Assembly (NCBI GenBank): GCA_965220505.1
Contig: CBDCQE010000001.1
Coordinates: 1,519,144 to 1,583,143, forward strand
Source of the DNA: Dehalococcoidia bacterium
GTDB taxonomy: Bacteria > Chloroflexota > Dehalococcoidia > Lucifugimonadales > UBA3495
DNA length: 64,000 nt
Direction: 5' to 3'
Positions 1 to 64,000 of the stretch are shown piece after piece. The position numbers and the translations under genes were made by a program. The notes beneath the pieces were generated by a model, which was not told the origin of the DNA, ran no database searches, and saw only the letters and a program-made list of their open reading frames with translations. The first letter of the stretch is position 1. Every line of letters begins with the position of its first letter.

Positions 1-1293
1 GCCACTCAACTGCTACCGCCGTTGGTGGACTGGCCGGACGATCTACGGGACGCCATGGGAGGGTACACCTACCTCGTGGGCGGCGGCCACGAATTTGACG
101 GGCGCGAAATCAGTTCGCTGGACCGGTCTGAAATACGCCGGGCGGTGGCTGACATGCGCCGGCAGGGGGTGAGGGCAGTTGCCGTGTCCGGCGTGTTTTC
201 GCCGGTGAACGGTGAGCACGAATCGGCGGCCGCCGACGTGATACGCGAAGAAGACCCTGACCTGCGGGTTTGCGTATCCCACGAAAACGGGAGGACCGGG
301 CTGCTGGAGCGGGAGAACGCGGCCGCGCTCAACGCCGCCCTGGGCGAACTCGCCCGACGCACCATACGCGGCATCGAGCGGGCCATCGAAGCCCTGGGGG
401 TGAACGCCCCGCTCTACCTGAGCCAAAACGACGGCACCCTGATGGACGCGGACTTCGCATCCGACTTCCCGGTGCTCACCATCGCTTCAGGGCCCACCAA
501 CAGCATGCGCGGCGCTGCCTGGCTTTCGGGAATCCGCGACGGCATCGTGGTGGACGTGGGCGGCACATCCACTGACGTGGGCGCCCTGGTGAACGGATTT
601 CCTCGAGAAGCGGCAGTCGCCGTCGAATTGGCGGGCGTGCGCACCAATTTCCGCATGCCGGACACCGTGTCGATCCCCTTGGGCGGAGGCACGGTGGTGG
701 AGCCGGCCCCCCTGCGCATCGGCCCCGAAAGCGTGGGATACCGACTGACGACGGACGGGCGGGTGTTCGGCGGCGAGACCCTAACCACTACCGACATGGC
801 GGTCGCCAGCGGCCTTGTACAGATCGGGGAAGCGAGGCTGGTAGCGGGCATGGATGCCTCGCTGGTCGACCGGGTTATGGCCGCAATCCAGCGCCGGGTC
901 GAAACCGCAATCGACCGGGTGAAACTCAGCCGCGACGACGTTCCGGTGGCGCTGGTGGGCGGCGGCAGTATCCTGCTGGGCAACAGACTGGCCGGGGCGT
1001 CGGAGGTGCTACGGCCCGAGAACTCGGGCGTAGCCAACGCCATCGGTGCGGCGATTGCCCAGGTGGGCGGCCAAGTCGAACGGGTCTACTCACTGGAAGG
1101 CATCGGGCGGGAGGAGGCCATCGCCGACTGCTCCGCCGCCGCGGTTGCCCGGGCTGTGTCCGCCGGAGCAGACCCTTCCACCATCGAGGTGGTGGAGATC
1201 GACGAGGTGCCGCTGACGTACGTACCCAGCAACGCGACCCGGGTCAGGGTGAAGGCGGTAGGCGACCTGGCCGGGCTCGGGCTGGCGCGGTGA
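1..1293 (+). CDS. Hydantoinase/oxoprolinase family protein (5' end lies outside the window)
   Basis: Motifs ERENAA, SQNDGTL, SGPTNSMRGA, DVGGTSTDVG, VANAIGAA; the frame is open back to base 1. Confidence 0.9.
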   Translation, partial: ATQLLPPLVDWPDDLRDAMGGYTYLVGGGHEFDGREISSLDRSEIRRAVADMRRQGVRAVAVSGVFSPVNGEHESAAADVIREEDPDLRVCVSHENGRTGLLERENAAALNAALGELARRTIRGIERAIEALGVNAPLYLSQNDGTLMDADFASDFPVLTIASGPTNSMRGAAWLSGIRDGIVVDVGGTSTDVGALVNGFPREAAVAVELAGVRTNFRMPDTVSIPLGGGTVVEPAPLRIGPESVGYRLTTDGRVFGGETLTTTDMAVASGLVQIGEARLVAGMDASLVDRVMAAIQRRVETAIDRVKLSRDDVPVALVGGGSILLGNRLAGASEVLRPENSGVANAIGAAIAQVGGQVERVYSLEGIGREEAIADCSAAAVARAVSAGADPSTIEVVEIDEVPLTYVPSNATRVRVKAVGDLAGLGLAR

Positions 1294-1342
1294 GTGCAAT
1301 GAGCCGCGGGCCGGCCCGTTTCGCGGCCGGGTCGCCCGGAGA

Positions 1343-1855
1343 CTACCACTCGAAGCCTAGCTGGGCGTAGCGCACGAACACCGTGCCGAATGGATCGCCG
1401 AGGGGGCCATTCACGGCCAGGACGGCGATGGTGTGCTTGTCCCCGGGTTGGGCGTCGGCTGTCACCGGAACTCGCTGCGACACGTTGAAACCCTGGACGG
1501 TGCCACGGTCGCGGTTGCACTCGCCGTCGATCCATATCTCACCGTAGTCGTCCACGCAGGTCTCGAACTGGACCCGCATCCCGCTCGTCGGTTGGCCGTT
1601 GATGGTCTCCGGGATGGTGACGGTGGCTCGATACCACGCAAAGGTGAACCCACCCGAGACCCGACCCGGCAGGTCGTTGCAAATCTCCCATCCGGAGTCG
1701 TCGTAGTCGGGCAGCCGAGCCGGACTGCCGCCCTGGGCTTCTCCCACCAAACCCAGGTTGGGCTCGCCCGGGATGTAGCCCACGGCAAAGCGCCAGGTGG
1801 TATCGGTAACCGCCTGGCCGGAGGGTTCCGCGATGTTGATAGTTGCTCGGGGCAT
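1343..1855 (-). CDS. Hypothetical protein resembling a stand-alone GH2-type sugar-binding (jelly-roll) domain
   Basis: PDYDDSGW, AWYRATVTIP, VDDYGEIWIDG and IAVLAVN patterns; start taken at MPRATIN (1855). Confidence 0.55.
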   Translation of the reverse strand: MPRATINIAEPSGQAVTDTTWRFAVGYIPGEPNLGLVGEAQGGSPARLPDYDDSGWEICNDLPGRVSGGFTFAWYRATVTIPETINGQPTSGMRVQFETCVDDYGEIWIDGECNRDRGTVQGFNVSQRVPVTADAQPGDKHTIAVLAVNGPLGDPFGTVFVRYAQLGFEW

Positions 1856-2010
1856 CGATGCACCTGCCTTTACCGGATTGAATCGTGATGTTGACGCGCT
1901 AATGGTACCGCAAAACCGGGTCCCGTACGCGGACAAAGCGGTATTGGTCCCAGTTGCCATCCGCCTTTAGCGAACCGCGTCGTCGCAGCGACCCAAACGC
2001 TGAGGCAGGG

Positions 2011-2052
2011 TTGACAAGTACGAACATGCGCTCTAATATAGTACGCACGTTC
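2011..2052 (+). promoter_or_regulatory. Sigma70 promoter overlapped by two LexA/SOS-like boxes
   Basis: TTGACA 2011-2016, 17-bp spacer, TAATAT 2034-2039; GAAC-N4-GCTC at 2022-2033 and GTAC-N4-GTTC at 2041-2052, each one mismatch from GAAC-N4-GTTC. Confidence 0.7.
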
Positions 2053-2080
2053 CGAATATCAGTTTGCGGAGGCTCAAACG

Positions 2081-3058
2081 ATGGTTGCCGCCGAAATAAC
2101 CGAAATCCGATGCAAGTCACTCATTAACCGCGTCAATGCACCTGACTTTCCGTTCCGCTGGACGATCAACCCTTATAGGGGTTGCCGGCACGCCTGCCGC
2201 TATTGTTACGCCAGATCGACGCACGAGTACTGGGGTATGGACGCCGGCGCGGATTTTGAGCGCCAGATTTTCGCCAAGATCAACGCCCCGGACGTGCTGC
2301 GCCAGGAACTGTCCCGCCCCAAGTGGCTCGGGGAGCCAATCGCCATCGGCACGGCGTCCGACCCCTACGAGCCGGCAGAAGCTCAGTACCAGCTGACCCG
2401 GCAGATCCTCGAGACGCTGATTGAGTTCCGCAATCCGGCCTCGGTAACCACCAAGGGCACGCTGGTGCGCCGGGACGTCGATGTGTTGCGCCGGCTCAAC
2501 GAAACGGCCGGCGCCCAAGTCGTATTCAGCGTCGGCACCATCGACGAGAAGGTTTGGCGCCAAACGGAGCCCGGCGCTCCGCACCCCATGGCCCGTCTGG
2601 AGGCCATGCAATACCTGGTGGAGCACGGCGTGCCGGCCGGTGTGCTGGCCGCACCGCTGTTGCCGGGACTATCCGACACCGCGGCAAGCATCGACGCCCT
2701 GGTAGCGGCGGCCGCGCAGCACCGTGCCCAGTTCCTCTCCGGCAATCTGCTGTTCCTGCGGCCCGGCAGTCGGGAATGGTTCATGCCGTTTATACGCGAG
2801 TCCTACCCGCACCTGGCCCCGGGATACGCGCGATTGTACCGGAGCGAGCACGCGCCTAGGGACTACACCAACTCCGTGCTCGCGTTGGTTGACGACGCCC
2901 GGCTGCGTTGGGAACTGCCGAGGATGCCTTCGATCAAGAACCTGCAACCGGCAACTCTGCCTGGATTCGCGGAGGCCGCCGCCACCGAACGCGAGGTCGC
3001 GAGGGTCGGGGGCGAGCCGGACGCCCCGACCCAGCTGTCGTTGCCCCTGGCTGCCTGA
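2081..3058 (+). CDS. SplB-like radical SAM protein (Rv2578c/PA0069 type)
   Basis: INPYRGCRHACRYCYAR (CxxxCxxC), GTASDPYEPAE, TTKG, EPGAPHP; GGAGG RBS. Confidence 0.9.
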   Translation: MVAAEITEIRCKSLINRVNAPDFPFRWTINPYRGCRHACRYCYARSTHEYWGMDAGADFERQIFAKINAPDVLRQELSRPKWLGEPIAIGTASDPYEPAEAQYQLTRQILETLIEFRNPASVTTKGTLVRRDVDVLRRLNETAGAQVVFSVGTIDEKVWRQTEPGAPHPMARLEAMQYLVEHGVPAGVLAAPLLPGLSDTAASIDALVAAAAQHRAQFLSGNLLFLRPGSREWFMPFIRESYPHLAPGYARLYRSEHAPRDYTNSVLALVDDARLRWELPRMPSIKNLQPATLPGFAEAAATEREVARVGGEPDAPTQLSLPLAA

Positions 3059-3532
3059 CTAGCCGGCCTCGGTCCAGATCTGTCCGCGCTGACGGACCGG
3101 TTCCAGCAGTGATTCGTCGAACGGCAGCGGATCGTAATCCGCGCGGTTGGGCGGTCGGTACCCCAGGGCGCCGCACACCGTTTCGTTGGTGTAGTAGCCC
3201 CGATAGGTCTGGGTGAGCAGTTCCTGGAAAAACTCTGGGCTTGACGCTTCGACGGACTGCAAGGCTTCAACCTGAGCCGGTTCCGCAAGAGCGACGAACG
3301 CCCCGCCGCGTTCGCCGGCGGCAAGCTCGATCTGGACCAGACCATCCAGCAGCAGCCGACGCTTGCCGGTCGAGCCGGCGGCAACCGATTCGACAAAGCC
3401 CGCGATGCCGAGGTCGCCAGCGCCGGGCATTTCGCCAGCGGCCGGTACAATACGGTTCAGCATGGCCGCCAGCAGAGCGCGTTGGGCATCGCTCAAAATG
3501 GACTGGCCGTAAATCTGGTTGGCAGTGGACAT
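3059..3532 (-). CDS. Gluconate 2-dehydrogenase subunit 3 family protein
   Basis: RIVPA..PGAGDLG..FV, FVAL..Q..AL, FF..L...T.RGYY...ALGY. Confidence 0.7.
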   Translation of the reverse strand: MSTANQIYGQSILSDAQRALLAAMLNRIVPAAGEMPGAGDLGIAGFVESVAAGSTGKRRLLLDGLVQIELAAGERGGAFVALAEPAQVEALQSVEASSPEFFQELLTQTYRGYYTNETVCGALGYRPPNRADYDPLPFDESLLEPVRQRGQIWTEAG

Positions 3533-3645
3533 GGGAAAGCCTCGTTAGGATATGGTTTGTAATATGCCGGGCGCATGGTAGCATGGTTCGAGAGGTCTCG
3601 CATTATGCAGCCGACCAAATAATGTTTATATCAGGAGATAAGATT

Positions 3646-3948
3646 ATGTACGAAATTAGATATACAGCATCCGCACTGCAACAGTTGAGGAACGTATCAC
3701 AAAGTGAAGACCGTAGCGCAATAGTTCATCGGATAAGAGAATTAACAAACAATCCCTACGGAACTAGAGCACTGAAGTATGAGTTGGCATCATATCGTAG
3801 GGCTAGAGCGGCTGGCGGGCGATATCGGATTTTCTTTAGAATTGAAGGCGGTACGGTCCGCATCGAATTTATCGGGATGAGGATCCCGGGTAACGACCAG
3901 GACGCTTACGCGTCATTCCGGCGTATGCTCACTGAAAGCAACCCTTGA
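3646..3948 (+). CDS. RelE/ParE family toxin
   Basis: MYEIRYTASALQQL...L..NP...YRRAR..GRYRIFFRIE; AGGAG RBS; AT-richer than its neighbours. Confidence 0.75.
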   Translation: MYEIRYTASALQQLRNVSQSEDRSAIVHRIRELTNNPYGTRALKYELASYRRARAAGGRYRIFFRIEGGTVRIEFIGMRIPGNDQDAYASFRRMLTESNP

Positions 3949-3964
3949 TCACGCAAAGGATCTA

Positions 3965-4309
3965 ATGATGATTGGCAACACGGACATCAGACGTGTGACG
4001 CAGTTAGTGGCTGTGGAGGACTTGGCAGAGCTCTTGCCGGCCCTGCAAAAAATCCTGAATGCCAACCCGGACGCGGTAATTGCAATTACCAGCCAAGGCA
4101 AACCGGTGATGGCATTGCTGTCATGGGGGTCTTGGGAAGATACCGAGGACATGGCCGCTACGTGGGAAACGCTGGAGATCACTGCCGACCCCAATGCCAT
4201 GGCCACCCTATGCCAGCCCCAATCCGAGGATGCCGACGCTCTTATCCCCGGAGACGTAGCTGTGCAGCAACTCATTGCCGAAGGACTGATTGACGATGAG
4301 GTGCTCTAG
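3965..4309 (+). CDS. Phd/YefM family antitoxin
   Basis: VIAITSQGKPVMALLSW..WE......ETLEI.ADP..MA.L; acidic; follows the toxin gene. Confidence 0.7.
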   Translation: MMIGNTDIRRVTQLVAVEDLAELLPALQKILNANPDAVIAITSQGKPVMALLSWGSWEDTEDMAATWETLEITADPNAMATLCQPQSEDADALIPGDVAVQQLIAEGLIDDEVL

Positions 4310-4845
4310 AAGATAATGCTAAGCGCTCCGTGGTCGGACAATTCCTCCAGGTCAAGGACGGCACGCTTCCGGCAGATCTTGAGATTGCCATCCACGCGGC
4401 GCAGGCGCAGATCGTAACGGCCCACGTAGGGCGACGCCTCCCCGGCCCGGTACCGCCACACGGCGACGGAGCACGTGACGTCAAGTTCGTTCCCTTCTTG
4501 TGCCGTCACCATTACGTTGGAGATGAACCGGCGCGTGCGTGACCACGGGTACTCCCGGTGCGCATGTCGGCTCTGCAAGCGCACCACCCGGCCCTGCATC
4601 CGGCGGTAGTCGTCGTCAATGAACACCAGGTCGGAGGCCGGGTCGCCTTCCGGCAGGTCCGTAGTCGGCACAACGTAGCGGGCATCCGACGTATACAGGG
4701 TCAACCACGCGTCGAGATTCCAGTCGTCCAACAGCCGGGCTTCGAGGTACAGCAACTGCTCCACCTCGTGCTGGAGCAACAGGGATTCGGCTGTCGCCGG
4801 CAGACCCGTCGCGTAGGGCTCGACTGGGATATTTTGGGTAACCAT
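4306..4845 (-). CDS. Aromatic ring-hydroxylating dioxygenase beta subunit
   Basis: LLYLEARLLDD, WL.LYT.DARY.VP, E.P.SRTRRFISNV, LKICRKRAVLD. Confidence 0.92.
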   Translation of the reverse strand: MVTQNIPVEPYATGLPATAESLLLQHEVEQLLYLEARLLDDWNLDAWLTLYTSDARYVVPTTDLPEGDPASDLVFIDDDYRRMQGRVVRLQSRHAHREYPWSRTRRFISNVMVTAQEGNELDVTCSVAVWRYRAGEASPYVGRYDLRLRRVDGNLKICRKRAVLDLEELSDHGALSIIF

Positions 4846-4863
4846 GAAGATCGGGCTCCCGGG

Positions 4864-6201
4864 CTAATCGTCGGCGGCAACGGTGAGTTCGGGCGAAGGC
4901 TGCACGTTGGGTATTTCACCCGGCGTCAGCCCGCGCTCGTACTGCTCGACGTGGGGACGGTCCGCGACCAAGGACTGCCAGCGGCGCCAGAAAGAGCGCA
5001 ATTGGAGCTCGTCGTTGCCCCGCGGGTCGCGGTGAAAGCCGCGCGACAGATCTGACCATTCCACGCCGCCGGAACGGAATCCCTGCTGGCACGATTCCAG
5101 AGCTTCCGTGTCGTCCGGAGTTGCGAACCCGCCGGGCCCGAGGAACGTGAGGAAAGAGTCCAGGCGGCGGTTCAACCGCGAGCCGGTCTCGCCGGCGGGA
5201 ACCATCTGCCACGCCGTCACGTCCATGCTGTCGGGGCCAGTGGGTTGGAACACGCGGATGGTCACCGCCATGATGTCGTTGATGACCAGGTTGGGAAAGA
5301 TCACCATGTTCCGGCTCTTCTCGCACATGCGGAGGGCCTTGGTGTGGCCGTGGCGGGCAATCAGCTCGTCCTTGATGCTGTTGATCTCCTCGCGGGCCTC
5401 CTCGCCGAAATATGGGTGCCACATGGCAATCGGGCGCCCATAGATCGCGTCGTTTTCCATGACGCCGTGCCCATTGCCCAGCGCCCTGCCGAAACCCTGG
5501 CGGCGGTTGATGGCGGGAATGTCGCTGCCGGCTTCGCTGGCCATGTAATCGAAATAGGTCTGGTGCGTGGGCAGCGCGTGATAGCCGTCGATGCTGTTTT
5601 CGGCGAGTAGTTTCCAGTTGGCCTTGATGGTGTAGCGGTTGGAACCGGGGATCACCTTCATCCCTTCCGGCGCCTGGTCGGCCACCAGGTCGAGGTATTC
5701 GGCCGCGCCGGCCAGGTAATCGCGCAGAGAACCGGCATCCGGGTCGAAGCACACGAAGATGAAGCCCTGGTAGCTCTCGTAGCGAGGGGAACGCAGGCTG
5801 AAATCGGCGCGGTCGAAATCGGGGCCGTAACCCTCAATGTCGGGCATCCCGATCAACTCGCCGGAGGTGTTGAAGCTCCAGGCGTGGTAGAAGCACTGGA
5901 GCACCTGCGCGTTGCCATGATCGGTGCGGCAGATGAGCGCGCCGCGATGGGGACAGGTGTTGTGGAACACCCGTAACTCACCCTGGCGGTCCCGAGCGAA
6001 AAACAGGGCACGCTCGGCAACCACCCGGCGCGCGTAGTCTCCCGGGTTGGGCACTTCCGACTCGTGCCCCAGGTACAGCCAGCAGCGATCAAAGATACGT
6101 TGTCGCTCCAGTTCGTAGATGTCGGGCGACGTCATGCTGGAGCGGTGCACCTGGAACTTGCCCAAGTCCGGCCGGTCGTACACCAGATTGTCGATATTCA
6201 T
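4864..6201 (-). CDS. Rieske aromatic ring-hydroxylating dioxygenase alpha subunit
   Basis: Rieske motif CPH-x17-CFYH; iron site ENSIDGYHALPTH and PDD; GGAGG before MNIDNL. Confidence 0.93.
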   Translation of the reverse strand: MNIDNLVYDRPDLGKFQVHRSSMTSPDIYELERQRIFDRCWLYLGHESEVPNPGDYARRVVAERALFFARDRQGELRVFHNTCPHRGALICRTDHGNAQVLQCFYHAWSFNTSGELIGMPDIEGYGPDFDRADFSLRSPRYESYQGFIFVCFDPDAGSLRDYLAGAAEYLDLVADQAPEGMKVIPGSNRYTIKANWKLLAENSIDGYHALPTHQTYFDYMASEAGSDIPAINRRQGFGRALGNGHGVMENDAIYGRPIAMWHPYFGEEAREEINSIKDELIARHGHTKALRMCEKSRNMVIFPNLVINDIMAVTIRVFQPTGPDSMDVTAWQMVPAGETGSRLNRRLDSFLTFLGPGGFATPDDTEALESCQQGFRSGGVEWSDLSRGFHRDPRGNDELQLRSFWRRWQSLVADRPHVEQYERGLTPGEIPNVQPSPELTVAADD

Positions 6202-6233
6202 ACCAACCCTCCAGGGTCTGTTCAATGGCAACG

Positions 6234-6908
6234 CTAGCGAGTCGCGTCAAAAATCAGTTCCCGGGCGCGAAACTCGAACCCCGGCATCACGTTCTCGCCG
6301 TACAGGATCTCCGGGTTCTCCACGGTTTCGGGTTCCCGGTCAGTCCGGTAGATGGTTACCTGACGGTTGCGAGGGTCAATCAGCCAACCGAGACGGACGC
6401 CGACAGTCATATATTCCGCCATCTTGCGCTGCAAGTAGGCGAGACTGTTGGATGGCGAACGAATTTCGGCCACGAAATCGGGGCACACCTGCCCGGTCCG
6501 GTACTGCTCAGCATCCAATTCGGCCAACCGTTCCGGCGAAACCCAGGAAGCGTCCGGGCCACGCCCACCCAGTCCCGGGATGCGAAGTACCACGCTGGAT
6601 GATGGCGCCAAGCCGCCGTATTCCAGAGCCCACATCGTGAGAAAGGCAATAAGCTTCGACTCATTTACGGCTCCCGGCATGTAGAGCGGCGGCATTACGA
6701 CCAGTTCCCCCGTTTCGTTGTATTCGATAGCGTACAACTCATTGGCCTCCAGGAACGCCCAAAGCGTATCGGAGTCGATCTCCGCCAGGGTCTTGCCGCC
6801 GAGCAGGGGGCGCAGGTCCAGGGTGACAGGAAGGCCGGGGCTGTCAGCGTCCAGCCAATAGGCGGCATCAGCAGCGGATTGGAGCGGTTTTGCGACTTGG
6901 GTGGTCAC
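6234..6908 (-). CDS. Uma2 family (DUF820) endonuclease-fold protein
   Basis: PDASWV, CPDFVAEIRSPS, KMAEYM..GVRLGWLIDP. Confidence 0.9.
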   Translation of the reverse strand: MTTQVAKPLQSAADAAYWLDADSPGLPVTLDLRPLLGGKTLAEIDSDTLWAFLEANELYAIEYNETGELVVMPPLYMPGAVNESKLIAFLTMWALEYGGLAPSSSVVLRIPGLGGRGPDASWVSPERLAELDAEQYRTGQVCPDFVAEIRSPSNSLAYLQRKMAEYMTVGVRLGWLIDPRNRQVTIYRTDREPETVENPEILYGENVMPGFEFRARELIFDATR

Positions 6909-6934
6909 AGGATTGTCTCCGCAGTCAACGACGG

Positions 6935-8698
6935 TCAGCGTGGAATGACCGGCAGCGTGATGTGCGACGGGTAGCGGGCGGAGTGATACACGGTTTGGCG
7001 CGCCGTTTCGAGCCGGGTGTCCACGCCGAGAGCCGCCCCGGTGTTCGGGTTCCGGTCAAAGCGCGGGAAGTTGCTGCTGGAGATATCCACCCGGACGCGA
7101 TGGCCCGGCTTGATCACGTGGCTGGTGGCCCACAGGTCGATTGTATAGCGATACACCTCGCCCGGAGTCACGAAAGACGGCTCGCGAACCGACGTGCGAT
7201 AGCGGGCGCGAATGATTCCGTCCTGGAGGTTATGTGCGAGTCCATCCGGCCGGACGTCGACCAGCTTGGCGGTGAAATCGGTGTCCACCGCAGTGGTGGC
7301 GGCATAGAGCGTCACGGAGATGGGGCCGGTCAGTTCCAGGTCGGTCTCAACTGGGTCAGACGTAAAGGACAGGACGTCCGGCCGGTCCTCCGCTGGGCCT
7401 TGGTCGAATACACCATAGTCGATGATGAGAGTGTTCCCGCCCCGGGTGGGCACGGGGTCGTTGGGGTCGTAGGTGAACTGGTCCGCCGGCTCGTTCGGCT
7501 CGGGCGGCACCGTTGACAGGGATCCGTCCCCGCTCCTAGTATTCGCGTTACCTCCCGAATGGAGGTACCAACGGGTGTACTGAGTGCGCGCCAGTGGCCA
7601 CTCGTTTTCGTCGCGCCACTTGTTATCGCCCATGACGAACAGCCGGACGGGCGGGTCGTCCATGATGCCGGTCTCTTCCCCTTTCAGCCAATAGCCGTAC
7701 CAGCGCAGCAGATAATCGTGCAGCTCAATGGCCGCTTCGGAACCGAAATCGATGTTACCGGCGCCGCCGGTGGTAGGTTCCGTGTATGGTCGCAGGTGGG
7801 CCCAGGGACCGATGAGGAGCTTCTGGTTCCGGCGGGCGGTTTCGCTTCCACCGTGCTTGCCGATGGTCTGGTAGGCGTTAAGGGCGCCCTCCAGGAAGAT
7901 GTCGTACCACGAGCTGACGTGGAACATGGGGATGGTCACGTTGCGAGCCTGCCGCTGCAGGTTGATCCCCCACCAGTACGGGCCGTCCAACTCCTCGTCG
8001 AAGTACTCGTGGAAGTAGGGTGCGGCCTCCTTCAGGCGGTCGATCCAGTCGCGCAGGGGCAGATGTCGATACCATTCATCAGACAAGGGTTGTCCGAAGT
8101 TGCCGGGCTCGATGACGTACTCGTCCATCTTGGCCAACAGGGCTTCATGGCCGCCGCGGGCCAGGGTGTTCCTGCCCTTGAGGATGGCGTAGGGAACCGT
8201 CCAGCCCCATTCCATCGCGCCGCCGGTGTGGTAGACCCAGGACTGGTGAAAGTCGGACGACGCCGAAACAACGGCCATGGTCTGCAGATGGGGCGGCAGC
8301 GGGTGCTTTCCGGCCAGCGTGTATTGGGTCGCGCCGAGGTAGCTCTGGCCGGTGGTGGCCACGCGCCCGTTGGACCAGGGTTGCCGAGCCGCCCACTCAA
8401 CCGTGTCGTAGCCGTCCAGGGCTTCCTGGAACAGCGGGTCGTAATCGCCTTCAGAGTTGAAGCGTCCGCGCACGTCCTGGCTCAGGAGGACATACCCATG
8501 GCGCGGGAAGAACCAGATGGAATGGTCGGGGTTGTCGAGGTAGCTGTCCTTGCTATACGGACCCCGGTTGATCAGCACCGGGAAACGGCCCGGCGCGTCG
8601 GGGCGCACCACGTCAGTGGCAAGGCGGGTGCCGTCACGCATGGGCACCATGACGTCGGGCTCGCGTACGACCTGGTACTGGGTTCGCTGGGCAGTCAT
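6935..8698 (-). CDS. CocE/NonD family hydrolase
   Basis: VPMRDGTRLATD, QDVRGRFNSEG, GQSYLG nucleophile elbow, WYD, GPWAH, SSSNFPRFDRNPNTG. Confidence 0.93.
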   Translation of the reverse strand: MTAQRTQYQVVREPDVMVPMRDGTRLATDVVRPDAPGRFPVLINRGPYSKDSYLDNPDHSIWFFPRHGYVLLSQDVRGRFNSEGDYDPLFQEALDGYDTVEWAARQPWSNGRVATTGQSYLGATQYTLAGKHPLPPHLQTMAVVSASSDFHQSWVYHTGGAMEWGWTVPYAILKGRNTLARGGHEALLAKMDEYVIEPGNFGQPLSDEWYRHLPLRDWIDRLKEAAPYFHEYFDEELDGPYWWGINLQRQARNVTIPMFHVSSWYDIFLEGALNAYQTIGKHGGSETARRNQKLLIGPWAHLRPYTEPTTGGAGNIDFGSEAAIELHDYLLRWYGYWLKGEETGIMDDPPVRLFVMGDNKWRDENEWPLARTQYTRWYLHSGGNANTRSGDGSLSTVPPEPNEPADQFTYDPNDPVPTRGGNTLIIDYGVFDQGPAEDRPDVLSFTSDPVETDLELTGPISVTLYAATTAVDTDFTAKLVDVRPDGLAHNLQDGIIRARYRTSVREPSFVTPGEVYRYTIDLWATSHVIKPGHRVRVDISSSNFPRFDRNPNTGAALGVDTRLETARQTVYHSARYPSHITLPVIPR

Positions 8699-8890
8699 CA
8701 GGGCACCTCCGGAGGCGGGTTGGCAATCGTTTCCGGCGTCGACTGACGGCAACGATACCCGCCGGAGTACACAGCGTCAACAAACCGGCTTGCACCGACT
8801 GACGCCGGACCGGCCACGTCTACGAGGGAGTACCACTATACGTGGGAGCGAACCGGGACGATCAGGAGCAGGGGTTCCGTTTGATTTAGG

Positions 8891-8919
8891 TTGACGCCCT
8901 ATACAGGCAGTGATAGCAT
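8891..8919 (+). promoter_or_regulatory. Inward-facing promoter at the left end of the element
   Basis: TTGACG 8891-8896, 17-bp spacer, TG-n-TAGCAT extended -10 (hexamer 8914-8919). Confidence 0.5.
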
Positions 8920-9121
8920 CGCCGGCGTGAGAGTTGATCCTTTGCCGCCGGCGAGCCATTCGTGGCATTGAAGCGTCCAGGTGGACGCGCAAACATACGG
9001 CGCAAGTCGTTTGATGGATAGGGGCCTCGTGCCTCTCTCTGCGACGGCTTGCGCTTTTGCGTCGGCGGGAACGGTCAACTCTCACAAGTAGCCCTATCCT
9101 ACTCGTGGAGGGAGGTTCCCG

Positions 9122-10018
9122 ATGGACCCTGCGAAAAATATCGTTGCCGCCGTGCTGGTGATCGTCTTGGGGGTGACGGCCTGCGGTCCAGGGGAGCCGC
9201 CGGAGGTTGCCCCAATCGTGGTCGAAGTCACATCGACGCCCTTGCCAACACCGCCCCCGACCCACACACCTGAACCGACTGATACGCCGCAGCCCACCGC
9301 GACCCCGTACCCGACCTACACGCCAGCGCCTACGCCCACGCCGCAGCCAACGTACACTCCCTACCCGACTTACACGCCGGAGCCAACGGCGCGACCGACG
9401 CCCACCCCGACATCAACCCCCAGCCCCACGGCGACGCCGCGACCGCCCGCCACACCCCGACCGACTGCCACGTTGCGGCCCACTTTCGCGCCGGTGCCTG
9501 TTGCAACGTGGGTGGCAACCGGGAACTGGTATCGGAACACCGACTACGAGCATTCGGTGAGAGAGATTATGGCAGCACAGGGAACGGACGGCGACCCATA
9601 TTTCGCTACTTTGGATTCAGACCCGGAGTCGATAGCCAGCGAGGTCAGTTTGACGTTGGCCTGCATCCTCGGAACCCGGTTGATGTACCTGGAGCCGTAC
9701 TCCGCAGTAGTACCGCAGGCGGTGGACTCATACACGGTCGGGATCTATGACGCTGGCACCAAAAGCTTTGTCACCGGCGCGTCGCACACCTATGCCGACC
9801 CCATCCTGACCGACAACGAAGCCGCCATCTACATTCGCAACAACGCGCAGATCAGCCAGATAGTCGCCGTCATCAAGAAAGCCGACGCGAACCGAAACCC
9901 CAATCGGGCACTGAACGCCGGGATGTTTAGTTTCTCAAAGGACGACGATTTCGCCGCATGGGGGGTGTTCGATGTCACCGGCGTTGACGACGCGCTCGAA
10001 TACCTGGGCTGTTTCTGA
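9122..10018 (+). CDS. Putative lipoprotein with Pro/Thr-rich linker (IS passenger)
   Basis: Hydrophobic signal ending LGVTA-C; PTYTP/PTATP repeats; globular C-terminal domain; GGAGG RBS. Confidence 0.75.
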   Translation: MDPAKNIVAAVLVIVLGVTACGPGEPPEVAPIVVEVTSTPLPTPPPTHTPEPTDTPQPTATPYPTYTPAPTPTPQPTYTPYPTYTPEPTARPTPTPTSTPSPTATPRPPATPRPTATLRPTFAPVPVATWVATGNWYRNTDYEHSVREIMAAQGTDGDPYFATLDSDPESIASEVSLTLACILGTRLMYLEPYSAVVPQAVDSYTVGIYDAGTKSFVTGASHTYADPILTDNEAAIYIRNNAQISQIVAVIKKADANRNPNRALNAGMFSFSKDDDFAAWGVFDVTGVDDALEYLGCF

Positions 10019-10112
10019 AAATTGCCGGCGCAAAAATTCACCACTGACTTCCCGGCTGTTACCATAGCCGCAGGCCCAACCAGGGCCGGAGGAATGATAT
10101 GAACCGAACGGA

Positions 10113-10280
10113 ATAAGGCCGACCCCCAAGACTGTTAGCAGCAGTAGAGGGGTCGGCCTTATAGGTTCCTGCCCGAAATGGAGAAAGGGCAACGTGTAAC
10201 ACGACCGATTTTACCGGCCGGCGGATGCTTTTTGCAACCTCCATTTCGGGCGGCAGACAAACCCCGACCCGAAATGGAGG
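10113..10280 (+). promoter_or_regulatory. Structured leader: 14-bp hairpin plus mutually exclusive 13-bp helices covering an RBS
   Basis: 10113-10126 pairs with 10149-10162; segment 10238-10251 is complementary both to 10171-10183 and to 10268-10280, which holds the GGAGG SD. Confidence 0.5.
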
Positions 10281-10284
10281 GTTT

Positions 10285-10674
10285 ATGTTCCCACCAATCG
10301 AGAGCGTATTCTCGGATTTTTACGCCGGCGGCATCCTGACCTTGCTGCTGTATTTGGTTGGCAAATGGACGCCCATCGCGCGGCGCTGTCTCGCTTCGCA
10401 ATGGGGCCGTGCCCGTCCCAGGCTTGCCGCGGACTACGGCGCGGCGCGGTCGGCTTCTCTCTGGCGCAAGGCATTCGCTACCGTAGCGATACCTGCCGTC
10501 GTGCTCGGTTTCGCCGCCTATGCCGTCACGAGCGCGGTGTACGGAGCCCCGCCGCTGTGGGCGCAGGCTTGGCTCGGCGGTGTTGTCGTGGCCGGCGTCC
10601 TCGGATGCGCTGCACGGGAGGGCTGGCTGACCGGGCGCTGGGCGGTGCGCCGGGCCCGCCGCCTGCTGGCGTAG
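10285..10674 (+). CDS. Small membrane protein, about 3 hydrophobic segments (IS passenger)
   Basis: GGAGG RBS before ATG 10285; hydrophobic stretches separated by Arg-rich loops. Confidence 0.55.
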   Translation: MFPPIESVFSDFYAGGILTLLLYLVGKWTPIARRCLASQWGRARPRLAADYGAARSASLWRKAFATVAIPAVVLGFAAYAVTSAVYGAPPLWAQAWLGGVVVAGVLGCAAREGWLTGRWAVRRARRLLA

Positions 10675-10724
10675 GCAGGGGTGCCCCCGGCCCCATGCTA
10701 CAATTCGGGCCGGGGGTGATCCCG

Positions 10725-11678
10725 ATGGCAGAGTTCACCAAAACCGTTACGATCAACTGCCCGTATTGCGGCGACGGCGGCATTGTGAAGAACGGCCACA
10801 ACGTCGCCGGAAACCAGCGGTACCGCTGTAAGACCTGCCGTAAGTCATTCCTGGACACAGGCGCGGTGCATGGGCGCAAAGCTCCCAGCGAGATCATCGG
10901 CGCTGCCGTGCGGATGTACTACGGCGGGATGTCGTACAAGCAGATTGCGGAGACCCTGGCCGACACCTACGACGTTCCCGAACCCTCGAAGCAGTCGATC
11001 TATGCGTGGGTGAAGAAGTACACCGACGACGCGGTGAAGGCTATGGCGGAGCACCCGGCGCAGACCGGGCCGGAGTGGGTGGCCGACGAAATGATGGTGG
11101 ACGTTGGCGGGGAAAAGATGTGGAACTGGAACGTCATGGATGCCAAGACCCGCTACATCCTGGCGTCGTATCTGTCACCCCGGCGGGACACCAACGCGGC
11201 GACGCGGACGCTGCGAAAGGCCAAGCGGTTTGCGGCCAACGCGCCGGAGCGCATTCGCACGGACCGGCTGGGGTCGTACACCGAAGCCATCAAGCGGGTG
11301 TTCCCGGACGCTACACATATCCAGTCGGACGGGATCAAGGCCATCGTCAATAACAACCTGTCCGAGCGGTTGCAGGGAACGTTCCGGTCGCGCACGAAAA
11401 CGCTGCGGGGATTGGAGACCCGGCGGACGGGTCAGCGGTTCCTGGACGGTTGGGTGGTGACGTACAACCTGTTCCGCGACCACGAGGGGGCGGACGGGAA
11501 CCCGCCGGCAGAGAAGGCCGGCGTCAGGCCACCGTTCGAAGAATGGGCCGACGTGGTGCGCGGTACGCCGGCCAGAGGGTCAGGTGTGGGGATACGGAAG
11601 CCGCAGCCGCCGAACAAGGGCAGGGCGAAACGGGGTCATGCCAGCGCCGGGCGTACCGCCAGCGTGAAGCGCAGATAG
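10725..11678 (+). CDS. IS6-family DDE transposase with N-terminal zinc ribbon
   Basis: CPYC...KNG....QRYRCKTC; HTH-like GMSYKQIAETL; D (WVADEM), D (IRTDRL), E (NNLSERLQ). Confidence 0.9.
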   Translation: MAEFTKTVTINCPYCGDGGIVKNGHNVAGNQRYRCKTCRKSFLDTGAVHGRKAPSEIIGAAVRMYYGGMSYKQIAETLADTYDVPEPSKQSIYAWVKKYTDDAVKAMAEHPAQTGPEWVADEMMVDVGGEKMWNWNVMDAKTRYILASYLSPRRDTNAATRTLRKAKRFAANAPERIRTDRLGSYTEAIKRVFPDATHIQSDGIKAIVNNNLSERLQGTFRSRTKTLRGLETRRTGQRFLDGWVVTYNLFRDHEGADGNPPAEKAGVRPPFEEWADVVRGTPARGSGVGIRKPQPPNKGRAKRGHASAGRTASVKRR

Positions 11679-11729
11679 CCCCCAAATTGCCATCCACTGT
11701 AACCAAACGGAACCGGAGCAGGGCCACAA

Positions 11730-11758
11730 TTGACACCCGAAACGGCGGCTGATAGGAT
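11730..11758 (+). promoter_or_regulatory. Sigma70 promoter
   Basis: TTGACA 11730-11735, 17-bp spacer, TG-n-TAGGAT (hexamer 11753-11758). Confidence 0.65.
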
Positions 11759-11798
11759 TTTCGCGCTGTTCAAAAACCGCTTTGGAGTAGTTGTACCG

Positions 11799-12008
11799 GT
11801 GTTTGCCAACAACGAAAGTAGCCCTTCGGGACCCTCGCGTCGACGCTTTTTGGGGGTGCTCGGCGCCGGCATCGCGGGGGCCGCAGTGGTAACGTCGATG
11901 CTGTCGTTCGGGCGGCGCAACAACACGGCCGAGGCGGCGAATGAGTTCCCCGGGCCCGGTTCGATGTTCCACCCGGCTCAAGACCCGAGGACTGACCCGC
12001 GTCGCTAA
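11799..12008 (+). CDS. Small protein with twin-arginine-like motif
   Basis: SRRRFLGVLGAG then a hydrophobic helix; own promoter and terminator; GTG start inferred. Confidence 0.55.
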   Translation: MFANNESSPSGPSRRRFLGVLGAGIAGAAVVTSMLSFGRRNNTAEAANEFPGPGSMFHPAQDPRTDPRR

Positions 12009-12037
12009 CCGATCCGCCGACCAACGACTATTGCCAC

Positions 12038-12068
12038 GGGGCAGCCGGTACGGCTGCCCCTGAGTTTT
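12038..12068 (+). terminator. Intrinsic terminator hairpin between convergent genes
   Basis: GGGGCAGCCG-GTA-CGGCTGCCCC followed by TGAGTTTT. Confidence 0.65.
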
Positions 12069-12077
12069 GTCTTCTGT

Positions 12078-13814
12078 TCAGCGCCGACCGAATTCGCGTT
12101 CCAACTGGTATTCGGAGAAATGGATCACCGTGGGTCGCCCGTGGGGGCAGTTGTGCGGATTTTCCGTGGTCTCCAGTTGGCGGAGCAGCGCGTCCATCTC
12201 CTCCGGCGCCAGCGTCATCCCCGCTCGTACGGCCCCGTGACACGCAACTGTGGCTGCCAGCGCGTCCTCTCGCTCCATCACTACCTGTTCCACCGCCACC
12301 GCATCCAGCAGATCAGACAATGCGACGGCCGGGTCGGGGTTGGCTCGGGCAGCCAATCCGGCGGGAAGAGCACGAACCAGCCAGGCATTGTCCCCGAAGT
12401 GATCCAGCACAAACCCATAGTCCGCAAGCAGGTCGGCGTAGCTGCCCATAGTAACCGCCTGGGCCGCGGATAACTCGGCTGTGAGGGGAGCGAGCAACGG
12501 CTGCGAAGGTCGCTCGCCTCCTTGCATGCGCCGGCGGATCTGATCGAAGACGACCCGTTCGTGAGCCGCGTGTTGGTCGACCAGGTACATGCCGGACCTC
12601 CCCTCAGCCACAATATAGGTCTGGCGTATCTGACCGACGACACGCAGGTCTGCCAAAACGTCTCGCAGCGACCCCTCGGCCCGGGCCAGCGTTGTGGTGG
12701 GCAGCGCGATGCCATCGGTTCGCGGCGGCGCACCACCAGTGGAAGGCAGGCGTGGAGTTTCCGGAGATGACGGTGGCGGCGGACCCGCATCGACGGGAGT
12801 GAATGATCGCGTCGCCGTCCGCACTGGAGCGTGCGCGACCAGTGCCTCCCGCACGGCCCGCTGCACCAGAGAAAACAACCGGTCTCCATCCCGAAATCGC
12901 ACCTCTCGCTTGGTGGGATGGGAATTGACGTCCACCTGTTCGGTGGGTACAGAAATATTGATCACAGCGAACGGAAAGCGGCGGTCCGGGAGGGTTCCCT
13001 GATATGCCTGCTCGATGGCGTAGTAGATGGAGCGGTCGTAAACCCAACGGCGGTTGACCAGGAGGGTAGTGTAGGAACGGTTGCGCCGGTTGAGGTCCGG
13101 GGCGCCGGTGTATCCATCGACGGCCACCTCACCGTCGGTAAGCGAAACTGGCAACATTCGACCGGCGACTTCCGCCCCATAGATGGACAGGATAGCGTCC
13201 TGCAACCGGCCGGACCCCGGGGTGCTGATCGCCTCGCGCCCGTCAACCGATAGAGTGAACCGGACCTCAGGGTGGGCCAGGCCATAACGGGTGATCACTT
13301 CCTGGATGCGCGCAGCCTCGGCCGCCGCCGAGCGCAGGAACCTGCGTCGGGCGGGTAACTCACCGAACAGATCGGCGACCTGGACCGATGTACCCGGAGG
13401 GCACCCTTGATGCCGCTGTCCCACGCAAGCGCCGTGGCGAAACTCGATGCGGGCTCCCGCTTCCGTATCGGTCGGGCGCGTCGTGCACACAACCCGGGCA
13501 ACGGCGGCTACGCTGGGCAACGCCTCGCCGCGGAACCCAAGGGTGGAAACCGTGTTCAGATCCTCAACCGTGGCAAGCTTGCTCGTGGCGTGGTGGCGAA
13601 ACGCCAGGTCCAGTTCATCGGGCGCAATGCCGCAGCCGTCGTCGGTGACGCTTATTTCGGCGACGCCTCCTTCGCGGATGGAAACCGTGATGCTCGTTGC
13701 CCCGGCGTCCAAGGAGTTTTCCACCAGCTCCTTGACCACCGAAGCCGGCCGCTCAATGACCTCGCCGGCCGCGATCTGGGCGGCGACGTGGGGCGGGAGT
13801 TGCTGGATCGGCAT
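12078..13814 (-). CDS. mutL: DNA mismatch repair endonuclease MutL
   Basis: IAAGEVIERPASVVKELVENSLDAGA, GFRGEAL, DQHAAHER, CPHGRP. Confidence 0.97.
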   Translation of the reverse strand: MPIQQLPPHVAAQIAAGEVIERPASVVKELVENSLDAGATSITVSIREGGVAEISVTDDGCGIAPDELDLAFRHHATSKLATVEDLNTVSTLGFRGEALPSVAAVARVVCTTRPTDTEAGARIEFRHGACVGQRHQGCPPGTSVQVADLFGELPARRRFLRSAAAEAARIQEVITRYGLAHPEVRFTLSVDGREAISTPGSGRLQDAILSIYGAEVAGRMLPVSLTDGEVAVDGYTGAPDLNRRNRSYTTLLVNRRWVYDRSIYYAIEQAYQGTLPDRRFPFAVINISVPTEQVDVNSHPTKREVRFRDGDRLFSLVQRAVREALVAHAPVRTATRSFTPVDAGPPPPSSPETPRLPSTGGAPPRTDGIALPTTTLARAEGSLRDVLADLRVVGQIRQTYIVAEGRSGMYLVDQHAAHERVVFDQIRRRMQGGERPSQPLLAPLTAELSAAQAVTMGSYADLLADYGFVLDHFGDNAWLVRALPAGLAARANPDPAVALSDLLDAVAVEQVVMEREDALAATVACHGAVRAGMTLAPEEMDALLRQLETTENPHNCPHGRPTVIHFSEYQLEREFGRR

Positions 13815-13820
13815 AGGCAG

Positions 13821-14078
13821 TCAGTCGCGGATGAGGCCCAAGCGAATAAGGTCCTCTTCGGTCCATTGGGCTTGCCTCTCGATGACGCGGCGCAGAGTTC
13901 CCAAACTGAGGGTCTGGCCCCGACCGTGCCAAGCGAGCGTTACGTTCCGATGGGTGGCGTAGTCGCGATATTGGCGATGACCGCCACCTCTACCGACAGG
14001 CACAAAACCGTCCCGGAATAGTGCGCTCTCAATCTCGCGGGCAGTTATGTTTCTGATCCGTTGGTAGTTTATGGGCAT
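13821..14078 (-). CDS. HicA family toxin
   Basis: TAREIESALFRDGF.....GGHRQY....RNVTLAWH......GTLRRVIE. Confidence 0.8.
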   Translation of the reverse strand: MPINYQRIRNITAREIESALFRDGFVPVGRGGGHRQYRDYATHRNVTLAWHGRGQTLSLGTLRRVIERQAQWTEEDLIRLGLIRD

Positions 14079-14114
14079 AGGAACCGAGACCAACCATGGA
14101 TCCACTCATCACTG

Positions 14115-14606
14115 CTATCGTATTCGGATCTCTTCAACCGGGTTGCTCCGGGTTTCAGGCGTAAAGATCCGCGAGACCAGACCACCCGTGCGGGTTTCTC
14201 TCAAGGTTCGCCGAGCGTGTATTGCCGCCAAAACATCGTCCATGGCTATGTATATCATCCGATAGACATCATCGGGGCCGGCGAAGGAGAGGCCATCCAC
14301 AGGCATGCCGCCGTGTGAGGCTATCGCGTCAGGGTACTCAGGAGCACATTTGACATGGAGAAAATCCGGCGCATCTTGAATGCTGGGTTTAGAGAACTCC
14401 CAGGGTGGGCTGGGCGTGACCGGCCATTCAATCATGCCTTCTTCGATTTCCCCGACTATCATCTCGAGGACTTCCTTGATGTTGGCGGCCGCCTCTTCCG
14501 GCGTACTTCCGAATGTGGCTGCCCCCAAATGCTCCCACGCTGGATAGTACGATTGCCATACGTCCTCGTCTGGCTCAATCACCACCTTGAATGCCAGCAA
14601 ATCCAT
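14115..14606 (-). CDS. HicB family antitoxin with C-terminal extension
   Basis: FKVVIEPDED...YYPAW...GAATFGSTPEEAAANIKEVLEM; GGAGG RBS. Confidence 0.8.
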   Translation of the reverse strand: MDLLAFKVVIEPDEDVWQSYYPAWEHLGAATFGSTPEEAAANIKEVLEMIVGEIEEGMIEWPVTPSPPWEFSKPSIQDAPDFLHVKCAPEYPDAIASHGGMPVDGLSFAGPDDVYRMIYIAMDDVLAAIHARRTLRETRTGGLVSRIFTPETRSNPVEEIRIR

Positions 14607-14662
14607 GGTGTTACCTCCCACCAACTTTACAGCCTGTCACGAGACACCGCCCGGGCACGCCG

Positions 14663-15100
14663 CTAGAACAAGGGGATCTTAGTGCCCTTGGCGCGGTACT
14701 GGCGGTCTTCGGAGTCGCCGGTTTCCTGGAAATCACAGATGATCCGGTAAATGCGATCCATCTCGTGGTCGACGCTTCGGGAGAAGAAATAGGGCGGCAC
14801 CCAGACACCGCCGAAAGCCGCCACGATCTCAGGATAATCGTCGATCACGAACTCGGGTTCCACCGGAATCTTCAACTCCGGTAAGCGTTCGTGAAAATGA
14901 TGCGTTGGTTTCTCATATACGCCGGATACGAACCGATGCAGGTCGTGCTTCTCAATCACCTCCCAGCGCTCGCCCATGCCCGACCAGATGTAGATCTCAT
15001 GGCCGTCATCAAGGAGTTTCTGAAAGGTGTCCACGGTGCCAGGGCGAAGGGTGTCGTCCAGGCCCAGTATGGTGTAGTCGACGTCGAAAAATATTTTCAT
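14663..15100 (-). CDS. HAD-superfamily hydrolase (capless type)
   Basis: IFFDVDYT motif I, LRPG, IWSG, K, FVIDD motif IV. Confidence 0.75.
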   Translation of the reverse strand: MKIFFDVDYTILGLDDTLRPGTVDTFQKLLDDGHEIYIWSGMGERWEVIEKHDLHRFVSGVYEKPTHHFHERLPELKIPVEPEFVIDDYPEIVAAFGGVWVPPYFFSRSVDHEMDRIYRIICDFQETGDSEDRQYRAKGTKIPLF

Positions 15101-15148
15101 AATCGGTTTGTTGTCCTGGCGGCGTTGCGAGTGTCAGCGCGGATCGAA

Positions 15149-15511
15149 TCAGGAACCGAGCGCTTCGGTCATGGTCTTGACGCTCGCCCCTACGATCAGG
15201 CGGTCACCCAGACGCACGATGGGACGGCGCACCAGGCGCGGCTCTTCGAGCATCAACGACAACTTCCGTTCATCGGAAAGGTCGGCCGCGTTCAGGCCCA
15301 TTTTCTTCAGTGACGGGCTGCGCGCGGCAAACATGCCAGTCACGCCCGGCTCTCCCAACTCGGCGACGAGATCACGTAGCTCCGTTTCGGAGAGTGGTTC
15401 TTTGAAATAATCGCGTTCTTCGACCGTGTAGCCGTTTTGTACGAGCAACTCTCGCACCTTGCGACAGCTGCTTCAACGTGGCCACCAGTACATCGTCGCT
15501 GTAGCGCCCAT
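15149..15511 (-). CDS. ArsC/Spx/MgsR family protein with UxxC motif (putative selenoprotein, 120 aa)
   Basis: GGAGG-ATG at 15511 reads MGATATMYWWPR-TGA(15473-15475)-SSCRKVRELL; C-terminal EEPRLVRRPIV; hairpin directly after the TGA. Confidence 0.85.
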
Positions 15512-15693
15512 GGGATCCTCCCGACGAACCCGGTAAACATTGGTGCGGCAGTCGCTATTTTATAACGATATTGGGCTTTGGCATAAGTGGGGCGCACGTA
15601 AATTTTGTGTAATGTCCAAGGCGCCCCGAGTGGGGCAAGCAGGCGTTCACTGTGCTATAATCTGCGGCACCACGGAAGCAGGGAACACTAATC

Positions 15694-15906
15694 ATGCAGT
15701 GCCAGATATGCAACAAGTCCGGTATGACCGGCAACAACGTGAGCCACTCCAACCGCAAGACCAAAACGCGGTGGAAGGCCAACGTTCATAAGCAGACGTT
15801 AGCCATTGACGGCAAGCCGACCCGGGTAAAGATCTGCTCGCGGTGCCTTCGCACGATGTACAAGCCACCCCGGGGCAAGAAGGCCAGGGCCAGAGCGGCC
15901 GCTTAG
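15694..15906 (+). CDS. rpmB: 50S ribosomal protein L28
   Basis: CQICNK..MTGNNVSHSNRKTKTRWKANV...ICSRCLR. Confidence 0.96.
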   Translation: MQCQICNKSGMTGNNVSHSNRKTKTRWKANVHKQTLAIDGKPTRVKICSRCLRTMYKPPRGKKARARAAA

Positions 15907-15934
15907 CGTCACAACGCTGGACCCGGTTGAGCAT

Positions 15935-15959
15935 TAGGAGCGAAAGTGTTCGCCCCTAC
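15935..15959 (-). repeat. REP-like palindrome (GTAG type)
   Basis: Minus strand GTAGGGGCGAA-CACT-TTCGCTCCTA; overlaps the rpe stop codon. Confidence 0.55.
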
Positions 15960-16654
15960 ATTTTTCCCGGAGACATGCCGGAAACCGTGTCCCTCAGGGC
16001 GGCCATAGCCTCCGCCACCGACTGATCGCGGTTGAAAATCGCGGTACCAGCGACCAGGATTCCGGCGCCGGCCGCCACTGAATCACGGGCGGTGTAATCG
16101 GCTTTCACCCCGCCGTCGACCTCCAATTGCACGGAGTAACCGTTGTCGTCGATGGTGCGATACAACCGGCGCAGCTTCCCCATTGCTGATGGGATGAAGG
16201 ACTGACCGCCAAACCCCGGGTTGACGGTCATAACCAGCACGATGTCCAGGTCCGGCAGCACCTCTTCGACCGCCGCTATCGGTGTCGCCGGATTTATGGC
16301 GACGCCGACCTGGCAGCCCTGCTCTTTGATGTAGCCGACGGTGCGGTGCAGGTGAGTACAGGCCTCGGCATGCACCAGGACCTGGTCGTTGATGTCCTTG
16401 ACCAATCCCGGCAGCAGCCGGTCGGGCTCATGGACCATGAGGTGGATGTTCAACGGCAGGGACGTGGCGCTTCGAATGGCGTCCACAACAACCTCGCCAA
16501 AGGAAATATTGGGGACAAAACGGCCGTCCATTACGTCGACGTGGATCAGGTCGGCCCCGGCCGCCTCAGCATCTGCCACCTGCTGGGCCAGGCGACCGAA
16601 ATCGGCCGCGAGGACCGATGGAGCGATCTGGACGTGCGCGGCGGTGGAGGTCAC
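15956..16654 (-). CDS. rpe: Ribulose-phosphate 3-epimerase
   Basis: IAPSVLAADF, HVDVMDGRFVPNISFG, MTVNPGFGGQ, EVDGG. Confidence 0.96.
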   Translation of the reverse strand: MTSTAAHVQIAPSVLAADFGRLAQQVADAEAAGADLIHVDVMDGRFVPNISFGEVVVDAIRSATSLPLNIHLMVHEPDRLLPGLVKDINDQVLVHAEACTHLHRTVGYIKEQGCQVGVAINPATPIAAVEEVLPDLDIVLVMTVNPGFGGQSFIPSAMGKLRRLYRTIDDNGYSVQLEVDGGVKADYTARDSVAAGAGILVAGTAIFNRDQSVAEAMAALRDTVSGMSPGKM

Positions 16655-17997
16655 GGCGCCTCGGCAGCCAACAGGATCTGCCTGGCCCGGTCGATGCCTT
16701 CGGCAACACGGTTGGACGCCGTGCCGCCCGGGTTGTCGCGTGCGGCTACCGACGCGGCGGCGGTGATGGCGTACACGTCCTCGTCGAATTGGGGCGCGAA
16801 ACGGCGGTATTCGGCCATCGGCAAATCAGAGAGGGACAGACCGTCGGCCTCGCAATGCTGGCACAGGCGGCGCATGACGCCGTGGGCGTCGCGGAAAGGC
16901 ACGCCCTTGCCCACCAGGTAATCGGCCAGGTCGGTGGCGAGCATGTAGCTCTCGCCAGCCAGGGATTCGACGCGGTCGGCGTTCAGTTTCATCCCGGGCA
17001 GCATGTCGGCAAAAACGGACAGGGTTGACAGCAGGGTGTCCACGGTGTCGAAGAAACCCTCCTTGTCCTCCTGCAGGTCCCGGTTGTAAGTCAGGGGCAG
17101 CCCCTTGAGAACCGTCAGAATACCCATCAGGCTGCCGTACACCCGGCCCGTTTTTCCCCTTGCTATCTCCGCGAAATCGGGGTTCCGCTTCTGGGGCATG
17201 ATGCTGCTGCCGGTGGTGAATTCGTCAGCCAAACGCACGAAGTCGAACTCGCGGCTGGACCAGATGACAATCTCCTCGGACAGCCGGGAAACGTGCATCA
17301 TGGCAATTGCCGCAGCAGAATGAAACTCGGCGAGGAAATCCCGGTCGGCAACGGCGTCCATGCTGTTCGGGCTGATTTCTGAAAATTCCAGGGCCGAGGC
17401 AACGGCGCGGCGATCCGTGGGATAGGGCACGCCGGCCAGCGCGCCGCTGCCCAGCGGGAGCACGTCCATCCGGGCCGCGCAGTCAGCGAACCGGCCAACA
17501 TCGCGTTCCAACATCTCGAAGTAGGCCAGCATGTGATGGGCAAACAGAACCGGCTGGGCGCGCTGCAGATGAGTATAGCCCGGCATCACGACGCCAACGT
17601 ATCTCTCCGCCAGAGCGACGAGGGCCCGCTGCACTGATCGCAAGCCTGACACCGTGTCGTTGATGGCAGCCCGGGTGTAGAGGCGCATGTCCAGGGCAAT
17701 TTGGTCGTTGCGTGAGCGCCCGGTGTGCAAACGCGCCCCGGCGGGACCAATCAGGTCGGTCAGCCGGCTTTCAATGTTCATGTGCAGGTCTTCGAGGGCA
17801 GGATCCCAAGGGAAATCGCCCCGCTCGATTTCTTCCTGCACCGCGGTAAGGCCGTCGATTATCGCGTCGGCGTCGTCCTCGGCAATGATGCCCTGCTTGG
17901 CAAGCATAGCAGCGTGGGCCTTGGAGCCGGCGATATCCTGCCGGTAAAGCCTGCGGTCGTAGTCTATGGAGACGGTGTAGTCGCTGTGATCCTGCAT
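16651..17997 (-). CDS. argH: Argininosuccinate lyase
   Basis: EDLHMNIE, HTGRSRNDQ, PGYTHLQRAQP, GSSIMPQKRNPD, YNRDLQEDK; start uncertain (17997 or 18012). Confidence 0.95.
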   Translation of the reverse strand: MQDHSDYTVSIDYDRRLYRQDIAGSKAHAAMLAKQGIIAEDDADAIIDGLTAVQEEIERGDFPWDPALEDLHMNIESRLTDLIGPAGARLHTGRSRNDQIALDMRLYTRAAINDTVSGLRSVQRALVALAERYVGVVMPGYTHLQRAQPVLFAHHMLAYFEMLERDVGRFADCAARMDVLPLGSGALAGVPYPTDRRAVASALEFSEISPNSMDAVADRDFLAEFHSAAAIAMMHVSRLSEEIVIWSSREFDFVRLADEFTTGSSIMPQKRNPDFAEIARGKTGRVYGSLMGILTVLKGLPLTYNRDLQEDKEGFFDTVDTLLSTLSVFADMLPGMKLNADRVESLAGESYMLATDLADYLVGKGVPFRDAHGVMRRLCQHCEADGLSLSDLPMAEYRRFAPQFDEDVYAITAAASVAARDNPGGTASNRVAEGIDRARQILLAAEAP

Positions 17998-18057
17998 TAG
18001 CGCACAGACCATCGGCGTACCGATAGTCAGGAGGTTGTAGTCGGGGAGCCGGGCGGC

Positions 18058-18873
18058 TCAGGCGTCCAAATAGGCGAAGCTGGCGGCAAGGTTCTCGAAA
18101 ACGTCGTCGTGCGGCGGGATTTCCATGACCGCCGGCCCGTCATACGACTTGCCCTCCAAGATGCGGCGCATGGCCCGGCAGTCCAGATCGCCGTCGTCCA
18201 CACTGCCAATGGCGACGCCGTCGCGAGCCTGCTTGAAGTGGACGATCTTGATGTAGTCGGCGGGCAGATTGGCCAATTCGTCCAGCGGCTGGCTGTCCGG
18301 GTGGCGGCGCAACTGGTTGGTGGGATCGGGGCACAGGCCGAGATACTGCCCTTCCTCTGCGGTCAGTTGTGCTCGGGCCTCGCTGACCAACCGGGCCATC
18401 GAGCGCAGTGGCTGTCCCGAGTTTTCCATGGAGAAGATGACCCCCTGGCGAGCCGCCTCTCGCACCAAGGGGACAATCCGGCCCACCGCCTCGGCGACGT
18501 CATCGGCCGACTCCCACGGCGTATCGGAGGTCCCGGGGTCCACGGTGCGCAGGTGGGGCGAACCGCCGCCAACGAGGCGCGCCGCCTCCAGTTGGGATTG
18601 GTACAGTCCGCCCTGTGGATCGATGTCGGTGGTGATGCACGGTAGCGCAACGGCCAAGTCGAAGGTGAGCTCCGGGAACCGAACCACGACATCGGCGAGG
18701 GCGGTCAGGTTCGGCCGCCAGTCCTGGTCTTGGCCCGATTCGGCGAGGCCCAGGCAGGTCTGGCGCAGTTCGATGTGGCGCGCGCCGCGGTCCTGGGCGT
18801 TGGCGATAAGATCGGCCAGGTCGGCGTCGTCCAGCTGGTTCCGCCAGGAATTGGTAATTGCCCCGTAGATCAT
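18058..18873 (-). CDS. Sugar-phosphate isomerase/epimerase-like TIM-barrel protein
   Basis: IELRQ, SMENS, CPDPTN, IVHFKQ, VMEIP metal-ligand pattern. Confidence 0.7.
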   Translation of the reverse strand: MIYGAITNSWRNQLDDADLADLIANAQDRGARHIELRQTCLGLAESGQDQDWRPNLTALADVVVRFPELTFDLAVALPCITTDIDPQGGLYQSQLEAARLVGGGSPHLRTVDPGTSDTPWESADDVAEAVGRIVPLVREAARQGVIFSMENSGQPLRSMARLVSEARAQLTAEEGQYLGLCPDPTNQLRRHPDSQPLDELANLPADYIKIVHFKQARDGVAIGSVDDGDLDCRAMRRILEGKSYDGPAVMEIPPHDDVFENLAASFAYLDA

Positions 18874-19088
18874 GGTGTTTTGTCCCCCTCGCGCTCTGAC
18901 CACGGATCACCCGTGGGCCCAGGATCATCGATGCTCCGCTACCGGGCATCGCCACCCGAAACTATACCGCAGCAGGCGATTGCGCTCAACAACGAGCATG
19001 GCGACACATTCCTCGCCGGGCGGAAGAAACCCTATGCTAGAATTACGATACGAACAAATGCCCATCAAAATCAGCAGGAGGCCAACCC

Positions 19089-19448
19089 ATGGCCGAGTTG
19101 TACAGTGAACGATGCACGGCCTGCCGACGCGATTCCCCCCACGTCACTGAAGCCGAAGTCGCGGTGTTGCACCCGGCGGTGAATGACTGGGCGCTGATTG
19201 ACGAAACCGGCATTCCGAAGCTGGACCGGCAGTTCCGGTTCCGTAATTTCGTGCAGGCGTTGGAATTCACCAACGCGCTGGGCGAGTTGGCGGAATCCGA
19301 GGGTCACCATCCCAGGCTGACCACCGAATGGGGACGGGTCAGCGTAACCTGGTGGACGCATAAGATCCGCAACCTCCATCGCAACGATTTCATCATGGCC
19401 GCGAAGACGGACCAGTTGTACGCCGAGCACGCGCCGGCGGAGGGATAG
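19089..19448 (+). CDS. Pterin-4-alpha-carbinolamine dehydratase
   Basis: AESEGHHP, WWTHKI..LHRNDFIMAAK. Confidence 0.93.
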   Translation: MAELYSERCTACRRDSPHVTEAEVAVLHPAVNDWALIDETGIPKLDRQFRFRNFVQALEFTNALGELAESEGHHPRLTTEWGRVSVTWWTHKIRNLHRNDFIMAAKTDQLYAEHAPAEG

Positions 19449-19472
19449 AACGGACAGCGCGGCACAACGACA

Positions 19473-19889
19473 ATGAACTCCGAGGAAATCCGCTGGCATT
19501 ATCGGTTCCGCAATTTTTCACGCGCCTACACCCTGCTCAGCGAGGCATTGGACCGGGAAGTTGAGGAACTGAATGAACTGGAGCGCGAGGGCGCCATCCA
19601 GCGGTTTGAGTACACTTTCCAACTGGCCTGGCTGACCCTCAAGGACCGGATGGAGTACGGCGGTATCGTCTTCACCGAAGTAACGCCGCGCAACGTCATA
19701 CAGCAGGCGTTTGTCGCCAGGCTGATTGACGACGCGGAAGTCTGGATCGACATGCTCGTTGACCGCAACTTGATGTCGCACACTTACGATTTCGCTCGGT
19801 TTCAATCGGTGCTGGAAAACGTCCGGCGGCGTTACCTGCCGGTTCTCGGCGACCTTTATCAGCGGTTCGGCTTGGAGGCGCTGGGATGA
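19473..19889 (+). CDS. HEPN toxin / nucleotidyltransferase substrate-binding protein (HI0074 type)
   Basis: IQRFEYTFQLAW..LKD; Rx4H motif RNLMSH followed by TY. Confidence 0.88.
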   Translation: MNSEEIRWHYRFRNFSRAYTLLSEALDREVEELNELEREGAIQRFEYTFQLAWLTLKDRMEYGGIVFTEVTPRNVIQQAFVARLIDDAEVWIDMLVDRNLMSHTYDFARFQSVLENVRRRYLPVLGDLYQRFGLEALG

Positions 19890-20197
19890 CGGGCGTTCCC
19901 GATATACCTGCCTCAACGTGGGAGAAAATGAACCAGGTTTTCGCCGACTACCCGGAGTTGACCGCAGTGACGTTGTTCGGTTCCCGGGCAACCGGCAAGG
20001 CGACGCCGCGTTCCGATTTCGACCTGGCAACCCACGGTATCACCGACCACTATCGCTTGGGCCGGTTGGCGCTGGACTTGGAAGACTTGAACATACCGCA
20101 GAAGTGCGATGTGCAAGCCTACGAGGACATCAAGCATGCACCGTTGAAACGCCACATCGGCACCTTTGGGATCACCATCTACCGACGTGCGAACTGA
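19886..20197 (+). CDS. Minimal nucleotidyltransferase (MNT antitoxin)
   Basis: FGSRATGKATPRSDFD (GSx10DxD); ATGA overlap with the HEPN gene. Confidence 0.88.
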   Translation: MTGVPDIPASTWEKMNQVFADYPELTAVTLFGSRATGKATPRSDFDLATHGITDHYRLGRLALDLEDLNIPQKCDVQAYEDIKHAPLKRHIGTFGITIYRRAN

Positions 20198-20224
20198 TCT
20201 CACCCACACCTGAGGAGCCACCCC

Positions 20225-21247
20225 ATGCGTGTTGTTTATTCCCTCCGATCCCGCGACCTCAACGCCGTGGCCGCCGAGGCGGCGTGGGCGGAGTCCATGG
20301 GATACGACGGCGTTTCCACCAACGAGACTGCCCACGACCCATTCCTGCCCCTGGCCGTGGCGGCGACATCGACCAGTCGTGTGACGCTGGAAACGCACGT
20401 GGCAATCGCCTTCCCGCGCTCTCCCATGGTGGTCGCCTACACGGCGCGAGACCTCCAGGACAACAGCGGCGGGCGGTTCCGCCTCGGTTTGGGAACGCAG
20501 GTCAAAGGCCACATTGAGCGGAGGTTCTCCACTCGGTGGACCGGGTCTGCCGGGCCCCGCCTGCGGGAATACGTGCAATCTTTGCATGCCATCTGGAACT
20601 GCTGGGACACCGGCAGCAACCTGGAGTACGCCGGGGATTTCTACCAGTTCTCGCTGATGACGCCGTTTTTCAGTCCCGGGCCAAGCGAGTACGCGCATCC
20701 CGAGGTGTACACCGCCGCCGTCAACGGATACAACTGCCTTGTGGCCGGAGAGTGCAGCGACGGCCTGATGTTGCACAGCCTGGTGTCCCCGGAGTACGTA
20801 AAGCAGGTGGTCCAGCCCAACGTCGCCGAGGGAGCGCGCCGAGCGGGCCGAAATGCCGAGGAGGTGTCCGTGGTCGGCGGGGGCTTCATCGTCACCGGGC
20901 CCAACCGTGCCGCCATCGCAGAAGCAGCCGAGGAGACCAAGCGTCGTATCGCATTCTACTCATCCACGCGGACCTACTTCCCAGTGCTGGAATGCCACGG
21001 ATTCGAGGACATCGGCAAGGAGCTGCACGTCATGTCCCGCGAGGGCAAATGGGCCGAAATGGGCGATCTGGTCACCGACGAGATGCTCAACGCCTTCGCC
21101 ATCATCGGCGAGTACGACGAAATCCCCGGCATGTTCAAGGAGCGGTACGGCGGGCTGGTCGACGAGATGCACTTCTCCATTCAGACAACTACCGACGTCG
21201 AGCAGGGGCAGTTGCGACGTATAGTTCGCGAGTTGCAGGAGCAGTAG
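20225..21247 (+). CDS. F420-dependent LLM-class oxidoreductase (TIGR03617-like)
   Basis: ETAHDPFLPL, IAFPRSPM, GRFRLGLGTQVKGHIERRF, IAFYSSTRTY. Confidence 0.9.
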   Translation: MRVVYSLRSRDLNAVAAEAAWAESMGYDGVSTNETAHDPFLPLAVAATSTSRVTLETHVAIAFPRSPMVVAYTARDLQDNSGGRFRLGLGTQVKGHIERRFSTRWTGSAGPRLREYVQSLHAIWNCWDTGSNLEYAGDFYQFSLMTPFFSPGPSEYAHPEVYTAAVNGYNCLVAGECSDGLMLHSLVSPEYVKQVVQPNVAEGARRAGRNAEEVSVVGGGFIVTGPNRAAIAEAAEETKRRIAFYSSTRTYFPVLECHGFEDIGKELHVMSREGKWAEMGDLVTDEMLNAFAIIGEYDEIPGMFKERYGGLVDEMHFSIQTTTDVEQGQLRRIVRELQEQ

Positions 21248-21256
21248 GCTGCACCC

Positions 21257-22045
21257 ATGGGAGAAGCGTCCGCGGTTTCGTCCCTGGATACCGCACGGTT
21301 CAAGCTCGGCAGCGAATCGGACCTGGCGTACAGGCTGAAATGGGAAGCCTGGGAATGGCTTTATTCCGAAGCACGCTGCCGGTGCATCGGCCTCGAGGTG
21401 AGGCTGCAAGGGCCCTGGGGTTCGGTGGTGGACGTGGTAGGAGTCGGACCGGGCAACGCCATATACGTAGTGGAAGTCAAGGCATCACGAGCGGATTTCG
21501 CACGGGATAACCACACCGAAGCCGACATCCATCGTCTGCGAAGGCGCCAGGCCGCTCTCAAGCGACGGATTGAACTGGCCCGCGCGCCCGGTTACCGGTC
21601 CTGGAACGGTGACAGCAATCGGCTGGAGCAAGAGGCCGAGAGGTTGCAGGAACGGTTGGCGACGGTCTCAACCAAATTCCACAACCCGCGTTTCCTCAGC
21701 ATCGCCGACTACCATTACATCATGGCGCCCCGAGGTGTGGTGCTGACCGAAATGATCCCTTCAGAATGGGGTCTTCTTGAGCCGGGTCCCACCGAAATCG
21801 TTGCGGCGCCAGTCAAAGCTATCCGCAAAAACACAGGCATCGTTTCAAACGTGCTGCGCGCTGTGGCCCGGGCCAACGCCACTGCCATGATGCGGGCGCA
21901 CGGGGTGACATTTGGTACGGAGGGTGCGACCTTCCCACGATCACGTTGCAGCGAAAAAATTTCCCGACTCGATCCCACGCCGCCGGTCGAAAACACGGCT
22001 GCTACACGCCCCCCGGAGGATGAACATGCCAGAAGTCACCATTGA
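21257..22045 (+). CDS. Hypothetical protein with PD-(D/E)XK-like (MmcB-like) motif
   Basis: VVDVVGV...VVEVKASRADF..D; coiled-coil insert; ADYHYIMAP...IP..WGLL. Confidence 0.55.
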   Translation: MGEASAVSSLDTARFKLGSESDLAYRLKWEAWEWLYSEARCRCIGLEVRLQGPWGSVVDVVGVGPGNAIYVVEVKASRADFARDNHTEADIHRLRRRQAALKRRIELARAPGYRSWNGDSNRLEQEAERLQERLATVSTKFHNPRFLSIADYHYIMAPRGVVLTEMIPSEWGLLEPGPTEIVAAPVKAIRKNTGIVSNVLRAVARANATAMMRAHGVTFGTEGATFPRSRCSEKISRLDPTPPVENTAATRPPEDEHARSHH

Positions 22046-22628
22046 TCCCAGGAACACTGCGCTGCTGATTCAGGACATGCAGAACGAGTTGATCAAGGGC
22101 GGCGCGATGCCGGTCCAACCCCTCTCCGGCGCGGAGATCATAGCGAATAGCGTCCGCCTGCTGGAAAAGGCCCGGGCATCGGGCATCGCAGTGATCTACG
22201 TGGTGGTGAACCGCCGACCGGATCGTCGTGACGCTCCACGGCCACCATTCGGAGCGCCCGCCAGCGCAGCCGATGCGGGTCCCCGCCTCACCGCGGGGAC
22301 TCACGATGCCGAGGTAGTGGACGAACTAGCTCCGCGACCGGAGGACCCGGTCGTGATCAAGCATACGACAAGCCCGTTCAACACAACCGACATCGAAGTC
22401 TATCTTCGCCGGTTCGGTATAACCACTCTGATCCTTACGGGATATTCGACCACCGGCGTGGTGGAAGGTTCGCTGCGAGACGCCCGAGACAAAGACTATG
22501 ATTGCATCGTCGTTCGGGACTGTTGCGCGGCCGGCACCGCCGCCGAGCACGACGTGTGCATGGACATCATCTTCCCGCGCATGGCCTGGGTGGCCACGGC
22601 GGACGAGGTGATAGCCGCTATCGTCTAG
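22026..22628 (+). CDS. Isochorismatase-family hydrolase
   Basis: TALLIQDMQN, VIKHTTSPF, LILTGYSTTGVVEGSLRDA, DCCA. Confidence 0.88.
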   Translation: MPEVTIDPRNTALLIQDMQNELIKGGAMPVQPLSGAEIIANSVRLLEKARASGIAVIYVVVNRRPDRRDAPRPPFGAPASAADAGPRLTAGTHDAEVVDELAPRPEDPVVIKHTTSPFNTTDIEVYLRRFGITTLILTGYSTTGVVEGSLRDARDKDYDCIVVRDCCAAGTAAEHDVCMDIIFPRMAWVATADEVIAAIV

Positions 22629-22631
22629 CTG

Positions 22632-23339
22632 CTATGCTCCTGGCCGCGGTGTACGGTCTTCGAGTTCGTACCAGTACACTTGGCCGCTATCGATAAGGTC
22701 CTGGATCCCCCGGTCGTTGCGGATGCTGGCGACGGCCGGGTGGGCAGGACGTCCGGTGAACCGGGTCAGGAAGCCGGCGTTGCGGATGGCGCGGCCTGTG
22801 TCACGCCTGTCCGCGGTGTAAGAGACTTCCATTGCGATGTAATGGATAGTCTCGTCCCCGTCGGCGGCTTCGATAACCAGGTCGGCGAGGCGGAAGCTGC
22901 GCAGTTCTCCGGTCTCCAGATCGACAGTGTCGTTGCTGGCTACCATCGCAAGCAAATCGCTGATATTGAGTGTTCGGATAAATTTATATCCCATATCGTG
23001 AGCGATACCCTCAGCATCTCTGACGGTTTTGCTAATGGCATGATTATCTTTCATCTCGGAAATATCGCCCTCCATTCTCGCAAATCGCTGGTCAGTTCGG
23101 GCCATAAAGCCTTCCACCGTGGCGTTGAACTGGCGCTGCCCCTCGTTAAACTGCCGCTGCTCGTCAATGAACGGCTCGGTTTTCTCAATGAACTGCTCAG
23201 TTTTTGCCACGAACCTGTCGAAGCGGGCCGGCAGGCTGAGTAGCTCCTCGGTGAGGATTTCGCGCCGTACTTCCGCCCTCCACTCCGGGTTTTCGCGGAG
23301 TACGCGCAGTAGGTCGTCGCTGGTGTGAATGATGACCAT
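22632..23339 (-). CDS. Hypothetical protein with heptad coiled-coil repeats and C-terminal nuclease-fold-like domain
   Basis: DDLLRVLRENPEWR..VRR.IL..ELL.LP; (E/R)QF heptads; ADLVIEA...IAMEVS...D..RA. Confidence 0.65.
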   Translation of the reverse strand: MVIIHTSDDLLRVLRENPEWRAEVRREILTEELLSLPARFDRFVAKTEQFIEKTEPFIDEQRQFNEGQRQFNATVEGFMARTDQRFARMEGDISEMKDNHAISKTVRDAEGIAHDMGYKFIRTLNISDLLAMVASNDTVDLETGELRSFRLADLVIEAADGDETIHYIAMEVSYTADRRDTGRAIRNAGFLTRFTGRPAHPAVASIRNDRGIQDLIDSGQVYWYELEDRTPRPGA

Positions 23340-23381
23340 GACTAGATTCCCGTGGCTTCCATTATACGTGTGACGGGCGAG

Positions 23382-24194
23382 CTAACGGTTCAGCAGCCAC
23401 CAATCGTCGGTGCCGAGGTTGAAGTCGATGCGTCGGAACCCTTCTGCGAAAGGAACGCCGCAACGCTCACCCTGTAGTCGGCAACCTTCAGTCATGCGAT
23501 CCAGGCGTTGGGACCTGGTGCGGGCGCTAATTTGGGACGCGTGCTGGCTGAGGGCCTCGGCTTTCCGGAGTATGTGCTCCTCGGTGATTGAGATGAAAGT
23601 GTCCGGCCGCTCGGACCCCCAAAGCAGGGCCTCCCGGACCCGGTGCGGCTCCAATCCTTCTTCCTCGATCTGCTCCGGAAAATCCTGCCAGCTCCACGCG
23701 TATGAGAACGCCGCGTCCAGAGCCGCCTGGCCGCTGTGCCGGTGGTCACGGTGGGTGTGCGACGTGACGCGATAGGGGTCGATACCGAACACCACCTCGG
23801 GTTTGTGCCGCCTGATTTCGCGAACGACCTGTCCGCGATACGCGTGCGTGTCCTCCAGCTCACCGTCGCCGTAACGGAGAAATACGACCTCGGAGACACC
23901 GAGCACGTTGGCGGCATTCTGCTGCTCAATCTCCCGGGTCGCGGCCAGCGACTCGGGGGTAAACGAGCGGTCCCCGGTACCCTTGTTGCCGTTGGTGCAC
24001 ATCAGGATGACCACTTTGGTTCCCGATTCGGCGATCCACTTGGCCATGGTCGCACCGCACCCGCCCTCGGCGTCGTCGGGATGGGGCGTGACCACCAGGG
24101 CGCTGCGCGGCGCTTCGGTCATCACCCGTGGCTCGGGGGCGTACTCCTGATTGGGATATCCCCATCCATCGATCCCGTGCGGTCTGCTGCTCAT
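23382..24194 (-). CDS. PIG-L/LmbE family deacetylase
   Basis: PHPDDAE, TNGNKG, HRDHR, HASQI, AEGFRRI. Confidence 0.9.
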   Translation of the reverse strand: MSSRPHGIDGWGYPNQEYAPEPRVMTEAPRSALVVTPHPDDAEGGCGATMAKWIAESGTKVVILMCTNGNKGTGDRSFTPESLAATREIEQQNAANVLGVSEVVFLRYGDGELEDTHAYRGQVVREIRRHKPEVVFGIDPYRVTSHTHRDHRHSGQAALDAAFSYAWSWQDFPEQIEEEGLEPHRVREALLWGSERPDTFISITEEHILRKAEALSQHASQISARTRSQRLDRMTEGCRLQGERCGVPFAEGFRRIDFNLGTDDWWLLNR

Positions 24195-24220
24195 ATCGTC
24201 GCTCCATCGTGTTGGAATGG

Positions 24221-24246
24221 GTAGGGGCGAATAAAAATTCGCCCCT
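24221..24246 (+). repeat. REP-like palindrome (GTAG type)
   Basis: GTAGGGGCGAAT-AAAA-ATTCGCCCCT. Confidence 0.6.
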
Positions 24247-24292
24247 GGGTCGTCTCGATTCCGGCTGTGCGCGCCGCGCGGATGCGCCAGGC

Positions 24293-25711
24293 CTAACCGC
24301 CGAGGTGGAACACCACCATCTTGAGCTCGGTCATCTCCTCGATGGCGTAGGCAGGTCCTTCCTTCCCCATCCCGCTGTCCTTGAGCCCGCCGTAAGGCAT
24401 GACGTCAGCGCGCCACTGTGGGGAAGAATTGATGTGCAGGTTGCCGGAGTGGACTTCCTGGGCGAATTTCATGGCCCAGTCCACGTTCTGGGTGAAGATG
24501 CCTGCCGACAGGCCGAAGCGCGTATCGTTGGCCTTGGCGATGGCATCGTCGATATCGTCAAAGGCGCTGACCGCGACGGCGGGGCCGAACAGTTCCTCGC
24601 GGGAGATGAGCATCTCCGGACGGGCGTCGGCCACCACGGTAGCCGTGTGCAGCGTTCCCTGGCGGTCGCCGCCAGCGATGACGCGGGCGCCCTGCCCAAC
24701 GGCCTCGGCGATCCAACTCTCGACCCTGGCGGCGTCGGTCTCCCGTATCATCGGACCCATCTTGACGTCTTCATCGAAGGGATTGCCGACGCTGAACTCC
24801 TGCGTGGGCTGCACCAGGGCGTCGAGCAGGTCGGCGTAGATGGTGCGCGCTGCGAAGACCCGCTGCGTGGAGATGCACACCTGGCCCGCATTGGCAAATC
24901 CGCTGGAGACGGTGGCGGCCGCAACTTTCTCAATGTCGGCGTCGGACATGATGATCAGGGGGCTATTGGACCCCAGTTCCATCGTCACCTTCTTGATGCC
25001 GGCATTGCGGCAAATCTGGTCGCCCACTTCCATGCTGCCGGTGAATGTGATTTTGCGCACGTCGGAAGAACCGGTGATGGCATCGCCGATCTCCGCGCCG
25101 GAACCGGTGATGGTCTGGATGGCTTCTTCGGGCAGTCCAGCTTCCAGCAGGATCTCGGTTAGCTTCAGTGCGGACAGCGGAGTGTCACCGGCGGGTTTCA
25201 GGATGACGGCGTTTCCGCCGGCCAGGGCCGGCCCCACCTTGTGGCACACGAGGTTCAGTGGGAAGTTGAACGGCGCGATCGCGGCCACAACCCCCACGGG
25301 CACGCGGATGGTGAAGCCAAACTGATTGACCACCCCAGGAGCCGAGTCCAGGGGGACGGTCTCGCCGTGCAGGCGCTTGGCCTCTTCGGCGGACAGGGTG
25401 ATGGTCTGGACGGCACGCTGGACCTCGGCGCGGCCTTCGGCGATGACTTTGCCCTCTTCGCGGGTAATCGTCTCCGCCAGGTCGTCGGCCCGCTCTTCCA
25501 TGAGGTCGGCGGCGCGCTTGAGAATCGTGTATCGGCGGTGGGCGGGCAGTTTGGCCATCACGGCCGCGCCGCGCACCGCACTGGCGATGGCAGCCTGCAC
25601 GTCGGCGGATGAGCCGCGCGGGACGGTGTCGAACGCCGATTGGTCAAAGGGATTGATGACAGGCATCTTTTCATCGCGGTCGACCCACTCGCCGCAGATG
25701 TACATGCGCAT
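24293..25711 (-). CDS. Aldehyde dehydrogenase
   Basis: PFNFPL, FTGS, MELGSN, AGQVCIS (catalytic Cys), EELFGP, PYGGLKDSG. Confidence 0.95.
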   Translation of the reverse strand: MRMYICGEWVDRDEKMPVINPFDQSAFDTVPRGSSADVQAAIASAVRGAAVMAKLPAHRRYTILKRAADLMEERADDLAETITREEGKVIAEGRAEVQRAVQTITLSAEEAKRLHGETVPLDSAPGVVNQFGFTIRVPVGVVAAIAPFNFPLNLVCHKVGPALAGGNAVILKPAGDTPLSALKLTEILLEAGLPEEAIQTITGSGAEIGDAITGSSDVRKITFTGSMEVGDQICRNAGIKKVTMELGSNSPLIIMSDADIEKVAAATVSSGFANAGQVCISTQRVFAARTIYADLLDALVQPTQEFSVGNPFDEDVKMGPMIRETDAARVESWIAEAVGQGARVIAGGDRQGTLHTATVVADARPEMLISREELFGPAVAVSAFDDIDDAIAKANDTRFGLSAGIFTQNVDWAMKFAQEVHSGNLHINSSPQWRADVMPYGGLKDSGMGKEGPAYAIEEMTELKMVVFHLGG

Positions 25712-25801
25712 GGTGAAACTCCTAATTCGGGAACCGGAATAAGCACGCCCCGCGTGGTGCGCGGCGGCCGCGACCATTGTACTACACGAGCCCGGGCCCG
25801 A

Positions 25802-26491
25802 TTATTCGGCTTCGGTCTTGACCTCGCCCTCGCCGAGGACAATGCTGCGCCCGGTGTTGGTCACCTTGTAGTGGCCGGACAGGCCGGGTATGCGCTCCAG
25901 CCACCGAAACTTGGTGCGGGCGGCGTTGCGCAGCGTCTGCACGAAGCTGTGCGGAATCGGCCAACCGGCCAGCGTGAACAGGTGAGCCAGGCTGTCGGGA
26001 TCGACGCTGGCGATGTTCAGGTATCGGTGGGCTGCCTCGGCGGCTACCACCACCCGACGCATGTCGCCCAAGGGGTTGACTCGCTGACAAAAGGCGATGT
26101 ACTCGTGCTCGGACGGAGTCATCGTTTCGGCGGCCAGAGTTGGGGCCCGTGCGGGTTCACCATTCGGCGCGGCGGTGGCCGACGATGGTGGAGGGGCAAT
26201 TTGCACGACGGTAGCTGCGGGTGTGATCGGGGGCGCTCCGTTGATTTCCGCGGCGACAACCGCAGCGCGCTGCGGTTCGGTCACATGCTGGATTGAGCCA
26301 TTGGGCGCCGAATGCCCGTTGGAATGCGGGGGCGGTTCGGCCGGCTTGGCAATGGGTGCGTCCGCTGATGCCCCGTTGGCCCCGGTGAGCTGCGGCATGA
26401 ACGAATAAAGGACTTCGCGAACAAGTCCAGCATCGTCAGACTCAATGCATATCTGACCGCCGGCTGGCAGCGTGATACTGAGCTTATTCAT
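25802..26491 (-). CDS. Hypothetical protein with Pro/Ala-rich linker and possible C-terminal winged helix
   Basis: 229-aa ORF with GAGG RBS; C-terminal QTLRNAAR...WLE......YKVTNTG. Confidence 0.6.
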   Translation of the reverse strand: MNKLSITLPAGGQICIESDDAGLVREVLYSFMPQLTGANGASADAPIAKPAEPPPHSNGHSAPNGSIQHVTEPQRAAVVAAEINGAPPITPAATVVQIAPPPSSATAAPNGEPARAPTLAAETMTPSEHEYIAFCQRVNPLGDMRRVVVAAEAAHRYLNIASVDPDSLAHLFTLAGWPIPHSFVQTLRNAARTKFRWLERIPGLSGHYKVTNTGRSIVLGEGEVKTEAE

Positions 26492-26590
26492 TCGACCCAG
26501 CCTCTACACCAAGGAACCCAAGGGCGTCCGCGCGCCGGCTCAATGGTAAAGTACCGTCGGGGTATATGGCAACAAAGACTGCTGCCAAGT

Positions 26591-27004
26591 TCAGTCGAAA
26601 CGTATCACCTGCAAATCGGGAAGATTGCCGAAATCGCGGTCGTGGGACAAGACCGGGCAGTTCAGCAAAACGGCGGTGGCCGCAATCCAGGCGTCAGCCG
26701 CATGCAACTCACGCCCGCGGCGACGACTGTCGGCCCGCAGACGCGCGCAGATGTTGACCAATTCCAGGTCGTATCCCACCATTTCGTAGGTGGCATCTAC
26801 ATACTGAAAGAGTTCATCTCTCCGTCGCTGGCCCCAATTTGTAACCAAGACTCCGAACAGCAACTCCTCGTAGGTTTGGAACGATACGACGGCACGGTGA
26901 TTTTTCATCCGTTTGATGTAGCGCGACCCAACCGGGTCGTTTCGGTAGATGTACGAGACCACATTGGTATCCACGACAACGGGCGTTTGCGTCTCAGATG
27001 TCAT
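26591..27004 (-). CDS. PIN-domain (VapC-like) toxin
   Basis: VVVDTNVVS, EEL, ADAWIAATA, SHDRDF. Confidence 0.88.
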   Translation of the reverse strand: MTSETQTPVVVDTNVVSYIYRNDPVGSRYIKRMKNHRAVVSFQTYEELLFGVLVTNWGQRRRDELFQYVDATYEMVGYDLELVNICARLRADSRRRGRELHAADAWIAATAVLLNCPVLSHDRDFGNLPDLQVIRFD

Positions 27005-27852
27005 ATATCGCGAGCCTCGTGGATAACCTGGATAAACGCTTCGATATCGACAGGGTCATCGTCATCGTGATCGTAGAAACCCGTGGCCGCATCCGGATCG
27101 AAAATTAACGGCTCGCGGGCGTAGAATTCATCGCGTACGGACTGCTCGGCAACTATTTCCCTCACAGTGACGTCTTGCCATTCGTCGTTGGTGTTGAAGC
27201 GTCCAGTCCCCCGGACCATTACGTACCGCGTGGCGTACTCACGGAACAGGTCGTTCAATGCAATCCCGAACCGGAGGTAGACGGGAGATTCGCCGTAATT
27301 GTGCAACTCAGCGGTACGCGAACTCCAATTGACTTCCAACAGGCGGCCGCGCAGCGAGATTTCCGTTTCCGAATCCGGCAGGACAGCCCCTCGTGTCCGA
27401 CTCCGGGTTCGCATCGTACGTGGGATCGTCACCTGCCGGCCGTTCTGCAAGTCGTCCAACCGGACTCGGTGCACATCGGGAGACAAATTGGTACCGATAG
27501 CGTTCAGAGTGTCAATGACTTCTGGTGGCAACGCCCCATCACCTTCGCCAGACCATTCGAAGATAGCTTCCAGCGCATCTACCCCAAAATCTTTCCCGCC
27601 GTGCCTGGTGCGCCTGGGCGACAAGGCTAGCGTGGTACCAAATGACCCGGGGAATACGGCCAGCAACCTCAACGAAATCTGTTCTCTCAGCCATTGCGGA
27701 GGCCGGCCTCGGGTTTCAACCCCGGCCAGATGCGATGCCATCTGCCGCACCGCATTCTGAACGCTCCTGAAGGCCGCGTTCAAGTCCTGGAGGGAAACCC
27801 CATCAGCTGTGTTTGGCCCCTCAAAAACGATGTTTATTTTGTCGGTGGCCAC
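27001..27852 (-). CDS. Hypothetical protein coupled to the PIN gene; acidic antitoxin-like C-terminus
   Basis: AAGGAG before GTG 27852; ATGA overlap with the PIN gene; ends DDDDPVDIEAFIQVIHEARDI. Confidence 0.65.
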   Translation of the reverse strand: MATDKINIVFEGPNTADGVSLQDLNAAFRSVQNAVRQMASHLAGVETRGRPPQWLREQISLRLLAVFPGSFGTTLALSPRRTRHGGKDFGVDALEAIFEWSGEGDGALPPEVIDTLNAIGTNLSPDVHRVRLDDLQNGRQVTIPRTMRTRSRTRGAVLPDSETEISLRGRLLEVNWSSRTAELHNYGESPVYLRFGIALNDLFREYATRYVMVRGTGRFNTNDEWQDVTVREIVAEQSVRDEFYAREPLIFDPDAATGFYDHDDDDPVDIEAFIQVIHEARDI

Positions 27853-27928
27853 TACCTGCTCCTTAAGCGAGAGACCTACGCCTAGTTGATAAACCTTATC
27901 ACAACACGCCATCCTTCGGGTGAGCAAC

Positions 27929-29356
27929 TCAACCCAGCCATGCCACCAGCGCCCCACCCGCGGCCAGGAAAATCAGGAACCCGAACACATCGGTAAACGT
28001 GGTCACGAACACCGCCGAAGATACCGCAGGATCGATGCCCAACCGCCGGAGCAGCAGGGGCACGCCAGCGCCGGCCAGGGCCGCTACGAGCAGGTTGCCT
28101 ACCATGGCGATGCCGATGGCGATGCCAAGCCCAATGCTCCCTTTCCAGACCCAGCCCAGCAGGCCGGCCAACAGCGCCAGCGCCAGGCCGTGGAGCAAAC
28201 CGAGCAAGGCTTCCCGACCCAGCAGGTGCCAGCCCTCGTTGGGTGCTACCTCGCCCAGGGCGAGCCCACGCACCACCAGTGTAACCGTTTGCGTACCTGC
28301 AATACCTCCCTGGCCCGCCACTACCGGCAAGAACACCGCCAGCATGGCAATCGCCGCGATAGTGGACTCGAATAGATTAACCACTGCCGCCGCCGCCAGC
28401 ACAGTACCCAAGTTAACCGCCAGCCAGGGCAAGCGATGGGCCACCGAAAGACGCAACGGACCGAATACCCTCTCTCCCGGCGCCGACGCGATGCGCAGCA
28501 TATCCTCGGCGGCCTCTTCCTCGCCGACGTGCAGCGCTTCTTCGGCCCGTACCACTCCCAACACCCGTTGAGCTTCGTCCACCACCGGAACGATGCTGAA
28601 CGAGTAACGGGACATAATCCGGTGCACTTCTTCCTGGTCTGTTTCCGGCGACACCGACACCAGGCGGTAGCCGTGCTGGTCGGCAATGTCCGCCACCGAC
28701 CGGGCCGGGCTCGCCAGAGCCAGTTGGGTGATGCTCACCGCCCTGACCAGCCGCCGTTCGTCGTCCAGCACGCAGACCCAGCCGAATCCCTCAGCATCCT
28801 CCCCGAACAGCCGCAGGGTATCCAGTGCGTTGCCGGCCGTAACGTTCTGCCTGACGCGGGGGAAGTCCGTGGTCATGATGCCGCCGGCGGTGTCCGGCGG
28901 GTACTGGAGCAGCGGGACCACGTCCTGGGGACGGTCCAGCTCAGCAACGATGGACGCCGCGCGCTCGTCGGGAAGCGCCTGCAAAATATCAGCTACGGTG
29001 TGGCTGTCTACGTCGTCCAGTAGGTTGGCGGCGCGCTCCGGCGACAGTTCTTCAACGATGGTAGCCGACGACGACGTGGGCGCCTCATCCAGGATGTCGG
29101 AAATTTCGCGCCGGGGCAGCAGCGTGATGAGCAGTCGGCGCTCCGCCCGGGAGACACGCTGTAGCAAAATGCCCTGGTCCGCTGCCAGCATCCGACGCAA
29201 CAGCGCGGCCGCCGTGACAACGCGGTCGCGCCCCAGCGCTTCGCGTATGCGTTGCCCCAGGGAATGCGGGTCCGGCGGGATGGCGTCGCCGCCGGTGGAC
29301 GGCGGCCCGTAACCGGGCGTTCCGGTGGGTTGAGAGTCGGGCGGGCGATTCATCAC
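27929..29356 (-). CDS. mgtE: Magnesium transporter MgtE
   Basis: YPPDTAGGIMT, CBS pair, RLPWL, GGIAGTQ, DPAVSS..FVTTFTD. Confidence 0.92.
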   Translation of the reverse strand: MMNRPPDSQPTGTPGYGPPSTGGDAIPPDPHSLGQRIREALGRDRVVTAAALLRRMLAADQGILLQRVSRAERRLLITLLPRREISDILDEAPTSSSATIVEELSPERAANLLDDVDSHTVADILQALPDERAASIVAELDRPQDVVPLLQYPPDTAGGIMTTDFPRVRQNVTAGNALDTLRLFGEDAEGFGWVCVLDDERRLVRAVSITQLALASPARSVADIADQHGYRLVSVSPETDQEEVHRIMSRYSFSIVPVVDEAQRVLGVVRAEEALHVGEEEAAEDMLRIASAPGERVFGPLRLSVAHRLPWLAVNLGTVLAAAAVVNLFESTIAAIAMLAVFLPVVAGQGGIAGTQTVTLVVRGLALGEVAPNEGWHLLGREALLGLLHGLALALLAGLLGWVWKGSIGLGIAIGIAMVGNLLVAALAGAGVPLLLRRLGIDPAVSSAVFVTTFTDVFGFLIFLAAGGALVAWLG

Positions 29357-29393
29357 GGTTCCTCGGCGACCGACACTCGTTGCGCCGGCCGGT

Positions 29394-31250
29394 CTAAATC
29401 GTTTGCTTTAATCTCACCGCCAGCGATCTGGTCAGTCCGGGAACGGCGGCGATCTCCTCGACGCTGGCGTCCTTGATGCCCTGGAGGGAGCCGAACCGGC
29501 GGAGCAACATGCGCTTCCGCTTGGGGCCAATGCCAGTGACCATGTCGATGGGCGATTTCAGGCTGCTCTTGGAGCGCAGGTTACGATGAAAGCTGATCGC
29601 GAACCGGTGAGCTTCGTCCCTGATGCGTTGCATGAGGTAGAGCGCCTGCGAATCCCGGGGCAAAACGATAGGTTCAGGAGTGTGCGGGACGAATATCTCC
29701 TCGTTCTCCTTGGCCAGGGAGCACAACGGAATCTGTTCCAGACCCAGGTGGAGCATCACCTCCTGGGCCGCCGACAGGTGACCCTTGCCGCCGTCGATAA
29801 TCACCAGGTCGGGCACCACGCCCCAGTTGTCGACCCTGCCGTCGGGATCGGGGTTGGCGATGGCCTGGCTCAGGCGTTTGAAACGCCGGGTCAGCATCTC
29901 CTTCATGCTGGCGTAGTCGTCCACCCCGTCGACGGCCTTGATCTTGAACCGCCGATAATCCCGGGTGCGGGCCTTGCCGTCATCGAATACGACCATGCTG
30001 CCCACCAGGTTGCTTCCCTGGATGTGGGAGATGTCGTAACACTCCATGCGCCGTGGAGCCGTGGGTAGGCTGAGTTCCTCCTCCAGCTCAGTCAACGCGC
30101 CCTGGATGGCGTCGGAGCGGTTCAGCCACTTGACGCGATGCTGGGCGAGGCCCTCCGAAGCGTTGGCGGCGACCACGTCCATCAGCTTCCGGTTCTCCCC
30201 GCGCTGAGGACGATAGATGCGAACCGCGCCGCCGCGGCGACTGCGCAGGAAGTCCTGCAAGAGCTGGGCGTCCTCGACAGGCGGGTCGTGCTGCACCAGG
30301 ACATTGGGGGGCACTTCAAGGGCGGTGGCGTAGAACTGCTGGACGAACTGGGCGATAATCTCGCCAGCCTCGCCATCCTGTGGACCCTCCATGAAGAAAT
30401 GATCGCGGCCGATCAGCTTGCCGTGACGGACGAAGAACACCTCTACCCAGGTTTCGTTGGCCGCAACCGACACAGCGATGGCGTCGAGGTCGGTCTGCCG
30501 GCCGGAATCCACCTTGACGGTGCGCTCCTCCTCGAATTTCTGGATGGCGGCCATCTGGTCGCGGAGGGCGGCGGCGCGCTCGAATTCCAGCTCCTCGGCC
30601 GCCGCCTCCATCTTGTCGCGAAGCTGACCCGTGACGACTTCGGTGTTCCCTTCCAGGAACAGGATCACTTGCTTGACCACCTCGGCATACTCATCCTGAC
30701 TGGCCAGGCCGGCGCAGGGGCCGACGCAGCGGTGAATGTAGTATTCCAGGCACGGACGCGGGTCGGTTCCCGTGATCCTCTTGGTGCAGGAACGGTAGGG
30801 GAACAGCTTCTTGACCAGGTCCATGGACTGGCGGACGCTGCCCGCGCTGGCAAAGGGCCCGAAATACCGCGCGCCATCTTTGTGCACGCCCCGCGTGATG
30901 TAAACGCGGGGAAAGTCCTCGGACAGGTCTACTTTGAGGTAGGGGTAGGTTTTGTCGTCCTTGAGGCGAACGTTGAAATAGGGCCGGTGGCGCTTGATGA
31001 GGGTGTTCTCAAGGATGAGCGCCTCGGCCTCGGTGTCGGTGACGATGTATTCGAAGTCGGCCAGTTCGCTGACCATGCGCCGGGTCTTGCGATCCAGGCC
31101 CGCCGGCGACCCGAAATAGGAACGAAGCCGGTTACGCAGTACGGCGGCCTTCCCGACGTAGATGACCGCTCCAGCGGCGTTCTTCATCAGGTAAACGCCG
31201 GGGCGTTCCGGCGTCACCAACAGGCGGTGGTCGAATTCCTGCCGAACCAC
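29394..31250 (-). CDS. uvrC: Excinuclease ABC subunit C
   Basis: PGVYLMK...IYVGKA, DDKTYPY, ECYDISHIQG, IDGGKG, RDEAHRFA, HhH. Confidence 0.97.
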   Translation of the reverse strand: MVRQEFDHRLLVTPERPGVYLMKNAAGAVIYVGKAAVLRNRLRSYFGSPAGLDRKTRRMVSELADFEYIVTDTEAEALILENTLIKRHRPYFNVRLKDDKTYPYLKVDLSEDFPRVYITRGVHKDGARYFGPFASAGSVRQSMDLVKKLFPYRSCTKRITGTDPRPCLEYYIHRCVGPCAGLASQDEYAEVVKQVILFLEGNTEVVTGQLRDKMEAAAEELEFERAAALRDQMAAIQKFEEERTVKVDSGRQTDLDAIAVSVAANETWVEVFFVRHGKLIGRDHFFMEGPQDGEAGEIIAQFVQQFYATALEVPPNVLVQHDPPVEDAQLLQDFLRSRRGGAVRIYRPQRGENRKLMDVVAANASEGLAQHRVKWLNRSDAIQGALTELEEELSLPTAPRRMECYDISHIQGSNLVGSMVVFDDGKARTRDYRRFKIKAVDGVDDYASMKEMLTRRFKRLSQAIANPDPDGRVDNWGVVPDLVIIDGGKGHLSAAQEVMLHLGLEQIPLCSLAKENEEIFVPHTPEPIVLPRDSQALYLMQRIRDEAHRFAISFHRNLRSKSSLKSPIDMVTGIGPKRKRMLLRRFGSLQGIKDASVEEIAAVPGLTRSLAVRLKQTI

Positions 31251-31277
31251 GATCCGGTCCCCGCCTCATGCGCGGGC

Positions 31278-31622
31278 CTACAGCACGAAGGAAACGGCGA
31301 CGAGCACAACCACCAGCACGCCGGAGAAGATGCCGATGCGCCGCAGTTCCGAACCAACGTGGTTGTATGCGGCCGGGCGGTCGAACCGTCGGCCCCGGGG
31401 CACGGAAGCCGGCCGGCCAACGGCAGTTGTGGCCCGAGATTGGGCCGGGGCCGTCGCGGTAGCAGCAGAAACCCGACGTTCCGGTTCGGCTTCAGCCACA
31501 GCGGACGTTGCCGGGGAGGCGGCAGCAGGATTTCGCACCGGAGCCGCGCGGTTCGCGCCGCCACGACGGCGACGCAGGTTGTTCTGTCGGGCCGCCACCC
31601 GTTTGCCTTTGCTCGGCATCAC
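31278..31622 (-). CDS. Hypothetical protein with basic N-terminus and C-terminal TM helix
   Basis: GGAGG RBS; ends ELRRIGIFSGVLVVVLVAVSFVL. Confidence 0.6.
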   Translation of the reverse strand: MMPSKGKRVAARQNNLRRRRGGANRAAPVRNPAAASPATSAVAEAEPERRVSAATATAPAQSRATTAVGRPASVPRGRRFDRPAAYNHVGSELRRIGIFSGVLVVVLVAVSFVL

Positions 31623-31812
31623 CCACCTCCTGGCGCCACGACCCGGCTATTGGCGTCGTCGGCGCAGCATTTATCTTGATGTTATACGACCCAACCGTCG
31701 CGGATCGGATCGCGCTTGAATCCATAATACCAGCATGGACTCGGTGCGCGATCCGTCACCGACCGCGACTTATGTCAATTAACCGTCGGTCGCCAGCGCT
31801 CCGCAGAATACG

Positions 31813-32412
31813 TCACCCCACCGAGATACCCAGCTCAGCCTGCATGTCGGCGACGGCCTGGTTGCGGGTCTTTCGCTGCCACTGGGGACGGGCGTTGATG
31901 GGCTCGTTGATGATTTCGGGGTCGATTTTCAGGGCGACGAACACCGGGCCCGGCCGGCTCAGAATCTCTTCGATCTGGCTGGCGAAGTCCTCCAGGTTGT
32001 CAATAGCATAGGTGGACGGATAGCCACATCCCTGGGCGACCACGTCATATTCCATCTGCTCGGCGTTGGGAACGGGCTGGCCGCCGGTGGTGGCGTATAC
32101 GCCGTTGTCCAGCATGAAATGGTAGAGGTTGGACGGCGCTTTCTCCGCAATGGTGGGCAGGGCGCCCATTCCCATCAGCACGTCCCCTTCGGAATCGAAC
32201 AGCACCACGCGCTGGTCCGGAATGGCCAGGGCCAAGCCGAGGGCAAAAGAGGCGTGGCCGCCCATGGCGGGGTCGCCCAGGGGAAGGTCCCGATCGGGCT
32301 GATCGCTCAACTCGACCCAGAACCGCCCGCCACGCCCGGGTATTACCACCGCGTCGCCGCGATGCTTGTTGAAGATTTCCAGCATTTCCGCCGTTTTCAT
32401 CATGGTGGTCAC
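31813..32412 (-). CDS. TPP-binding subunit, sulfopyruvate/phosphonopyruvate decarboxylase beta-like (ComE-like)
   Basis: AMGGHASFALGLAL, SEGDVLM, DNGVYATTGGQP. Confidence 0.8.
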   Translation of the reverse strand: MTTMMKTAEMLEIFNKHRGDAVVIPGRGGRFWVELSDQPDRDLPLGDPAMGGHASFALGLALAIPDQRVVLFDSEGDVLMGMGALPTIAEKAPSNLYHFMLDNGVYATTGGQPVPNAEQMEYDVVAQGCGYPSTYAIDNLEDFASQIEEILSRPGPVFVALKIDPEIINEPINARPQWQRKTRNQAVADMQAELGISVG

Positions 32413-32430
32413 TTCCGTTATCTGCGTTGA

Positions 32431-32940
32431 TCAGCGGCTGACGTTGAAGCCGTGGTACTCGTCGCCGACGAGAACGGCCACGGGACGCTTCTCCCGTTGT
32501 GCCTCGGCAAAGGCGATGGAGATGCGGTCGGCGTCCTCATCAGACTCCACGAGGTAGTAGTTGATGTTGAACGCATGAAGGAAGCGTTCGGTGTAGAAAG
32601 CGGCGGTGTCATTGATGACCCCGTGGCGCGTCCAGCCACGATACCCGACCATCATCACCACGGGGACGTTCATGCCCAATCCCCATCCTCGCAGGGAGTC
32701 GCCGGACTCCATCATTCCGGTGTTCTGAATCAGGATCACCGGCTTCTTGCCGCCGGCAGCGAGGCCTGCCGCCGTTGAAAAGGCGTGTCCCTCACGGCTC
32801 ACGGGCACCAGGTCCAGGCTGGGTTCCTCGCTCATCAACACGTAGAGGAAGTTGGTCTCGCTGTCAGGGAGCCATACCACGTGAGTGGCTCCGTTCTTCT
32901 TCAACTCCGCCAGGATGCGGGCTGGACTCAATTCGGCCAT
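32431..32940 (-). CDS. TPP-enzyme N-terminal subunit, sulfopyruvate decarboxylase alpha-like (ComD-like)
   Basis: HVVWLPDS, VPVSREG, ILIQNTG, MMVGYRG. Confidence 0.8.
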   Translation of the reverse strand: MAELSPARILAELKKNGATHVVWLPDSETNFLYVLMSEEPSLDLVPVSREGHAFSTAAGLAAGGKKPVILIQNTGMMESGDSLRGWGLGMNVPVVMMVGYRGWTRHGVINDTAAFYTERFLHAFNINYYLVESDEDADRISIAFAEAQREKRPVAVLVGDEYHGFNVSR

Positions 32941-33104
32941 AGGTGGTACCTGCCTGGAAATGTTTGGGGCAAACGGGAGCGCCGGGTTGCCGCAGTCAGG
33001 TATACCCGGCGCGTGATTATGCGTCAACCGGGCGCGCCGGCAACGCCTGATATTGAAATGTTCGGCGTTGGGAAACGACCTGCAGGGTCGGCGCAGCCAC
33101 CCGG

Positions 33105-34028
33105 CTAATCGTCGGCTGCGACCGCCGGCTCGGCCAGGCGGTTGTCCACAAGATCCGCGCTGCAAGCAGCGCCGTCCAGCAGACCCCAGCGTACCATCCA
33201 GTGGTAGGTGTCCTCCACAATCTCGTCGGTGTAAGGCGTGTTGTAGGAGTAACGCAAACGGGGAAGATGGAAGTCCTCTGGCGTGATGCCGCCGAAGCGG
33301 CCGGCCACCGCAGCGAACCGCGGCTCGTCAATGAGATACCGGAGGTACCTGCGCTTGTCGGCGTTGATCCGGTCCACCGCTTTCGCAACAGCCCGGTTGA
33401 TGGCCGCGAAAGTTGCCTCGTCCATGTTGTCGCTGGCGTTTTCGGCGCCCAGATAATGGCCCTCGCAGACCGGCCGGCAACCCAGCTTTTCGGCGAGGGT
33501 GATCCAGGGTTCCATGAGGGCGGCGGCCGCGACTTCGCCGTTCATCAGGGCCTCAAACCGGAACTGCGGAGACCCATAATGAACCAGCTTGATCTTCTCC
33601 TCGGGCAGATAACCCGACAGGAGCCGAAGCGCCACGTAGTGGGATCCGGCGTGGAACTGAACCGCCACCGGTTGGTTGCCCAACGTCCCGGGGTAGTAAT
33701 GGGGCGAATCAGGGTGCACCAGGATGGCCTGGGTGGCGACTGCCGAACGGAGGGCGATGATGCGGGCGCCCTGTTTGCTTTCATAGGCCCGACGGACCTG
33801 ACCTTCCTCTCAAGCGCGGTAGATCGATACCTGGGCATCCTCAAACGCCACGTGGCCAAGGATCGGGTTCACTTCTTCCGGATTCTCGGTGGGGGTAACT
33901 CTGCCGCTGTTCAGCGCGGTGACGAATTCCATGTCGATGCCTTCGGCTTCGAACAGTCCCTCGTCACGGGCGACCAGCCAGGGCAGGCTGAATACCACGC
34001 CACTGATTTCGCTGACGACTTTCTTCAT
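33105..34028 (-). CDS. NitT/TauT/NMT1-like PBP2-fold protein read through an in-frame TGA (putative selenoprotein, 307 aa)
   Basis: MKKVVSE...LPWLVARDEGLFEAEGI...IYRA-TGA(33810-33812)-EEGQVRRA continues in frame into VHPDSP...AAALMEPWI; no signal peptide; hairpin after the TGA. Confidence 0.8.
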
Positions 34029-34294
34029 TGCTGACGCTCCTGAGCGTGAAACGGGAAGTGCGCGGAAGTTTAGCAAAGTCGCCCCCCTGCGTCCATTTGA
34101 GACGCCTTCTACGCCGGTACCGCCCACTAACCAAACCAGTCTGAGACTGGAGTGCGGGAGAGAGGCCCCGGGCCCGCGCACAGGTCCCACACGCGGAGCC
34201 GGCCAGCGTCCCGGCGTGCGCCCTATGCTATACTCGCGCCAAACGAGACAGCCTGCAAATTGGGGCTGAAATTAGCCCTGTAGAGGTGTTTACT

Positions 34295-35485
34295 ATGCAG
34301 TGGGCTTCTGCGCTATCTCAACAGAACAGCCTGCGCGCCGCCCTTTCCGAATGCGCGGCTTCCATCCGCACGAACATGGGCGACACGGCGGCAGACCTGG
34401 CAGTGGTCTTCGCGTCTTCGGAGTATTCCTCGGACTACGCCAACCTTCCCGAGCTGGTTGCCGAACTGCTGGGGCACCAGGCTCTGGTGCTGGGTTGCTC
34501 CGGCGGCGGCATCATCGGCGGCGGCAGCGAGGTCGAGCAGGAACCCGCCGTTTCCGTGACGGCCGCCAGCCTGCCCGGGGTCAACATTCACCCCATCCGG
34601 CTGGAAAGCGACAACCTCCCCAGTCTGGACGCGGCGCCGGACGATTGGCACACCGCCCTGGGGGTCGACCCGGGGGACCAGCCACAGTTCGTCCTGCTGG
34701 CCGATCCGATGTCGTTCCCGGCGCAGAACCTTTTGCTGGGACTGGACTACGCCTACCCCGCCGCCGCCAAGATTGGCGGGTTGGCCAGCGCTGCCCAGGG
34801 GGCTCGCCAAAACGGCCTGTTCCTGGGGCGCGATTACCACGATTCCGGAGCCGTCGGCGTCGCGCTAACGGGCAACATCGTTGTTGAAACCGTGGTAGCC
34901 CAGGGATGCCGGCCCATTGGGTCGCCGATGCACATCACCCGCAGCGACCGCAATTTCCTCGTCGAGCTCGACGGCCAGCCGCCGCTGAACGTGCTCCGAT
35001 CCTTGTTCCAGGGAGCCGAGCAACGCGACCGCGACCTGATGCAGCACTCCCTGTTCCTGGGCGTGGTCATGGATGCGCTGATCGACGAGCCCCAGCAAGG
35101 CGATTTCCTGATCCGCAACGTGATGGGCATGGACCAGCGGAGCGGGGTCCTCGCCATCGGCGAAATGCTGAAGGAAGGTCAACTGGTCCAGTTTCACCTG
35201 CGGGACGCGGAAACCTCCGCGGATGATCTGTCGGCGGTGTTGGAACGCTACGCGGTGGACAACCGGGAGAACCCGGCCCACGGTGCGTTGCTATTTTCGT
35301 GCCTGGGGAGGGGCAAATACCTCTATGGCCGATCCAATCATGACACCGAGGTGTTCCACGAAAAGGTTGGCGCCGCAGTGCCGTTGGGCGGTTTCTTCTG
35401 CAACGGAGAAATCGGGCCGGTGAGCGGGACCACGTTCCTCCACGGATACACCAGCAGTTTCGGCATTTTCCGTCCACGCGCGTAG
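34295..35485 (+). CDS. FIST N/C domain protein
   Basis: GCSGGGIIG, IGGLAS, VAQGCRPIG, FLIRNV.G, QFHLRD, FSCLGRG, GFFCNGEIGP. Confidence 0.92.
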   Translation: MQWASALSQQNSLRAALSECAASIRTNMGDTAADLAVVFASSEYSSDYANLPELVAELLGHQALVLGCSGGGIIGGGSEVEQEPAVSVTAASLPGVNIHPIRLESDNLPSLDAAPDDWHTALGVDPGDQPQFVLLADPMSFPAQNLLLGLDYAYPAAAKIGGLASAAQGARQNGLFLGRDYHDSGAVGVALTGNIVVETVVAQGCRPIGSPMHITRSDRNFLVELDGQPPLNVLRSLFQGAEQRDRDLMQHSLFLGVVMDALIDEPQQGDFLIRNVMGMDQRSGVLAIGEMLKEGQLVQFHLRDAETSADDLSAVLERYAVDNRENPAHGALLFSCLGRGKYLYGRSNHDTEVFHEKVGAAVPLGGFFCNGEIGPVSGTTFLHGYTSSFGIFRPRA

Positions 35486-35497
35486 GAGATCAGGGCG

Positions 35498-36637
35498 ATG
35501 GCGGCAACCATCAAGGCCGGGATATCAGCGTCGCTGACCGGCCAGTTTGCTACGCAAGGCCAGCAGGCGCTGGTCGGCCTCTCTGCGTGGGTTGATCATG
35601 TCAACCAGCAGGGCGGCCTCACCGTGGGAGGAGAAAAACGTCCGGTTACGCTGGTTAGATACGACGACGGCAGTACGGCGGAAGCGACACGCCGGGCCAC
35701 GGAACAACTGATCACGGGCGACCAGGTTGACCTGCTGTTCGGGCCGTACTCTGCGGGTCTTACCACGGCGGCCGCAGAAGTCGCCGAGACCCACGGCAAG
35801 GTGGTGTGGAACCAGGGCGGAGCCGGCGACGCGCATTACGCCCGGGGGTTTCGCAAGGTGATCAGCGTGCTGACTCCGGCCGACCAGTACCTGGTCGGAG
35901 CGCCGGCGTTGGTCCGCCAGGTGAACCCCGAGGCCAACCGGCTGGTTATACTGCGGATCGACACGGGCGCTTTCGCCAGGCTCGTGGCTCGCGGTGCGGA
36001 ATCAGCGGCTCACGAGTTGGGGTTCACCACGGTGCTGGATCTGCGTTACCGGCCGACGCAGGTCAATTTCACCGAGATCGCCCGCCACGTGGCCGAACAG
36101 GAACCGGACCTCGTGGTTACCGTGGGGCGCATCCGTCACGACATTGGGACGGCCCGGGCGCTGGCCCGGCTCCCGAACCGCAACAACATCGGTTTGGCCG
36201 CCGTTATCGCGACCCCCATCGCCGGATTTGAAGAACTGCTGGGCGAAGCGGCCGACGGGTTCGTGGGTCCGAGCCAATGGGAACCGGCATTCAGCATACC
36301 AACGCCCGACGTGGGGCCCGGCGCTGCCGAAGCGCTGCGGATACTGAACGACGCGGCCGAGGCAGCAGACGTAGCAATCGACTACCCGATGGCGCAAGCC
36401 ATGGCGGCCGGCCTGGTCGCCGAGCGCTGCGTCGCGCTGGCGGGCGACCTGGACGACGATGCGGTCCTGGACGCGGCGGTGAACGCGGACTTCACGACGT
36501 TCTACGGGCGCTTCAAGATTGACGAGTCGGGCCGCCAGATCGGCAGGTCGGTTGCGCTCATCCAACGCCAGAACGGCCGCAAAGTGGTGGTATGGCCGCA
36601 GGAGTTAGCCGAAGGGGAACTGCAGTACCCGTTCTGA
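35498..36637 (+). CDS. Branched-chain amino acid ABC substrate-binding-like (PBP1) protein
   Basis: IKAGISASLTG, RYDDGS, LLFGPYSAG, TFYGRFKID, VVVWP; no signal peptide visible. Confidence 0.85.
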   Translation: MAATIKAGISASLTGQFATQGQQALVGLSAWVDHVNQQGGLTVGGEKRPVTLVRYDDGSTAEATRRATEQLITGDQVDLLFGPYSAGLTTAAAEVAETHGKVVWNQGGAGDAHYARGFRKVISVLTPADQYLVGAPALVRQVNPEANRLVILRIDTGAFARLVARGAESAAHELGFTTVLDLRYRPTQVNFTEIARHVAEQEPDLVVTVGRIRHDIGTARALARLPNRNNIGLAAVIATPIAGFEELLGEAADGFVGPSQWEPAFSIPTPDVGPGAAEALRILNDAAEAADVAIDYPMAQAMAAGLVAERCVALAGDLDDDAVLDAAVNADFTTFYGRFKIDESGRQIGRSVALIQRQNGRKVVVWPQELAEGELQYPF

Positions 36638-36646
36638 ACTGACGAA

Positions 36647-36674
36647 GCCGCCGGGACGAGTGTATCCCGGCGGC
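36647..36674. terminator. Hairpin between convergent genes
   Basis: GCCGCCGGGA-N8-TCCCGGCGGC. Confidence 0.55.
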
Positions 36675-36700
36675 CATTTGCTGCAGAGGGATTGCGTCGG

Positions 36701-37090
36701 CTAGTCAGGGCGCTGGATGATCTCCAGGCTGACCTTGTCGGGCGCCTCCACGAACATCACCTGGGAGCCGGACGGCATGGTCCACGGCTCGCAAATGATA
36801 TTGGCGCCGGTGGACTTGAACCGTTCGAAGGCCTCCTGAATATTGTCGGTCTGGAAGCCGAAATGGTCCAGGCCAAAGCGCGGGTGGGTGGACCCGGGCA
36901 CGGCGTTCTCGCCCTCGGCTTCTCCGGATACGGTGAGCAGAGGCTGACCGTTCAGCTCCAGGGTGTGGGAGATCGTGTTGGACAGCGGACGCGTGGAAAC
37001 GATCTCCGCGCCGAAGTTGTCAACGTAGAACTTGGCTGCGTTGTCGGGGTCTTCGCTCCGCAGGTGCAGGTGGTTACAAACAAAAGCCAT
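36701..37090 (-). CDS. VOC/glyoxalase family protein
   Basis: NHLHLRS.DP..AAKFY, GLDHFGF, APDKVSLEI. Confidence 0.88.
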   Translation of the reverse strand: MAFVCNHLHLRSEDPDNAAKFYVDNFGAEIVSTRPLSNTISHTLELNGQPLLTVSGEAEGENAVPGSTHPRFGLDHFGFQTDNIQEAFERFKSTGANIICEPWTMPSGSQVMFVEAPDKVSLEIIQRPD

Positions 37091-37139
37091 GATCGCTTTC
37101 CTCCTTGATTAGTGGTAACCGAAAATCCCAGCGGGCCGA

Positions 37140-37994
37140 CTACTTCAAGTAATCAGCGATCTGCTGGTCGTAATCGTCCTTTCGCGTGACTTGGGCGATC
37201 AGTTCCGGCGAGGCGCACTGGTCGCGCAGATCGCCAGGTGCGACGCCGTCACGCAAAGCCTTCAGCGTGTCGTACACCGCCTTGATCGAAGCCTGGAAGG
37301 ACAGGTGCCCCTGCAGGGCCACGCGCACACCGTTCTCGCCGAGCCATGCCTTGTCGGAGAGCTCGCCACCGGCTCCGCCCAGAAGCAGTGGTATGTTCAA
37401 CTCAGCGTTGACGGCCTCGACCTGGGCCTTGGTGCTCGCGCCGGCCAGGAAGATGGCATCAACGCCGGCGGCTTCGTAGGCCTTCACGCGACGGATGCAC
37501 TCGTCGAGTCCTTCACTCAGGCTGCTGGTGCGACCGGCAACCACCAGGTTGGGGTCGGTGCGCCCGGACAGGCCGGCCTTCATCTTGCCCACGCCCTCTT
37601 CGAGGGAAATGTACCGTGGACCATCGCCAAACTGCATGGGCAGCACGGTGTCCTCGATGGTCAATGCCGCGACACCGGAAGCTTCCAACTCTTCGACGGT
37701 ACGTTTCACGCTGAGGGCGTTGCCATAGCCATGGTCGGCGTCCACCATCAAGGGCAGTTGGCCGGCGCGACAGATGCGGTAGATCTGCTGGGCGAATTCG
37801 CTGAGGGTAAGCACGACGTAGTCGGGGGCGCCCAGCACCGTCCCGCTGGCAATGGAGCCGGCAAACATACCGACTTCGAAGCCCAAGTCCTCCGCGATAC
37901 GGGCGGAAATCGGGTCAAACACGGAGCCGGGATGTACGCAAACATCGCCGGCCAGAACGGCTCGATACCGCTCCCGTCGCTTGGTGTAGTCCAT
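37140..37994 (-). CDS. Isocitrate lyase/PEP mutase family, oxaloacetate decarboxylase-like
   Basis: SVFDPISARIAEDLGFE, DADHGYGNAL, TIEDTVLP..FG, GRT. Confidence 0.88.
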   Translation of the reverse strand: MDYTKRRERYRAVLAGDVCVHPGSVFDPISARIAEDLGFEVGMFAGSIASGTVLGAPDYVVLTLSEFAQQIYRICRAGQLPLMVDADHGYGNALSVKRTVEELEASGVAALTIEDTVLPMQFGDGPRYISLEEGVGKMKAGLSGRTDPNLVVAGRTSSLSEGLDECIRRVKAYEAAGVDAIFLAGASTKAQVEAVNAELNIPLLLGGAGGELSDKAWLGENGVRVALQGHLSFQASIKAVYDTLKALRDGVAPGDLRDQCASPELIAQVTRKDDYDQQIADYLK

Positions 37995-38143
37995 ACGCTT
38001 TTGGCTCCTTTGGTTGCGTCGTTCGGCGGTATGCTACCATCCGTCCCGTGTATTCTAACCAATTCGTGCGGGGGCGCAACCTGCGGGCTGTGCTGCACCG
38101 AGCCGGCAGCATCGGCCGGCGATAGCACGGCGCCAGCGATACT

Positions 38144-39013
38144 ATGACCACGATAATCGGCGTCGACTTCAGCGGCCATCGGGAAGACCGCAATACATGG
38201 ATGGCGTCGGGGAAACTCACCGGCGACGGTGCGCTGGAGCTGGACAGCGTGCAACCGGTGCGGCGCGACGACCTTTACGTCGCGCTGTGCGATGTGCCGA
38301 CGCCGGCGGTGGCGGCATTGGACTTCCCGTTTGGCGTGCCCCGGGCGTTCGCCGATTCCCTGTGCCGGGAACGTACCTTGAAGGACATGATCGACATCTG
38401 GGGAGTCGTGTCCGCATTGACAGCGCACGAGTTCGTCAACAGGCGGGACGAATTCGTAAACCAGCGGCCCGGGCTGCCACTCTCGGAGCGAGAACCCAAG
38501 CGCGCCGGCGACCTGGCCTACCACCGCGAGAGTTATTCGCCCCTGCATACCGTCAACCCGAACATGCTGCCCATGACCTATGAAGGGATACGCATGCTGC
38601 ATCGGTGGCACCACGAGCGTCCCGACCGATGGCACGTGCCGCCACTGGAGCCCACGGGGCCACCATCTCAAAGGGTCACGCTCTTGGAACTCATGCCGGG
38701 GGCGTTCCTGAAATCGGTTGGACTACCGTACAAGGGCTACAAAAAAGGACGCACCGCGTTGGAAAGGCGCGACGAAATCCTGGGCAGGCTGGCCGAGGCG
38801 TCCGGCGTTGGCTTGCCCAACTTGGACCGCGTCCGCATGGCCTGCCGCGCCAATGACGACTGCCTGGATGCGGTGGTTGCGGCGGTGGGAGCGGCGGCGT
38901 GGGCCAGGGACTCGTCCCAATTTCACCACCCCAACCTCGATGAACTCGCCGATGCTGCGTTGGAAGGTTGGATTTACGTGCCGAGACTCGACGGGCCGGA
39001 CGGCTCAGGCTGA
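38144..39013 (+). CDS. DUF429-like (RNase H-fold) protein
   Basis: IGVDFSG, ALDFPFGVP, LELMP, DDCLDAVVAA, EGWIY. Confidence 0.75.
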   Translation: MTTIIGVDFSGHREDRNTWMASGKLTGDGALELDSVQPVRRDDLYVALCDVPTPAVAALDFPFGVPRAFADSLCRERTLKDMIDIWGVVSALTAHEFVNRRDEFVNQRPGLPLSEREPKRAGDLAYHRESYSPLHTVNPNMLPMTYEGIRMLHRWHHERPDRWHVPPLEPTGPPSQRVTLLELMPGAFLKSVGLPYKGYKKGRTALERRDEILGRLAEASGVGLPNLDRVRMACRANDDCLDAVVAAVGAAAWARDSSQFHHPNLDELADAALEGWIYVPRLDGPDGSG

Positions 39014-39706
39014 CTGACGACCGCGCAGCAGAATCACCAAACCGATGGCGAGGCCGGCGCCAACCAGTTGCATCACGATGAAGATCGGGGCGGAGGCCGG
39101 GTAGATCCCGGCGAAGGTGTCCGAAAACATCCTGGCTATCGTCACCGCCGGGTTAGCGAAACTGGTGGAGGAAGTGAAGAAATACGCCGCTCCGATGTAC
39201 GCACCTACCGCCACCGGGATAACCGCCGCTCGGTGTCTGGGGATGAGAAAGATCACGAAGAGGAGCCCCAGGGTGGCTATGACCTCCGCAAGCCACAGGT
39301 CGGGTCCGCTGCGCACCTTCGTCGACCAGGTGACCGGCGGCAGCGCGAACATCAGGTTTGCCAGGACGGCGCCGACGATCCCGCCAATGACCTGAGCCCC
39401 TACGTAGGCGACGCCTTCGCGAACCGGCCGACCGTGCAGTACGACGTCGGCCAGGGTCACTGCCGGGTTGAAGTGTGCGCCGGAAACCGGTCCAAAGGCC
39501 CAGATCAGCGCCATTAGCGCAAAGGCGGTGGCGACGGCGTTTTCGAACAACTGGAACCCGACGTCGCCGGGGCTAAGTCGCTGCGCGGCGATGCCGCTGC
39601 CGATCACTGCCATCAGCAGGAAAGCGGTGCCCACCGCCTCTGCAAGGAGTCGTCGAGCTAGCGCGGGCAAAGACGACCCCCCAACAAGCAACAGACCAAC
39701 AGCCAT
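39005..39706 (-). CDS. MIP/aquaporin family channel
   Basis: Two NPA motifs (AHFNPAVT, FANPAVT); hydrophobic helices; start uncertain. Confidence 0.9.
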   Translation of the reverse strand: MAVGLLLVGGSSLPALARRLLAEAVGTAFLLMAVIGSGIAAQRLSPGDVGFQLFENAVATAFALMALIWAFGPVSGAHFNPAVTLADVVLHGRPVREGVAYVGAQVIGGIVGAVLANLMFALPPVTWSTKVRSGPDLWLAEVIATLGLLFVIFLIPRHRAAVIPVAVGAYIGAAYFFTSSTSFANPAVTIARMFSDTFAGIYPASAPIFIVMQLVGAGLAIGLVILLRGRQSA

Positions 39707-39893
39707 ACAAAAAGGGCGGAAAATCCGCCCTCTCGATTGGCTCGACGCTTCGCCGTGTCGCCATAGTAGATCATGGTGCGTAGAGTCTACCTGCGGGTCG
39801 GACGACGGTCAACGGCGAGCACGTTGACGCTCCGGGTCGGCGCTTACTATAATCCCGGCTATTACACAGCCAACTGAAGAGGTAGCGGCAGCA

Positions 39894-40196
39894 ATGAACC
39901 TGAAGACTGGACAACGTTACGTGGGCCCCGGCGGCGCTGAGATGATAGTCAGCAAGGCCAGCGGAGAAGGCGACCTGACCGACGGTGACATCCCCCTGCA
40001 GATCAAGGGGGCCGGCGTCGATTTCGGCGGTGCGGCCACCGCCGAGGATGCGCCCGAGGTAACCATGGGCAAGCGGCTGACGTCGCCGGACGGGAGCGTG
40101 TCCGTGTTGATCACCAAGGCGGGCAAATGCGACCTGCGGCTGAACGGCGAGTCGATGGAGTTGCAGGAAGCGAAGCAACTGCCTTCGTCGGACTGA
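39894..40196 (+). CDS. Small hypothetical protein with internal two-fold repeat
   Basis: GQRY...AEMIVSKA..GDL and GKRL...VSVLITKAG.CDL; ends AKQLPSSD; GAGG RBS and terminator. Confidence 0.7.
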   Translation: MNLKTGQRYVGPGGAEMIVSKASGEGDLTDGDIPLQIKGAGVDFGGAATAEDAPEVTMGKRLTSPDGSVSVLITKAGKCDLRLNGESMELQEAKQLPSSD

Positions 40197-40227
40197 CGTC
40201 CCGCCACACCTTCGGGATGCGAAATCA

Positions 40228-40255
40228 GGGCGGGTGAAACACCCGCCCGTTTTTT
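40228..40255 (+). terminator. Rho-independent terminator
   Basis: GGGCGGGTG-AAA-CACCCGCCC followed by GTTTTTT. Confidence 0.8.
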
Positions 40256-40280
40256 GGTCCACAGTGTCCCAGTAGTCGGC

Positions 40281-41351
40281 CTACAGGAAGTGCGGGATCA
40301 CGTACTTCCCGAACATGCGGATGCTGTTCATGATCTTGCTGTGGGGCAGGTTGCCCATCTGCATGAAGCAGAGGATCTGGTCGACGCCCGCCTCACGGTA
40401 CTTCTCCAGGGTCTTGATCACCGTCTCGGGAGACCCCATGGCAAACGCGCCCGAGGCGATATGGTCATCGGCGGTCTTGTCGACGCGCTCCTCCTGGACG
40501 GCGTTGACGGCGAAACGGTAACTCTCGGGCACGTCGCGGCCGGCCCAGGGGGCGTAGAGTTCCTCGGCCTTGCCCACGAACCACTCTCCCTCCCGGGCCG
40601 CGGACTCGTAGGCCTCCTGGTCGGTTTCGGCGACGTGGACCATGCACAGGGCGGCGATGTTGTTGTTGGCCTGCCGTCCGATGGGGTTGGCGTTCTTTGC
40701 CGCATCACGATAGATCTGGACGCGCTCAATCAACTGCTCGTATCCGCCCAGGTTGAAGCAGAGTACGCCCACACCCATGGAGCCGGCTTCACCGAAGGAC
40801 GCGGGTTGGCTGCACGCCATCCACAGCGGGGGATGCGGGTCCTGGACGGGCTTGGGAATCACCGACCGGGGCGGGATGCTGTAGAACTCGCCCGAATGCG
40901 AGAACGGGTCCTCGGTCCACATGCGCGGGATCATCTCGATGGCCTCACGCCATTGGGCTTTGGTGGTCTCCGGGTCGACCTCGAAACCATCCATCTCGAT
41001 AAGCGTGGTAGAGCGACCCGTTCCCAGGTCCATGCGCCCATCGCTGACAATGTCCAGCACCGCGGCCCGCTCGGCAACTCGGACCGGATGGTTGTACGCT
41101 CCGGGCAGTAGCGCCACCGCGTGACCGATCCTGATGCGCTTGGTGCGCTGGGAAATGGCCCCGTACAGCACCTCGGGTGCCGAACAGTGGGAGAACTCCC
41201 GCAGGAAGTGGTGCTCCACCGTCCAGAAATAGTCGAATCCCACGTCATCGGCCAGTTCAACCTGGGCCATTACCTGCTTGTAGCGTTCTGCCTCAATGCC
41301 CGGGTAGTGGGGTTCCGGTACCTGGATTTCGTACATCAATCCGAATTTCAT
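40281..41351 (-). CDS. LLM-class flavin-dependent oxidoreductase
   Basis: WTVEHHF, HPVRVAERAAVLD, GRMDLGTGR, PKPVQDPHPPLW. Confidence 0.92.
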   Translation of the reverse strand: MKFGLMYEIQVPEPHYPGIEAERYKQVMAQVELADDVGFDYFWTVEHHFLREFSHCSAPEVLYGAISQRTKRIRIGHAVALLPGAYNHPVRVAERAAVLDIVSDGRMDLGTGRSTTLIEMDGFEVDPETTKAQWREAIEMIPRMWTEDPFSHSGEFYSIPPRSVIPKPVQDPHPPLWMACSQPASFGEAGSMGVGVLCFNLGGYEQLIERVQIYRDAAKNANPIGRQANNNIAALCMVHVAETDQEAYESAAREGEWFVGKAEELYAPWAGRDVPESYRFAVNAVQEERVDKTADDHIASGAFAMGSPETVIKTLEKYREAGVDQILCFMQMGNLPHSKIMNSIRMFGKYVIPHFL

Positions 41352-41482
41352 AGCGTGTGCTCCTCTGACCAAAGGGTCAGCTTGACGAGTCTGGGGTACG
41401 GCGGCTATCTGGCGCGAATGTTACCACAGGGCGCGAATCGCCCGGCGTAAGACGAGGCGGGCGGGCACTGCGCCGGCTTTTC

Positions 41483-41519
41483 TTGAAATGCCCCTGCGAA
41501 TATATACAATATAGATATT
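41483..41519 (+). promoter_or_regulatory. mazEF promoter with AT-rich palindromic operator
   Basis: TTGAAA-16 bp-TACAAT overlapped by the imperfect palindrome AATATATACAATATAGATATT. Confidence 0.55.
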
Positions 41520-41536
41520 GAAATGGAGGATTCTTG

Positions 41537-41776
41537 ATGGCAGCAAAAACACGGATCGCGACGTGGGGCTCCAGCTTGGCAGTACGCATCCCCAAGCCAA
41601 TTGCCGAGCAATGGGGTGTGCAGGAAGGTTCAGCCATCGAAATAGTGCCGGACGGCGACACCCTGATGCTCAGGAAGCAGGCTTTCGACCTCGCATCTCT
41701 ACTTGACCGCGTGACGCCCGACAATCTCCACGGCGAGGTGGACACCGGGGCGCCGCAAGGGAAAGAGGCGTGGTAG
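41537..41776 (+). CDS. mazE: MazE/AbrB family antitoxin
   Basis: WGSSLAVRIPK...L..LL..VTPDNLHGEVDTG.P.GKE.W. Confidence 0.92.
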   Translation: MAAKTRIATWGSSLAVRIPKPIAEQWGVQEGSAIEIVPDGDTLMLRKQAFDLASLLDRVTPDNLHGEVDTGAPQGKEAW

Positions 41777-42111
41777 CCGACGAATACGTCCCGGGTCGTG
41801 GCGACATAGTCTGGATAAGCTTTACGCCGCAAGCGGGACACGAACAAGCAGGGCACAGACCAGCGCTGGTGGTCAGCCCGCGTGAATACAACGCGGTCAC
41901 CAGCCTTGCCCTATGCTGCCCCATCACCTCTCAGGTAAAGGGGTACCCCTTCGAAGTCTCGCTGCCTTCAACCGGCCCGATTGCAGGCGTAGTGCTTGCA
42001 GACCAGGTGAAAAGCCTGGACTGGCACCCCCGGGGAGCGCGTTTCGGATCCAAATGCAGTAGCGGGGTGATCAGCGAGGTAATCGGCAAGATCGGGACTT
42101 TGCTAGCTTGA
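41770..42111 (+). CDS. mazF: MazF endoribonuclease toxin
   Basis: YVP.RGDIVWISF.PQAGHEQAGHRPALVVSP, CPITSQVKGYPFEV, DQVKSLDW. Confidence 0.94.
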   Translation: MVADEYVPGRGDIVWISFTPQAGHEQAGHRPALVVSPREYNAVTSLALCCPITSQVKGYPFEVSLPSTGPIAGVVLADQVKSLDWHPRGARFGSKCSSGVISEVIGKIGTLLA

Positions 42112-42280
42112 ATGCAATTGACCGCTGGAGCGTCCGAGGTTCCTGCTGCTCCTATTCAATTGCACCTCACGGCGCGGGCACAATCATCCCGTCAATATAC
42201 ACGTGAGCTAAAAGTTCGTCATGCTCTAAGCCAAGCTATTGGCTACAGAACGACGTTTGGATACTACAACATCAAGGTCA

Positions 42281-42823
42281 TCAGCGTAAGTATATTTCAC
42301 ACACATCCCGCATAAGATAATCAAAACGATTCACGATCTTATCAATGATTTCAGCGTTCTGAGCATAAACACTCTTCAGTTCAGCTTCCAAACTGGTTGC
42401 TTCATCTCTCGTAGCCAGTTCGCAAAACCAAACTAATTTAGGATCCTTGCCTCTAGTCTGTACGACCGAACCCCGCCGATGCTCTTGTACACGCCGGCTG
42501 ATATTATCTGTGTGGCCAATATAGTACATCTTTCCTGTGGGGTCCGTTAATCTCAAGATATACGCGAAATAGCCGTCGCAGGCATAGAGTGCCGGTTTCC
42601 AAGCGCCGTTGAATTCTTGCGCAAATCTGGGTCCGTTGGGATTGGGGTAAGTCTTATCGCCGACCGTTGTACCCGGATTGTGGTTCTCAAAACAGGTATG
42701 ACAGTGCTTCGGATATGTCACAAGCCAACCTGTGGCCTCCATATTGGTGACGAAGACATCGTATGGAAACTCAAAATCAATGCCGCAAGTTCGGCACCTC
42801 AGTTGAAGATTTGGACGGATCAT
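42281..42823 (-). CDS. GIY-YIG nuclease with N-terminal zinc ribbon
   Basis: CRTCG..F...PKHCHTC; AYILRL...YYIGHTDNISRRVQEH...E.ELK; low GC. Confidence 0.8.
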   Translation of the reverse strand: MIRPNLQLRCRTCGIDFEFPYDVFVTNMEATGWLVTYPKHCHTCFENHNPGTTVGDKTYPNPNGPRFAQEFNGAWKPALYACDGYFAYILRLTDPTGKMYYIGHTDNISRRVQEHRRGSVVQTRGKDPKLVWFCELATRDEATSLEAELKSVYAQNAEIIDKIVNRFDYLMRDVCEIYLR

Positions 42824-42942
42824 GTTCTCCCCTGTGAATTTGCGAGCGATCACTCATTGACTCGAGCAATCGCTCGCATTTTTTTGACGACATGCCCATC
42901 GGGGCAATCGGCGTTCTTCTCGGCTATGGGCGTTTCGACAAG

Positions 42943-44049
42943 TTACGGCACCAGCATCGCCCTTGTGATCTCCGTCTGCCGTTGGCTCCACTCGGCGGCG
43001 GCGAAGGCTTCGTTGACGTCGGCCAGCGGGAAGGTGTGGGACACCAACCTGTGGAAAGGCAGCCGGTCCTGGTTGCGCACCAGGAAGTCTAGCAGTTCGG
43101 GGAGCAGCGACGGCCGATACATCAGGCTGCCCACGATGTTCTTGCCCTGGAGCAATTTGGACGGGTCGATGGAAGTTTCCTGCCCACGCACAATGTCGCC
43201 TATTTCCACGAAGGTGCCGCCGTTGGACAGCATGTCGATGCCTTCCCGCAGCAGGTCGGCCCGGCCCACCAGCTCCATCACCACGTCGGCGCCGCGCCCT
43301 CGGGTCAACTCGCGGACCCGGCGCACGCGGGTTTCAGGAGTGTTGAATTCCTCGATATTGATCGTGTGGTCGGCGCCGAATTCTTCCGCAAGTTCCAAAC
43401 GGTTCTCCAACCGGTCCAGCACGATCACCCGGTCGGCGCCGCGCTCCTTGGCCATAGCGGTGGCGTGGATGCCCAACCCGCCGGCGCCCATGATGACCAC
43501 GGACTGGCCGTGGCTCATCCCGGCACGCTCCAACCCGGTGGTAACGGTGCCCATGGCGCAGTTGACCGGGCCCAGCAGATTGTCGGGCAGTTCGTCGGGG
43601 ACGCGGAAGAAGGGGTGGCGCGGCGGGAGATACAGGAAGTCGCCGTAGGTGCCGGTGAAGTAGGGCCAGTTGCCGGCGGCAGGGTACTGACGGTTGGCGC
43701 ACCAGTTGGTGTTGCCGCGCAGGCACATGTGGCATTGGTAGCAGGGGAACACGGCGGCGTAGACCACTCGGTCACCTTCTTTTACGTCCGTTCCCCAATA
43801 GTCTGATGTTATGCCATCGCCGAGGTGTTCAATGACCCCGGTACCTTCGTGGCCCATGACGCGCCCAGTTTCAGGCAGCGGATTGTGCTCCTGGGTCTGG
43901 TCACCGCGCCACGTGTGCAGGTCGGAGCCGCATATGCCCGCCTGAGTCATGCGGAGCAGCACTGCCCCGGGTTCGGGCTCGGGAACGTCGTACTCCTCGA
44001 TTTCAAAGGGCTTGCCGTACTCCTTAACGACTACGATGCGTCCTTTCAT
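42943..44049 (-). CDS. Zinc-binding alcohol dehydrogenase (MDR)
   Basis: GICGSDLH, GHEG, CYQCHMC...C, GAGGLG. Confidence 0.93.
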   Translation of the reverse strand: MKGRIVVVKEYGKPFEIEEYDVPEPEPGAVLLRMTQAGICGSDLHTWRGDQTQEHNPLPETGRVMGHEGTGVIEHLGDGITSDYWGTDVKEGDRVVYAAVFPCYQCHMCLRGNTNWCANRQYPAAGNWPYFTGTYGDFLYLPPRHPFFRVPDELPDNLLGPVNCAMGTVTTGLERAGMSHGQSVVIMGAGGLGIHATAMAKERGADRVIVLDRLENRLELAEEFGADHTINIEEFNTPETRVRRVRELTRGRGADVVMELVGRADLLREGIDMLSNGGTFVEIGDIVRGQETSIDPSKLLQGKNIVGSLMYRPSLLPELLDFLVRNQDRLPFHRLVSHTFPLADVNEAFAAAEWSQRQTEITRAMLVP

Positions 44050-44204
44050 GCTGGTCCCTCCTGTCGAGCGTGAAAACCGTGTCGATGGCCGGTATCCTAG
44101 CATACGCCGCAGGGATCAGTAAGGGCGGAATGGTCCCGGCGTGCGCTGTGATACACTGCTGCCAAGAATAAGAAACCGACACGTCGATAGTCGCGGGAAC
44201 AGCC

Positions 44205-44651
44205 ATGAAGATTGCTATCGGTTCCGACCACGCGGGGTTCGAGTACAAGGGGAAATTGTTGTCCCTGCTGGCGTACCTGGGGCACGAGGCCCTGGACTAC
44301 GGCGCCTATTCAGACGAGTCCACCGACTATCCGGAATGGATACGCCCTGTCGCCGAGGCGGTTGCCAGGGGCGAGGTTGACCGGGGCATAGTCCTGGGAG
44401 GGTCCGGCAACGGCGAGGCCATTGTGGCCAATCGTGTGCCGGGGGTCCGGTGCACGCTGTGCTGGAACGCAGAGTCAGCCCGGTTCGGCCGCCAGCACAA
44501 CGACTCCAACGTGCTCTCCATGGGACAGCGGTTGGTTTCGTGGGAAACGGCGCGTGAGATCGTGGACGTGTGGCTGACCACGGACTTTGAAGGTGGACGG
44601 CACCTGCGGCGTATCAACCAGATCGACGAGGACCCGCAACGCCTCACCTAG
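44205..44651 (+). CDS. rpiB: Ribose-5-phosphate isomerase B
   Basis: IAIGSDHAG, DYP, GGSGNGE, RQHNDSN, FEGGRHLRRI. Confidence 0.93.
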   Translation: MKIAIGSDHAGFEYKGKLLSLLAYLGHEALDYGAYSDESTDYPEWIRPVAEAVARGEVDRGIVLGGSGNGEAIVANRVPGVRCTLCWNAESARFGRQHNDSNVLSMGQRLVSWETAREIVDVWLTTDFEGGRHLRRINQIDEDPQRLT

Positions 44652-44686
44652 TAATCCCGAAAAGGAACCGCGACAGGAAAAATCGA

Positions 44687-44706
44687 GGGCGAATGATCAT
44701 TCGCCC
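44687..44706. repeat. REP-like perfect palindrome
   Basis: GGGCGAATGATCATTCGCCC, identical to the core of the copy at 63182-63208. Confidence 0.65.
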
Positions 44707-44732
44707 CCAATCTATCGGAAACAAGCCGGGAG

Positions 44733-45347
44733 TCAGGGGGCCAGGGCCTCGGTAACGCCGATCATACTGTCCCGGCTCACGAGGGCGGCAAGTTCTTCCT
44801 CGCCCATGCCTTCGGTACCTTCCGGCCGACGCGGCAGCACCAGGTAACGCACGTCGGCGGTGCTGTCCAGGACGCGGACCTCCGCATCATCCGGCGGCCG
44901 GGCTCCGAACTCCGCCATGACGCCACGGGGGTCGCGGACCGCGCGGGCGCGGTAAGCCAGGCTCTTGTACCAGTCCGGCGGGCGACCGAGCAGCATCCGC
45001 GGGTAGCAAGAGCAAAGGGTACACACGACCATGTGATGAACGTCATCAGTGTTTTCGACCACGGTCAGGTGCGGTGTTTCCTCGGGAATCGCGATGCCCA
45101 TCTCGGCCAACGCGGACCGGGAGTCGGCCAGCAGACGGGCCTTGAACGCAGGATCGGCCCAAGCGTGAGCGACGACCCGTGCGCCGTCAGCCGGCGTGCG
45201 ACCGTCCATCAGATTCACCTGTCGCTGTACCTCATCGGCAGTGAGCAGTCCCTTTTCCGCGAGCAGGGCTTCAATGGCCACGGAGCGCAGAGCCACCTCA
45301 CTCATGGGCTCGTCGTGGATGTGGTCAACAATGTGGGTTGCGGTCAT
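44733..45347 (-). CDS. Cobalt-type nitrile hydratase alpha / thiocyanate hydrolase gamma-like subunit
   Basis: GARVVA.AW.DP.FK.RLL, VVCTLCSCYPR metal motif, DSTADVRYLVLP.RP.GTEG, RDSMIG. Confidence 0.93.
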   Translation of the reverse strand: MTATHIVDHIHDEPMSEVALRSVAIEALLAEKGLLTADEVQRQVNLMDGRTPADGARVVAHAWADPAFKARLLADSRSALAEMGIAIPEETPHLTVVENTDDVHHMVVCTLCSCYPRMLLGRPPDWYKSLAYRARAVRDPRGVMAEFGARPPDDAEVRVLDSTADVRYLVLPRRPEGTEGMGEEELAALVSRDSMIGVTEALAP

Positions 45348-45431
45348 ATTTCTCTCTCCGATGTCATGCGGGAACTGCTATGGGTCACAACGGATTGTAC
45401 TGGCGGGCAATCACCTTTGGGAATACAACCT

Positions 45432-46535
45432 CTAGTTGTGACAGCCCCGTGCCTCGATTTCCCAAACCGTCTCCACCATTCCGTCGCGTATGCCGATGAA
45501 ACGATCCCACCGGCTGACCATGGCGTCCTGCTGGCCGGGAAGCAGCACTAGCTGATCGCCAACGGCCAGCTCGGCTCCCTCCGCCACCCGGAACACCGTG
45601 CGGTCGGTGTTCATATCTACGGGTTCGACTCCTGGACGACCCTCCACTCGCGGCAACCCCTTCATGCCGCCCACGGCCCGCGCTCCAGCATCGCCGATCG
45701 CCATTCCCGGACGTGGGACACTGATGATGGACGACAGCACCTTGCCAGCCAAGTGAAAATCCTCCATGTATTCGTACGAGGTTTCCATCACCAAGTAGGA
45801 GCCACCCTGGATTTCGGTGACTTCCGGCATATCCCCGGCGATATCGTAGCTCCAGGTCTCGCCCGTCGATACGATTTCGACCGGCAGGCCGTCGGCGAGC
45901 ATCGCTTCCCTGAGATCCAGAACCGGCTGGATGAGATGGTGTGCTTCGGTGGTCCGGTCCTCCAAGTCCCCAGAGGGTTCCGCCATCATCTGGTGGCTCA
46001 TCACGCCTTTCAGGGAGAGCCCGGGCAGCGAGTCAATCAAACGGGCCAGTGCCAGGCCGGTTTCCGCCTCTTGCACCCCGCACCGGACCAGTCCGGTTTC
46101 CTGCTCGATCACCACGCCCAGATTGATGCCCTGTGAGGAGGCGGCCTGGGAAAGATCATGGGCGTTCGCTTCGTTTTCGCACGCGACCAGGATCTCGGCC
46201 TGGTCCGCCAGGGCGCAGAGCCGGGCGATCTTCGGCGGGGCAACAACCTCGCTGGTAACGAACACGCTGGGCACGCCACCCTGCACCATCACCTCCGCCT
46301 CGGCGACCTTGGCGGCGCACACCCCGCCTATTGTGCCGCCGCGCTCGATCTGACGCAGTGCAATGGCAGGGCTCTTGTGATTCTTGCTATGCCCACGCAA
46401 CTTGCTATGGCGATCGCCATAGAAATCGGCTATCACATCCATGTTGTGATCCAGAGCATCCATGTCCAGGATCAGGCATGGGGTATCCAGTTCCGCGATC
46501 GGAGTGCCGGGTTGGGGTTCATGGGTTTGCGGCAT
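45432..46535 (-). CDS. Fold-type III PLP enzyme (DSD1/D-threonine aldolase-like), PLP lysine present
   Basis: LDTPCL.LD, LRGHSKNHKSP, CAAKVAEAE, RCGV, TEIQGGSY. Confidence 0.85.
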   Translation of the reverse strand: MPQTHEPQPGTPIAELDTPCLILDMDALDHNMDVIADFYGDRHSKLRGHSKNHKSPAIALRQIERGGTIGGVCAAKVAEAEVMVQGGVPSVFVTSEVVAPPKIARLCALADQAEILVACENEANAHDLSQAASSQGINLGVVIEQETGLVRCGVQEAETGLALARLIDSLPGLSLKGVMSHQMMAEPSGDLEDRTTEAHHLIQPVLDLREAMLADGLPVEIVSTGETWSYDIAGDMPEVTEIQGGSYLVMETSYEYMEDFHLAGKVLSSIISVPRPGMAIGDAGARAVGGMKGLPRVEGRPGVEPVDMNTDRTVFRVAEGAELAVGDQLVLLPGQQDAMVSRWDRFIGIRDGMVETVWEIEARGCHN

Positions 46536-46603
46536 GGACGTACCTCCGAGGTTCCTGCATCTCTGATCTAAACTTGTCGCGAATATTGATAGGGGAGTTG
46601 GGA

Positions 46604-47776
46604 CTATCCCAGTTGTCCCCGCCCGGCGACCCGCCAGTAGCCCACCAGCTTGCCATCCCGCACGGCGCGGATGTAGTCATACTGATTGACACACAGGGCA
46701 AGGTTATACGGAACCAGGTGGACCTTGTCATTGGGCATCAGCCGCTCGGTGGCCGGTCCCTCCAAATCCAGGATCCCGTGCTCGGCGCTGAACCTGGAAG
46801 CGACGGCGCCCTCGAATGCCTCCAGAACGGGCACACCGAAATCCGGCCCGGTGGTCTTGTGACCGGCGTCTACCACCGCCCGGCCGGCCACGGGATGGCT
46901 GATGACCGTAGCCAGAACACTGGCCGCCGGCTGAAATTCCGGACGGATTCGCAAGGTCTCCATGTCCATCAGGGGATACACGCCAGCCTGTACCTCAGTG
47001 ATCCCCGACAGTTGGGAGACCGTATCGTAGTTGTAGGTGCCGCCCGCGCTTACCGTAGCAATCTCAAACCCGGCCTGCTCCAGGTCGCTTCGCGTGTCCA
47101 GAACCGGCTGCAACCGGCGGCGGGTTTCGGCCTCCAGTTCCCCATGGTCCGCGATGGGCAACGGGCCCTCATAGGTCATGATCCCCTGGAAGGACAGTCC
47201 GGGAGCGTTGGTGACGGTACGCGCCAGGTCAACCACGTCCTGTCCGGGCGCCACACCGCCAAACCCGTACCCGGAGTCCATGTCCACCACGATGCCCAGA
47301 GCGACGCCGGCGGCCTGCGCCGCCTCCGAAAGGTCCTGGACGTTACGGGCGTTGTCCACGGCGACGCTCAGGGTAATGCGGCCGGCCAGGACGACCAGTC
47401 GGCTGATCTTGGCGGCGGTGACCACCCGGCCCGCTATCAGGATGTCGTCAATCGCGCGGTGACGTGACTCAGCCCCAGCGTCATCGGATATATCCTCGCC
47501 GGCGGCAAATGCCTCTGCTTCCGCCAGTGAGCCGACCGCCACGCCACCGGAGTTGTTTGCTGCAGCGAGCTGGAACTGCACTATTTCAGGGCAGCCATGA
47601 CAGGAAACATGAGGACGAACCGAGACCCGGCCCGTGCCTGACCCATCGCCCGAGCCGGCAATTGCGTCGTGCAGGACCGCGATGTTCTGCTCCATCACCC
47701 CCAGATCGACCACCAGGGCCGGAGTATCCAGTTCCTCGGCGGGGGAGCCAATGGGCTGAAATATCGGTCGCTCCAT
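46604..47776 (-). CDS. DSD1/D-threonine aldolase-like paralog lacking the PLP lysine
   Basis: LDTPALVVD, RPHVSCHGCP (no Lys), SAGGT, TEVQAGVY, DAGHK, SAEHG. Confidence 0.82.
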   Translation of the reverse strand: MERPIFQPIGSPAEELDTPALVVDLGVMEQNIAVLHDAIAGSGDGSGTGRVSVRPHVSCHGCPEIVQFQLAAANNSGGVAVGSLAEAEAFAAGEDISDDAGAESRHRAIDDILIAGRVVTAAKISRLVVLAGRITLSVAVDNARNVQDLSEAAQAAGVALGIVVDMDSGYGFGGVAPGQDVVDLARTVTNAPGLSFQGIMTYEGPLPIADHGELEAETRRRLQPVLDTRSDLEQAGFEIATVSAGGTYNYDTVSQLSGITEVQAGVYPLMDMETLRIRPEFQPAASVLATVISHPVAGRAVVDAGHKTTGPDFGVPVLEAFEGAVASRFSAEHGILDLEGPATERLMPNDKVHLVPYNLALCVNQYDYIRAVRDGKLVGYWRVAGRGQLG

Positions 47777-47824
47777 GGTTCATCTACCTCTCAATTGCAG
47801 CAATGGCCGGCAAGATAGCACAAA

Positions 47825-48124
47825 TCAGGCGGGCTCAAGCCAGTGCTGGTACACGTCGACCAGCAGGGTGTCCGCCGGATTGCCAGCGTAGTCGGACCAG
47901 AGGTCGGTCTGACGCAGGCGAATGCGATAGAGAGGTTGACGCGGCAGGCCATCACCGCCGTGGGCCAGCGATTCGGGGTTCGGGTAAACCCCGCAGAGAG
48001 CATCAACGGTGCCGGTGTGCCCCTGGATGTAGGCCGGCGTACGGAAATGGTGCGCCGGGTATCCGACACGAACACGAACGGAGGCGCCGTCGGGGTAGTG
48101 GACTGATTCGGCGGGGGTGGTCAT
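47825..48124 (-). CDS. Nitrile hydratase beta C-terminal half (SH3-like; ScnA-like)
   Basis: VRVR...P.HHFRTPAYIQG.TGTV, PESLAHG, LYRIR....LW, VDVYQHWLEPA. Confidence 0.88.
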   Translation of the reverse strand: MTTPAESVHYPDGASVRVRVGYPAHHFRTPAYIQGHTGTVDALCGVYPNPESLAHGGDGLPRQPLYRIRLRQTDLWSDYAGNPADTLLVDVYQHWLEPA

Positions 48125-48150
48125 CGTTGATCCAGTGAATTAGGATTGCG

Positions 48151-48576
48151 CTATTGAAAGCGCTGTTGCAGTATAACGCTCAGTTGGGATGGCGTGACAA
48201 TCGGGATTTCAGATTCGTCCTTCAGCACCAAGAGATCGTCATCCCGAGTAACCAGATAGTCTGCTCCTGCTTGGTAGGCGAGAACCAGGAACATCTGGTC
48301 GTTGGGGTCGCGGCATTGCGGCGTTTCCGGTGGCGTGTCGGGTACTACAATCCTTTCACAGTAATCTAGGTAGGCGGCAGCGACGTTTAGTATCTGGTCT
48401 TCCTCGATCTCGAACCTGTGGCTGTGCAGGGTTCGGATTAATTCTGCCTCAGTCTCATCGCTGACGAGCGGCACAATGCGTTGCTGTTCCCACGCATCAC
48501 GAAGCCATATGTCGTTGCTGCCTGACCTGGTAATTGGCATCAACACCGCATTGGTGTCCAACACCGGCCGTATCAT
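48151..48576 (-). CDS. PIN-family putative toxin (TIGR00305-like)
   Basis: VLDTNAV, CRDPNDQMFL.LA....ADYLVTRDDDLL. Confidence 0.88.
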   Translation of the reverse strand: MIRPVLDTNAVLMPITRSGSNDIWLRDAWEQQRIVPLVSDETEAELIRTLHSHRFEIEEDQILNVAAAYLDYCERIVVPDTPPETPQCRDPNDQMFLVLAYQAGADYLVTRDDDLLVLKDESEIPIVTPSQLSVILQQRFQ

Positions 48577-49676
48577 TGACTGCTTCTTTTCGCCCGGGCT
48601 TCCGCTATGGCAGCGCGAATATCCTCCTCGGTTAGTTCCAAGGCTTGAAGCCGTCGCAAAGCCGCTTTGACCAGTTCCGGATCGCTCCGGCGCGTCCTGT
48701 TGGAGTTTCTGAACGCTATGATGTCGCCCAAGTCGTTGGCGTTACTGCTGCGCAGCGTCTTGCCGAAGCTGTTGCGGAGAACTTGCCACGTTTGCGCCGG
48801 CGGGAAGTTTTCCTGGTGCAGAACTAAAACCGCGTCAAATACCCTGAGATCGGGCAGGGTGATTGCCTCCCAATCCGGCGCATACAGAAATTCCCGGTTG
48901 TGCAGCGCGAGGCAGTATCTGGCCCCATTCAGCGCCCCGAGCTTGCTCGCCTTGCTGCCGTGGCTTACGGCGGCGTTGAGCGCCATTTGGAGCACGTCGG
49001 GACCGTCGGGTACTTGAGGCAGCGGCGCGGTCAGCTCCGCCAACTGCTCACGGATGCTCTTGCGCTCTTTGGGGTGTCCGACGGTGAGGTGCGAACCCTC
49101 GGCGTCGATGCGCAGTTCGGTGAGCTCGAAGGCCCATTCTCTGCCATCCACCGTAGCCCGGTAGTCGATGGGATCGTTTATGTCCGCACGGTCCCACGCG
49201 ACGTTGACGGTCAAACCCTGCTGAGTAAGGAAAGCAACTGCTTTCCGCATGAGGTCATATTCAGCAAGTTCTTGAGGCGTCATGGCATCGAGCTTAATGA
49301 CGGCGCGGGTTCTTTCCGCCACCAGGTCGGCGATGGGTATCGCTGCCTCCCGCAGGGTTTGCGCTACGGCGATGGGATCGGTTACCTCGCTCCAAACGAC
49401 GATGGGCGTGCGGGAGTGGGCAAACTCAGGCTCGCGGCTTTTGATGTACTGCCCCACGTCCTTCATCAGCAGTGCCCAGCCGTAAGTTCGGCTTTTCTCC
49501 TGTTGGTGGGTTTCGCCAGCCTTGAACTCATCCCTGGCCTGTTGGAGCGCGCTGAAAGCATCGCACCCATGCCCCGGTGTTGGCACAGTGCTGGCGACAA
49601 TTTCCGCCGCCCGGCCGATTACCGCTGCGGCGAAGTTGGCGTTGATGGCTGGGGTGTTGCCTCTTGTAGTGGCCAT
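48573..49676 (-). CDS. Hypothetical protein coupled to the PIN gene; antitoxin-like C-terminal helix
   Basis: ATGA overlap; DPIDY....DG..WAFELTE; ends LTEEDIRAAIAEARA. Confidence 0.65.
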   Translation of the reverse strand: MATTRGNTPAINANFAAAVIGRAAEIVASTVPTPGHGCDAFSALQQARDEFKAGETHQQEKSRTYGWALLMKDVGQYIKSREPEFAHSRTPIVVWSEVTDPIAVAQTLREAAIPIADLVAERTRAVIKLDAMTPQELAEYDLMRKAVAFLTQQGLTVNVAWDRADINDPIDYRATVDGREWAFELTELRIDAEGSHLTVGHPKERKSIREQLAELTAPLPQVPDGPDVLQMALNAAVSHGSKASKLGALNGARYCLALHNREFLYAPDWEAITLPDLRVFDAVLVLHQENFPPAQTWQVLRNSFGKTLRSSNANDLGDIIAFRNSNRTRRSDPELVKAALRRLQALELTEEDIRAAIAEARAKRSSQ

Positions 49677-49767
49677 GGCACTTCTTCGCGAACGTGCGCT
49701 TGCGGGCTTTGCGCTCGTATCCCATTTGTTACTGGGAGGAGTGCGGATTGTCGACGAAACATCTTTC

Positions 49768-49959
49768 TTATTTGGGCGCCACGAACAGCAAAATCGCCAG
49801 CCCGGAAGCTAACGGTATTACACCGACGACTATAGTCAAAATGGTACCCAAGACATTGTCCCATTCATCAAACATGGCCTTGGACACCAGCCCAAACAAG
49901 CCAATGCAAACGATCAACAGTCCGACCGCTGTCAGTGTATATCCTACGATGCCAAGCAT
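49768..49959 (-). CDS. Small two-helix membrane protein
   Basis: 63 aa with two hydrophobic segments; GAGG RBS; starts 8 bp after the upstream stop. Confidence 0.5.
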   Translation of the reverse strand: MLGIVGYTLTAVGLLIVCIGLFGLVSKAMFDEWDNVLGTILTIVVGVIPLASGLAILLFVAPK

Positions 49960-49967
49960 GCCTGCCT

Positions 49968-50288
49968 CTACAACCCCCGCTCCCGCAACTCGGCGGCTTT
50001 GGCATCGATTTCTTCCGCCGTCAGTATCCCCTTTTCAATCAGCAGGATCTCCAGCGCGGCGGTCCACTTTTCGTAATAGGACAACTCCTCGTAGCGTTCC
50101 GGCGGCAGGCTCTCGATGGCGCGGCGCATCTCGTCGGTGGTGCGGATGCCCTGCGCTCCCAGCACCTGGTGGACGGCGTCGACCCGCCGCTCCCAGTCAG
50201 AATATTCGTGCTCGCTGCGGTCGATGGGGGTGTCGTCGGGCCAGCCTCCCCGGTCGTGTGCTGCGGGCTTGGACCTGTCATCAGCCAT
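49968..50288 (-). CDS. Nitrile hydratase beta N-terminal half (ScnB-like)
   Basis: HDRGG, WERRV, DEMRRAIE.L....Y...SYYEKW..AL..LLIEKG. Confidence 0.88.
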   Translation of the reverse strand: MADDRSKPAAHDRGGWPDDTPIDRSEHEYSDWERRVDAVHQVLGAQGIRTTDEMRRAIESLPPERYEELSYYEKWTAALEILLIEKGILTAEEIDAKAAELRERGL

Positions 50289-50290
50289 TG

Positions 50291-51109
50291 CTACGCTCCG
50301 TTTTCCCACATGTCGGCTACGTCCACGGCGCGCATGAAGCGAACGCCGGGGAAGGTCTTGATGTACTCGATCAGTCGCTCCAGCATGAGCAGGCGGCCGG
50401 GTCGCCCGATGTACTGCGGGTGCATTGTCAGGTTGAAGCAGCGGCCGTAACGGTAGATCCCACGGAACTCCGCCGCCCAGCTTTCAAACACCTCATCGGG
50501 GTTGCGCATCGGGCCCAACCGGTTGGCTGACGGAGCGTAGGCGAAGTGCGGCGCATCATCGAGAAGCCAGTGGATGGGCAGTTCAACTAAGTCGCGGGGC
50601 GGGTCGCCGCCCTGCACCAGGTAAGGCGCGTCGTCGCCCATCAGGCTGCTGTCGTACTGGAAGTTGTGCTTGGCCAGGAGGTCCAAGGACACGGGACTGA
50701 GTTCCCAGCTTGGCGAACGATAGCCGACGGGCGCCACGCCCGTGAGGTCACCCAAGATGCCGATGCCCTTGATCAACACCTCCTCCTCTTTTTCGGGAGA
50801 CATGGTGGCCGGGGGTTCGTGGATGTAGCCGTGGTGCGCCACCTCGTGACCCCGACCGGCGATCTCGCGCACGAGGTCGGGATGTGTTTCGGCCACGTAT
50901 CCGGGGATGTAAAAGCTGCCCGGGATGCCCTGGGCGTCCAGCATGTCCAGGATGCGCGGCGTGGCGACGCTGGGGCCGTATTCCGCCATGGACAGCAGGC
51001 TGGGATAGTTGATGAAATCGGGGTTCCGATTCAGCCAGGAGGTGATGCCGTCCACGTCAAATGTGATGAGGGCAACACAGCGGATGTCCTCGGGCCAGAT
51101 GCCAGACAT
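50291..51109 (-). CDS. Polysaccharide deacetylase family (CE4, PgdA/PuuE-like)
   Basis: ITFDVD, EYG, HEVAHHGYIHE, GYRSP, YDSS, LTMHP..IGRP. Confidence 0.9.
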   Translation of the reverse strand: MSGIWPEDIRCVALITFDVDGITSWLNRNPDFINYPSLLSMAEYGPSVATPRILDMLDAQGIPGSFYIPGYVAETHPDLVREIAGRGHEVAHHGYIHEPPATMSPEKEEEVLIKGIGILGDLTGVAPVGYRSPSWELSPVSLDLLAKHNFQYDSSLMGDDAPYLVQGGDPPRDLVELPIHWLLDDAPHFAYAPSANRLGPMRNPDEVFESWAAEFRGIYRYGRCFNLTMHPQYIGRPGRLLMLERLIEYIKTFPGVRFMRAVDVADMWENGA

Positions 51110-51131
51110 TGGAAACCTCCTATGCGGGATA

Positions 51132-51437
51132 CTATCGGTCTACCAGCCGACCGTCGCTGAGAAAGTCTGCCACTGCCTCGGCGCGCGCCTCAGGGGACAA
51201 TACCGAAATTTGATCGGCTTGGTAATCGGCAAGTTTGACGCGAATGGCGTCCTTGACACGCAGAATAGCTTCCTCGGGAGTTCGCCCGTCCATTGCGGTA
51301 TCAATGTCCGGACAAAACGCTGAATATCGCCAACCGCCGTCGAAATCCGCGTCATCGCAACAGGACACCAGGATTTCATAAACCTCGCCGGACATATTCC
51401 CAGTCGTAGTCTGATCAGTGTCGCGAGCTGATGTCAT
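51132..51437 (-). CDS. Orphan HicB-like protein
   Basis: YSAFCPDI....DGRTPEEAI.RVKDAI; no hicA adjacent. Confidence 0.6.
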   Translation of the reverse strand: MTSARDTDQTTTGNMSGEVYEILVSCCDDADFDGGWRYSAFCPDIDTAMDGRTPEEAILRVKDAIRVKLADYQADQISVLSPEARAEAVADFLSDGRLVDR

Positions 51438-51477
51438 GAGTTTGCCTCACAGTGCGACTAAGTGGAGATAAATATCT

Positions 51478-52758
51478 TCACGGCGCCGGGATGACGTCAA
51501 AACCGGTGTAGGGGCGCAGGACCTCTGGGATCACCACGGAGCCGTCGGGCTGCTGGTTGTTCTCCAGGATGGCGATGATCACTCGGGGCAGGGCCAGGCC
51601 AGAGCCATTGAGCGTGTGGACAAATCGCGGACGCTCGCCGACGCCCGGCCGGTAACGCACGTTGGCGCGGCGGGCCTGGAAGTCGGTGCAGTTGGAGCAG
51701 GACGACACTTCCAACCACTCCTGCGATCCGGCGGCCCAGACCTCGATGTCGTAGGACTTGGCGGACGGGAAGGAGATGTCGCCGGCGCACAACTGCAGGA
51801 TGCGGTAGGGAAGATCCAAACGCTGGCACACCGCCTCCGCGTTGGCAAGCAAAGTTTCCAGCTCATCGAAGGACGTGTCCGGCTCGACGAATTTGTACAT
51901 CTCCACCTTGTTGAACTGGTGGACGCGCTTGATGCCTCTGGTGTCCCGCCCGGCGGCGGCCTTCTCGCGGCGGAAGCAGGGGGTGTGCGCCACATAGTAC
52001 AGGGGCAGGTCTTCGCCGGACAGAATTTCGTCCCGGTGCAGGTTGGTGACCGGTACCTCCGCGGTGGGGATCAGCCACAGGTCGTCCTCATCGTCATGGT
52101 AGAGGTTATCGGCGAACAGGGGCAGGTTGCCGGAGCCCTCCATGGTCTCACGGCGAACCAGGATGGGCAGCGCGACCTCGGTGTAGCCGTGCTCGCTGCT
52201 ATGGAGGTCCAGCATCCAGGAGATTATGGCCCGCTCCAGACGCGCCCCGTAGCCGTTCAGGGTGTAGAAGCGACTGCCCGATAACTTGACGCCACGCTGG
52301 AAGTCGATGATGCCCAGGTTCTCCGCCAAGTCCCAATGGGGCTGGGCGTCGAAATCCAGGGTGGTCGGCTCGCCCCAGTGGCGCAGCACAACGTTGCCGG
52401 TCTCGTCCACACCTTCGGGGGTGCTGGCGTGGGGCAGGTTGGGAAGAGCCATCATGGCGTCATTGATGCGGGTGTCCAGGTCGCGGACGAGGTCTTCGAG
52501 CTCACTGATGCGGCGGCCGACATCTCGCATCTCGGCCACGATGGCCTCATCCGGCTGGCCGCCCTGGGAGCGGGACTGACCGATCTCACGGGACACGGCG
52601 TTGCGGCGCGCGCGGAGTTCGTCGCCGTCGGTGATGGCGGTGCGCCGCCGGGAGTCCATGGCGAGGATCTCGTCCAGGCAGTCCTCGTCTTCCGCGCGGC
52701 GGACCAGGGCAGCGCGCACGGTGTCGGTATCGTTACGGATTTGTTCGAGGGAAAGCAT
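51478..52758 (-). CDS. serS: Serine--tRNA ligase
   Basis: LIPTAEVP, CFRREK..AGRDTRGIKRVHQF, EVSSCSNCTDFQARR, HTLNGSGLA. Confidence 0.97.
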   Translation of the reverse strand: MLSLEQIRNDTDTVRAALVRRAEDEDCLDEILAMDSRRRTAITDGDELRARRNAVSREIGQSRSQGGQPDEAIVAEMRDVGRRISELEDLVRDLDTRINDAMMALPNLPHASTPEGVDETGNVVLRHWGEPTTLDFDAQPHWDLAENLGIIDFQRGVKLSGSRFYTLNGYGARLERAIISWMLDLHSSEHGYTEVALPILVRRETMEGSGNLPLFADNLYHDDEDDLWLIPTAEVPVTNLHRDEILSGEDLPLYYVAHTPCFRREKAAAGRDTRGIKRVHQFNKVEMYKFVEPDTSFDELETLLANAEAVCQRLDLPYRILQLCAGDISFPSAKSYDIEVWAAGSQEWLEVSSCSNCTDFQARRANVRYRPGVGERPRFVHTLNGSGLALPRVIIAILENNQQPDGSVVIPEVLRPYTGFDVIPAP

Positions 52759-52770
52759 AAGCAGATCTAG

Positions 52771-53478
52771 TTACGCCAGGTCAAAGATGAGTTCTCCGAC
52801 GGCGAAGGTGAAACCAGCCAGGATGTTCTCGCCGTCCAGCGTCTTCGGGTCTTGCAGTAGATCCGGCTCAACGACGCCGGCGCGATAGATGCGCACCGTG
52901 CGTTCGATGGGATCGATAAGCCAACCCAGCTGGGCGCCATTCTCCATATACTCCTGCATTTTGGCGAGCAACGGCCCTAGTGATCGCTGGGAAGTAGAAC
53001 GGACTTCGACTACAAAATGGGGGCAATAGGGCCGTGCTCGAGGCGGATCCGGCGAAGGCGGTAAGACTTGTTCCCGCGGCGCCCACGCGGCATCAGGGCT
53101 GCGGATAGCCCCATTTGCGAGGCGGTAAGCGCTGGTCGGCCCGGTTGCCGTGCCCGGGCGACCGGCTGTGGTATTCCAGACGTACAACGCCCCGAAGGAT
53201 TCTCCTTCGTGTTCGTCGGACGGCGGGTAAGTGGGCGGCATCAGTTCCAACTCCCCCATGGAATTCAATTCCATTCCCCAATGATATTCCTGATTAGCCA
53301 AGACGAGGGCCCAATACCATTCCTCGCAGGCATCGGAGCCGGCCGCTATCACGGCTTCGGGCAACCGCAGAGTGATGGGCAACAGCTCAAGCAAATCAGT
53401 CGCATCGAACGCGGGCCAGGAGAGATGTTGCACGCTGGGTTGGGTTTCGGGGATAACCGTCGTCATCGTGATCACCAT
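52771..53478 (-). CDS. Uma2 family (DUF820) endonuclease-fold protein
   Basis: RSPDAAW, CPHFVVEVRS, KMQEYMENGAQLGWLIDP. Confidence 0.9.
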   Translation of the reverse strand: MVITMTTVIPETQPSVQHLSWPAFDATDLLELLPITLRLPEAVIAAGSDACEEWYWALVLANQEYHWGMELNSMGELELMPPTYPPSDEHEGESFGALYVWNTTAGRPGTATGPTSAYRLANGAIRSPDAAWAPREQVLPPSPDPPRARPYCPHFVVEVRSTSQRSLGPLLAKMQEYMENGAQLGWLIDPIERTVRIYRAGVVEPDLLQDPKTLDGENILAGFTFAVGELIFDLA

Positions 53479-53480
53479 AT

Positions 53481-55028
53481 CTAGTTATCGCCGTGATCTT
53501 CCCTGGATAGCGAGCGCATCTGCGGAAATAGTAGCACATCGCGGATGGTGGACTGCCCGGTGAGCAGCATAACGAGGCGGTCGATGCCGATGCCAAGTCC
53601 CCCGGTGGGCGGCATGCCGTACTCCAGGGCGGTCAGGAAATCGTCGTCCGTGCGGTCGGCCTCGTCATCGTCGTAGGCGTCGCGCTGGTGTTCCTGGGCG
53701 GCGAAACGGGCGCGCTGGACCTCGGGGTCGTTGAGCTCGGTGTAGGAGTTGGCGATCTCCATGCCGGCGGCGAAGGCCTCGAAGCGCTCGACGTATCCCG
53801 CCTTGTCGGGATGGCCCTTGGCCAGGGGCGACATATCCTCCGGGTAATCGATCAGGAATGAAGGCTGCACCAGGTTGGGCTCAACGTACACGGACAACAT
53901 CTTATCGATGAGGCGGCCGCGGGCCTCCCGGGGACCAGGTTGCAGGCCCAGTTCGGCGCACTTGCCGGTCAACGATTCCGCATCAGGGTAGTCCTCGATG
54001 TCCACGCCGCTGCGACGCTGCAACTCCTCGCGCAGTGACAGCCTTGGCCAGGGTGGGGTGAAGTCGATGATGTCGTCGCCCATGGCGACCTGCATCGAAC
54101 CATGTACGTCCTGGGCCAACGATGAAACCAGCGATTCCACCATCCCCATGACGGCGTTGTAGTCAGCGTAGGCCTCGTAGGACTCCAGCAGGGTGAACTC
54201 GGGGTTGTGGTCCTGGTCGATGCCCTCGTTGCGGAACACTCGGCCGATCTCATAAACCTTGTCAAGCCCACCCACGATGAGACGCTTGAGGTACAGCTCG
54301 GTGGCGATCCGAAGGTACAGTTGCTCGTCCAGGGCGTTGTGGTGGGTAATGAACGGGCGGGCATGGGCGCCAGCCGGAATCGGCACCAGGATTGGTGTGT
54401 CCACCTCGACGAAGCCCCGGCCGTCCAGGAACCGACGGATGCCGCCGATGATCAGGCTGCGCTGGACGAAGGTGTCGGCGACCTCGGGGTTGGCGATAAG
54501 GTCAAGGTAACGCTGGCGGTAACGAGTTTCGACGTCCCGCAGGCCGTGCCATTTCTCGGGCAGCGGCCGCATGCCCTTGGCCAGGATGGTCAGGGAACGG
54601 GCCTCGATGGTGGGCTGACCCGTGCGGGTGCGGATCATGTCGCCGTTGACGCCGAGGAAATCGCCGAGATCGAGGTCCTGCAGCACCGCGTACTCGTCAC
54701 CCAGCACATTCTGGCGGAGCATGGCCTGCAACATTCCCGACGAATCGCGCAGGTCCAGGAACGCCGCGCGACCCATGACGCGCATGGACACGATGCGCCC
54801 GGCGACGCTGATTCCGTTGGCGTTCTCCGGAGATTCTTCCGTCTCGGCAGCCTCGAAAAGCTTGATCGCCTCGTCGGTGGTGCAACTGCGTTGGAACCGC
54901 GGCGGATACGGGTCGACGCCACGTTCCCTGATTCGTTGCAACTTGGCGCGGCGGCTCTCCAGGTTGGCCTGGAGGCTGCCGAGGTTTTCGGAGGCAAGGT
55001 CCTTGTCGGTTTCGGGCGACTGGTTCAT
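53481..55028 (-). CDS. lysS: Lysine--tRNA ligase (class II)
   Basis: RYRQRYLDL, LYLRIATELYLKRL.VGG, FRNEG...HNPEFT, YGMPPTGG.GIGIDR. Confidence 0.97.
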   Translation of the reverse strand: MNQSPETDKDLASENLGSLQANLESRRAKLQRIRERGVDPYPPRFQRSCTTDEAIKLFEAAETEESPENANGISVAGRIVSMRVMGRAAFLDLRDSSGMLQAMLRQNVLGDEYAVLQDLDLGDFLGVNGDMIRTRTGQPTIEARSLTILAKGMRPLPEKWHGLRDVETRYRQRYLDLIANPEVADTFVQRSLIIGGIRRFLDGRGFVEVDTPILVPIPAGAHARPFITHHNALDEQLYLRIATELYLKRLIVGGLDKVYEIGRVFRNEGIDQDHNPEFTLLESYEAYADYNAVMGMVESLVSSLAQDVHGSMQVAMGDDIIDFTPPWPRLSLREELQRRSGVDIEDYPDAESLTGKCAELGLQPGPREARGRLIDKMLSVYVEPNLVQPSFLIDYPEDMSPLAKGHPDKAGYVERFEAFAAGMEIANSYTELNDPEVQRARFAAQEHQRDAYDDDEADRTDDDFLTALEYGMPPTGGLGIGIDRLVMLLTGQSTIRDVLLFPQMRSLSREDHGDN

Positions 55029-55088
55029 AGCAGTTGGGCGGGAAAGGCAGCGGCGGCATTGACAGCAACGACACCGTCAGTAAAGCTT

Positions 55089-55245
55089 GCTGGTTCTGGT
55101 TATTGATGGTCTGTGATGCTGAACGATCGAAAGACCCGAAGGCGGACGCTGGGGTCGCCGTCTGCCTAGCCGGTACCGGTGAGACCGAAACCCGCACCGG
55201 AGCCAGCGAGGGCCATACAACAAACCGGGGAGAGGCCGGACCAGC
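55089..55245. ncRNA. Candidate structured RNA of unknown family
   Basis: Nested complementarity: 55089-94/55240-45, 55098-111/55211-226, 55118-21/55204-07, inner stems 55140-48/55159-67 and 55176-81/55195-200. Confidence 0.35.
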
Positions 55246-55426
55246 CTGCTCCCTTATCGCCAAATTGTATGTCTGCCGGCTGTGCTTGTAAAGCGAAACC
55301 GGGACAACTTTGCGATGGCGCGCGACGACAACCACCAAGACGAACGTTTAAAATCCAAAGAAATTCAGCCGAGCCATAGTCGGCCACCATCGCCATACAG
55401 CCAGGGAAACATTCAAGTGAGGTGAA

Positions 55427-55972
55427 TTGATGATCCAGAGAATGATCGGAGCGGCGCTGTTCAACGCAGAAACCTACGAGGAAATCGAAGCAGATCCGGG
55501 AGCAATAGGGCAGGCCATACTGGTAGTGCTGCTGGTGACCCTCTGCGGCGCCGTCGGCGGAATCATCGGCGGTCTGTTGGGCGACGCCTCTGCGCTGAGG
55601 ATCTTGCTGGGTGTGATCGCCGGCCTTGTGTTCGGCATCGTGCGCTGGGCGATATGGGTATCGGTGCTGAGCCTGGTAGGCGGGATGATGCTTCGCACGG
55701 GAAGCACGCACACCAGTTGGGCAGAGATCGGCCGCGTAGTGGGGTTCGCGTATACGCCGGGCGTCCTTTCCATATTCAGCTTCGTGCCGTTTATCGGCTG
55801 GATGTTCCCGGTGGTCGCCTGGGTATGGACGTTGGCCGCGGTGACAATGGCAGTCCGGCAGGCCCTGGATTTCGAATCGACCGGTCGCGCGATAGCCGTC
55901 GTGCTGCTCGCCGCCGTGATCGGTTTCATCCCGTGGATCATCATCGTGATCGTCCAGGCTGCGCTGCTGTAG
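55427..55972 (+). CDS. YIP1-family membrane protein
   Basis: RMIGAALF..ETYEEIEAD..A..QA, R.VGFAY.PG, AVRQALD..ST.RA; GAGG RBS. Confidence 0.75.
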   Translation: MMIQRMIGAALFNAETYEEIEADPGAIGQAILVVLLVTLCGAVGGIIGGLLGDASALRILLGVIAGLVFGIVRWAIWVSVLSLVGGMMLRTGSTHTSWAEIGRVVGFAYTPGVLSIFSFVPFIGWMFPVVAWVWTLAAVTMAVRQALDFESTGRAIAVVLLAAVIGFIPWIIIVIVQAALL

Positions 55973-56019
55973 GGTAACTGCGGACAAGCCCTCCCTCTCC
56001 GGGAAATTGTCGGGCCGGC

Positions 56020-56042
56020 CATCCAGTGGTCGGCCCGCTTTC
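56020..56042 (+). terminator. 3' arm and T-tract of a terminator-like hairpin (about 56010-56042)
   Basis: CGGGCCGGCCA-TCCAG-TGGTCGGCCCG then CTTT. Confidence 0.45.
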
Positions 56043-56213
56043 CAGGTGCACGCGGTCAGGCACGCGTTCGATTCGGAGTCTGAGTTGCGGGCAAGTATTT
56101 TTGTGGTCGCGATCTGGGCATTGCAAAGCACACTGGGTTACGTCTTATAGTTCGCTCCCGTTTGTTGTAATCTTGCGTCCGAGCACAACTCCAAACAAAC
56201 GGTGGGATACGCC

Positions 56214-56948
56214 ATGCGTGACAAATGGGCAATTCGCGAATCGGTTTGGACCGCGCTGGAGACGGCCCGCGTGGTCCGCGGCAGGTCGGTGCACGATAGA
56301 ATTCCTAATTTCATCGGCAGCGAGCAGGCGGCGGTCCTGGCGTCGGAGCTACCCGAATGGGTCGCTGCTTGGGCCATCAAGAGCAACCCCGACCAGGCCC
56401 AACGACCGTTGCGGCGCCTCGCCCTGGAACAAGGGAAATTGCTCTACATGGCAGTGCCCAGGCTCAGGGAGGAGCGGGTGTTTATCGAGCTCGATCCGTC
56501 TCGACCCGAAATTGAGCCGTCGAAAGCGTCCACCATCTCGGGGGCTTTCAAGGTGGGCCGCCCGGTTTACGTGCATGAGATGCAGCCCATTGACCTGGTG
56601 ATTTCGGGGTCCGTGGCAGTCAACAGCCAGGGAGTGCGAATAGGGAAAGGAGGAGGATTCGCGGACTTGGAGTACGGCCTAGCGTCCGCGGCCGGCGTGG
56701 TCAAACCAGGAACACCCGTGATCAGCACGGTTCACCCCATGCAACTCTTGGACGAAGACCTGCCCTGGACGCAGCACGACGTTCCGCTGGACATCGTGGT
56801 AACCACTGAGGCGGTCATCCGATGCGACAACGACCACGAGCGGCTGCCGCGTCCCAAAGGCATTTACTGGGAGGACCTGAACGAGCGGAAAATCCGCTCC
56901 ATTCCGCTGCTGGTCAAGTTGCGGGAGGAGAGTCAGGCGACCGACTGA
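56214..56948 (+). CDS. 5-formyltetrahydrofolate cyclo-ligase family protein (MTHFSD-like)
   Basis: RIPNFIGSE.AA, KSNPD..Q, AVPRL, GSVAV...G.RIGKGGGFADLE, HDVPLD. Confidence 0.88.
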   Translation: MRDKWAIRESVWTALETARVVRGRSVHDRIPNFIGSEQAAVLASELPEWVAAWAIKSNPDQAQRPLRRLALEQGKLLYMAVPRLREERVFIELDPSRPEIEPSKASTISGAFKVGRPVYVHEMQPIDLVISGSVAVNSQGVRIGKGGGFADLEYGLASAAGVVKPGTPVISTVHPMQLLDEDLPWTQHDVPLDIVVTTEAVIRCDNDHERLPRPKGIYWEDLNERKIRSIPLLVKLREESQATD

Positions 56949-56976
56949 AATCCGTGATCAGAAACCGAAACGACAA

Positions 56977-56998
56977 GGGGCGGCCGGTTGGCCGCCCC
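56977..56998. terminator. Hairpin between convergent genes
   Basis: GGGGCGGCC-GGTT-GGCCGCCCC. Confidence 0.6.
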
Positions 56999-57032
56999 GG
57001 TGAGTCGGGCCTCGCTGGACCGACGACGAGGG

Positions 57033-57806
57033 TTAGGACTCCAGCTTGACCGGGTTGCGCAGCACGCCGATGCCGCTGATGTCGATCTCGCAGATGGCGC
57101 CGTCGGCCATGTCGGACGTCGTGCCGGGGGTGCCGGTGAAGATGCAGTCGCCGGCCTCCAGGGTCACGTACTTGGTGATGAACTCGATCATGGTCGGCAC
57201 GTCAAAGATGAGGTGCGCCGTGGTCTCGTTCTGCTCCTCGTTGCCGTTGACGCGGGTGCGGAGGTGCTGAGCCGCCGGGTCGGCGTCGGTATCGATCCAG
57301 GGGCCCATGGGCGAGAAGGTGTCGGCGGACTTGGCGCGCCACCAGTCGGAGTTGTTCTCCCGGCGGTCCTTCTGCTGCCAGTCGCGGGCGCTGACGTCGT
57401 TGCCGCAGGTGTAGCCCAGCACGTGGTTCAGCGCGTCGTCTTTGGAGACGTTGCGGCACTTGTCCTTGATCACCACGACCATCTCGCCCTCGGCGTCGAA
57501 CCGCTGCACTTCCTTCGGGCGGACGATGGCGTCCTCAGGACCGATGACGCTGGTCGGGGTCTTGTGGAAAATCATGGGGTATTCGGGGGCCGGCCGGTCG
57601 CCGATGTGGCTGGTGTAGTTGAGGCCCATGGCCAGGATTTTGCCAGGCATCACCGGCGACAGCAGTTTCACGTCGGAGAGGGAGTGGATGTGGTCGGTCA
57701 ACTTGATCTCGGAGTCGAAGATGCTGCCGTCGATGGCGGTGACGTTGTCTCCGTCAACGACACCGTAATGCTCGGATCCGTGGGCGACGTAGCGGGCAAT
57801 TTTCAT
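57033..57806 (-). CDS. Fumarylacetoacetate hydrolase family protein
   Basis: GLNY, EGE, GYTCGNDVSARD, AKSADTF.PMGP, GD.IFTGTP. Confidence 0.93.
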   Translation of the reverse strand: MKIARYVAHGSEHYGVVDGDNVTAIDGSIFDSEIKLTDHIHSLSDVKLLSPVMPGKILAMGLNYTSHIGDRPAPEYPMIFHKTPTSVIGPEDAIVRPKEVQRFDAEGEMVVVIKDKCRNVSKDDALNHVLGYTCGNDVSARDWQQKDRRENNSDWWRAKSADTFSPMGPWIDTDADPAAQHLRTRVNGNEEQNETTAHLIFDVPTMIEFITKYVTLEAGDCIFTGTPGTTSDMADGAICEIDISGIGVLRNPVKLES

Positions 57807-57877
57807 GGCGGGGATGCCTCCGTTGCAATGTGGTGACCTTTTTGGCGTGCGTTATTGTACCAAACGCGGGCGGTCGC

Positions 57878-58912
57878 TCAGTGTTCGATGACCAGCTTGC
57901 CGTAGAAGTCCCGGTCGTGCATCACCTGGTGCGCCTCTCCCACGCCTTCCAACGGGAAGGTCTGGCCCACAATCCCGCGGAGCGCTCCCTGGTTCACCAT
58001 TTTCATGGCGTCGGCCATGGTGCGGCGGCTGCGCCCGCCGCTGCCCATCAGGTGCAACGGTTTGCCGTGCAGTATGGACAGGTCCATCGGCGTCTGGCTG
58101 CCCGAGGTTACGCCGGTAATCACCAGTCTCCCCTCGTGCTTCAGGCTCAGCATGTTCTCGTGCCACACGTCCGCGCCGACGCAGTCGTACACCACGTCCA
58201 CACCCTGGCCGTCGGTGAGTTCCTTCACGCGCTCGCTGACGCTGTCCACCTCGCGGTAGTTGATGACCTCGTCGGCACCCCACTTCTTCGCCTCTTCCAG
58301 TTTCCAGTCGTTGCCGGCGGTGGTGATCACGCGGCAACCCATCATCTTGGCAATCTGGATGCCCATGCTGCCGACGCCTGAGCCGGCGGCCTGAACCAGC
58401 ACGTCGTCCCAGGGCTGGATCTTCGCCTGGGTGACGAGGCAGTGCCACGACGTGTGCAGCGCGATGGGCAGCGCCGCCGCCTCTGCGAAGGACATTTCGT
58501 CGGGGATGGTGTAGGCGTTGATGGCCGGAGCGACCACGTACTCCGCGTGTCCGCCGTCCAGATCGACCCCGATGCGCTGCTGGCGGGCACACCACTGATC
58601 GTGTCCGGCGGCGCAGTGCTCGCACAGGTTATGTCCGCCGCACTTGACGCGGTTGTCCACCAGCACCCGGTCGCCCATCTGCAGATCGGTCCCGGAGTCG
58701 GGGCTGATTTGCACCACCTCGCCGGCGAAGTCGCAGCCGAGAATGTGAGGAAAGCGGCGCGCGTTGCCGGCCCGCAGGTTCAGGTCGAGGTGGTTCAGAG
58801 CGCTGCCGCCCACTCGGATCATTACCTCGCCGGGGCTGATCTCGGGGTCGGGACGGTCGCCGTGGATCAGCACGTCGGTGCCGCCGGTCTCGTTGATATA
58901 AACGGCTTTCAT
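57878..58912 (-). CDS. MDR-family zinc-binding dehydrogenase/quinone oxidoreductase-like
   Basis: ALNHLD, HILGCD.AG, structural-Zn cysteines, AAGSGVG, GKLV. Confidence 0.9.
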   Translation of the reverse strand: MKAVYINETGGTDVLIHGDRPDPEISPGEVMIRVGGSALNHLDLNLRAGNARRFPHILGCDFAGEVVQISPDSGTDLQMGDRVLVDNRVKCGGHNLCEHCAAGHDQWCARQQRIGVDLDGGHAEYVVAPAINAYTIPDEMSFAEAAALPIALHTSWHCLVTQAKIQPWDDVLVQAAGSGVGSMGIQIAKMMGCRVITTAGNDWKLEEAKKWGADEVINYREVDSVSERVKELTDGQGVDVVYDCVGADVWHENMLSLKHEGRLVITGVTSGSQTPMDLSILHGKPLHLMGSGGRSRRTMADAMKMVNQGALRGIVGQTFPLEGVGEAHQVMHDRDFYGKLVIEH

Positions 58913-59053
58913 GATGGGTTCCCTCCGAATGGCAATGGTAACGACGGCAGTGTAAAGGTGCTGGGATGCGCGGGCAAATGGGTGCTACAGTTGATTTGGG
59001 AGATCAGCGCCCGCTCGCCGTATCGACCGCCTGTACAGGAGTACCAACTAGTC

Positions 59054-59462
59054 ATGCAATTCATCACGGATCCTACCGACGAACAGGCAGCAGAGATTGA
59101 ACGAGGCTTGGACACGCACAGTGCGTCGGTAGCGTCAGCCCGCTCCCTCGCGCCGGTGCGGGCGGTCTACGCGGAATCGGGCCGGGTCGTGGCCGGGTTG
59201 GTCGGCTCCGCCTATTGGGGCAAACTGCACGTCCGCCTGCTGTGGGTGAACTCGGACTACCGGTCCAGAGGGCTGGGTCGGCGACTGATGGGTTGGGCGG
59301 AGGAACGCGCTCGCTATAGATATGGGATGCAACTCGGTAGTTGTCGATACGATGTCGTTCCAGGCTCCGGAGTTTTACGTCAAGCTGGGCTACCAGCAAA
59401 TCGGGCTGTCTGAAGGCTATGAGGGTGGGGAGAGCCGGCACTGCTTCGAAAAGAAGCTGTAG
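59054..59462 (+). pseudogene. GNAT acetyltransferase frameshifted by a 4-bp tandem duplication
   Basis: LLWV...YRSRGLGRRLM..AEERA, then CGCTCGCT (59308-59315); removing one CGCT restores IDMGCNSVVVDTMSFQAPEFYVKLGY...FEKKL-stop (134 aa). Confidence 0.85.
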
Positions 59463-59595
59463 TTGGCTTCGGCGGCATCTCCAGAGACAACCCGACGTTC
59501 GCGGCCCCGCAGCGGGACCGGAAACCCCACACAAATGCTGCTACAATCCCCAACATCCCGATCATCCATGCCCATTGTTCGCACGGAGGCTTCCC

Positions 59596-60648
59596 ATGCC
59601 CGTCTTCACCCCTGAATACCTGGAAAAGGCCGCCTACCACATTTACGTTGCCAAAGGCACGCCGCCCGAAGAGGCCGAGATCGTCGCCGCCCACCAGGTG
59701 AAGGCCAACCTGGTCGGCCACGACTCCCACGGCGTCATTCACATCCCCGAGTACTGCGAGCGTGTCGACCGAGGCCACATCGTCCCCGGCGCGCCATTCG
59801 AGGTGCTCAGCGAGACGCCCACTACCGCCGTGGTCGACGGCCACTGGGGATTCGGCTTTGTGGTCACGGAAAAGGCGACCCGCATGGCCATCGACAAGGC
59901 CAAGCAGAACGGGGTCGCAGCGTTCACGATTCGTCGCCAGAGCCACATCGGGCGCCTGGGCGACTACCCGACCATCTGCGCCCAGGAGGGCATGATCGCG
60001 ATCCTCACCGCCGACTCCGGCGCCGGACCCAAGGCGGTGGCGCCCTTCGGCGGACGGGCTCGTCGTCTGGGCACTAACCCAATCTGCATCGGCGTGCCCA
60101 GCAACCTGCCGGGCCAAGTTCTGCTGGACATGGCGACCTCCGCCGTCGCCGCCGGCAAGATCAGCCTGGCGCGCAACCGTGGCGAGCAGGTGCCCACCGG
60201 CTGGATCGTGGACAAGGACGGCAACCCCACCAACGACCCCAGCGACTATGCCGCTGGCGGCGCGATCCTCCCGGTGGGCGCCGACCAGGGGCACAAGGGA
60301 TTCGGACTGTCGTTCATGGTGGAGATGTTCTCCGGCCTGCTCACCGGCCTAGGGTTCGGTATCGACCCGCAGGCCCGCCACAACGACGGCTGCTTCCTAG
60401 CCGTGTTCGACGTTGCGAAGTTCCGCCCCTTGGAAGACTTCAAGCAGGAGATGACCGAGTTCGCCGAATTCGTGAAGACCTCCCCGCCAGCCCCGGGTTT
60501 CAGCGAGGTCTACTACCCCGGCGAGATCGAGTACCGAACCGAACTGCAGCGCCGCGAGAACGGCATCTTCATCGAGGACGAAACCTGGCGTCAGATATCC
60601 GACTTGATGGCCGAGGTCGGCGTGACCGAAGCCGTGGGGCAGCCGTGA
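59596..60648 (+). CDS. Ldh_2 family oxidoreductase (ComC/AllD-like)
   Basis: GHDSHG, DGHWGFG, SHIGRLG, LGTNP, LDMATS, HKGFGL, PGE.E; GGAGG RBS. Confidence 0.92.
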   Translation: MPVFTPEYLEKAAYHIYVAKGTPPEEAEIVAAHQVKANLVGHDSHGVIHIPEYCERVDRGHIVPGAPFEVLSETPTTAVVDGHWGFGFVVTEKATRMAIDKAKQNGVAAFTIRRQSHIGRLGDYPTICAQEGMIAILTADSGAGPKAVAPFGGRARRLGTNPICIGVPSNLPGQVLLDMATSAVAAGKISLARNRGEQVPTGWIVDKDGNPTNDPSDYAAGGAILPVGADQGHKGFGLSFMVEMFSGLLTGLGFGIDPQARHNDGCFLAVFDVAKFRPLEDFKQEMTEFAEFVKTSPPAPGFSEVYYPGEIEYRTELQRRENGIFIEDETWRQISDLMAEVGVTEAVGQP

Positions 60649-60683
60649 CACTGGCGATGCCCAACTGGGCGGCGGCTTGACGG

Positions 60684-61322
60684 CTAGATTGCATACGTTT
60701 CGTCATAAATCTCCCGGAGCCGCCGTCCGTTATAGGTCCAATACTGCAAGGTTGCAGGAGCCCCATCACTGTTTAGCAGTTCCCGGGTGATGGCTGACAG
60801 AAATCGCGGCTCTGGATCATCAGGCCGTTTCACCCGTCGCTCGTCAACTACAATGACCGTTACATCAGATTGGGTGAATTGCAGATCCGCTCCAACTGGA
60901 ATACCCATCTCCACAAAGTTGAAATTCGGACGCCGAGACGATTTCAATCTTTCACCAGCGGCGCGCGATTCAGCATCAACATTCTCCGCTACCTGTTGCG
61001 TAGCCGGTGTCACATCCTCTAACGCAATCAGTTTGAGCAGTGCTATCGCCTGTTCGGGCTCAATTCCGAAAAACTCCCTCTTGGGGTTGATGCGCTGGGG
61101 GCCGAAGGCAGTGTGCAAGGCTTTCTCCCAGCTGGTTTCATCCGAAACTTTTGCCGCAAAAGCGCACTCGAATGGCACCGGAACTCCCGTGCCATAAAGC
61201 TCTTGAAGGCGTTGGTCCAGTGAGTTCCGGGAGGTTTTTCCTATCTTGACCAAACCGGGCATTGCCGGGTTGGTGAGCACATAGACTATCCCGCTCTGGT
61301 CGGTCTCGATCGCAGAAGTCAC
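60684..61322 (-). CDS. GIY-YIG (T5orf172-like) domain protein
   Basis: GIVYVLTNPAMPGLVKIGKT...R..ELY.TGVPVPF.C, EKALH..F...RINPKREFF. Confidence 0.85.
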   Translation of the reverse strand: MTSAIETDQSGIVYVLTNPAMPGLVKIGKTSRNSLDQRLQELYGTGVPVPFECAFAAKVSDETSWEKALHTAFGPQRINPKREFFGIEPEQAIALLKLIALEDVTPATQQVAENVDAESRAAGERLKSSRRPNFNFVEMGIPVGADLQFTQSDVTVIVVDERRVKRPDDPEPRFLSAITRELLNSDGAPATLQYWTYNGRRLREIYDETYAI

Positions 61323-61382
61323 CTCTCAATCTCCCGTTCGCTGTACGCTGGATCCTGTTCATTATAAGGATTTTTCACTGCC

Positions 61383-62228
61383 ATGCCCCTTTCCGCCCTG
61401 GGCCTGCCGTCTGAGGTTCTGATCTGGCACGCCGCTCTGCTGGCCGTTATCTCGTTCCTCGTCGGCATTCTCGGCGGCTTCGTGGGCCTGGCCCTCGGCA
61501 CCATGCGCCTGCCGGCGATGCTGCTCCTGGGGATGCCTGCGCCGGCCGCCGGTGGGACGAACATTCTGGTCAGCAGCCTGGCATCCCTGGCCGGCACGAT
61601 ACGCCACCTGCGCGCCGGGCGGGTGAACCTGCGCATCGTATTGACCATGGGCGTGCCGGCGTTCATCGGCGCGTTCATCGGCGGCTGGTTCAGCGACGTC
61701 ACGCCGGAGCACCTGCTGATCGCGCTGGCGGGCGCGCTGGTTTTCTGGCAAGGCGTGGAGTTCCTCATCATCGCCCGGGACCGGATCCGGTCCGGTCAAT
61801 CCAGCGGGGCACTGTTCGGCCAGGGCCTGGAAGGATCACCGGGCTTGTTCACGCCGGGCCGCATGGCTGCTGAGGGCGGCATCGGCTTCGCGGTGGGTAT
61901 GCTGGGAGGCGCGGTGGGCCTGATCCTGGGGAGCATTCGGCTGCCCGCGCTGGTCCGCATCCTCCGGGTGGACCCACGCATCGCAGCCGGCACCAACCTG
62001 TTTATTGGGTTTGTGATGGGCGCGGCCGGCTGGGTGGGCCACGTAATCCACGGTCAGGTGGACTGGGTGATCCTGGCGCTGATGGGCCCGATGGCGATGA
62101 TCGGCAGTTACCTGGGTGCCAACCTGACCGGCAGGGTCAACCTGAACCTTCTGATCCTGGCCATGGGACTGACGCTGTTGGTGGTGGGCGTCCTGCTGGT
62201 CTGGCAGGGCATTGCCGGGCTGCTCTAA
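61383..62228 (+). CDS. TauE/SafE family (sulfite exporter-like) membrane protein
   Basis: Duplicated G.LGG.VGL.LG..RLPA...AAGTN halves; many hydrophobic helices. Confidence 0.85.
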   Translation: MPLSALGLPSEVLIWHAALLAVISFLVGILGGFVGLALGTMRLPAMLLLGMPAPAAGGTNILVSSLASLAGTIRHLRAGRVNLRIVLTMGVPAFIGAFIGGWFSDVTPEHLLIALAGALVFWQGVEFLIIARDRIRSGQSSGALFGQGLEGSPGLFTPGRMAAEGGIGFAVGMLGGAVGLILGSIRLPALVRILRVDPRIAAGTNLFIGFVMGAAGWVGHVIHGQVDWVILALMGPMAMIGSYLGANLTGRVNLNLLILAMGLTLLVVGVLLVWQGIAGLL

Positions 62229-62292
62229 GCACGCGCCAAAGCCACGACGCTGACCACCCGACCCGCAGGGCTAAGCGGCCCGAAGAGTAGCG

Positions 62293-63144
62293 TCAGAGGC
62301 CAGCGAAGAAGTCGGCGGGGACCACCTCACCGTCAGCCACCGGCGGTTCCGCGCGAATGAAGTGCTCCACGCCGATCACGGAGGCGGTAACTTCCCGGGG
62401 GATGCGCTCGTAGGGCCAGTCCGGCTGCAACTGCGTGAAGTGTCGCTTGATGCAGGCCATCTTGGCGTCCAGGCCATCGGATGCGTCCACGGTCAGGTTG
62501 ATGGTTTCGGGGTCCGCGCCGTCGTTGACGCGATCCGGAGACGGCATGGGGAAGTCTACGCCGGCCGCCTGTAGCGATTCCGCCATGTGCACGCGGAACC
62601 CGCGTGGCCGCACGCTGTAGAAAAGGCGGTCCGTCTGGTGCGGTTGAATGCCGATGGCCATGTGGTGCGGGAAGGAGGATGGGTCGGCGGCCAGCCGGAA
62701 GGCGGTGGTGGAATGCTGGCAAATGGCGATGTGGTCAGGGTGACCGTACAGGCCGTCCATACCGAAGGTGAGGATCACCTGAGGCCGGAACCGGCGGATT
62801 TCGAATACCAGGCGGGCCACCACCTCGTGCTCGTCCGCCTGCACAAAGGCTTTGGGATGAAAGTTGTCGTCCCAGCCCGCCATGCCGGAATCGCGGTACT
62901 GCAGCACTTCGTGGGACTCAATCCCCAGCTCTTTGATCGCCTCAGCCAGTTCACCACGCCGGACCTCTCCAATGGTCTCGCGGGTGGCGGAACCGGGCTG
63001 TCGGATTTCGCCGAGCTCTCCCGAGGTGGCGGTGATCAGCCGGGCGGTTACACCGCGCGCGGTGTGCATGGCAATGGTTCCGCCGACCGGGAAGGCCTCG
63101 TCGTCGGGGTGCGCGAACAGTATGAGGAGACGATGATCTGGCAT
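62293..63144 (-). CDS. PIG-L family deacetylase (MshB/Mca-like)
   Basis: FAHPDDE, ATSGELGE, YRDSGMAG, GLYGHPDHI, HFTQ. Confidence 0.9.
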   Translation of the reverse strand: MPDHRLLILFAHPDDEAFPVGGTIAMHTARGVTARLITATSGELGEIRQPGSATRETIGEVRRGELAEAIKELGIESHEVLQYRDSGMAGWDDNFHPKAFVQADEHEVVARLVFEIRRFRPQVILTFGMDGLYGHPDHIAICQHSTTAFRLAADPSSFPHHMAIGIQPHQTDRLFYSVRPRGFRVHMAESLQAAGVDFPMPSPDRVNDGADPETINLTVDASDGLDAKMACIKRHFTQLQPDWPYERIPREVTASVIGVEHFIRAEPPVADGEVVPADFFAGL

Positions 63145-63181
63145 AATCGTGTTTCGGTTTGCGGAGTCGGCGGTTGTTGCT

Positions 63182-63208
63182 TAGGGGCGAATGATCATTC
63201 GCCCCTAC
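63182..63208 (-). repeat. REP-like perfect palindrome (GTAG type)
   Basis: TAGGGGCGAATGATCATTCGCCCCTA plus C; reads GTAG-GGGCGAAT... on the minus strand. Confidence 0.7.
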
Positions 63209-63234
63209 GTGAACGCGGTTCGCGCAGCGACGAG

Positions 63235-63597
63235 CTAACCGTCAATCACCTCGAGGACTTCCAGGATGATGCCCTGGGGTCCCTCGAAGAACATGACGCG
63301 GCGGCCGCCGCCCACAGTGGTCTCCTCAAGTACCGTTGCGCCCCCGTTCTTCAGGTCGGCGATGGTACCGTCGATGTCCGTGGTGTCGATGGCAATGTGC
63401 TCGAAGCCATAGTTCTGCGGGTGGGTCTGCGTGGCCACGTGGTCGGTCACGTTCAGGGGCAGGCCGTGGAGGTCCAGCCGGAACCCGCCATTCGGGGTCT
63501 CGGCGGTGACCGTGGCGCCCAGGTTCTGGATGTACCAGTCTGCGGTAGCCTTGGGATCGGGGGTCTTGAGGTGAACGTGGTTCAGTGAGAATGCCAT
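63235..63597 (-). CDS. VOC/glyoxalase family protein
   Basis: NHVHLKTPDP..TADWY, GFEHIAI, GPQGIILEV; paralog of 36701-37090. Confidence 0.88.
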   Translation of the reverse strand: MAFSLNHVHLKTPDPKATADWYIQNLGATVTAETPNGGFRLDLHGLPLNVTDHVATQTHPQNYGFEHIAIDTTDIDGTIADLKNGGATVLEETTVGGGRRVMFFEGPQGIILEVLEVIDG

Positions 63598-63724
63598 GGC
63601 GATAGCCCTCCTACGAATGGTCCGCGGACCGAGTGCATGGGAGTGTTTCGCGGATTGTAACACAGGGTGCCGCCACGGCCGGCGATGATATACTTGCGCC
63701 GCAAATTACCCGGAGGAGAAATAG

Positions 63725-64000
63725 ATGCTGGCGTTTTTGGGAGGCACCGGACCGGAAGGCAAGGGATTGGCGCTGCGCCTGGCGATCGCTGGAGACGCGG
63801 TGGTCATAGGATCACGCGACGCCGGTCGGGCGCAGGAGGCCGCCGACGAGTTGCTGGCCCTGGCGCCAGGCGCCACCATCTCCGGAGCGGTGAACCCCGA
63901 GGCTGCGGCGCAATCCGATGTGGTGTTCCTGACCATGCCCTACAACGGCATGTCGCCAACCATTGCCGGCGTCGGCGACGCCCTGGACGGCAAGGTGGTG
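63725..64000 (+). CDS. npdG: NADPH-dependent F420 reductase (3' end lies outside the window)
   Basis: GGAGG RBS; MLAFLGGTGPEGKGLALRLA..G..VVIGSRD..RA; missing from the ORF track because no stop falls in the window. Confidence 0.85.
   Translation, partial: MLAFLGGTGPEGKGLALRLAIAGDAVVIGSRDAGRAQEAADELLALAPGATISGAVNPEAAAQSDVVFLTMPYNGMSPTIAGVGDALDGKVV

Follow-up and report, generated by a model that had tools for sequence, protein, structure and literature searches.

The minus strand of the window (the whole 64,000-nucleotide stretch of DNA that was analyzed) carries a gene that very probably encodes a genuine selenoprotein, in which the UGA of codon 73 is read as selenocysteine (Sec). The joint claim, that this selenoprotein is also a cytoplasmic protein with a binding-protein fold, is highly probable and only slightly less secure. 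The family is widespread in SAR202-type ocean bacteria and is uncatalogued as a selenoprotein within the catalogues checked. If this reading is true, public annotation systematically truncates the gene, and the prokaryotic selenoproteins gain a cytoplasmic member whose fold is that of a transporter receptor rather than of a thioredoxin-like redox protein. Because Sec as a rule occupies active sites with demanding chemistry, it points to the functional residue of a large uncharacterized family of Cys proteins; residue 73 would be a concrete handle for biochemical work in the SAR202/Dehalococcoidia lineage. The alternative that survives best keeps Sec and gives up the enzyme: the product may serve in the cytoplasm to bind, sense, or carry a ligand, with Sec/Cys73 ligating, for example, a metal, a metalloid, or a Se/S species. 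We regard this as possible and give it the smaller share of our confidence.

Reading frame, UGA codon, and hairpin

The coding sequence (33105..34028, minus strand) comprises 307 codons and a TAG stop. As read from the sequence, it starts with the ATG at 34028-34026 and ends with the TAG at 33107-33105, and an AGGAG ribosome-binding-like motif (34037..34041, minus strand) lies 8 nt 5' of the ATG. The sequence-only reading had joined two open reading frames into one across a TGA, and this holds: the frame is interrupted solely by the TGA at codon 73 (33810..33812, minus strand) in the context IYRA-U-EEGQVRRA. All orthologues start with M-K/Q/R-K-V-V-S-E, and the GTG at 34190 in the list of open reading frames is not the start because the sequence 5' of the ATG is unconserved in the orthologues and often contains stops. 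A promoter and terminator scan of the region gave weak consensus matches only, including one promoter-like site between this gene and the ComD-like gene downstream.

TGA occupies the codon-73 column in all 30 fetched Sec-type loci, among them three from other families of the order (45-54% identity), and in 76 of the 80 genome_contigs loci, the remaining four having Cys (TGC or TGT); the two sets may have genomes in common. The TGA form was found in 31 of 61 genomes searched and is not specific to one strain. Cys is present at this column in 44/44 full-length homologues (alignment A2) and in 40 of the 41 representatives of alignment A3, whose identities go as low as 22%, the exception being one distant row with Gly; neither Trp nor Arg occurs. 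Alignments of the full-length Cys homologues extend over 97% of the query. As expected of a selenoprotein gene, the frame is conserved and so is the place of its in-frame UGA, to which Cys homologues align. Codon analysis of 77 distinct coding sequences indicated purifying selection on both sides of the TGA. The wider family is signal-less, has the motif C-E-W-G-x3-R with an almost invariant Cys, and numbers 141 representatives at E <=1e-30 and 621 at E <=1e-10. A quick tree, in which long rows were flagged as unsure, groups the 47 Sec rows without exception in a single clade (SH-aLRT 90); nested in this clade is one Cys representative, which has retained the Sec-type C-E-E-G motif. One SAR202/Dehalococcoidia clade, moderately supported, thus appears to have swapped Cys for Sec. 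A search of longer proteins for fusions gave three matches, of which two are transposase-type helix-turn-helix fusions and one is weak; none is informative.

The hairpin AGGUCC-GUC-GGGCCU (33785..33799, minus strand), whose sequence, distance from the UGA, and loop beginning with G had been read correctly beforehand, has a 6-bp stem and a 3-nt loop starting with G-U. It begins 10 nt past the UGA, behind the spacer GAGGAAGGUC (33800..33809, minus strand), and its loop begins 16 nt past the UGA. Synonymous sites in the spacer are free to vary, codons 74-76 having two to four synonymous forms each in the 77 distinct coding sequences. Synonymous variation is also found upstream of the TGA, at F62 (TTT in 34, TTC in 43), V67 (four codons), and R71 (three codons). 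The hairpin codons Q77, V78, R80, and A81 are invariant in 77/77 at fourfold and sixfold degenerate sites, and R79, at the loop position, is CGT in 74 and CGG in three (loop GUC to GGC). The mean codon entropy of conserved codons elsewhere is 1.0 bit, and synonymous invariance is confined to the hairpin. The sole stem change, in a single locus (L102), replaces C-G by U.G, a wobble that keeps the pairing; there is no true compensatory covariation because the stem is nearly invariant. Cys-form genes have no hairpin. The hairpin is the minimum-free-energy structure of the local RNA (-7.6 kcal/mol), with a stability at chance level (z -0.29 and +0.09 against shuffles). It exceeds chance in conservation, not in stability. 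The bacterial SECIS model in section 5 of PMC13188914 has a loop of 3-9 nt, a stem of 4-16 bp, G in the first two loop positions, a spacing of 16-37 nt, and an energy of -7.5 kcal/mol or lower. The hairpin agrees with that section's model in loop, stem, G-U, spacing, and energy.

The genome contains the machinery for Sec insertion. The selB (356 bits), selA (539 bits), and selD (380 bits) products all score above the curated cut-offs, and a tRNA-Sec with anticodon tca was located by ARAGORN at C1:1162100-1162196, so that selA, selB, selC, and selD are present in the same genome, as a selenoprotein gene demands. The selD gene is itself of the Sec type: it, too, contains an in-frame TGA, here within HCAG-U-AAK. 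Comparative evidence supports the recoding signal and the machinery, and selenium is presumably inserted at codon 73.

The earlier reading had expected annotation to call the protein a transporter. Public gene calls give the C-terminal piece only (203-219 aa), some under the name 'NitT/TauT family transport system substrate-binding protein', and such fragments are the best database matches, their clusters holding up to 592 member sequences. These calls, together with TGA being the ordinary and commonest stop of the genome (it ends 745 of 1665 long open reading frames, including both neighboring genes) and the thermodynamically unremarkable hairpin, are what could be expected if the TGA were a true stop, leaving a split gene, two small proteins (72 and ~204 aa), or near-cognate read-through without Sec. 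This is very improbable. Both pieces stay in one frame at every Sec-type locus examined (45-98% identity) and together match the single-chain Cys homologues from end to end; strand 3 and helix 3, which flank the break, belong to the same structural lobe; and the called C-terminal pieces begin at varied internal GTG, ATG, or TTG codons 20-30 residues past the TGA. A plain stop would also leave the nucleotide constraint on the hairpin unexplained in a genome with the full Sec machinery. The same region appears in one DNA sequencing run and in contigs from RNA libraries of two studies. The contigs, 90-99% alike, extend over the gene and run across the TGA, and one of them contains the C-terminal part of the selenoprotein gene along with both ComDE-like genes; DNA can occur in such libraries, and the contigs are no readout of transcription, strand, or translation. 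That the gene is a pseudogene, or that sequencing or assembly of this genome went wrong here, has a negligible probability: a fresh nonsense mutation would indeed look like this, with one in-frame stop and the rest of the gene intact, but the TGA recurs in many independent assemblies whose sequence divergence excludes a shared systematic error, selection acts on both of its sides, and the DNA run and RNA-library contigs show the region as well.

Fold, cellular location, and neighborhood

The AlphaFold2 model of the selenoprotein (mean pLDDT 91.8) has the type II periplasmic-binding-protein fold expected of NitT/TauT receptors. The structural matches are SsuA (3e4r_A; Z 24.3, rmsd 2.7 Å, 268 residues aligned), NrtA (Z 23.2), and TauA (6ssy_A; Z 21.9), and a two-lobed type II fold of the SsuA/TauA/NrtA kind is confidently predicted. 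The enzymes Thi5 (Z 18.5), MqnD (Z 17.5), and DszB (Z 16.1), and also 4,5-dihydroxyphthalate decarboxylase, have the same fold. A shared fold by itself shows no function. The family cut-offs are missed for PF13379 (16.8 versus 24.7 bits), PF09084 (13.8 versus 20.5), and TIGR01728 (17.8 versus 163.5), and a natural Cys homologue in a protein atlas carries only generic 'NMT1 / ABC substrate-binding' cluster names. As first read from the letters, the protein has neither a signal peptide nor a lipobox, judging from the model and alignment rather than a dedicated predictor: strand 1 starts at residue 2, and residue 1 aligns to residue 28 of SsuA and residue 22 of TauA, which are the mature N-termini. 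A cytoplasmic Sec protein on this fold, the core of the earlier proposal, is strongly supported.

The open reading frames at 27929-39013 encode MgtE, UvrC, the ComE-like and ComD-like proteins, FIST, Peripla_BP_6, a glyoxalase, a PEP-mutase-family protein, and DUF429. Neither a permease nor an ATPase is encoded by these, as the first reading had it for the adjacent genes, or by the 27 commonest neighbor clusters annotated from 83 loci. The two co-oriented genes downstream had been taken as sulfopyruvate-decarboxylase-like. They do encode a thiamine diphosphate (TPP) decarboxylase split into two halves, of the ComD/ComE or phosphonopyruvate-decarboxylase type, but the equivalog cut-offs for sulfopyruvate decarboxylase (TIGR03845, TIGR03846) are reached by neither. 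The ComD-like N-terminal half (32431..32940, minus strand; PF02776) scores 76.9 bits with TIGR03845 against a cut-off of 147.95. The ComE-like/phosphonopyruvate-decarboxylase-like C-terminal half (31813..32403, minus strand; PF02775) scores 95.1 bits with TIGR03846 against 221.5, and its 104.9 bits with the phosphonopyruvate decarboxylase model TIGR03297 are also under the cut-off.

As a general feature of the family, the link to ComD/ComE lacks support. It is weak because the two genes adjoin the selenoprotein gene in only 10 of the 80 loci, all encoding proteins at least 93.8% identical to that of the window; two further, distant ComE-like matches lie ~6 kb away. The selenoprotein gene has no universal operon partner across the loci, which show at least six different conserved neighborhoods, and Cys paralogues in four genomes lie in yet other gene contexts. 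The 3.9-Mb genome encodes 88 luciferase-like monooxygenases, 48 family III CoA-transferases, and 28 TPP enzymes; adjacency says little because the neighbor families are so hugely expanded. TPP-enzyme neighbors do recur (the split decarboxylase, a full-length PRK08266-type enzyme, and 2-oxoacid:ferredoxin oxidoreductase), and their enrichment was rejected as a functional clue, being too weak with so many TPP-enzyme genes in the genome.

Predicted site and role of Sec73

In the model, Sec73 lies at the junction where strand 3 (residues 69-73) ends and helix 3 (residues 74-83) begins. TauA is described in PMC6906117 as binding the sulfonate with Gln30 and the backbone NH groups of Gly61, Gly79, and Thr132. 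The hhalign alignment with Escherichia coli TauA covers residues 99-296 only and leaves out the N-terminal lobe; it places T99 on Ser105 and G128 on Thr132 of TauA. An ungapped +6 register places U73 on Gly79, with a matching pattern of strands and helices. Profile alignments with PDB entries mainly cover lobe II and do not reach residue 73 reliably. By register rather than by coordinates, Sec73 would therefore occupy the sulfonate-coordinating position of TauA Gly79, and G128-S129-H130 would match the second sulfonate-binding loop of TauA at Thr132. The register is an argument for an anionic, sulfonate-like ligand.

We propose that the gene is intact and that its UGA codon would be read as Sec by SelA, SelB, SelD, and tRNA-Sec of the host, with recoding directed by the minimal 15-nt hairpin within the coding sequence, starting 10 nt past the UGA. 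The product would be a cytoplasmic two-lobed protein, made without an export signal and without transporter genes nearby. An anionic small molecule (a sulfonate, a sulfinate, or a similar oxyanion-bearing compound) may be clamped between the lobes of this cleft enzyme, where the selenolate, with Arg80 nearby, would act on the ligand as a nucleophile or redox center. The chemistry of Sec may be comparable to that of the DszB cysteine, but with the residue supplied from a different loop. We infer both the enzyme role and the action on organosulfur compounds. On balance, the role of Sec73 is probably catalytic rather than merely binding, and an organosulfur substrate specifically is a doubtful assignment. 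More doubtful still is the fullest form of the proposal: that this is the founding selenoprotein of an unrecognized cytoplasmic enzyme class, in which catalysis takes place at the former sulfonate site of an ABC receptor, Sec, or Cys in the relatives, replaces a backbone ligand of the oxyanion and attacks it directly, and a selenium-dependent desulfonating, desulfinating, or oxyanion-reducing activity serves the abundant deep-ocean SAR202 on recalcitrant organosulfur matter. The SAR202/Dehalococcoidia record titles and the expanded oxygenase and CoA-transferase sets point to the degradation of unusual organic matter.

A selenoprotein that binds, senses, or carries without catalysis would fit the fold, which is that of binding proteins with transport receptors as all of the best matches, and the 2026 catalogue (PMC13188914, Table 1) does list the substrate-binding selenoproteins SaoB and SaoX. 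It would fit as well that no conserved second, resolving redox Cys is found in alignments A2 and A3 and that no conserved enzymatic partner was found among the neighbors. His and Glu residues conserved in the Sec clade (H59, H126, H130, and E180) could form a metal site; however, H59, H126, and E180 are unconserved in the wider family, where Cys73, W75, G76, and R80 are conserved (A3). The missing signal peptide and transporter genes also speak against this reading, and the SaoB and SaoX models leave the protein unmatched. Cytoplasmic enzymes on the same fold exist (Thi5, MqnD, DszB, and 4,5-dihydroxyphthalate decarboxylase), and Sec in catalogued selenoproteins is described, in the abstract and section 7 of PMC13188914, as lying in active sites. 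We prefer the cleft enzyme with a catalytic Sec73.

Comparison with known systems

The first reading's suggestion that this is not a characterized selenoprotein family agrees with the catalogues checked. The family is absent from the 119 selenoprotein families in Table 1 of the 2026 review (PMC13188914), and no NCBIfam model exists for it. Literature searches on selenoproteins or Sec in SAR202 and, by title or abstract, on selenoproteins in Dehalococcoidia found no paper on the family, and none was found that joins Sec with NMT1-type substrate-binding proteins. A term search of the text of PMC12013277, PMC2398784, PMC9402790, and PMC13326102 returned no relevant binding-protein family. The supplement of PMC13326102 has no entry for an NMT1/NitT-type receptor; supplements of other selenoprotein papers could list the family.

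The gene resembles bacterial genes with an intragenic SECIS, of which E. coli fdhF is the prototype, in its in-frame UGA, the stem-loop within the coding sequence, the G-U loop start, and the 16-nt distance, and also in having Cys homologues at the site and selA, selB, selC, and selD in the genome. Measured against the SECIS model, its hairpin is close to the minimum: the stem has 6 bp and the loop 3 nt, the spacing is the shortest that the model allows, and the energy lies just at the threshold. A SECIS so small and so extremely conserved would be well suited to testing how small a signal suffices for a Chloroflexota SelB.

SaoB and SaoX (NF040727, NF040735) are likewise selenoproteins described as ABC substrate-binding proteins in Table 1 of PMC13188914. 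Their Sec motifs given there are CUxxT and UxP, whereas that of the present protein is A-U-E-E-G. They are transporter subunits, and the selenoprotein described here has no transporter context; neither NF040727 nor NF040735 matches it at E up to 0.1.

Thi5/NMT1 hydroxymethylpyrimidine synthase (PDB IDs: 4h65 and 4esw) is a cytoplasmic enzyme of the same fold. Its profile similarity to the selenoprotein is weak and limited to the N-terminal profile residues 11-45. The active site of Thi5 includes Lys62 and His66, the latter being named in a PDB entry title, and to our knowledge the C-E-W-G-x3-R motif is not a Thi5 feature. DszB, the 2'-hydroxybiphenyl-2-sulfinate desulfinase (PDB IDs: 2de2 and 2de3), is also a cytoplasmic enzyme of this fold, and it uses a single Cys beside the bound sulfur oxyanion; an entry title names the C27S mutant. 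The profile match to DszB is not significant (E 0.86). The equivalent of DszB Cys27 would fall at about residue 9, on the first loop, and not at residue 73 on the third, a rough placement from alignment ranges only.

SsuA, TauA, and NrtA, the importer receptors, share the type II two-lobed fold with the selenoprotein over its whole length. They differ from it in that the selenoprotein is accompanied by neither a signal peptide nor genes for a permease or ATPase, and its sequence scores are far under the receptor cut-offs. Its G-S-H-Y loop aligns with the sulfonate-binding loop T132-T-H-Y of TauA, and where TauA has Gly79, the register suggests that the selenoprotein family has Sec or Cys.

The probable selenoprotein gene, its hairpin and the decoding machinery

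The gene at 33105–34028 of the minus strand almost certainly encodes a genuine selenoprotein. Its frame runs from an ATG at 34028, with an AGGAG readable in the sequence 8 nt upstream, to a TAG at 33107–33105 (307 codons), and its sole interruption is the TGA of codon 73 (33812–33810; context IYRA-U-EEGQVRRA). The two ORF fragments noted in the sequence-only reading are the two sides of this TGA, and its description of one frame with a single TGA and a downstream hairpin was confirmed in the window as written. In G027, a genome of the same genus, the gene (G027:C103:19216–20128) appears as two matches in different frames overlapping by ~20 nt near codon 70, possibly because of a frameshift or misassembly next to the Sec codon.

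The hairpin AGGUCC-GUC-GGGCCU (33799–33785, minus strand) begins ten nt after the UGA and is the minimum-free-energy structure of the local RNA (−7.6 kcal/mol). The consensus bacterial SECIS model set out in a 2026 review (PMC13188914) has four criteria, and the hairpin agrees with each: the loop is 3 nt long and starts with G and then U, the stem has 6 bp, the loop lies 16 nt from the UGA, and the energy sits at the threshold of −7.5 kcal/mol. The stability of the hairpin did not exceed that of shuffled sequences (z = −0.29 and +0.09), and for a 6-bp stem in this G+C-rich sequence thermodynamics by itself would prove nothing. Its conservation does exceed chance, as seen in a codon alignment built from 77 distinct Sec-type coding sequences. 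Synonymous codon entropy averages 1.0 bit at codons with a conserved amino acid, and the spacer codons 74–76 vary freely. Codons 77 (CAG), 78 (GTC), 80 (CGG), and 81 (GCC) show no variation across the 77 sequences, and among the well-populated columns no other degenerate codon is free of synonymous change; codon 79 is CGT in 74 sequences and CGG in three, the varying position being the middle of the loop. One extra locus, outside the 77 found with the search pattern, has GTT at codon 78, which turns a C–G pair into U·G and keeps the stem. The Cys-form genes, with Cys in place of the TGA, encode similar residues through other codons, and the hairpin is absent.

Absence of selABCD had been named in advance as a refutation. 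This is not the case: the genome (98.9% complete) encodes selA (539 bits), selB (356 bits), and selD (380 bits), all over curated cut-offs, together with a tRNA-Sec with anticodon TCA. The selD gene, outside the window (G000:C1:2037375–2038295), itself contains one in-frame TGA (SHCAG-U-AAK) and has its own 8-bp hairpin about 20 nt past it; hence at least one canonical selenoprotein is already produced by the organism. The genome has not reassigned TGA, which ends 745 of the 1665 ORFs of at least 400 codons as well as both neighboring genes. A single in-frame TGA also occurs, again beyond the window, in a luciferase-like monooxygenase match (197 bits; G000:C1:1386454–1387347), which could be a further Sec candidate or a pseudogene.

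Conservation of the putative Sec codon and its Cys counterparts

When 61 genomes of the same order were searched in six frames, 31 contained the gene with one internal TGA, namely 28 of the 37 genomes of the genus (own genome counted) and three genomes of other families (54%, 47%, and 45% identity); one further genome has a stop-free copy at 54% identity. Across the 31 loci compared, the TGA lies at exactly the same column in 30 of 30 Sec-type loci, and the stop-free copy has TGC. A one-genome-per-species scan found 330 related stretches, of which 80 were kept; according to their record titles, these come from metagenome-assembled genomes of Dehalococcoidia, SAR202, and Chloroflexota. At the codon-73 column, 76 of these 80 loci have TGA and four have TGC or TGT, although the 31-locus and 80-locus sets may share genomes and their counts are not independent.

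The best ~60 matches in the large protein database are fragments of 203–219 residues starting after the TGA, the stop having cut the gene calls short. Full-length matches (~300 residues) come next, at roughly 50% identity. Of these full-length homologues, 44 were aligned, and all of them have Cys at the TGA position. Among 1.84 billion cluster representatives searched with a profile, 141 matched at E ≤ 1e-30 and 621 at E ≤ 1e-10. Forty-one near-full-length representatives, picked among the 150 matches listed and reaching down to 22% identity, were aligned; Cys is present in 40, Trp75 in 39, Gly76 in 38, and Arg80 in 37 of the 41, with Gly at the Cys column in one distant row. This gives the family the signature C-E-W-G-x3-R, and all 41 proteins are too short at the N-terminus to hold a signal peptide. 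Both outcomes of a homologue search that the sequence-only reading had named as support, Cys at this column in homologues and TGA plus hairpin kept in several genomes (the hairpin codons being near-invariant), were observed.

The 77 Sec forms were reduced to 47 at a 95% identity threshold and combined with 48 Cys forms and 10 distant representatives in a quick maximum-likelihood tree of 105 rows. Every one of the 47 Sec rows belongs to a single clade, whose support (SH-aLRT 90) is not strong, and several long branches were flagged as unsure. One Cys representative is nested within the Sec clade and retains the Sec-type motif as C-E-E-G, a pattern suggesting that Sec arose once and reverted to Cys once. 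Two homologues of 694–697 residues (P0124 and P0125; 44% identity) are fused to transposase-type helix-turn-helix domains, probably as insertion or gene-calling artefacts.

Gene neighborhood

The association that the sequence-only reading proposed with the co-oriented downstream ComD-like (32431–32940) and ComE-like (31813–32403) genes proved shallow and clade-specific: both are present in only 10 of the 80 loci, each at least 93.8% identical to the protein of the window, and they score under the equivalog cut-offs for sulfopyruvate and phosphonopyruvate decarboxylases. In other clades, the neighbors are luciferase-like monooxygenases, a full-length TPP enzyme with a GMC oxidoreductase, family III CoA-transferases, an S49 peptidase with MazG, or a gamma-glutamyltranspeptidase with an aminotransferase; Cys paralogues of other genomes occur in yet further contexts. 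Adjacency of the recurring families was given little weight because they are massively expanded in the genome (3.88 Mb), with 88 luciferase-like monooxygenase, 48 family III CoA-transferase, and 28 TPP_enzyme_C matches.

At a locus in another family of the order (L131:5980–12546), a Cys-form paralogue (41% identical) adjoins an opposite-strand cluster of methyltransferase, class V aminotransferase, split TPP decarboxylase, PEP mutase (169 bits), and phosphodiesterase genes, an arrangement that resembles a phosphonate biosynthesis cluster. A tail-to-tail arrangement with a 2-oxoacid:ferredoxin oxidoreductase alpha/beta pair was seen both for a Sec form and for a Cys paralogue 38% identical, in two genomes from different families (L029:2091–5903 and L134:2037–6846). 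In the window, about 4 kb separate the split decarboxylase from a gene of the PEP-mutase/isocitrate-lyase family (37140–37994, minus strand). Of the NCBIfam models, methylisocitrate lyase fits this gene best, with a score under the cut-off (142 bits), and true PEP mutase reaches only 84 bits; a role in phosphonate metabolism is improbable. Divergent from the selenoprotein gene are a FIST-domain gene (34286–35485, plus strand) and, directly after it, a type I binding-protein gene (Peripla_BP_6; 35498–36637, plus strand), a pair kept in 7–8 of the 10 closest loci. The latter protein seems to be without a signal peptide too because its Pfam match begins at residue 4.

Fold and putative chemistry of the family

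The family is new to the selenoproteome, yet its recoding follows the ordinary bacterial mechanism. As the sequence-only reading had supposed, it is not a characterized selenoprotein family in the sources covered: Table 1 of PMC13188914, with its 119 prokaryotic families, contains no NMT1/SsuA-like protein; NCBIfam release 20.0 has no model recognizing it; and it was not found in the literature searched or by term in selenoprotein papers, the supplement of PMC13326102 included. SaoB and SaoX, the two substrate-binding entries of that table, have different Sec motifs, and their models do not match the protein.

Pfam and NCBIfam gave only sub-threshold matches, to NMT1-like and SsuA families. 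The AlphaFold2 model (45 sequences) is confident (mean pLDDT 91.8, pTM 0.89) and places residue 73 between the end of strand 69–73 and the start of helix 74–83. It most closely resembles SsuA (Z score 24.3; rmsd 2.7 Å over 268 residues), NrtA (23.2), and TauA (21.9), followed by the cytoplasmic enzymes Thi5 (18.5), MqnD (17.5), DszB (16.1), and 4,5-dihydroxyphthalate decarboxylase (13.7). Residue 1 of the model coincides with the N-termini of the periplasmic proteins in their mature form, which leaves no export signal. The ORFs scanned around the locus included neither permease nor ATPase genes.

According to PMC6906117, E. coli TauA binds the sulfonate of taurine by Gln30 and the backbone NH groups of Gly61, Gly79, and Thr132. 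Alignment of the family profile with TauA (K-12 record) by hhalign pairs T99 with Ser105 and G128-S129-H130-Y131 with Thr132-Thr-His-Tyr. When the same +6 offset is extended back ungapped, U73 falls on Gly79, and in this register both proteins share the pattern V-x-I-x-x-x-[G/U], a helix, and a long crossing strand. Judging from this register, Sec73 would stand in for one backbone ligand of the bound oxyanion, facing the conserved G-S-H loop of the other lobe. The most likely model of the putative chemistry is a cleft enzyme in which Sec would occupy the oxyanion site and the substrate would be a small anionic molecule. In DszB, Cys27 would fall near residue 9 of the selenoprotein, in the first anion-binding loop (a rough position from alignment ranges), and on this rough estimate the nucleophile would be presented at one and the same site in the two proteins, but from a different loop in each.

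Follow-up and report, generated by a model that had tools for sequence, protein, structure and literature searches.

Two adjacent genes in a 64,000-nucleotide stretch of a Dehalococcoidia genome (the window) encode sister paralogs that are likely to form an obligate heterodimer with one composite active site. Gene B lies upstream of gene A on the minus strand, with a gap of 68 nt between them:

45432..46535, minus strand: gene A, predicted catalytic, Lys-bearing subunit of 367 aa with Ala_racemase_N and D-ser_dehydrat domains
46604..47776, minus strand: gene B, Lys-less subunit of 390 aa, predicted supplier of the trans loops, with an invariant N-terminal MERP

Both proteins pass the Pfam cut-offs of PF01168 and PF14031, and they are the sole two members of this family in the source genome. 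They share 30% identity. The best solved relatives of both by sequence are BhcC and the D-threonine aldolases (DTAs). D-serine and D-threo-3-hydroxyaspartate dehydratases match both proteins more weakly than DTA does, alanine racemases rank far below DTA and BhcC in sequence and structure matches, and the ESM Atlas matches belong to the same Pfam family only. Against the NCBIfam BhcC equivalog NF045642, the two proteins score 247.5 and 188.1 bits, below the curated cut-off of 690. A Pfam search of A and B found no match to the C-terminal domain of alanine racemase, the domain that carries the trans catalytic Tyr. The named relatives of the pair come from Dehalococcoidia and SAR202-cluster genomes. 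The alignment-based model of B has a pLDDT of 94 and TM scores of 0.87-0.90 to DTA and BhcC; in this predicted model B is an intact, complete fold-III protomer.

The fold-type III DSD1-like enzymes AxDTA (4v15) and BhcC (6qkb) have the same two domains as A and B. In those enzymes one gene encodes a dimer that has two sites and a divalent metal bound by His and Asp, whereas in the A-B pair two genes divide these functions. According to the accessible part of the AxDTA report, the barrel protomer contributes Lys59, Arg157, Tyr187, Thr233, Gln249, Gly251, Ser252, and Tyr260 to the site, the second protomer donates loops 295-298 and 319-323, the Mn ligands His347 and Asp349 act in cis from the barrel side, and Arg157 binds PLP O3' and the substrate carboxylate (PMC4401734). 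When these residues are mapped by alignment, the barrel set falls in A and the second-protomer loops fall in B. Specifically, the Lys, Arg157, and phosphate ligands are kept in A, and the trans loops are kept in B. The preliminary description had assumed that each site of this fold is built from two subunits, and the loops that AxDTA takes from its second protomer in the accessible part of the report are exactly those that B keeps (PMC4401734). All the motifs that it quoted are present, namely HSKNHK (with Lys51), AKVAEAE, RCGV, DAGAR, NTDRT, and PGQQD in A and HVSCHG, FGG, DAGHK, SAEHG, and PYNLA in B, and alignment to AxDTA and BhcC puts them where it had placed them.

Conservation was scored on 80 representatives, to which 181 distinct pairs were reduced; these pairs came from 226 loci or genomes, each carrying a single A and a single B. 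The active-site positions of the two genes are as follows:

46383..46385, minus strand: A Lys51, Schiff-base lysine by alignment (AxDTA Lys59), 80/80 in A
46083..46085, minus strand: A Arg151 (AxDTA Arg157), 80/80 in A and 41/80 in B
45990..45995, minus strand: A His181-Gln182, with His in place of the ring-stacking Tyr187, His in 80/80 in A
45858..45860, minus strand: A Glu226, in place of the phosphate-loop Gly232, 80/80 in A
45525..45533, minus strand: A Gln335-Gln336-Asp337, remodelled cis metal motif (AxDTA His347-x-Asp349), Asp in 79/80
45678..45692, minus strand: A DAGAR, degenerate trans loop 1, with Arg in 49 and Lys in 16 of 80 at the Lys position
45600..45611, minus strand: A NTDR, degenerate trans loop 2 by conservation counts
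47603..47605, minus strand: B Ser58, at the Schiff-base Lys position, Lys kept in 4/80 B
46856..46870, minus strand: B DAGHK, intact trans loop 1 (AxDTA 293-297), Asp, Gly, and Lys each 80/80
46778..46789, minus strand: B SAEH, intact trans loop 2 (AxDTA 320-323), Ala, Glu, and His each 80/80

The two chains are conserved in mirror image. Besides Lys51, Arg151, His181, and Glu226, the residues His49, Lys76, Glu79, Glu144, Gly245, and Tyr247 are present in all 80 A chains. At the trans positions, by contrast, A keeps Lys286 in 16, Glu311 in 33, and His312 in 60 of the 80 representatives, with a basic residue at position 286 in 65/80. The loss of the A trans loops is complete in the source genus and partial family-wide. 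In B, Asp303, Gly305, Lys307, Ala331, Glu332, and His333 are invariant, and the residue in place of the Schiff-base Lys is in most cases Glu, Ser, or Gly. Both sets are retained in single-gene relatives, where Lys59, Lys297, Glu322, and His323 are each present in 45/45. This reference set includes one locus from the unpublished genome G256, on which alone no claim depends; L128, which had scored as B, is a single-gene Lys-bearing protein and was placed in the same set.

Mean entropy over nine cis PLP/metal sites is 0.49 in A versus 2.15 in B, and over nine trans-loop sites it is 1.87 in A versus 0.63 in B. Random position sets matched these differences in 0 (cis) and 1 (trans) of 20000 draws, figures that are not independent-sample p-values because the pairs are kin. 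The mirror-image conservation of A and B is not chance. Within the genus, purifying selection acts on both genes: across 120 comparisons among 16 sequences, the median dN/dS is 0.078 (A) and 0.156 (B). In family f108 (L271-L274), B has barely recognisable barrel motifs, and DCGQK, MSAEHG, and the N-terminal MERP are intact; these chains are too diverged for reliable capture by the B profile.

Retention is also coupled between the chains. In the four pairs whose B keeps the Lys and the Lys76 equivalent, A carries Lys286, Glu311, and His312 (4/4), compared with 2/76 of the remaining pairs. The four Lys-keeping B chains form one clade (0.995), so the coupled pairs may represent a single event; their partner A chains branch early. 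The two chains thus retain or lose the second composite site together, which is what a heterodimer would lead one to expect. In one lineage (L119, L253, L260, L288, and L307), the Schiff-base Lys survives in B and both trans loops survive in A; judged from its motifs, this lineage likely has a two-site heterodimer and represents an evolutionary intermediate. For the 80 pairs, phylogeny dominated the inter-chain mutual information, which yielded no usable contacts.

The complete fold of B, its invariant N-terminus, and some retained barrel residues (Gly265, Tyr267, Asp271, and His60) would also suit two independent proteins of one pathway, B being for example a PLP or ligand binder or a Lys-independent homodimeric enzyme. 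A homodimer of B, however, would place invariant loops over a barrel with random PLP ligands (entropy 2.15), and retention of the Lys in B tracks the loops of A. We consider such independence very improbable.

The distribution of the genes is consistent with an obligate partnership. In the source order, 83 of 151 genomes have both genes, 68 have neither, and none has only one. B was listed among the matches in 78 of the 83 A-bearing genomes and was found, as a diverged form, by inspection in the other five. Among the 68 pair-less genomes, 18 have single-gene Lys-bearing enzymes only, and a threshold of E 1e-40 gave no match in the other 50, where a lone B might have gone unseen if very diverged, because one such B (G391) escaped the same listing. 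In the source genus, 16 of 24 other genomes have the tandem pair and eight have neither gene. The preliminary description had turned on whether either paralog often occurs alone: neither does so in the order, and the reciprocal losses recur across the 80 pairs.

The pair travels as a two-gene unit. A lies downstream in 45 of 47 B loci, the exceptions being one contig end and one A elsewhere in the genome, and B lies upstream in 76 of 80 A loci, the other four starting at contig ends. Linkage alone cannot explain the co-retention, because ten genomes from at least three families, including G173 and G461, keep A and B far apart. Outside the order, A-type genes occur with B in three further families (among 301 class genomes, where about 40 single matches are unclassified by motif), and A was found in 0/400 other genomes of a phylum-wide draw. 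B-A pairs are also present in one Gammaproteobacteria MAG chromosome and in Ca. Entotheonella palauensis (L125 and L136), which may reflect transfer or mis-binning. One genome (G407) has two complete B-A pairs. Both genes are represented among metatranscriptome contigs from relatives, and some of these contigs run across the B-A junction, although DNA may be present in these samples and the contigs do not establish a transcript.

A second A without an adjacent B occurs in five genomes of family f21 and in G396, each of which also has a linked pair. Loci of this kind are L277-L282, L083, and L276, the last two on short or cut contigs. Such extra copies, together with the partly retained trans loops of A, would fit a prozyme-like arrangement, in which A, with its altered loops, would work as a homodimer and B would be a pseudoenzyme that binds, stabilises, or regulates A and gives no catalytic residues. 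An A homodimer stays conceivable because the A loops are relaxed, not erased, in many lineages, and co-occurrence alone suits any obligate partnership. AxDTA itself was earlier reported to be active as a monomer, according to the accessible part of its report (PMC4401734), so the trans loops are perhaps not strictly required in the family. However, the very parts that B conserves, also in chains with a collapsed barrel, are the trans active-site loops, and the same loop residues are invariant in single-gene relatives and variable in A. The prozyme-like arrangement is therefore improbable in our judgement, although it deserves more weight than independence of the two proteins.

A and B probably descend from one duplication, because they are sister clades that exclude the single-gene relatives. 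In a quick tree, the A clade (100) and the B clade (99) are joined at an SH-aLRT support of 98, with single-gene relatives outside; in an independent FastTree run of 206 rows, they are joined at 1.0. The total branch length is 40 for B versus 24 for A, and B has evolved faster than A. The duplication and reciprocal subfunctionalisation put forward in the preliminary description are thus supported by the sister clades, the strict co-occurrence, the mirror conservation, and the cross-chain coupled retention.

P0291 and P0266 fall outside the A and B clades and have one-sided motif loss, perhaps as independent splits, to judge by their motifs; P0291, which carries PAQCD, has neither trans loop, and this protein with its A-like loop loss has no close match in the 301 class genomes. 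At L066 (G206:C31:65670-67979), tandem Lys-bearing enzymes both have the trans-loop Lys and Glu-His, which by sequence is a separate duplication without reciprocal loss. A single record, P0245 (359 aa), has B residues 1-279 fused to an A N-terminus and is possibly a deletion or an assembly error.

In the source genus, the pair is flanked by the genes for beta-C and alpha of a cobalt nitrile hydratase (NHase) operon with a split beta subunit:

44733-51109, minus strand: split-beta cobalt nitrile hydratase operon, with the pair inside it in the source genus
50291-51109, minus strand: NodB-type deacetylase
49968-50309, minus strand: nitrile hydratase beta-N
48573-49676, minus strand: gene of 367 aa, between the two beta halves in some genomes
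48151-48576, minus strand: PIN gene, between the two beta halves in some genomes
47825-48124, minus strand: nitrile hydratase beta-C
44733-45347, minus strand: nitrile hydratase alpha, with CTLCSC

NHase alpha genes are present in 86/151 genomes of the order. This location, and the faster evolution of B (branch length 40 vs 24), could be taken to mean that the pair is an accessory part of the operon or that B is a decaying pseudogene. A functional role in the NHase operon was rejected: NHase alpha is present in all eight members of the genus that lack the pair, and elsewhere among the genomes compared it does not adjoin the pair, whose neighbours in other lineages are tsaD, CoA-transferases, FTHFS, and various others. 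Decay of B does not accord with its dN/dS of 0.156 and invariant loops. We give these two explanations almost no weight. No conserved neighbour pointing to a substrate was found across the pair loci compared; the neighbours are inconsistent, with FTHFS at 40 loci (mostly of one lineage and on the opposite strand), 5-formyl-THF cyclo-ligase at nine, and RidA at seven. A promoter and terminator scan returned chance-level results.

The active site predicted for the pair differs from that of AxDTA. A has His for Tyr187, Glu for Gly232, mostly Gln for His347, and, by alignment, no counterpart of the base His193. Single-gene relatives have Tyr at the ring-stacking position in 45/45 and Gly at the Gly232 position in 41/45. 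At the position of His347, A has Gln in 57, Tyr in 15, and His in 4 of 80, while the Asp349 equivalent is kept in 79/80. In A, the pyridine N is partnered by Glu in 47/80 and by Gln in 33/80. B keeps neither metal ligand, a loss that is expected because His347 and Asp349 act in cis; in place of the His-x-Cys metal motif of the dehydratases, A has Q/Y-Q-D and B has none. The preliminary description had stated that the metal motif is altered in both proteins. This is correct for B and for the His of A, but not for the Asp that A keeps. Its further step from the altered motif to new chemistry is better argued from the invariant His181, Gln182, and Glu226 of A. The retained Asp337, together with the gain of the invariant His181 and Glu226, suggests a remodelled, perhaps metal-free, aldol or elimination chemistry.

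A homodimeric analogue of such a remodelled site may exist. Specifically, in the Lys-bearing subfamily of L290:2009-3136 and P0258, the ring-stacking residue is His, the pyridine-N partner is Asp, and the His-x-Asp/Cys metal motif is absent; L290 has no paralog within about 2 kb.

We propose that A and B form a head-to-tail heterodimer with a single active site. The A barrel would hold PLP on Lys51, and the DxGxK and SAEH loops of B would close this site in trans, while the mirror site, made of the B barrel and the A loops, has decayed in most lineages. We infer that A and B probably associate physically as such an obligate, one-site dimer. The alpha-carboxylate would be held by Arg151 and the backbone of B Ala331 (AxDTA Asp321). 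His181, perhaps activated by Glu226, could act as the base that replaces the Mn/His347/His193 machinery; another option is a harder metal site of the Mg type made by Glu226 and Asp337. According to the accessible part of the AxDTA report, the alanine racemase variant Y265A, an engineered aldolase, is proposed to use the His at the position of Tyr187, the ring-stacking position, as the base of a metal-free retro-aldol reaction (PMC4401734). A shares this ring-stacking His and has lost its His metal ligand. The Y265A aldolase is an engineered homodimer, however, and the mechanism in A is drawn by analogy only.

The reaction is somewhat more probably than otherwise a retro-aldol cleavage or beta-elimination of a D-beta-hydroxy-alpha-amino acid. 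This reaction is favoured because the site is remodelled in a conserved way and because His is the proposed base of the metal-free engineered aldolase. A real heterodimer with a chemistry outside the aldolase and dehydratase classes (a racemase, a decarboxylase, or a non-hydroxy beta-elimination) is rather unlikely, and the weight we give it overlaps with that of our preferred explanation. The His stacking as in alanine racemase, the Glu at the pyridine-N position in 47/80, the lost His347, the missing counterpart of the base His193, and the invariant new Glu226 would all be compatible with such a chemistry. Every solved close relative, however, is a beta-hydroxy-amino-acid aldolase or dehydratase, and the alanine racemase C-terminal domain was not found in either protein.

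PLP-dependent heteromers with one lysine-bearing subunit are known from fold type I. In SerTA (Ser4/Ser5) of Serratia sp. ATCC 39006, as in the A-B pair, tandem genes include one without the PLP lysine and the active site lies at the interface, according to the accessible part of the report (PMC11726168). SerTA differs in that it has fold type I, Ser4 is truncated, and Ser5 has a complete fold, with no reciprocal loss described in that part (PMC11726168). Unlike the SerTA proteins, A and B are both full length, and each lacks the half that its partner keeps. Eukaryotic SPT1/SPT2 (LCB1/LCB2) is a PLP heterodimer from a homodimeric ancestor with the Lys on one subunit and presumably a single site, but, as the accessible part of the source describes, it has fold type I, is membrane-bound, and contains further subunits (PMC6148460). 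As in the SPT and SerTA systems, the Lys-less paralog here is conserved, co-occurs with its partner, and keeps the residues donated in trans. The paralogs of trypanosomatid deoxyhypusine synthase, to go by the title of a paper, reportedly complement each other reciprocally in a shared site. Deoxyhypusine synthase is NAD-dependent, and its fold is unrelated to that of A and B.

In fold type III, a review of PLP-enzyme allostery mentions, in its accessible part, no heterodimer other than the ODC-antizyme complex (PMC9081730). Among the literature matches listed, from a search outside which most subscription journals and supplements lay, there was no fold-III heterodimer of the A-B kind; within the same reach, no literature was found on a SAR202 D-threonine aldolase or on a heterodimeric D-threonine aldolase. 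The accessible main text of the SAR202 pangenome paper contains neither 'aldolase' nor 'serine' (PMC6946804). The A-B pair is strongly supported as a two-gene enzyme, a fold-III variant of the one-site PLP heteromers known in fold I. A broader proposal is that the pair is the first natural fold-III obligate heterodimer to arise by reciprocal loss and acts as a metal-free His181/Glu226 aldolase or lyase on an unrecognised marine D-amino acid, as the natural counterpart of the engineered alanine-racemase aldolase. This conjunction is tentative and somewhat less likely than not.

A and B are each auto-annotated as 'alanine racemase' or '3-hydroxy-D-aspartate aldolase', whereas the prediction is of one enzyme that is active only if the two are co-expressed. 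If this is true, single-gene screens would miss a widespread SAR202 enzyme. More than half of the genomes sampled from this SAR202 order (83/151) carry the pair. The proteins sample a natural series of homodimer-to-heterodimer evolution, and, if the prediction holds, living lineages with two sites, with one site, and with a partner reduced to hardly more than its loops would capture the whole evolutionary path. The remodelled site might also offer a metal-independent D-aldolase scaffold for biocatalysis. SAR202 bacteria have been proposed, in the accessible part of the pangenome paper, to degrade chirally complex organic matter (PMC6946804), and the invariant non-canonical active site of the pair points to an uncharacterised PLP reaction in this abundant clade.
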